A DNA stretch of 56,139 nucleotides, the filler included, from Squatina squatina (lineage: Eukaryota): assembly GCA_031763465.1 (NCBI GenBank). It is 3 parts of 3 records of this genome, joined end to end, with 100 filler letters (N's around TTAATTAATTAA, not from the genome) between each part and the next. Parts side by side here need not be neighbours in the genome. Positions count along the whole stretch, not along the records: positions 36,027 to 56,139 come from JARFOE010000058.1; 2 more parts are not named here. One strand, written 5' to 3'. Shown here piece by piece: positions 1 to 56,139 of the stretch. Below the pieces are notes generated by a model. It saw nothing but the letters and a program-made list of their open reading frames with translations. It did no database searches and had not been told where the DNA came from. Every line of letters begins with the position of its first letter. The first letter of the stretch is position 1. A program made the translations under genes and the position numbers.

Positions 1-165
1 CTCCCCTTCATGATGATGCCCCATCCACTTATTCCTGTCAGCCTACCTCCAGCATCAGTTACCATGGCAATGAGCCAGATGAACCACCTTACCACTATCG
101 CTAACATGGCAGCTGCAGCCCAAGTACAAAGTCCCCCTTCCAGAATGGAAACCTCAGTCATTAAG
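1..165 (+). CDS. DACH1: Dachshund homolog 1, internal coding exon (5' end outside the window)
   Basis: Frame 1 reads LPFMMMPHPLIPVSLPPASVTMAMSQMNHLTTIANMAAAAQVQSPPSRMETSVIK, near-identical to vertebrate DACH1. It ends at a phase-0 donor AAG|GTAAAT (GT at 166-167). Confidence 0.93.
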
Positions 166-260
166 GTAAATGTGCTCCAGCATGGCAGTTGACTAATAAC
201 ATGGATGATGCCAACATTCTGTACTGAAAGGGTGTTGTCATACTGTTCTGGAAAGGTTAC

Positions 261-820
261 GGGGCAGAAATTCAGCTGCTGTTTCGCCCTGTTAGCGCCT
301 CTGAGGGGTGCAAACAGGGCGAAAAAGCACAAAATGGCACCAGGAGGCGGCCATCTTGCCTCCCGGGGAATTCACCTGGCGCCTTGCCCGGCGAATTCCA
401 CGGAGGGTCAGTGCGCAACGTCATTAAAGTGCGCACCGACCCTTAGCGCGCAGCTGCGACCCACTGGGTGGCCCATTTGCGTCCTGTGTCACCCACGGGA
501 CACGGCCGGCACGCTGGTTGGTTCCAGCGACAGTGAAACCTGTCACAGCAACGGGTGTCCTAAAGGGAAGGGCCTGAGCGCCGGCGGCCATCATCTTTAT
601 TTGTCGGCCGACTCTATGGTCGGCTGACTGTTGGCGGCCCACGGCCGGTTCGGGCCACCAGTAGCGGGCTGCCGCCAGGATGGTTGGTGGCCCTCCCCTT
701 TAAGGGACTCCGCGCACTGTATCTGACACCAGCACGCAGTGACACAGACGTGGCGCATTGACATCGCTGGTGCGGCGCTCGCGCCATGCCAGCGATGTCC
801 CCGGCCGGCCGCCCCAGTTC
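261..820. mobile_element. GC-rich non-autonomous DNA transposon (PIF/Harbinger-type MITE), truncated by a gap
   Basis: Abrupt GC/CpG-rich island in an AT-rich intron, starting GGGGCAGAAATTC. This mirrors the ...AATTGGCCCC and ...AATTTCACCCC ends of similar islands at 17968 and 19258. Internal short hairpins. Confidence 0.6.
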
Positions 821-1641
821 NNNNNNNNNNNNNNNNNNNNNNNNNNNNNNNNNNNNNNNNNNNNNNNNNNNNNNNNNNNNNNNNNNNNNNNNNNNNNNNN
901 NNNNNNNNNNNNNNNNNNNNCAGGGGAGTCACTCTTCACAATAAAGCAATCTATGACTGTGAACGGGTCACTGGACTCTGAAAATAATGTAACTGCTCCG
1001 GTTTGATTTCCTTTGGAGATGCAACCTTTGGGTGCAATTGCATAACCTCACCAGCTCATGGTTTGAGATCCCAAGCATTTACATATGAGGATTTCACTGT
1101 GTATATAAATATTAAATAGCAGACATGTCAGGGAAAGAGCAAGTGGCCAGTTATACTGGGCAGTTTTTACCGATTCAAAGAGGTAGTCTCATGCTATTTT
1201 GCCTTCACATCACCTATAGTATACCTGGAACTGGTACAAAGTAGCTCTTTGTGGCAATAACAATTGGGCACATAGGTCCACACATTGCAGAGTGTTCTGC
1301 TTTGCCTCCCAGAGTGATGCAGAAACAACAATATTGATCAACACTACAAAATCGCATTGTTGTAAGGTGGTGCCAGTGGCAACCTGGCACCTGTAGTTTA
1401 ACAACATCAGGTTCTAACCATTTAAATGGCATTCACAAATGGCCTCAGGTTTGATGCCTTCTGAACCCCGTGATTGAATTTAGTTCCTCACATGTTTCTT
1501 GTTACTTATCTATTTTTTTTTCTTGCTATTCTCTTGCATCAATCTCTCCCTGTTTCAGACCTTGAGTTTTCGAGTTCTCAGGGAGCGTCCGTATCATTCG
1601 CCGCTTCCTTGTTTCAACCTTTTGCTGCTGTCGTTTTGTAG

Positions 1642-1777
1642 GAACGTGTTCCTGACAGCCCATCACCTGCTCCGTCACTGGAAGATGGCCGCCGGCCAGG
1701 GAGTCATCCTTCTTCCCATCGAAGCAGCAGCGTGTCGAGTTCGCCAGCTCGGACTGAGAGCTCCTCTGATAGAATCC
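1642..1777 (+). CDS. DACH1: Dachshund homolog 1, next coding exon (136 nt)
   Basis: Acceptor TTTTGTAG| precedes ERVPDSPSPAPSLEDGRRPGSHPSSHRSSSVSSSPARTESSSDRI, followed by donor C|GTGAGT. It continues in phase from exon 1-165 and matches DACH1. The ORF track does not show this frame. Confidence 0.93.
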
Positions 1778-4226
1778 GTGAGTTCCTTCTATCGACACTT
1801 TCTGTACTAAATTTTTCATTTGGCTAATTTATTAAAGAATGCTTCCAATGCAGTATCTGTTCTTGAGGGTTTACAGGGCAAAGGTGAAGGAAGATCAACA
1901 CCATAACATAAAGTGAAAGGGGTTAAATATTCTAAAGCAAATATAAAGACACTATAGTATTTGAAATGATTACGTTGCAGTTGAATCCGAATGTCATTTT
2001 TTTCCTAACTTTTTTTTAACCTTCCTCTTCTCCTGATTCACTGACTGCTGTTGAAATGTGGTTCCATTGATGCCAGCAGTCCACCATTATCCAGCCCATT
2101 TTTCACCTGTGACCTTAGACATGAAGGGATGTATTTCCATGCCTCCCTCCACCCTGATGCTGGATAGGAACAGCGCACCTGCATTCCCAAGAGGGCAAAG
2201 GCCAGGACCCTGAAATGTCACAGGGACTAATTGCCAATAGAATACAAGCTTATATGATGGGCACGTGGACTTTCCAGGATGGGGGTACTGTTTAGCGTCA
2301 TGGAGGAGGATATCCTGTTTGATTCTCCCCCTCCCAAGTCTAGAGGTGTTGAGCCAACTGCAGCTCCAAAACTGTGGCTCCAGTAGTGAGTGGAGCATCA
2401 AACCTGGAACCTTCAGGTCTCAGTCCCCCACCAGTTCACCTAATTGGCCATTGGGGAAGTTCTCCACTGATTTAATTGTAACAATCACTTGTTGCATAAT
2501 GAACAATGTAGCCTGGAAGTCCTGGAATATATGAAGTAAGGCTTTGACATGCTGGGAAAAGTCCAATGTCAATAGGTATGGCCCATGTGTATTGTAACAN
2601 NNNNNNNNNNNNNNNNNNNNNNNNNNNNNNNNNNNNNNNNNNNNNNNNNNNNNNNNNNNNNNNNNNNNNNNNNNNNNNNNNNNNNNNNNNNNNNNNNNNT
2701 CTTAATCCTATCTTTCCTTCCCTCTCTCTTTATTTCTCTTTCTGTACCTGATTTGACATTGAATTCACCCTCCTTTGCAGTTTGTTTATTTCTCAATCTA
2801 TAAATCTCATACGTTAAGGAGATATCCTGTTGGTCCCATAATTTGCCAAGGTCCCAGATGCCCCATTGCCCTTGCCACGGCAATACCAGCTCGCACTTTC
2901 AGCAACCTACAGGGCAAACAATTTTGAACTGAAGGGTGCAGGAACAAGTAACCGGACATGTTGTGAGGTGCCCCGCTCCAGCAAATTCTGGGCTATTCTA
3001 CTTTCCTTTTGCTAAACCGTTATGGGAAATCTATTGGGGTTTCTTGTTTCCCAACCATATACTCTTGACTGTTCTGCACATTAGTTACCATGCAACCTAA
3101 TTATAAAAATGGATATGGCTTGCAGAATTTAGTCAGTGTAATGTAATTGAAGTAATGTCCTGTGTAAACGCCACATGACTGGAAACATACTTGTGGGATT
3201 TCATTATTTTCATTCAGCCTCACAGCCAGATGATTATTCCAACATTTTCTTGTTGATAATGGTGTTAAAACACAATTATAATTTAGAATAACCTGAAATT
3301 GTTTCAGCAAAAGTGCGCCTCTTTTAAAACAAAGCACAATTTTGTTTTTAAAATAAAGAATAATCCATTAATGCAAAGGACTGCAAGCAAATTGCTTAGC
3401 AATTTGCTGAGGATGAATTAATGAACAGATCTTCATCCAGCTCCCAGAGTTGCAATTTTCATAATAACCTCAGACCTCTTCTTTGGCAGGTTGTTTAGAT
3501 TTTCTTTGGTTTGAAGATTTTCATTAGTCTAATGAGTACTGTGGAAGGGCAAGTAGTCAGGACAATTTACATTGAATTCCAATCACAACAAATGAGACAA
3601 TTTGAATAACGTGTATGGGTTTGTGCAAAAGGTTGTACAACAGGGTCTGGAGTTGACTAATACATTAGATCAACTAATAATTAAAGTAATCCCAATAAAA
3701 GCGTGTTGTTGGCGGATAAAATTAATAATAGACACACAACTGTAAGGAGATGATGCATTGTTGTGTANNNNNNNNNNTCCAGTTGCGAGTCCCTCTGACC
3801 TTTTGTCCATTCATTCTAGTACATTTAAACCAACACACTGCATATGTAACTAGATTAAATTGGTAGATTATGGGCACCAAGGAGAGTGTGATAGGTTAGC
3901 CATTGGCTACACTCAGACTTCCCTTGGTGATTTTATCAAAATGGTTCTGGTGTTTTTCCAGCTGCCCTTCCAGTTGACTGCAAACACTGTAATTAAGCAT
4001 TCTCAAAATGTCTTGTTTTAGTAACTGGAGATAAGTGTGCTGTACTTATGATGTAAACAGAAGATGGCTCCATAATTACCATTTGTGTAATGATTAAAGA
4101 GGAAATAGACCAGGAATCTCTCTTGGNNNNNNNNNNNNNNNNNNNNNNNNNNNNNNNNNNNNNNNNNNNNNNNNNNNNNNNNNNNNNNNNNNNNNNNNNN
4201 NNNNNNNNNNNNNNNNNNNNNNNNNN

Positions 4227-4475
4227 TGGGCGGCGTGCACACTTATGACGTCACAGCGCCACAATAACCCGAAAGCCAAGGCCTCAAGCCTTATGGGCTT
4301 TGCGCTGGCGCAAATGGGAGCCAAATTTTGCGCCTGCATTTTTGCGCCTAAAATGCCTTTACGCCAGTTTTGCACCGATTTCGCGCTAGAAATTTTACCT
4401 CGAATTGGCCGCCCTATATCTTCAGGACAAAGGGGAAAATAGGCCAAAAAGCATCTAAAATCAGACTTTGGCATT
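4227..4475. mobile_element. Fragment of a GC-rich MITE-like repeat
   Basis: CpG-rich segment with repeated (G)GCGC/AAATT motifs next to a gap, in the same style as 261-820 and 18745-19258. Confidence 0.4.
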
Positions 4476-7400
4476 TAATTAAATAACTATTTTGTTTCTT
4501 TTTTAATTGAGAAACCTCGGTGCTTAGTATAGGACAAATAGCAAGGCGGAAAATAGTGAGAGAGAAGACAAGAAATTGAGCTTCGCTGAAGCTAAGCTTG
4601 TTTCCTTGTAGGATGTAATGAGTTGTATTTTCTGGAGATAGTTAATCATGGAAGGCAAGTGAAATGAAGTTATTTACTTTGGATTAAGCAGATCTAAACA
4701 GACTCCTGTTTTCCTATACAAACAGAGCTTAAGAATGCTAAATTATCTTTGGCAGCTTACAGTGTANNNNNNNNNNNNNNNNNNNNNNNNNNNNNNNNNN
4801 NNNNNNNNNNNNNNNNNNNNNNNNNNNNNNNNNNNNNNNNNNNNNNNNNNNNNNNNNNNNNNNNNNTCTGTTGCCTCCTAGTTTAAAGAGAAACCATTGC
4901 CAAAAAGGTAGAAGAAAAAGAGAAATATATTGATGAATTTTTTAAGAAGTTATATAAATGATAAAAAGAACGCCTTTCAAAATGTCAAAGTCCGAAGAAT
5001 TTTTGCAATTTTCACGACAGTATTTTCAGTCGGGACAGATTGCTTGGTTTGAGTCTGATTTGTAAACCTGACAAAAGACCTCACAGTTATAGATTGTTTC
5101 CTGCTTCACATATTATCCATTGTGTCCTCTATTAGGCCTGTCTATCTAAACTCTGTTAATGTTGCCACTGAGCCGTCCTAAAGGCCCCGCAGGATATGAA
5201 TGGGTTACCATGATAAAATAAAGATAAATAACAGCTACATTTGTTCAAGATTCCGATTTAAGAAAAGTAATTTTCCTAACGCTCTCCCTTTCACTCCAGA
5301 CGTTTTTTTTTTGCAGTTGGAGGAATTTGTCAGTTTTTCTGGCCTGGATTGTTTTGCCAAAATTACTGCAGCACTTTAGAAATGAACGTGAGCTGCCATT
5401 GGAACATGGGCGACATTTAGCTGCCATTTACTTCTGTCTATCCACACTCTGGGTGGAATTCAAACACACCAAAGCAGTGAAATGAATGATGATAATTGCA
5501 ATGGTCTTAAGCAGATTGAAGGCACTCGTTCAATAGCAAAAAAAGAAAATCCCTGTAGCTTTCCATTCTAATGTTGTTGGCAGTGTGAAAGGAGGGGTTT
5601 GCGACGGAGGGGGAAGGTTATGCAGTGCGGATGTGGAGCAGATTTAGCATGAGCGCAAAATCAGCTTGGAAACATGAATTCTGAACGGAAATGAGATAAA
5701 TTAACCATTTAGAAGAGGCTAGATGCAAACTGCGTAATTTAACACCTGCTTTAGAATGTATCAACCAAAAATAATCCTTTTATTATTTACATGTGTGCTG
5801 TGCAAGTCAACAGTGTCTAAATAACAAATCTGCTAAACGTGATTCTTGGCCCTTACTGCGATTTTTCATTAGTGCTTACAAAATCCATTTTAACGGTTTT
5901 CTCCCATACACCTTCTCCCTCAGGCCCATCCAAACCAAATTTCACAGCCAGCCTCTATAGCTTTTGAAATGGAAAAATGGTTTCGCAGAGAGTTCTTGTT
6001 AGAGGATAGCTTCTTGAGAAGTTTGGAGGCTTTCAAACAGACACCAGCAGGATGGGGGGCGCCATGGTTGTTTCCAAGAGTACATTGGACGAAGAACACA
6101 ATCACCACCCACNNNNNNNNNNNNNNNNNNNNNNNNNNNNNNNNNNNNNNNNNNNNNNNNNNNNNNNNNNNNNNNNNNNNNNNNNNNNNNNNNNNNNNNN
6201 NNNNNNNNNNNNTTAATGAAGGCACACTGGTACAGCTGGGATTGTTTAATATTTTACGAGTCTTACTTTGTTTTTGCTCCGAATGAGCTCGGGCAGTCAA
6301 GGATTTATGAAACGTGTTTTTTTTTGTGCAGCCCATCTGTGATTTCCTATCTTTTGTGGCCTTGAGAATATGTTTAAATTTATTAAAGAGAAGCAAAGGC
6401 TCATTATTTCAAAGTAGTGCCAAAGTGACACCGTGAATTGGTTATTAATGGAAAGGTACTGCCATAGGGCGGTTGGAATTTAATGATATCCTCCAAGAAA
6501 ATATGAGGGTGTCACTTTCTGAAAAGTCATGCTAAATGTCAGCTTTTAAAGTCACGTCGCTAATTTTCTGCTCTGGCACAGTAATGTTTTCTATAGCATT
6601 TAAGAAACACGGACCACTGCATTTTGCTGATTATCCTCTCACCTTCCCGAGCACGGCAAATGTGCTTGCACAGCCTGTCATTTAATCTCTAAATGTAGTG
6701 AATGGAAAAATAACATATCTCTTTCACACTCAACCGAGACAGTTCGTATGTCCCCACCCCCACCGAACCCCCTCCCCCCAAGTTGTTCTGCCTGTCCACA
6801 TGCAAATATATCGGCCCCCATATGTTCTCTGTTAGGCACTTTTTAACCAGTCTCTCAATACTGCCTTGATTTTTTTTTAAATCAGCATTATTTGTCCTTT
6901 CTACTCGCTTTCAACTCAGCATTGCTGCTCGCTGACCTTCCGTCTCAGAGGAATGGTTCAATCCATTCGGTGCTTCCCTTTTATTTATTCCGTTGGGCTT
7001 TTTTTTCTCTCGACATGGCGAACGATGGCAGTGCTCGGGATGTTAGAAAAGTTTTTATTTTGATTAACTGGAGAGAAAGGAACAGGTAGGCTTGTTCAGG
7101 ACAATGTGAGCCGAGGCTGAGTTTGCTCTACGTTTTGTATCTGCCCACTGCGATTGGGTGGAATCACAAACAAAGGTATCACTGGCATTGTAAGNNNNNN
7201 NNNNNNNNNNNNNNNNNNNNNNNNNNNNNNNNNNNNNNNNNNNNNNNNNNNNNNNNNNNNNNNNNNNNNNNNNNNNNNNNNNNNNNNNNNNNNNNNNNNN
7301 NNNNNNNNNNNNNNNNNNNNNNNNNNNNNNNNNNNNNNNNNNNNNNNNNNNNNNNNNNNNNNNNNNNNNNNNNNNNNNNNNNNNNNNNNNNNNNNNNNNN

Positions 7401-8018
7401 NNNNNNNNNNNNNNNNNNNNNNNNNNNNNNNNNNNNNNNNNNNNNNNNNNNNNNNNNNNNNNNNNNNNNNNNNNNNNNNNNNNNNNNNNNNNNNNNNNNN
7501 NNNNNNNNNNNNNNNNNNNNNNNNNNNNNNNNNNNNNNNNNNNNNNNNNNNNNNNNNNNNNNNNNNNNNNNAATGGTGACACACTAGCGCCGCTGTGTTT
7601 ACCAGCAGAGAACCGAACACGCTGCCTGCTTTGCAGCAACACGGTTGGTTCTGCACCATTCCATGCGGTACGTAACACAGAAACCACCAAAAAAATTTCT
7701 TGGATGTAGGAGACAGCAGATTTGGACTCTGCATTCCATTGCCCTGGTTGTTGGGCCCGACCGTAATTCATTGTGCTGTGGACTGCAAAAAAAATGCTCA
7801 CCGTGGATTTCAGGTTCAAGATGGTAACCGACATTAGAGATGTACGACATTGCAGTTGAACATTTTTTGACAACGCGACAATCTTAGGAAGCAAGGCAAG
7901 AGGGCCCTTTTAAGAATTGCTGAATGGTTCTACGGAATTAAAAAATGACAATCTGTCACAGAGGTTCTGAAGGAAAGGGCTGCATGATCTGCAAACTCAA
8001 AATGTCGTACTGAAAGAG

Positions 8019-8239
8019 TAGGGTGGCCAGATTTTCATGACCCTGAACCGGGACAATGAGGCACCTGATGTCCCATTTTTGTTTGCACAGACCTGACTGC
8101 GCAGCGCAGCCAGGGCTCCGTCGGGTCTGCGCATGCACAGTCAGTTCTGTGCAAAAAAAACAGGACATTTGAGCCATTTTCAGATAAGTGTCGGGGCGCG
8201 GGGACACTTACTGAAAAAGCGGGATGTCTGGTCATCGTA
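8019..8239. mobile_element. hAT (Blackjack-like) MITE with terminal inverted repeats and 8-bp TSD
   Basis: Left end TAGGGTGGCCAGAT and right end GTCTGGTCATCGTA form an imperfect inverted repeat. Flanks are TGAAAGAG (8011-8018) and TGAAAGGG (8240-8247), a 7/8 match for an 8-bp TSD. Subterminal GGGAC motifs are present. Confidence 0.8.
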
Positions 8240-9558
8240 TGAAAGGGTTAACTGCAGCTCAAAGAAGTGCCATAGTTAATCGCATTCACTAACAGTCCAG
8301 AAATACAATAACTGTGAGCTACGCAGCTATGTGAGGATAATGACGCATCACGCAGAAGACACTGGAATCCCAGAGCCTTCCAGTACAAAGATATTAACCA
8401 CAGCATTGAGACACGGATATTTCCAGTGCCTCACAATGGTTTACTATGTGTTAGCAGTGACAGGTTCTTCATTGTCATTTGCCAAAGTTTACACATTGAG
8501 TCATTCGTTCATTGACTGGCCCTTTTAACAGTAAACCTCACAATAAGAGTGAGACAATTAATCCGAAGGCTATTTATCAATGCCAAGAACCGTCAGGGGC
8601 CCCCGTTGTAACCAGAGAAAAAGCAATTTCACATTATGACATTTCATTCTGAATACATTGTATTTACAGCTCTCCATTTTATATTTTGCAGCCTATTATC
8701 AGGTGAAAGAGTTGCGGCTGAAATGTTGTTTGTGACGCAGGTGACCTGTTAGGATTTGATAAGTATTTACTGCAGAGCACCCGGAGGGTTGTCACATCTG
8801 TTGTTGGCAGAAGCGATGGAAAAAAAATAACCTGGAAATGAGGCGTTTGATTTTTCTGGTTCCTACACTCAAGCATCTGTTGCTATAATTAAGTGGCGCT
8901 CAATAATTGCAAACTATTTAACAGATGGCATAACACATAAAGCAGGATAAACATTATACTAACGCTGATTTTTCCCCTCTAACATTATCAAATGGAGGAA
9001 ACATTTACCCCGATATTATACAGGGCTCAGGTTTAGCTTATTATTGATTTATTTTTAAATACAAAAAGGTTTGCATTTTATTTCAATGGCAAGTTAAAGG
9101 TCATTCATACTTGCCCCCGCCGATAACGAACAGGATATGCCTCTAATTAAGTCTCAATAACTGGTTTCTTTATATAGCGATTAACACGTACACGAAGGAC
9201 TCCCTGCGGATTACCACTTGTACCATTTAACACATAATTTGATTTGGCATCCGATGCTGAGGAGCAAGCCATTTGCTGGATTACAAAGGTGGCATAGCAC
9301 ATTGGGAAACAAACTACACAGCAGAACGTCATGCCAATTGATAAACCTGACTCAAGACCTTCCAGAAGAATGAAAAATGCCATCAGGCACATGCACTGTA
9401 ACTTTGTGAGTTTATATAGGCTCCCGAAGGAAATTTAGTGTTGTACCGCCCAAAATACATGGCTGTGGTCTCTTGCTGTGCACTGCAACATTGCAAATTT
9501 CAGATTGCCGCTGTATTCTGGAAACAAGCCAATGTACTGAGGCTTTAGGAATACTTAC

Positions 9559-9609
9559 ATCATGGTAATATTCCAACATGCTCTGAAGGATTTTCTTCAG
9601 GTTGCTTAC
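9559..9609 (-). CDS. HOOK2: Hook microtubule-tethering protein, 51-nt internal exon (most like HOOK2)
   Basis: Minus strand: acceptor CAG|, VSNLKKILQSMLEYYHD, donor |GTAAGT. Phase 0-0, 17 codons, matching the conserved Hook-domain segment (K-V/I-SNLKK...EY...D/E). The paralog assignment is less certain than the family. Confidence 0.78.
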
Positions 9610-10731
9610 CTGCATTAGAACAGATTTAAAACAGTCAGAATCTCCCAGACAAGCACAAAGGAAGGGAATAGTCAAGGACTCAGTTCATTCCTTTTTAGTA
9701 ACAGATGATGATCTCAAAAAAGCACTGTAAGCTCCATTACAGCAATTACATTCCAACCAATAATAAAGGCTGTGGAAAAATAATTTGATCTTGCACTTTT
9801 CCATGTAATTTTAAACTTGTTTACACACACCAGCATCATAATTAGGGGAAAAGGAGTAAAAAGAGATCCTAAAATGCATTTAGTTTGCAACTCATCTGCA
9901 TAATCAGTATTTTACTCTGTTCTGGTGATAAAGTTCTTTGAGTATAAAGCAGGATGAACACTGTACTAACACTGATTTTTCCCCCGCTAATATTATCAAA
10001 NNNNNNNNNNNNNNNNNNNNNNNNNNNNNNNNNNNNNNNNNNNNNNNNNNNNNNNNNNNNNNNNNNNNNNNNNNNNNNNNNNNNNNNNNNNNNNNNNNNN
10101 GAACAGAAGGAGAACTATTTTTTGTTGATGGCAGCTGCTTGACTTTAATAATTAACTTTCCCAGAAGATTGAACTGTTTGTATAATTAATCGCTAACTTA
10201 AAATTGTAAGGGAGAAGTTGGCACTGGCAAAAAATGGACAAACTATTAATTCAAGACAGTTCGGTTTCATTTTAACCAAGGTTTTAAACAATAAACCATT
10301 GCAGTTCTGCTTTAAACTGCCCAACTATTAAACAACTCGCCCTCGATTGAGAAAGTGTGCAGAGCAAGGGGTGGAAGGAAACACAATATTTAAAGCTAGC
10401 AACAACCTCTCGCCATGCATTTCAGTGGTGAATATAGCATTCCACTTTATAGATTTTATATAAGGTCTGTATACTGAATCTTCAGGCGAGATAGAATTGC
10501 TTGTTCATTAACTGTGAATGCTGTATACTCACACATGCTNNNNNNNNNNNNNNNNNNNNNNNNNNNNNNNNNNNNNNNNNNNNNNNNNNNNNNNNNNNNN
10601 NNNNNNNNNNNNNNNNNNNNNNNNNNNNNNNNNNNNNNNNNNNNNNNNNNNNNNNNNNNNNNNNNNNNNNNNNNNNNNNNNNNNNNNNNNNNNNNNNNNN
10701 NNNNNNNNNNNNNNNNNNNNNNNNNNNNNNN

Positions 10732-11265
10732 ACTTGTGAGAATATAGCGCCTTTAACATAGTGAAACATCTCAAGATGCTTCATAGGAGTATTCTAAGTT
10801 TTAAAAAATTGACCCCAAGCTGCATAAGGAGAAATTAAGGCAGGTGACCAAAAGCGTGGACACAGAAATAGGTTTTAATGAGCGTCTTGAAGGCGGAAAG
10901 AGAGGTAGGGAGGCGGAGAGGTTTAGGCTGGGAATTCCAGAGCTTAGAGCCTAGGCAACAGAAGGCACGGCCACCAAGGGTGGAGCAATTAAAATCGGGG
11001 ATGCTGAAGAGAATTAGAGGAGCGCAGATATCTTGGGGGGGGCTTTGGGGCTGGAGAAGATGACAAAGATAGGGAAGGGCGAGGCCATGAAGGAATTTCA
11101 AAAAACGAGGATGAGAGTTCTGAAATCCAGGCACTGCTAACTGGGACCCAATGTAGGTCAGCGAGCACAGGGATGATGGGTGAATGGGACGTGGTGCGAG
11201 TTAGGACACGGGCAGCCGAGTTTTGGATGACCTCAAGCTTAAGTAGGGTAGAATGCGGGAGGCCG
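10732..11265 (-). mobile_element. L2-clade LINE, 3' end (degenerate ORF2 C-terminus and tail)
   Basis: Minus frames give IQNSAARVLTRT..SPIIPVLADLHW and GGRAF..LG.KLWNS.PKPLRL..SLSAFKTL.KTY, typical of L2 ORF2. Tail AAAGGCGCTATAT. Confidence 0.85.
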
Positions 11266-11909
11266 TTACGTGTACACACACTCACTCACACACACGCACC
11301 ACGTAAAAGATTCCTGTTAGTGTTCAGCGCTGTCTATGGTGCTAAGATGAATTAGAATGGAAAAATAAGTACAATCAAAGTCCTCATTATGCTGCACAAA
11401 TGGATGTACAACACATGAATCTGTTTTTTTTTTAGTATTTGTCAGGTAAATAAAGTAGCTTTCTACATTCCTGAGACTGACAGGCTAATCAGTAATTTGG
11501 GAGTGATGCGATGCCAGTCGCACTAACTGCGACATGGTGGCTTCTCACAATCTTCCACCTCATCTTAAAAGAGTTTGTGTGGCCAACGGTTTTAGTGAAG
11601 GAGTCAACTTCTGCAAAATGTAAATTTCTGAAGTACAGCATCAGAATTATAGATGAAATGCAACCCAGGTATCTTCAGGTACCTCAGCTAACTCACCCTC
11701 ATAGCAGCAGGCTGCGATGGTTGAATGTGATTATAATATTAAATATATAACATCAAACATGTTGTTCATGATTTAAATTGTCCAGTAGGGAATTCTGAAG
11801 AAACTTCTTNNNNNNNNNNNNNNNNNNNNNNNNNNNNNNNNNNNNNNNNNNNNNNNNNNNNNNNNNNNNNNNNNNNNNNNNNNNNNNNNNNNNNNNNNNN
11901 NNNNNNNNN

Positions 11910-12070
11910 AGACAGATTTTTGAGCAATAGGGGAATCAAAGGTTATGGGGAACAGGCAGGAAAGTAGAGGTGAGGCCAGAATCAGATCAGCCATGATCTC
12001 ATTGAATGGCAGAGCAGGCTCGAGGGGCTGAATAGTCTGCTCCTGCTCCTATTTCTTATGTTATGTTCTT
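11910..12070 (+). mobile_element. CR1/HER1-like LINE 3' tail
   Basis: GATCAGCCATGATCTCATTGAATGGCAGAGCAGGCTCGAGGGGCTGAAT...CCTGCTCCTATTTCTTATGTT is the characteristic elasmobranch CR1-type 3' UTR. Confidence 0.8.
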
Positions 12071-12479
12071 AAGGGGAGTTCTGAATTTGTATTTTGTTAA
12101 ATATATATCTATTTGATCAAAATATAAATGAGAATTCGGTATCTAAAAAAAAATCTATTGATAAAAATACAAGAGTTCTGAATTTGTTTCAATGATTTCA
12201 ATGGCACATTACTTTTTTTTTTGGCTCTTAAAGGGCTGTAGCCTTGCCCTTTAAATCCCATATTTGTCAATGACTGATATTCTAGGACTGGTAACTAAAT
12301 GCTTACAGTGTATGTGCAGATGCTGGGATTATCTCCAATGTTTTCACTCAATCTGCTGTAGAAATACATGGAATAAATAGTATAAACTAATTAACGTGGC
12401 ACCAGCTGTTGCCACTGTTTGGCAGGCATCTGTAGATCGAGAGCCGCAGTATTTTTCTCTGTAATTTGGTGCGTGCAGT

Positions 12480-12674
12480 CTAAGCAGGGAGTAAGGATGG
12501 AGCACTAGTACTGGAATTAGCTGAGTGCACTCTCAGCAAGAATGAGGCCAGAGCACCAGTAGTGGAATTAGGTGAGTGCACTCTGAGCAGGGAGTAAGAA
12601 GGGAGCAGCTGTGGTGGAATTAGGTGAGTGCACTCGAAGCAGGGAGTGAGGAGGGAGCACCAGTAGTGGAATTC
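12480..12674. repeat. Minisatellite, ~52-bp unit, about 3.5 copies visible, running into a gap
   Basis: GAGCACCAGTAGTGGAATTAGGTGAGTGCACTC...GCAGGGAGT recurs at about 12500, 12551, 12603 and 12655. Confidence 0.85.
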
Positions 12675-12774
12675 NNNNNNNNNNNNNNNNNNNNNNNNNN
12701 NNNNNNNNNNNNNNNNNNNNNNNNNNNNNNNNNNNNNNNNNNNNNNNNNNNNNNNNNNNNNNNNNNNNNNNNNN

Positions 12775-12960
12775 CAACATTTATCCCTCAATCAGAACAG
12801 ATTAACTGCTCGTTTGTTTGTTTGCTGGGACCTTGCTGTGTGCAAATTGGCAGCCGTGATTGCTTACAAAACAACAGTGGCTGCACTTCAAAAGTGATTG
12901 ATGGCAGCAAAGTGCTTTAGGATATCCCAAGGTCATAAAAGGCTCTATAGAATTGCAATT
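12775..12960 (+). mobile_element. 3' part of a DeuSINE (SacSINE1-like)
   Basis: Similar to 40730-40930 (CAACATTTATCCCTCAA...GTGTGCAAATTGGC...AAAAGGCTCTATAG). Confidence 0.6.
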
Positions 12961-38358: not shown

Positions 38359-39129
38359 ATGGAAAACGTTACTAGCAGAGAGTTTGCCTCAACAGAGATG
38401 GACCCATTGCTTTCCAGTCTCTCCACTGTCTATGGTACAGAAATTGCTGATGATACATCCTATTCACAGCTTACTACATCTCCCCTACATAATGTGTCTG
38501 ACCAACCATGCAACTTCATTGTGTCGGCCCAGTATATTTCCAATTTAATCCCAGCTGTCTTCAGTATCATCTTTATCTTGGGCTTCATTGGGAACAGTGT
38601 GGTCATCACCATCCTTTGCCATCGCGTTCATTTGAAAACTGTTGCTAACATCTACATTGTCAGCTTATCAATTGCAAACCTGATCTTCTTATCCACTCTT
38701 CCAGTTTGGGCAGTCTATTATGCTACTGAGTACAACTGGCTTTTTGGGTCAGTGATGTGTAAAATATGCAGCTCTCTTGTGGCTCTGAATTTGTATGCCA
38801 GTATATTTATCATTACGTGTATGAGTATTGATCGTTACATGGTAATTCTCCACTCTCTCGGATCCCAGTCTAAGAGAAGCTTATGCCAAGCTCGCTGTGT
38901 CACAATCCTTGCATGGACTTTGGCGTTGATTGCAACCTTTCCCACTATCTACTTTCAAGATACCCATTACATTGAAGGGACAGGAAACACGCTGTGTGTA
39001 ATGGTTTATCCCCCCAATAAGGCCAACCAGTGGTCTACACTCTGCGTCTGTATTTTACAGTGTTGCCTCAAAGACACAACAGAAATTATTTTTAACAGCA
39101 TTGGGTTTAGTTTCTTGACAGCTAAATGA
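38359..39129 (+). pseudogene. AGTR2: Type-2 angiotensin II receptor, truncated after ECL2 (TM1-TM4 only), probable pseudogene
   Basis: Acceptor TTTTGCAG| at 38348, then ATG. Has GN(1.50), TLPVWAVYY, WLFGSVMCK, CMSIDRY and C..M.YPP.K..QWS as in AGTR2. Homology stops at about 39036 with no gap. Several conserved residues are altered. SLC6A14-like exons lie downstream, as in mammals. Confidence 0.8.
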
Positions 39130-39599
39130 ACACAGCAGTCAATTATCATACTTTTGGCCAAGATGTTGCAACATAGCATTTGGAACTGAGGTAAAGAGGA
39201 CAGTCAATATTAACGTGTTTCCGTTACTTTGGAGTATATTATTCTCTGTTGAAATATTTTTAATGCAACAACATAAATTAGTAAAATAGAGTGTAAAAAC
39301 AGAAATAGTCAACTCCTTACTGTTTATGCTGATCTGAGGATTTCTTACCCTCCAAAAATGGACCAAAAAAGATTGTGAAAAGTGAGGGAAAAATCCATTT
39401 TTGCTGTTAAGGTCCTGTTAAAAGACTACTAACAATAAACTCAGTTTTCATTCTGCAGTTGCCACCCTCACAGTTACCCTCATCCTTGTCCAATCATACC
39501 AACTAACAACACAAAAGGGTAGGCACTTGGGTCTTTTAGCCAATGATGATGTAAAGTTTCTGCTGTGTTGTCAAACATTGAAATCTATATTTTCAACAC

Positions 39600-40139
39600 T
39601 TTGCCTTCTTGGACAGATCTGTGTGCACCTTTGGAAGTGGCTCAGTGAGTTCCAGTGAATGGTGAGACATTACGGTACCCCCCACAATGATGGTGAGTGT
39701 AAAAGGAATGACTTGGGCATTGCAGGGATGCTTTATGGTCTTGGTGTGGGGTGGTGCCAACCTGGCACAGCATGTGGCAGCCAGGGTGTACAGCGTCAAG
39801 AGAAGTAAATGGTGAGGCCATCCCTGGCGTCCTGGGCAGCAATGTGGTCGGGTGCTGATGTCCTCCGTGCTGTGCAGCATCAGGTGATTGCAGAGAAGGT
39901 TGTTGTTGATGTTGGGGACGCTGGTGTGCCTAGTGATGTTGGTGTTGGGGCTGATGATCGTGCTGGGGTTCTGAGGACCAAGGTGAGATTTTTTCAAGGG
40001 CACCGATGCTGCTGGAATAGATGGCAGCTGAAGTTGAGGTGACAGAAGCCATCTGTCAATGATGAGAGAGGTTGCTCCAAGGAGGTGACACTGGATAGAG
40101 AGTTCACTGCAAACACTTCAAACCTCCATAAAGCTGAAA
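39600..40139 (-). mobile_element. Harbinger-type transposon remnant (degenerate transposase C-terminus)
   Basis: Minus strand gives ...GALEKISP... (compare GGALQYSP) and ...HIAAQDARDGLTIYFS*, resembling the end of HARBI1-like transposases. Confidence 0.45.
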
Positions 40140-40476
40140 NNNNNNNNNNNNNNNNNNNNNNNNNNNNNNNNNNNNNNNNNNNNNNNNNNNNNNNNNNNNN
40201 NNNNNNNNNNNNNNNNNNNNNNNNNNNNNNNNNNNNNNNTCCTCGCTGGGGATAACGGGGTTTTAATTTGATCACTGGGGTTTCTGTTAACGTTTTTTTG
40301 TATTTAATTTAATTGTTGTTTGTTGCATGTTTTAACCTGTATTGCTCAAAAGAGTACCCTCTCCCTAATCCAAATGTAGGACTTGTACCTCTTCGCTAGA
40401 CAGTTAACTCAGCACCAACTATGGATCCCGTTGGAGTGTTCCCTATTTTTATTCCTCAGATACTCACTGCCTAGGT

Positions 40477-40930
40477 GTCAGCCGTGGCTCAGTGGGCAGT
40501 ACTCCTGCCTCTGAGCCAGAAGGTTGTGGGCTCATAGTCCCACTCCAGAGACCTGAGCACAAAATCTAGGCTGACACTTCAGTACAGCACAGAGGGTGTG
40601 CTACACTGTCGGAGTTGCCATCTTTCAAATGAAACATTAAACCGAGCCTCATCTGCCCTCTCAGGTGGATGGAAAAGATCCCATGGGACAATATTTGTAG
40701 AATAGTAGGAAGATCTTCTCAGGGTCCTGACCAATATTTATTCCTGAACCAGCATCACTTAAAAAAAAAATCTGGTCACTTATGAGAGTTGTTTGTGGGA
40801 TCGTGCTGTGCACAAGTTGGCTGACCTGACTCACTTCATTATAACAGTGACTACCCTTCAAAAATAATTCATTGGGTATGAAGCACTTTAGGACGTCCTG
40901 ACGACGTGAAAGGCGGTATGTAAATACAAA
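40477..40930 (+). mobile_element. Full-length tRNA-derived DeuSINE (SacSINE1/AmnSINE-like)
   Basis: tRNA-like head GCCGTGGCTCAGTGG...GGTTGTGGG. Deu-like core (ATTAAACCGAG..CATCTGCCCTCTCAGGTGGATG.AAAAGATCCCATGG). L2-like tail GTGAAAGGCGGTATGTAAAT. Confidence 0.82.
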
Positions 40931-41814
40931 CGCTTGCTTTCTCTGCTGACTGATCCCCCTCCCCTGCTAACGTGTACAGCTTGTGAAATATTCCGGACCC
41001 CGANNNNNNNNNNATTAACAGGACAATTAACCTGAGACAGTGTCTCTTTTCGTTTCACAATACCCTTAGATGAAGTCAGACCTTCCACATTCCATCTGGG
41101 TGTAACAGACAGAAAGTTGGCTCTTAGTTTAAAATCTGGGATGCGGTGTTTCTGTTTCCCAACTGCCTGCGTCTAAAGTGTGGCTTTGAAACATCTAACT
41201 CATTGGTTGGTGAAGCATTCATTTCATTTGGAAGGGAGGTGGCTGTTTAGAATTAGGATTGCAGCATGGGAAATAACCGGATGAAACAAATCACGCCTAT
41301 AAACCATAGTCTGGTTTTAGCCCCATTCAACAAAGGCTTGTAGCCAGCACATGAAAATGACCTGACTTCAACACATTTTAACGACATTATTATTGTGCAG
41401 TTTCAACACTTGTGACGTTACATGTGCCTAAAGTCCGGTTTAACACCTCCGGGTTTAGCTAGTTGCCCCAGCGATACAGGCTTGACCGTTACACTTTGCT
41501 CAGTGTGGAGATGGATCTCACTTTTAATATAAGCGATGAGTTGGTTAACTCTCCATACTGTTCGCCAAGTGCCTTCGAGCAAAACTCAACGATCGAAAAC
41601 CATCGTTCTCCCGAGTTTTTGCCCGGCCGAGTTATGCTGTTAACCGGGATGGGTCTGTTAGTTTTTTTTCTGTTCCTGATTCATGTTCTTTCCAAATTAA
41701 TGACTGGAACCTTTNNNNNNNNNNNNNNNNNNNNNNNNNNNNNNNNNNNNNNNNNNNNNNNNNNNNNNNNNNNNNNNNNNNNNNNNNNNNNNNNNNNNNN
41801 NNNNNNNNNNNNNN

Positions 41815-42145
41815 GCCACACAAGGTATCTGTGCTCGTCTAATTCTGCCCTCTTGACCATTCCTGGTTATAACTACGCAATCATTGGTGGCTGTGTCTTG
41901 CGTTGCCTAGGCCCAAAGCTCTTGAATTCCTTGCCTAAACCTCTCTGCCTCTATAATTCTCTTTCCTCCTTTAAGACACTCCTTACAACCTACCTCTTTG
42001 ACCAAGCTTTTTTCACCTACCCTAATTTCTCCTTGTATGGCTCGGTGTCAAATTTTTTTCTCTCATAATACTCCCGTGAAGCACCTTGGGATGTTTAACC
42101 ATGTTAAAGGCGCTATATAAATACAAGTTGTTGTTATTGTTGTTG
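41815..42145 (+). mobile_element. L2-clade LINE 3' end
   Basis: LGPKLLNSLPKPL.L..SLSSFKTLL.TYLFDQAF and tail TAAAGGCGCTATATAAATACAAG(TTG)n. Same family as 10732-11265. Confidence 0.85.
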
Positions 42146-43344
42146 ATACCACTGGATTGGGATTCCCATTTCTAGATCATGGGAAGAGACAAGAACAAAG
42201 AATGTAGGTGACTATCGTCATGAGGGTATGGGCTTCAATTCCCTGGCCTGTGCATTGAGGCCCAGCTTTTTACCAGTAAGCTGCAGGAGGCTGGAAGTGG
42301 TATGCTGATTTTACCTCCTAAGTATTGTGTGTGGAGATGATGGATTGGTCTTGGAATAACTCTCTGTACCTATGCACTGGCCCATTTTTCTCCCTTGACA
42401 GCAACTGGCGGAGGCCCACTTGATGATGATTCAGCCAGAAGCATGTTCGGTGCTGGTCCGAGGTGGATTACCTTCCCAAAGTGGTAAATGGGGCCTGTGC
42501 TGCAGTAACTGGCACTTCATTGTGATTCCTTTAATGAACGTGCTGTTTGAAAACCAGGCAACACTGGTGCCCTGCCTCACTGGAGATGGGACTGCAGCCA
42601 TCTTGGGAGAGAGGTGGATTTACTTTTTTTGACCTCTGTGGGGTAGTTCTGATGTGTGCCTTGTTATCTTTCAAGCATAAGCATGGTTAGTAAGAAAGAA
42701 AGGGAAAAGAGTGTTTGCCAGAGTATAACTACAAAACGTCCTGCACTATATAATGTTGCAGCATTCTAATGACTCATTGTTTGGGGCATAGTGAACCTCA
42801 ACAAGCCCAGTTATTGTGTTAGAAAACTATTCCTTTATTGTATTGCATCAATTAGTGGGTTAATGTGCACAGAGAACACATTGTCTACGTACACGGCTGC
42901 CTTATTACACTTATTATTGTGAGAGCTCACAAGCTCTCAAGGCTTTATTGGAGGCAGTGAATTAATGCTTTCACTAACGTTCTGATTGTATTTCATTATA
43001 GGAAACCTATCAGGTGGAAGAATCTGGAACAATTCCCAACAAGTCTGAGCGACAAAGTGAATATTTTGTTTCTGTGCATTCGACTTATAGTGGTGACAAC
43101 TTGGAAACTATGAAGAAGAAGATTGCCATTCAGGATGAGATGTTAAAGAAACTAGTCACTCTGGAGATTAAACTGACTGAACTAGAGAAGGTTTTGATCT
43201 CCAAATATGGGAATAAAACACCCATTTCCTGTTAACCATTCTATNNNNNNNNNNNNNNNNNNNNNNNNNNNNNNNNNNNNNNNNNNNNNNNNNNNNNNNN
43301 NNNNNNNNNNNNNNNNNNNNNNNNNNNNNNNNNNNNNNNNNNNN

Positions 43345-43426
43345 AAGAAAAATAAAATGGACCATAAAGGTGCCCACTGCAACTGTGCAAGAGCTTCTGG
43401 GTAGGCAATGAAAGCCAATCCAAAAC
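43345..43426 (-). CDS. SLC6A14: SLC6A14-like (ATB0,+) transporter exon, EL4/TM8 region, cut by a gap
   Basis: Acceptor TTTAG|, then (G)FGLAFIAYPEALAQLQWAPLWSILFF. Confidence 0.85.
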
Positions 43427-43961
43427 CTAAACAGTGGATACAATTGAAATGATGCAATTAATGGTGCTTAAAAGAGAAATACTGTAAACTGATGTTATTT
43501 ACTTAAAACTCATTAATTTAGAATCCAGATTGTCAAAATTTATCACATTTTGCTCAGTATTTGTGTATTTGGCCTGAGATTTTGTGACTTTTCTCTACTC
43601 ATCAAGGTGAGTGATGTCATTGCTGGGGAACAGGGCAGTTTCCATCCAACACACCTAGGACTCAAAAACCTGAGACTTTTCTGGCAGATTCCAATTCTAA
43701 TGGCCAGAAACTAGGCTGGGATCCATTTACACCAGTTTTACAGTGAGGTTTCTTGGATGGCCACATGGGATTGGAGCCTTTATGCATAGTTTACAACACA
43801 ATTGATGTCAGGGGACTGTATCAGTCTCTGAGGGTGGGATCATGGACAGACAAAACTGCAGNNNNNNNNNNNNNNNNNNNNNNNNNNNNNNNNNNNNNNN
43901 NNNNNNNNNNNNNNNNNNNNNNNNNNNNNNNNNNNNNNNNNNNNNNNNNNNNNNNNNNNNN

Positions 43962-44027
43962 GCTGAGTTTTTCCAGCAATTTTTGTTTGTATTCTAGATT
44001 CCAGCATCCGCAGTATTTCGCTTTTGT
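43962..44027 (-). mobile_element. Penelope-like element terminal fragment
   Basis: Reverse complement AAAAGCGAAATACTGCGGATGCTGGAATCT...TGCTGGAAAAACTCAGC. Related copies at about 35790-35880, 49557-49650 and 55460-55530. Confidence 0.55.
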
Positions 44028-44033
44028 ATTAAC

Positions 44034-44165
44034 CTTGTAGTATTGGCACAGCTTTCCACACTGCAACAGGTCCGAGGCTGGCAAACTGCCCAAAGGACGA
44101 TTCCAAGAAAAACATTGGTATCCCAACAAGTGCCAGCATGAGGGTGTAGGGAATAAGAAACGCAC
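44034..44165 (-). CDS. SLC6A14: SLC6A14-like exon, TM2 region (132 nt)
   Basis: Acceptor TTTTTCCAG|, then [45 protein letters not shown], then donor G|GTTAAT. Confidence 0.88.
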
Positions 44166-44934
44166 CTGGAAAAAATAGTAAAGGAAAGCTGAAAAAGATT
44201 GTATGGATGTTAGAGTGAGCAGGTTTATTCAAACAGTTTTAGGATGGATGTTAAACAACTAAACATTCCACTTCATAATAACACAGGACAATGTGACTGC
44301 AGATTGCAAGTTTACTCAGCATCTGAATACAAAAATAAAACAGCCACAATAAGCATTCAGGCTCAAAAACAATTGCATCAATCCTAACACCCCAGTTCCC
44401 TGCACTGAGAGTCTCAATTGGCTCCTGGCATAAAGTAAATGCTCTATTTCAGCACAGTCCTGTAATTTACAGGGAATTCATTACGGGGTCATTGCTGGAG
44501 GTGAAAATACAATCTGTGCTCCCAGCAGAAACTTCTTGCTTTGATTTTGCTCCAGGAAATGGAGGATTGGTCATTACTGTCCAAACTACAGTCCAAACTA
44601 TAATATATGATTATAACATCAAAAAACATCACAACACTGAATTTCCTCACTATTTTTAGATCAAGCCACAATGTCTGTGTTGGACCTTTACCTGGAGTTA
44701 ATTTCGGGGTGGGACATAGTCTCATCAATTTTACATCAGTTTCATAACCGTTTTTCCCACAATGAAATTGCTGGTGGAAGTCCAGGCCAGTGCTTCCTGC
44801 ATCTGCCCCTTTTACAGGGTTCATAAGGAAACTGAACGATAATGACAGAATGAGGTCACAAGTCCACAGTCCCATCATTGCACCCTGTTACAAACCGCCA
44901 TATCAGTAATACTTTAAAAGTTGTTTTTTAATTC

Positions 44935-45145
44935 ATTCATGGCATGCTGGTGTCGCTGGCAAGGCCAGCATTTATTGCCCATCCACAATTGCCCTGGAGA
45001 AGGTGGTGATGAGCCTCCTTCTTGAACCACTGCAGTCCGTGTGGTGAAGGTGCTCCCACAGTGCTGCTAGGGAGAGAGTTCCAGGATTTTGACCTAGCGA
45101 CGATAAAGGAACGGCGATAAAATTCCAAGTCAGGATGGTGTGCAG
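44935..45145 (-). mobile_element. LINE 3' end (CR1/L2 group)
   Basis: KSWNSLPSSTVG...LQWFKKEAHHHLL, with tail GGGCAATAAATGCTGGCCTTGCCAGCGAC. Confidence 0.7.
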
Positions 45146-45495
45146 ACAACACAAAGCTGGTTGGGCGTGNNNNNNNNNNNNNNNNNNNNNNNNNNNNNNN
45201 NNNNNNNNNNNNNNNNNNNNNNNNNNNNNNNNNNNNNNNNNNNNNNNNNNNNNNNNNNNNNNNNNNNNNCCTCCAATTCTGTGCGCTTTTAGTTTTTCGA
45301 ATAACCACCGACTCTCAGCAGAGTGACTCGAGGCAGTGACAAATGTGGTCCTACAGTCTCGCTGTCCATAGCAGACCATGGTGCACGATTGCAGCTAAAC
45401 ACAATTGGTTTTCCGGCCAGCTGAATCCAGGTGAAAGTATTTATTTAAAATAAATAGTTTCTAATCTAAGCTCCTGTTTCTTGATTCTTTTTAAG

Positions 45496-45663
45496 GTGTG
45501 GGGATCACTATGGTCCTTGTGACTACAATTGGCAACATTGTCTACCCGTGCATCATTGGCTACAGCCTATTCTACTTCTTTGCTTCCTTCCTATCCCCCC
45601 TGCCGTGGGCAGACTGCTTCAGCTGGTGGGGTGCAGATGAAACCTGCAGCAGGACTTTCAGAG
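45496..45663 (+). CDS. SLC6A14: SLC6A14-like exon, TM3/EL2 region (168 nt)
   Basis: Acceptor TTTTTAAG|, then GVGITMVLVTTIGNIVYPCIIGYSLFYFFASFLSPLPWADCFSWWGADETCSRTFR, then donor G|GTACTG. Phase-compatible with exon 44034-44165 but on the opposite strand. Confidence 0.85.
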
Positions 45664-47324
45664 GTACTGTGTTAACTTCTATTGGGTAAAGTATAGACAC
45701 TAACTATTCATTTTTCATTCTGTTGAACAGAATGAGTGAGAAAAAATTGACAATAGTTTAAGTAGCAATCTTCATTTTAATCATATGGAAGGTATCTCAA
45801 GTTATAGAAGATAGATGGGTTGAAGGGGATAGTGGTATCAATTGCCATGGTTTCTTGGAGCTTGCTTGATTGCCAAGAGTTTTTTTTTCCTTGATTGGCC
45901 CATGTTTTTTTTTCTCTTTCTTTGTCCCTCCTAAGAGATTGTTTAGGTTCTAATGTGGGAGATGGCAGGGGGAAGTTGGGATGGGAGGGTAGGAATCAGG
46001 GATATACCCTTTCCTTTGGGTTCGTGGCTAATCTATAAGATCCATTCCAGGTACAAACGATCATAATTGGTCCAGTTTCAGCAAAAAATCTTTATTAACG
46101 TTATCATTGAACATAGAAAATAACATTCAGAGTAGTAGAAACAGTATACTTATATAAGTTCACTGGGGTGAGATCTACACTCAGTACACTTTAAACAGCA
46201 GTCAAAACTCGCCAGGACCCTGCATCTGACTTTAGTTCTGCTGCTTCCTGTACTCTGCGTTCAGAGCGTCTCCAGCAGTCTGCAAAGTCTTCTGCCTCTG
46301 TGCCTGCTTCCATGATGCTGTTCAGGGGCGAAATCGTCCTGCTCCTCCTTCTAGTCTTCAGAGGTGTTTCTTCCTTGATGTTCTCCCTCAAATCACTCGC
46401 CAGAGCTGCTACTTCTCTGGGGCTTGTCTTCGAATCGCACTTGGTCGCTGGAGGTCTCCTCGTGGTGACCCATTTTTATACTTGAATGATTCCTGCTGTT
46501 AGGTACAATATTGCCTACTTCTAGGCAGAAAAACACTTACTCTCTTTTGATTGGTTGTTCTTGTTACTAGGCTAAGGAGTGTACGTTTTTCCCACCTTTA
46601 GGGGTCATAGAGAACTCCCCTAATAACAAGACACCATTATTTTAAAATAACTCTCCACCATTTTGAACGTAACTATATCCACTTAACATACAAGCTTTCA
46701 CACTNNNNNNNNNNNNNNNNNNNNNNNNNNNNNNNNNNNNNNNNNNNNNNNNNNNNNNNNNNNNNNNNNNNNNNNNNNNNNNNNNNNNNNNNNNNNNNNN
46801 NNNNGAGTGAGATCTGAAGATCTTTCTCCTGAGTGAAAGAACAGCAGCAATTCCCCAAACCCCTGAAATGTGCCTCTCATTCCAAGTGTTTCAGTCCCTG
46901 ATACAGGATTTCGGGTGAATTTCCAATTGCTCTGGAAGGCTGGGCAGGGCTGGCTAAGTGAGTGAGCAGATTAGGGTCATGGTTTCATTTGAGTGAAATG
47001 AGATTTGTCTGGAAAATGAGAATAGCAAAGAAACCTGAAGAGTAAATGTGAGGAGTCAAATATACTTATCACACTCTGATCTATTCTCCTGTTTAAATAT
47101 GTACTTCTCTGAATACGAGATGTAAATAAGTTAGAATAATATTGTGCTATTTAGATTCAGTTACAATATGCAGCTCAGGGTTAAATATACCCTTCATGTA
47201 GTTATTACTCCTCCAATTGTCTTCTGCTTTGATTACAATCCTATTTGCCAATCAATGGGATTCAATACTGTAAATATTGTGCCAGCAATACAGGAAAATC
47301 TAACAATCTACTCTCCATGGTCAG

Positions 47325-47406
47325 GTGGTTTATTTCACTGCGACGTTTCCTTATGTGGTTCTCACCATACTTCTGATCCGAGGAGTTACCCTGGAGGGAG
47401 CCTATA
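47325..47406 (+). CDS. SLC6A14: SLC6A14-like exon, TM5 region, cut by a gap
   Basis: Acceptor TCAG|, then [27 protein letters not shown]. Confidence 0.85.
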
Positions 47407-47506
47407 NNNNNNNNNNNNNNNNNNNNNNNNNNNNNNNNNNNNNNNNNNNNNNNNNNNNNNNNNNNNNNNNNNNNNNNNNNNNNNNNNNNNNNNNNNNNNN
47501 NNNNNN

Positions 47507-47587
47507 TTAATAGGCACAGGCACCAGTGCAGAGACTCCAGCCTTGGTTAATAGACACAGGCACCAGGGCGGAGACTCCAGTCTTGGT
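47507..47587. repeat. 40-bp tandem repeat (2 copies visible next to a gap)
   Basis: TTAATAG.CACAGGCACCAG.GC.GAGACTCCAG.CTTGG twice. Confidence 0.85.
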
Positions 47588-48419
47588 TGGTATGGTTATA
47601 TCTGTTCGGACAGGGCTGAACTAGTCTGTGAATATGGAATGCAGGTAATAAAATAGTCGCTGAACAGAAGTGAAGTGTTAAAGGGAATCTGTTAGTAAGA
47701 GCAGGTACACTGGAATGTGGAGGATTTAGGACTATATAGCTGTGGGATCTTGAGCAGTACACTATTTAGAGTAATCTCACAATTTTAGAAAGCCTGTACA
47801 TATTGCTGATGCCTGTGATACTATCTCTGACAGAATCTGAGTTGCACATGGAAACTGGGACTGATGTTTACTGGAAGCCTGCTTTTGAACTGGACAATAT
47901 GTTTTTTGAGTGGGTGATTGTGCACAAAAAGTCTGATTACTGGAGTGGATTTCCATTTTCCCCTCCTCTGCTTCTCCTGATGTGGTGCCGTTAGCTGCTG
48001 AGGTTTTACAATTAGTTTCCATCAGCAGCGCAGCAAACATCCAGACTCAAACTGTGAACATACTTGCTCATTCCCTTTACTGATCTGTTTTGGAGTCGGC
48101 AAAAGGTGACAACACTAATTGGGAACATTATTCATTCTGGCCCGGCTCTTGGGGAATGAAAGGAAAAGTGAATTTGGAGGACAGGAGTTAGCTATCAGAG
48201 GACATCGGGTAATGCCCAGAGACAGATGTTTGGGGAAAAAGAAGATTCAGCATGTTCAGACGTCTGCTAATGATTTTATCTTAAATTCTACCGGTGCTCT
48301 GTTATTGATACTGGCACATTCGACAGCTGGCACTGTCCAACAATATCCCTTGTGTACAATAGGTGGTAGCAAAGAGTCATTATTGCAATGGTTGCAGCCA
48401 TTGTTGCTGCACTCATCCA

Positions 48420-48879
48420 CTGTCCTAATTTGCAGGACGAGCGGGAAACTGGTCAACCTCCGTTGCCTCCAGGCTAGAACCAAGAGCACCCCAACCTCTG
48501 TCATCGAGCTGCAGTATACAGACGACGCTTGCGCGTGTGCACACTTGTAGGCTGAGCTCCAAACCATCGTCGATTCATTCACTGAGGTGTACGAGAGGAT
48601 GGGCCTTACGCTAAAATCCGTAAGGCAAGGGTCCTTTACCAGCCTGCTCCCGCCGCACAACACTACCCTCCTGACTATCAAGATCCACAGCGAGCCCCTG
48701 GACAACATGGACCACTTTCTATACCTTGGGAGCCTCTTCTCAGCGAGGGCAGACATCAACGATGAAACCCAACCCTCCAGTGTGCCAGCACAGTCTTCGG
48801 CCGCCTGAGGAAAAGAGTGTTTGAAGATAAAGATCTCAAACCCGGCACCAAGCTCATGGTCTACAGGGCAGCAGTGATA
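48420..48879 (+). mobile_element. RTE-clade LINE reverse transcriptase fragment (degenerate)
   Basis: GKLVNLRCLQARTK...ELQYTDD (YADD motif), then GLTL...LDNMDHFLYLGS. Interrupted by a stop and frameshifts. Confidence 0.85.
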
Positions 48880-49556
48880 NNNNNNNNNNNNNNNNNNNNN
48901 NNNNNNNNNNNNNNNNNNNNNNNNNNNNNNNNNNNNNNNNNNNNNNNNNNNNNNNNNNNNNNNNNNNNNNNNNNNNNNNGATGGTGAAGGAACAAATCAG
49001 AAAATGTAAAGCTTTGAGGAACTGGATTCTGAACAAAATGAGGTTTCTCAGATCATGATGTGTTCATGCCAAATACATGGGTCAGAATTGTTTGTTGTCC
49101 AGAATTACTCCAGAATGCCTGAAGGTCTAGAGGAGTAACCATCAGTTCCAGATTAACACATATAAGGCCTGTAACAAAGGGATTTGAAACTAAACAGGAC
49201 AAAGACAAAATAGCACTGAAGCATTGTTCAATGGGAAGATTGAATTGTAGACAGGAGATAAAATTTGACCTTGCAGGAAGGTTGGAAAAAAAGAAGGAAG
49301 CTGCTATTTGATGTTCAGAGATACACTGGATGATATATTTTCCGAATAAGAATGTAAGATCAGAGAAGTCATGGACTGCACAACAATCATGGCAAGTTTT
49401 CCTGGCAGTTGGCACTAAATGTATTTTTCACGTTATTACTTCGTAGAGGAGTCAAACAAACTGGGACAAGTCAGCTCCAGTTTACAGGGGGCTCAGCAGG
49501 TTTGCTTGTACACGGAGTGGAATGTGTGATGGAACAGGGCAGAGAGAGTCTGGTAT

Positions 49557-49650
49557 AAAAACAGAAAATGCTGGAACTACTCAGCAGCTCAGGCAGCATC
49601 TGTGGAGAGAGAAACAGAGTCAACGTTTCAGGTCGATGACCCTTCGTCAG
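49557..49650 (+). mobile_element. Penelope-like element terminal fragment
   Basis: AAAACAGAAAATGCTGGAACTACTCAGCAG.TCAGGCAGCATCTGTGGAGAGAGAAACAGAG...AACGTTTCAGGTCGATGACC. Confidence 0.6.
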
Positions 49651-51534
49651 ATCTGGCGGAGAGAGTCTGGAGTTTATTTGTGCGTTGGGCTCGTGACTTG
49701 GATTGGAATCAGCCCCTGTGTTCCACATGAGCTCTGCTCCACTCACAATGAACATTTTGGGTGAAATTAGAGGAAGGACTTTTCTTACAGTAAAGGATGC
49801 TGCTGTGCCAGTAAAAATGAAAATGATTTTATCTTAAAACGTGAACACAATGCACCGATACAGGCCTGACATAAAATACCTTAATAGGATTCATTTTAGT
49901 CAGTCAGGTACGTGAACAATTCATGTACACATCAGTCATCGTCTGCAATGACTCTGCAATTGACCAAGTCTTAAAGTTAAAAAATTACCACCAAATGCCG
50001 TTTTTGAAAAATTGATATTTGTCCTTTATTTCTTCTTTTATAGGTCTGAAGTGTCCCCAGATAATTGCTTTCCTGCAGGCAAGCGGAAAAGGACTAATCT
50101 GTTTTATCAATACTGCTACAGTCAGTGTTCCCTTTAACTTTCCCCTTTTGTCCTTCCTAAGCTACAAATGCACATCCCTTCCTCCTACCTGCTTCCTCAC
50201 TGTTTTACAATGAAAGCACCAATTTTAACTTGAGGCGGGGGTTATGCAGGCGGGGGCCAAGGCAGATGGCAAACCATTCAAACCTCCACAACACAAGCCC
50301 TGGAGATTTGAATTCCCGGACCTCTTCTAGACAACTATAGAACTGCCAGTTAAAGTCAGGCTCGGAGTAGACATTTTCTGTAGAACTTTCCCCTATATAT
50401 CATAGTGGCTTGGAAATTCCTGTGACCCTTGCTCCGTCAGCATAAGTACGGCGGAGTGGAACCCCCACCAGTCCTTGCTGAAGGCCAGAGACCCATTTTC
50501 AAATTCCAGGGATGGATCATTTGCATAGCTGGGATAAGCCACTGGCACCTGCAAGGTTGCATCAGTGGCAGCTGCCCTGGCTTGAGCTGATTGTCTCTTA
50601 CAAGGAGGAGCAGGATCCTCTGGAAGTCCAATTGGCTGGAGAATGCAACGTTTTATGAAAACTGTTCTGCCCCCACTGGAGCCGCTTCAGCTAGAGAATG
50701 GAATTGATCGCTTTACATACTCTGGTGAATGTTTGCGGTCTTTAGAAGTCCTCAGTTACACTCCGCCCTTTCAAGGTCAAAAAAAAAGGGCAGAATTCCT
50801 AGGGAAAGCCTCAGAACTCCTGTCTCCAAAAAACTTCACAGAAGGAGTCAAGAATTCTGACCAGTTTGGTCGAACATGCTTTCTCACTATTCATTTTGTG
50901 CCTTGATTTCGCCCCTTTTTAACTTCTCTCCTCAGGCTTCTACAGCCCCTGCTCTTGATCACTATTTAGTAATTAGTGTAGACTGTGAGCTTAGAGCTCA
51001 CCACTGAGTTAGAATGTTGTGGGTTTAAGCCCAACTACAGACTTGAGCACTTAATCTGGGCTGACGCTTCAGAGGGAGTACTGCATTGTCAGTAGTGTCC
51101 AAATCCGTCACTGTTGCTGCTTGTCATTTCTGCACCAGCCGAGATAACAGGGCTCACTGCTAATGAAAGATGTAATTATCGATATGAGTAACTTAATGGT
51201 GGGAAAGAAGAAAAAAACATTTTTCACCTAATGTTCCCTTAAAGTCTCAGCCTCAAAATAACATGTGTGTCTGATTCTCAGCCTGCCCGCGGCACACAGA
51301 ACTCCAATCTTCACAAATCACCATGAAATCCTGTAGATGAGTCTCACCTTATCTGAATTTTAGCTCCCAGCAAGTTTGACATGTGCAACTTATTCATTTA
51401 TTTATTTAGACCAATGCCTGAAGAGGGTAGAAGACCATCAAATAGATATCATTAACAAGTAAGTACTGTACTTCAACAAAGGAAAAGAACCATGTCAATG
51501 AATATAGTGCAAGTTCACTAATATCCTTTTGGGA

Positions 51535-51745
51535 AGGAAGCCTACCACCCTGACCCGGTCTGTCCAATATGTAACTCCAGACCCACAGCAAAGTGTTTGA
51601 CTCAATTGCCCCTCTGAAATGGCCTAGCCAGTCATTCAGTTGTCAAGAAGGTGGCTTACCACCACCTTCTTAGGGGAAATTAGGGATGGGCAATAAATGC
51701 TGGTTTTGCTAGCGATGCCCACATCTCGTGTATGAATAAAAAGAG
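51535..51745 (+). mobile_element. SINE 3' half sharing its tail with the LINE at 44935-45145
   Basis: GGGATGGGCAATAAATGCTGG...GCGATGCCCACATC...AATAAAA. Confidence 0.6.
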
Positions 51746-51849
51746 TATGTTCTTAGTGTTGTCGATGTGCTGCAGGTGCAGAAATATATATTAAGTTTTG
51801 GGATTATTTAATAATGAGTCATAGAGACCAGAACATCCCAACAGTAACT

Positions 51850-52188
51850 TTAATTTTTATAGGGCTTTTAATATCATAAAATGTCCCAAGGGTCTTCACT
51901 GAAGGATAATCAAAGAATTAGAAGAAGTGATCTAATGCTTAGTCAAAAATAAAGATGTGGGAAAGGATTTTAAGGGCGGGGAGGGAAGTAGCAAGGCAAA
52001 GATTTGGGGAGGGAGTTCCAGAGGTGGGATCTAGAAAACTTCTGTGAACAGTGCTGGGGAAGGGTACAGGAGCCAAAGTCAGAGGGCCATATGATGCAAA
52101 CTAGGTGTAGGGCTGGAAGAGATTACTAAAGTTCTATAGTGGATTTGTAAATGAGGACAAGAATTTTGAATTCAGTGCATTGGGAGAT
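51850..52188 (-). mobile_element. Old degenerate L2 fragment
   Basis: FKILVLIYKS motif on the minus strand, similar to 10732-11265. Confidence 0.55.
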
Positions 52189-54479
52189 NNNNNNNNNNNN
52201 NNNNNNNNNNNNNNNNNNNNNNNNNNNNNNNNNNNNNNNNNNNNNNNNNNNNNNNNNNNNNNNNNNNNNNNNNNNNNNNNNNNNNNNNTAGCGCCCCGGG
52301 AAGCGCAAATGCAACCAATTTCTATCCAAATGTGTCTGAGTTGTGCAATTGCCCTTGTGTTAGTACAGCTGCTGTTAAAAATATTTTATGACTATTAAAG
52401 ACCATGGCATCTTCAACTCACTTCCACCCAGTGATAGATTGGCAATGACACATCAAGGGTACGTTAATGTTTCATCTCTCGACAATGACCTTGCAGACCT
52501 GGCAGTGTCGAGCCGTTGCTGAAAGACTAACAGCCTCACGGAACCAAGCTGTAGGGAGGCTGCCAGCATCCTAGGAAAGTGAGACAATGATGACGCTGAT
52601 GCACTTTGATAGGATCGGAGCAGTCAGTGCTTCGGGAAAGAAAACAAAAAGTGAATTGAAGCCAGCACATTGAAGAATTGCTTGTAACTGATACAAATTC
52701 CACATGGGAAAACTGGGACCCGAAACTAACCTAAAGAAATGAGCCACTGGAAGGCCCTTCACATCACGGTTAAAAAGCAGAGGCACCACACTGAGTGAAT
52801 CTGTCCCTCCTAACACACACTGATTTGTTTTTAGAGTGAAAGATGAGAGATCAGAGAATAGATAATGTCTCCATTTTCCCTTTCATGGCAATAACGTAAT
52901 ACTTCAGGCTGAGATTCAGCTGGTAAAATCTCCCACAACCAGTTCTTCAGAATGTTCTGCTACTTTCTGTTTTTCTCACGATGGTATCAACTTTTTCCAT
53001 CTCAATTGTTCTCAAGAATTGCTCTACTGAGCTAGAGGAGAGCTGCTGGAGGAGGGTAGTTTGGTCAACCGTGTTGAAGCCTAGCGAGAAGTTGAGAAAG
53101 AAAAATGCACCATAGTCAGAGTCACACAGAGGATATCCTTTGCGACTTTGAGTCCGGCCTTTTCAGTGCTGTGGCAGGGTGGAAATCTGATTGGAGAGAT
53201 TCATGCATGGAGTTGCANNNNNNNNNNNNNNNNNNNNNNNNNNNNNNNNNNNNNNNNNNNNNNNNNNNNNNNNNNNNNNNNNNNNNNNNNNNNNNNNNNN
53301 NNNNNNNNNNNNNNNNNTTAACAGGGTTTGAATCGCGCTGGTCAACTAATTCAGAAAAAAAAATTACTTGCTCCACACCTGGAGTAATAAATCTTATATA
53401 TTCAAACTAGTTAAAAGGCTTCTTAGTTGGTTTAGAACTGTGAAATTATTATTATTACAGGTGTTCTTTTAATTGTTTTTCCAATTTCACCAATGATGAA
53501 ATTTCAAGTTTCAAAACTGCCCATTTCCCCCATTTTCTCCCAGTGAATTGGAAATAATGATAAAAAAGAGGCATTTATCTTGTTTTCAACAAGAGGGTAA
53601 ATATGGCCCTACATGGTCTCCATGAAGATGCTGAGGTTTATATCTTGGTAGTGAAATTCTATTAATGATCGGCTGACCTTAGTTTCATCCGAAGGCAAAT
53701 GCAGCTTTTGTTCATTAATCTGCTTCAAACTTTTATCCTTGGACTCCAGCTGAACCCTCCCTTGTCTCATGATGTCCCTTTTCACAGAAAAGTGCTTTGG
53801 CTTCAGGCTAGCTTCCTCTTTATTGATGCATCACATCTCACATTGACTCAGTTACCCCTGCCACCCCCATCCCTTTTATGGAGCTGTGGTTGTCAGGTTA
53901 AGGGGCCATGCCTGTACTGGAAGAGATGAGCTTGCATGTAAGACCTCACTTTGAATTCAAAAGAATCAGCCAGTGGGTATAACAATATAATCTCGCTGTC
54001 TGCACTTCTTTTGGTATCTTTCATTTGACTTACTTGAATCTGCCAGTCGACCATGAGCTAATGACTGTGTGATAAACAAACCTAACAAGGCAGAAAGGCT
54101 TTAGCCCGCAAAAATTGTGGCCAACAGAGCTTGTGGCCTCGCTTGGAGATACCAAACAGACCAGACATCTCATTAATAAAATGTAATTTAACTTGGCATG
54201 AAAAAAAAGAGTAAAAAGTACAAGAGAGTAAAATATGACAATTTAATCAACTTGAAAACCATCACGCACAATTGCNNNNNNNNNNNNNNNNNNNNNNNNN
54301 NNNNNNNNNNNNNNNNNNNNNNNNNNNNNNNNNNNNNNNNNNNNNNNNNNNNNNNNNNNNNNNNNNNNNNNNNNNTATATTAACGTAGATCTGGGATGCC
54401 ACCAGTGGGTGTAAGTCCACTTATGCCCGTTTTGTGCCCGTTTCACGCTGGCGCAACCTGTCCAATTGGGGCCCCATGG

Positions 54480-54735
54480 ACTTTAAAGAATGTATTAAGG
54501 AAAGAGATTGAAAGACAAAGGAATTTAGAAAGGAAATTCCAGAGCGTGGGGCCCAGGTGGCTGAATGCATGATTGTCAATGGTGGGGTGAAGAGAAATTA
54601 AGATACACAAAAGACCAGAGTCCGAGGGTTGGAGACTTTGAGGTGGGGGTGGGGAGGATGGTGAGTTCATGGAAGGATTGAAACATAATGATGAGAATTT
54701 TAAATTTGAGCCTGCCAACGATCTTTTTCTGGGTT
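54480..54735 (-). mobile_element. Degenerate L2 fragment
   Basis: LKFKILI and AFSHLGPTLWN motifs on the minus strand. Confidence 0.6.
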
Positions 54736-55117
54736 CCACACAATGAACAGTGGTCACTTCGCCGATTTGAAAGAGGACAGTTGTTGCTCATGGCGTCATA
54801 CCCAGCAAGGGTCAATACCTTCAGAAAGGGAGGGTAAAAAATGGAAATAAATGGAATGGATGTAAATGTAGTGATTATAGTGCTCTGAACTGGATAGTAT
54901 TACTTTGAAAAAGCATGCAAAATTGCAGCACAGTTCCAGGAAGGGAAAATGCTGGTGTGAGGATAGGAAGGTATTGATCTTCCTCGAGTTATTCAGACTC
55001 CAGAGGCTTCCCTTAATCAAGTACAGCTTTCAACTGACCTCCACTAAACAACATGTCACGTTGCTAAGTACAAAAGAACTCACAGGTTGATGGGCTGGTG
55101 TTAGTGAGATTAGCTTG

Positions 55118-55338
55118 TTAAAAGCAAGGCTCCATTTTGCTGATCTGTGACTGAGTGAGATTGAGAGCATTGTCAATACTGATTTCACGCTCCGCTCTGT
55201 TGGTTGCTGGGGAGTATAAATGACTGGCTAACACAGCACAGCTGACATGATACATTAGACAATCCGTCTCGCCCGCGTTGCTGTTCAGGTGCACTGTCTC
55301 TGATGGCTCTTTTGACAAGGTCATGAGTATAGTGGTCA
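55118..55338 (-). CDS. Possible terminal coding exon of an unidentified gene
   Basis: Good acceptor TTTTGTTTCCTCAG| followed by 72 sense codons (TTILMTLSKEPSETVHLNSNAGETDCL...ISKMEPCF*). No family recognised. Confidence 0.25.
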
Positions 55339-56139
55339 CTGAGGAAACAAAAGTAAATAAGCTATATTTCATTTTAACTGGCATGGCGTATTTTTGAGCA
55401 ACAACCCAGGGTAGAAAATATTCTAAGTATTAGTGTTCCACTCTGATGAATGTTTTCCAGCTGAAATGTTAACCCATCTTTTCTCTTTCCAGATGCTGAA
55501 GAATTTGTTGTGCATTTCCAGCATTTCCACCTTATTCTTATTGTTGCTGTTACTAATAACTTGTTGAATGCTCTTGTATAAACCTCCTATTTAAAAAAAA
55601 AATGGGCTAATGATTTAACTAAAATACAGCACAACCAAGCTGTTAAAAATAGCATCCTTAATAATTTCTACCCTAATGGACAGAAAATCGTACATGACCT
55701 CCTTGCCCCAATTTCTGCTATGTGCTACTGTTGCATAACGCTGCGAGTACAACTCGCAAAATGTACCTTCAAATGATTTATTTGGACCAATAATATGAAC
55801 TTCTGTACTTGCAGTGTTGCAGTGCATTGGGCACCAGTTCCTGCATTCTGGGCTCGTATGTCTGTTGCCTTTCAAGTGTCTGATGGGCAAGGCGAATGAT
55901 AGCACAATCTGGAATCTTCTGTGGCAGTTAGAACCTGTGCATCTGTTGTGCCTGAGGCTCACTAGGACCCCAAGTTTTAGGCAAATTAGGAGATGCCCCT
56001 ATGCTGCATTTGGAGCACTTTAACTGCGCTCCAGATACTCCAGGCCCATATAAAACGGGTGCTGCTTATGATTTCCCTTAATCTGGATCCTTGCTGTTGA
56101 AGTTGGTTTGTTGATTTTCAGATTTTTGTTTAGCTGTGC

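Follow-up and report, generated by a model that had tools for sequence, protein, structure and literature searches.

A truncated AGTR2 reading frame in the assembly of Squatina squatina, the junctions at its break and the AT2 receptors of elasmobranchs

The AGTR2 frame and its scaffold

The window analysed here, the whole stretch of 56,139 nucleotides (filler included) from the Squatina squatina assembly, carries an AGTR2 reading frame. As the initial annotation described, this frame lies within one N-free contig of 2772 bp (37368-40139), where the following features were found.

38340-38347, + strand: pyrimidine-rich stretch and AG, 11 bases 5′ of the ATG, likely the acceptor site of the coding exon
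38359-39129, + strand: open reading frame of 256 amino acids plus stop
38359-39036, + strand: AGTR2 coding sequence from the N-terminus to the end of ECL2 (226 codons, TM1-4), without frameshift or stop
39037-39129, + strand: 30 codons open by chance plus a stop, non-AGTR2 DNA according to the sequence and relatives' contigs

The assignment of this gene to AGTR2 at the orthologous locus is borne out by a tree, a similarity search and its SLC6A14-like neighbours. Among 750 candidates, 45 matches reached E ≤ 1e-40; the top ten were shark and ray AGTR2 proteins, the closest being that of a sawshark (82% identity), and each shark species was represented by one AGTR2 cluster. The best solved-structure matches of the frame were human AT2 and AT1 (E 3e-46), and its match to Pfam 7tm_1 spans model positions 1-160 of 260. 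In a tree of 26 proteins, with three frog AT1-like proteins as the only outgroup and shark AT1 left out, residues 1-226 fell inside an elasmobranch AT2 clade (support 100/100) nested within the AT2 clade (100/100), beside the sawshark and sevengill shark sequences in no settled order. We count orthology as shown and regard the gene as this shark's single-locus AGTR2. Rfam models had no matches in the whole window.

The rest of the window, which consists of 45 contigs (median 982 bp), holds the features below.

About 9550-9615, − strand: short HOOK-like exon, weak HOOK3 match (E 0.63)
14687-14786: artificial spacer of the same design as that at 35927-36026, recognised from its sequence
19320-19610, + strand: CYP7-family gene, last exon (CYP7A1 as best PDB match, E 2e-27)
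29400-30245, − strand: BHLHE22
35927-36026: artificial spacer of 100 bases (a 12-mer that stops all six frames, flanked by 44 N on each side) separating the AGTR2 scaffold from the CYP7-BHLHE22 scaffold
43347-43451, − strand: SLC6A14-like exon, from a sequence match
44032-44166, − strand: SLC6A14-like exon, likewise
45495-45665, + strand: SLC6A14-like exon, likewise
47319-47402, + strand: SLC6A14-like exon, likewise

The window is thus three unrelated scaffolds joined, and adjacency across the spacers is meaningless. We take a spacer with six-frame stops to be a concatenation linker; no paper describing it was found among the matches listed. AGTR2 stands near BHLHE22 in the window because the artificial spacers join their scaffolds. 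A chimeric scaffold had been considered, AGTR2 and BHLHE22 being on separate contigs in all 10 species compared, and was dropped because the spacer divides them. The CYP7-family exon and BHLHE22 stand tail to tail, an arrangement pointing to CYP7B1, the neighbour of BHLHE22 in human. Three transversions are private to this BHLHE22 (29681, Y>D; 29669, Q>P; 29558, A>P) and lie at sites invariant in 10 of 10 aligned homologs; the motif KN[YF]ILMQ occurs in all 120 homologs listed, and the window has D and P at its Y/F and Q. The contig is GC-rich, and the changes probably reflect errors of the consensus, though a genuinely damaged allele is conceivable.

The four SLC6A14-like exons (43347-47402) lie 4-8 kb from AGTR2. 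Their order is scrambled, they occur on both strands, and contig ends truncate two of them. Within the window their linkage to AGTR2 crosses 100-N gaps. In all three testable species (Leucoraja, Pristis and Stegostoma), their best named matches are on the AGTR2-bearing contig. We take AGTR2 to adjoin SLC6A14 in human as well, and the neighbourhood supports, on sequence matches, an orthologous locus. It also disfavours the suggestion made initially that the frame might be a dead duplicate. That the frame is such a duplicate, or a fragment of a paralog placed here by mistake while AGTR2 survives intact at another site, seems very unlikely in view of these exons, of the single-copy depth over AGTR2 in relatives and of the single AGTR2 cluster per shark species. 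The SLC6A14-like exons may belong to one scrambled gene or to two paralogs; three records of this kind exist for Scyliorhinus torazame. A second damaged gene, proposed from changes in their TM3, was rejected, TM3 being widely variable among shark copies.

Truncation and substituted sites in the remaining frame

Compared with Heterodontus AGTR2, similarity stops at 39036, as had been reported, and is followed by 30 unrelated codons (39037-39126) and a TGA. An open run of 30 codons arises by chance with a probability of about 14% at this base composition, so the tail needs no explanation. TM5-7 is indeed absent from the window, in which tblastn with two shark TM5-to-end pieces gave no real match (best E 0.13). 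The gene as assembled has four helices instead of seven, lacks CWxP and NPxxY and cannot encode a 7-TM receptor. If the truncation is real, the four-helix product, without K5.42, CWxP and NPxxY, is predicted neither to bind angiotensin nor to signal.

The initial annotation also read four substitutions as damage. Their codons are as it gave them, and their Ballesteros numbers were confirmed by alignment to human AT2 and to the elasmobranch set. The motif it called YFRD is in sharks YFRG, YFQG or YFQS. Counts below refer to 20 full-length elasmobranch AGTR2 records, with 19 named species among them, the 254-aa Chiloscyllium punctatum fragment being left out.

38662-38664, + strand: N2.45S (AGC, S102), the only private site of the four; N in 20/20 full-length elasmobranch and 9/9 bony-vertebrate rows
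38677-38679, + strand: D2.50N (AAC, N107); N also in full-length Pristiophorus and Hemiscyllium; D 13, E 4, N 2, S 1 (n = 20)
38854-38856, + strand: ICL2 Pro>Ser (TCT, S166); Ser also in full-length Pristiophorus, Ala in Heptranchias; P 18, S 1, A 1 (n = 20)
38956-38958, + strand: R4.64Q (CAA, Q200), derived relative to four aligned relatives (CGA); Q 14, R 4, L 2 (n = 20)

Three of the four states therefore occur in full-length elasmobranch proteins, and only N2.45S still stands as a private change. The initial annotation itself had named the occurrence of its substitutions in intact shark orthologs as grounds for refuting its reading. Four aligned relatives keep N2.45 (38663 is A in 4/4) and R4.64, so both changes are derived in this shark; the R4.64Q change sits at a CpG. 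None of the 40 differences listed, out of 217 against relatives, falls at 38677 or 38854, a weak hint that relatives share those two states.

Differences from relatives are dense in TM4-ECL2 (38929-38999), several being G>A. This stretch includes three adjacent codons reading Q-D-T where relatives have R-G-A, D-T being the tetrapod state. The G>A cluster, considered as a mutational signature of the breakpoint, was set aside because it lies in ECL2, which is variable across elasmobranchs (54% identity).

The frame does not appear to be decaying. Its 226 codons hold no other lesion, and over residues 62-226 the private changes in window and sawshark numbered 13:11, 14:13, 12:12, 11:12 and 8:11 with five outgroups, giving no rate excess over the sawshark. 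At otherwise invariant columns the window has 3 private changes and the other sequences have 2-5; its private residues also include G124E and F151I. Among the 40 listed differences, 30 are common to all four relatives (19 nonsynonymous, 11 synonymous); from these unpolarised differences pN/pS is 0.54-0.70, not distinguishable from 1 (P 0.08-0.22 against neutrality). Pseudogene formation by decay is thus not supported by the coding sequence. The initial reading holds insofar as the gene, as assembled, is truncated and cannot yield a 7-TM product; its decay component does not, and junction anatomy and assembly quality, set out below, lean towards misassembly.

Junctions at the break and their possible origin

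The break was examined through contigs of related sharks, about 90% identical to the window, from runs X1, X3, X5, X9, X10 and X16. Two junctions were delimited.

39016-39036, + strand: junction 1, a 21-bp overlap of the AGTR2 contig (to 39036) and a separate contig (from 39016), in X5, X9, X10 and X16
39016-39170: single-copy segment of 155 bp on its own contig in relatives, with depth equal to that of the AGTR2 contig
39148-39170: junction 2, a 22-23 bp overlap of the 155-bp segment and the next piece, in X5, X9 and X10

In X5, X9, X10 and X16 one contig tracks the window to 39036 and then diverges. Past this point X5, X10 and X16 (three of the four runs examined for continuation) go on in frame with A-A-M-S-L-M-K-N-T-L, the start of TM5. 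X1 and X3 depart at 39018 with a three-residue gap, as in the sawshark protein, and X3 continues H-W-P-A-A-M-S-L-M; these two runs, from one relative at depth 4-6, had no contig over 39067-39321, which we count neither for nor against any explanation. Another contig, of single-copy depth, begins to match the window at 39016 in X5, X9, X10 and X16, after 623-662 unlike letters. At junction 2, X5 and X9 depart at 39170 and 39169, with 167 and 555 unlike letters following, and on the right a contig of X10, the only run to show this side, enters at 39148 after 855 unlike letters. No contig of the relatives linking any two of the three pieces was found. Further downstream, 39424-39700 and beyond is a very high-copy repeat with a summed depth of 10^5-10^6 in relatives. 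Largely because of this repeat, 19 of the 22 sequencing runs among those listed share 0.05-0.13 of the window's words, and none shares half; no RNA run with such words was among those listed.

A new intron that splits the coding sequence, leaving TM5-7 on a downstream exon, would fit a gappy scaffold that could miss an exon. The relatives' runs continue without an intron in 4 of 4 cases, the inserted DNA replaces the receptor sequence rather than interrupting it, the pieces overlap by 21 bp, and, as already noted in the initial annotation, the break has no canonical donor (GT[AG]AG; the nearest is at 39189). We give this explanation almost no weight.

From the mismatch totals, junction 1 can have up to 5 mismatches on its left side and up to 3 (X10, X16) on its right, which does not exceed background; because letters less than 30 bases from alignment ends are unlisted, these figures bound the identity of the two 21-mers. 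The probability that 18 of 21 letters match at one given site is roughly 1e-8 to 2e-7, and on such figures the join at junction 1 is taken to be homology-guided, whether by biology or by the assembler. Both junctions are joins at a short repeat between two otherwise unique loci, and a homology-guided deletion would show the same. Between the 1160-bp coding sequence and an assumed 4 Gb genome, 2-11 exact 21-mers are expected. Against a 20 kb flank, 0.01-0.04 repeats of at least 19 of 21 are expected, 0.2-0.7 of 18 of 21 and 0.2-87 of 16-18 of 21; a near-exact repeat is ten times likelier in an interval of 200 kb than in one of 20 kb.

The assembly is poor here. The cut and scrambled SLC6A14-like exons and the changes in BHLHE22 indicate that coverage appears to drop inside unique coding DNA, and such dropout appears to be the condition that lets a short shared word become the sole path. 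We consider it probable that the break at 39036 is an assembly misjoin at a short overlap; the likelihoods given here for the four explanations are judgements, not computed posteriors. The assembler would have jumped from a 21-base word in AGTR2 to an identical or almost identical word at another genomic site, and would have made a second such jump about 130 bases further on. The true gene would then probably run on into TM5-7 as in related sharks, so that TM5-7 would be present in this animal's genome, with both 21-mer copies presumably identical in this animal and coverage lost on the true paths. This explanation is favoured because, in this assembly, two joins of 21-23 bp flank a piece of 155 bp, about one short read. 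The repeat-chance figures, the assembly-quality checks, and the lack of any other lesion in 226 codons or rate excess over the sawshark also favour it. There is a precedent as well, since a 254-aa Chiloscyllium punctatum record is identical at 254 of 254 residues to a 386-aa record.

The principal alternative, which we regard as rather unlikely, is that the loss is real and recent. TM5-7 and the 3′ end would have been removed by a deletion guided by homology between imperfect 21-bp repeats, through single-strand annealing or template switching. What is left would be a unitary pseudogene or a null allele, too recent to show more decay. On the assumption of colinear pieces, the deletion would span at least about 3.2 kb, as X5 has 2646 unlike letters past 39036 and 623 ahead of 39016. 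The join lies inside a 2772-bp N-free contig, and TM5-7 is missing although the scaffold keeps AGTR2-SLC6A14 synteny; both points weaken the misjoin. Local repeats of 16-18 of 21 are expected, and the derived R4.64Q, the private N2.45S, G124E and F151I, and the 19:11 nonsynonymous to synonymous ratio fit weak constraint; constraint may indeed be weak, since many elasmobranchs have lost angiotensin II contacts. The misjoin is further weakened in that multi-k assemblers usually purge such short-overlap joins, and in that junction 2, whose right side appears in a single run, could reflect an ancient insertion in the relatives that duplicated its target site. Against a real deletion, two joins with overlaps of 21-23 bp occur within 155 bp, and the repeat copies look near-identical, the mismatch bounds not exceeding background; real deletions outside repeats mostly involve a few bases of homology. 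TM5-7 is present in 19 of 19 named elasmobranchs with a record, a count of annotated genes from which losses would escape. Only 4 of the SLC6A14 exons, which we take to number about 13, were recovered, so absence from the scaffold says little.

If the misjoin is true, this assembly can yield in-contig truncations that mimic gene loss, and any other pseudogene called from it should be checked against reads. A real deletion would instead be a further case of lineage-specific loss, in a receptor that has already come under suspicion of being dispensable in sharks.

Elasmobranch AT2 compared with known receptors

What the comparison revealed about elasmobranch AT2 in passing outweighs the truncation in importance. 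In the accessible part of PMC8870451, R4.64, K5.42, D6.58 and D7.32 are given as conserved angiotensin II contacts and D2.50 as the sodium site; the accessible part of PMC7226584 places human AT2 R182 at 4.64 and K215 at 5.42. As far as its accessible part goes, PMC8870451 assumes that cartilaginous fishes have lost functional AT2, citing K5.42I in the whale shark and a truncated C. punctatum record; the idea that sharks can dispense with AT2 has thus been published before. The truncated record corresponds to residues 133-386 of a full-length 386-aa record, which keeps D2.50, DRY, R4.64, K5.42, D6.58 and D7.32. A full-length AGTR2 frame is retained in 19 named elasmobranch species (annotated proteins only, among which true losses are invisible), and 4 of the 20 records keep both R4.64 and K5.42; at the level of protein records, this argues against a general loss.

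Much of the pocket differs from the canonical one. The pair Q4.64 and E5.42 occurs in 13 of the 20 records, and every record with E5.42 has Q4.64. R3.50 is replaced in 12 of 20 (C in 11, F in 1), position 7.32 is K in 6 and G in 9 (n = 20), and every one of the 9 batoid-type rows has N or S at 6.58. CWxP and NPxxY are kept in all 20 records, and identity is 76-78% in the TM regions versus 51-59% in the termini and ECL2, which suggests continuing constraint on the TM regions. Elasmobranch AT2 may tentatively be viewed as rewired, with a charge-swapped pocket in a full 7-TM frame (catsharks, mackerel sharks, batoids), a reading that we hold possible and somewhat doubtful. The wider proposal, in which the rewired receptor serves another peptide or is a non-signalling scavenger and the present shark is the first lineage to delete the gene, strikes us as improbable. 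The recurring Q4.64/E5.42 pocket makes it worth asking whether AT2 of a catshark or skate responds to any peptide, and to which.

A literature search, covering the main text of largely open-access papers, returned shark AGTR2 only in PMC8870451 and its preprint and no description of the elasmobranch AGTR2 pocket pattern; the accessible parts of PMC8015242 and PMC3354321 added nothing on shark AGTR2.

Among intact shark receptors, AGTR2 of Pristiophorus japonicus (UniRef100_UPI00398E5C30) is 82% identical to the window and shares N2.50 and the ICL2 Ser, that of Heterodontus francisci (XP_067903905.1) is 77% identical and shares Q4.64, and that of Heptranchias perlo (XP_067852727.1) is 71% identical. 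Unlike the window, all three are full length (364-386 aa), with TM5-7, CWxP, NPxxY and N2.45. Human AT2 (PDB 5XJM, 5UNF, 6JOD) aligns to the window from TM1 to ECL2 without large gaps (E 3e-46). It has D2.50 and the contacts R4.64, K5.42, D6.58 and D7.32, whereas the window has N2.50 and Q4.64, and the region of the last three contacts is missing as assembled, so that the canonical angiotensin II-binding set is not found. The argument for loss in the accessible part of PMC8870451 resembles the present case, both combining a truncated shark record with a substituted ligand contact.
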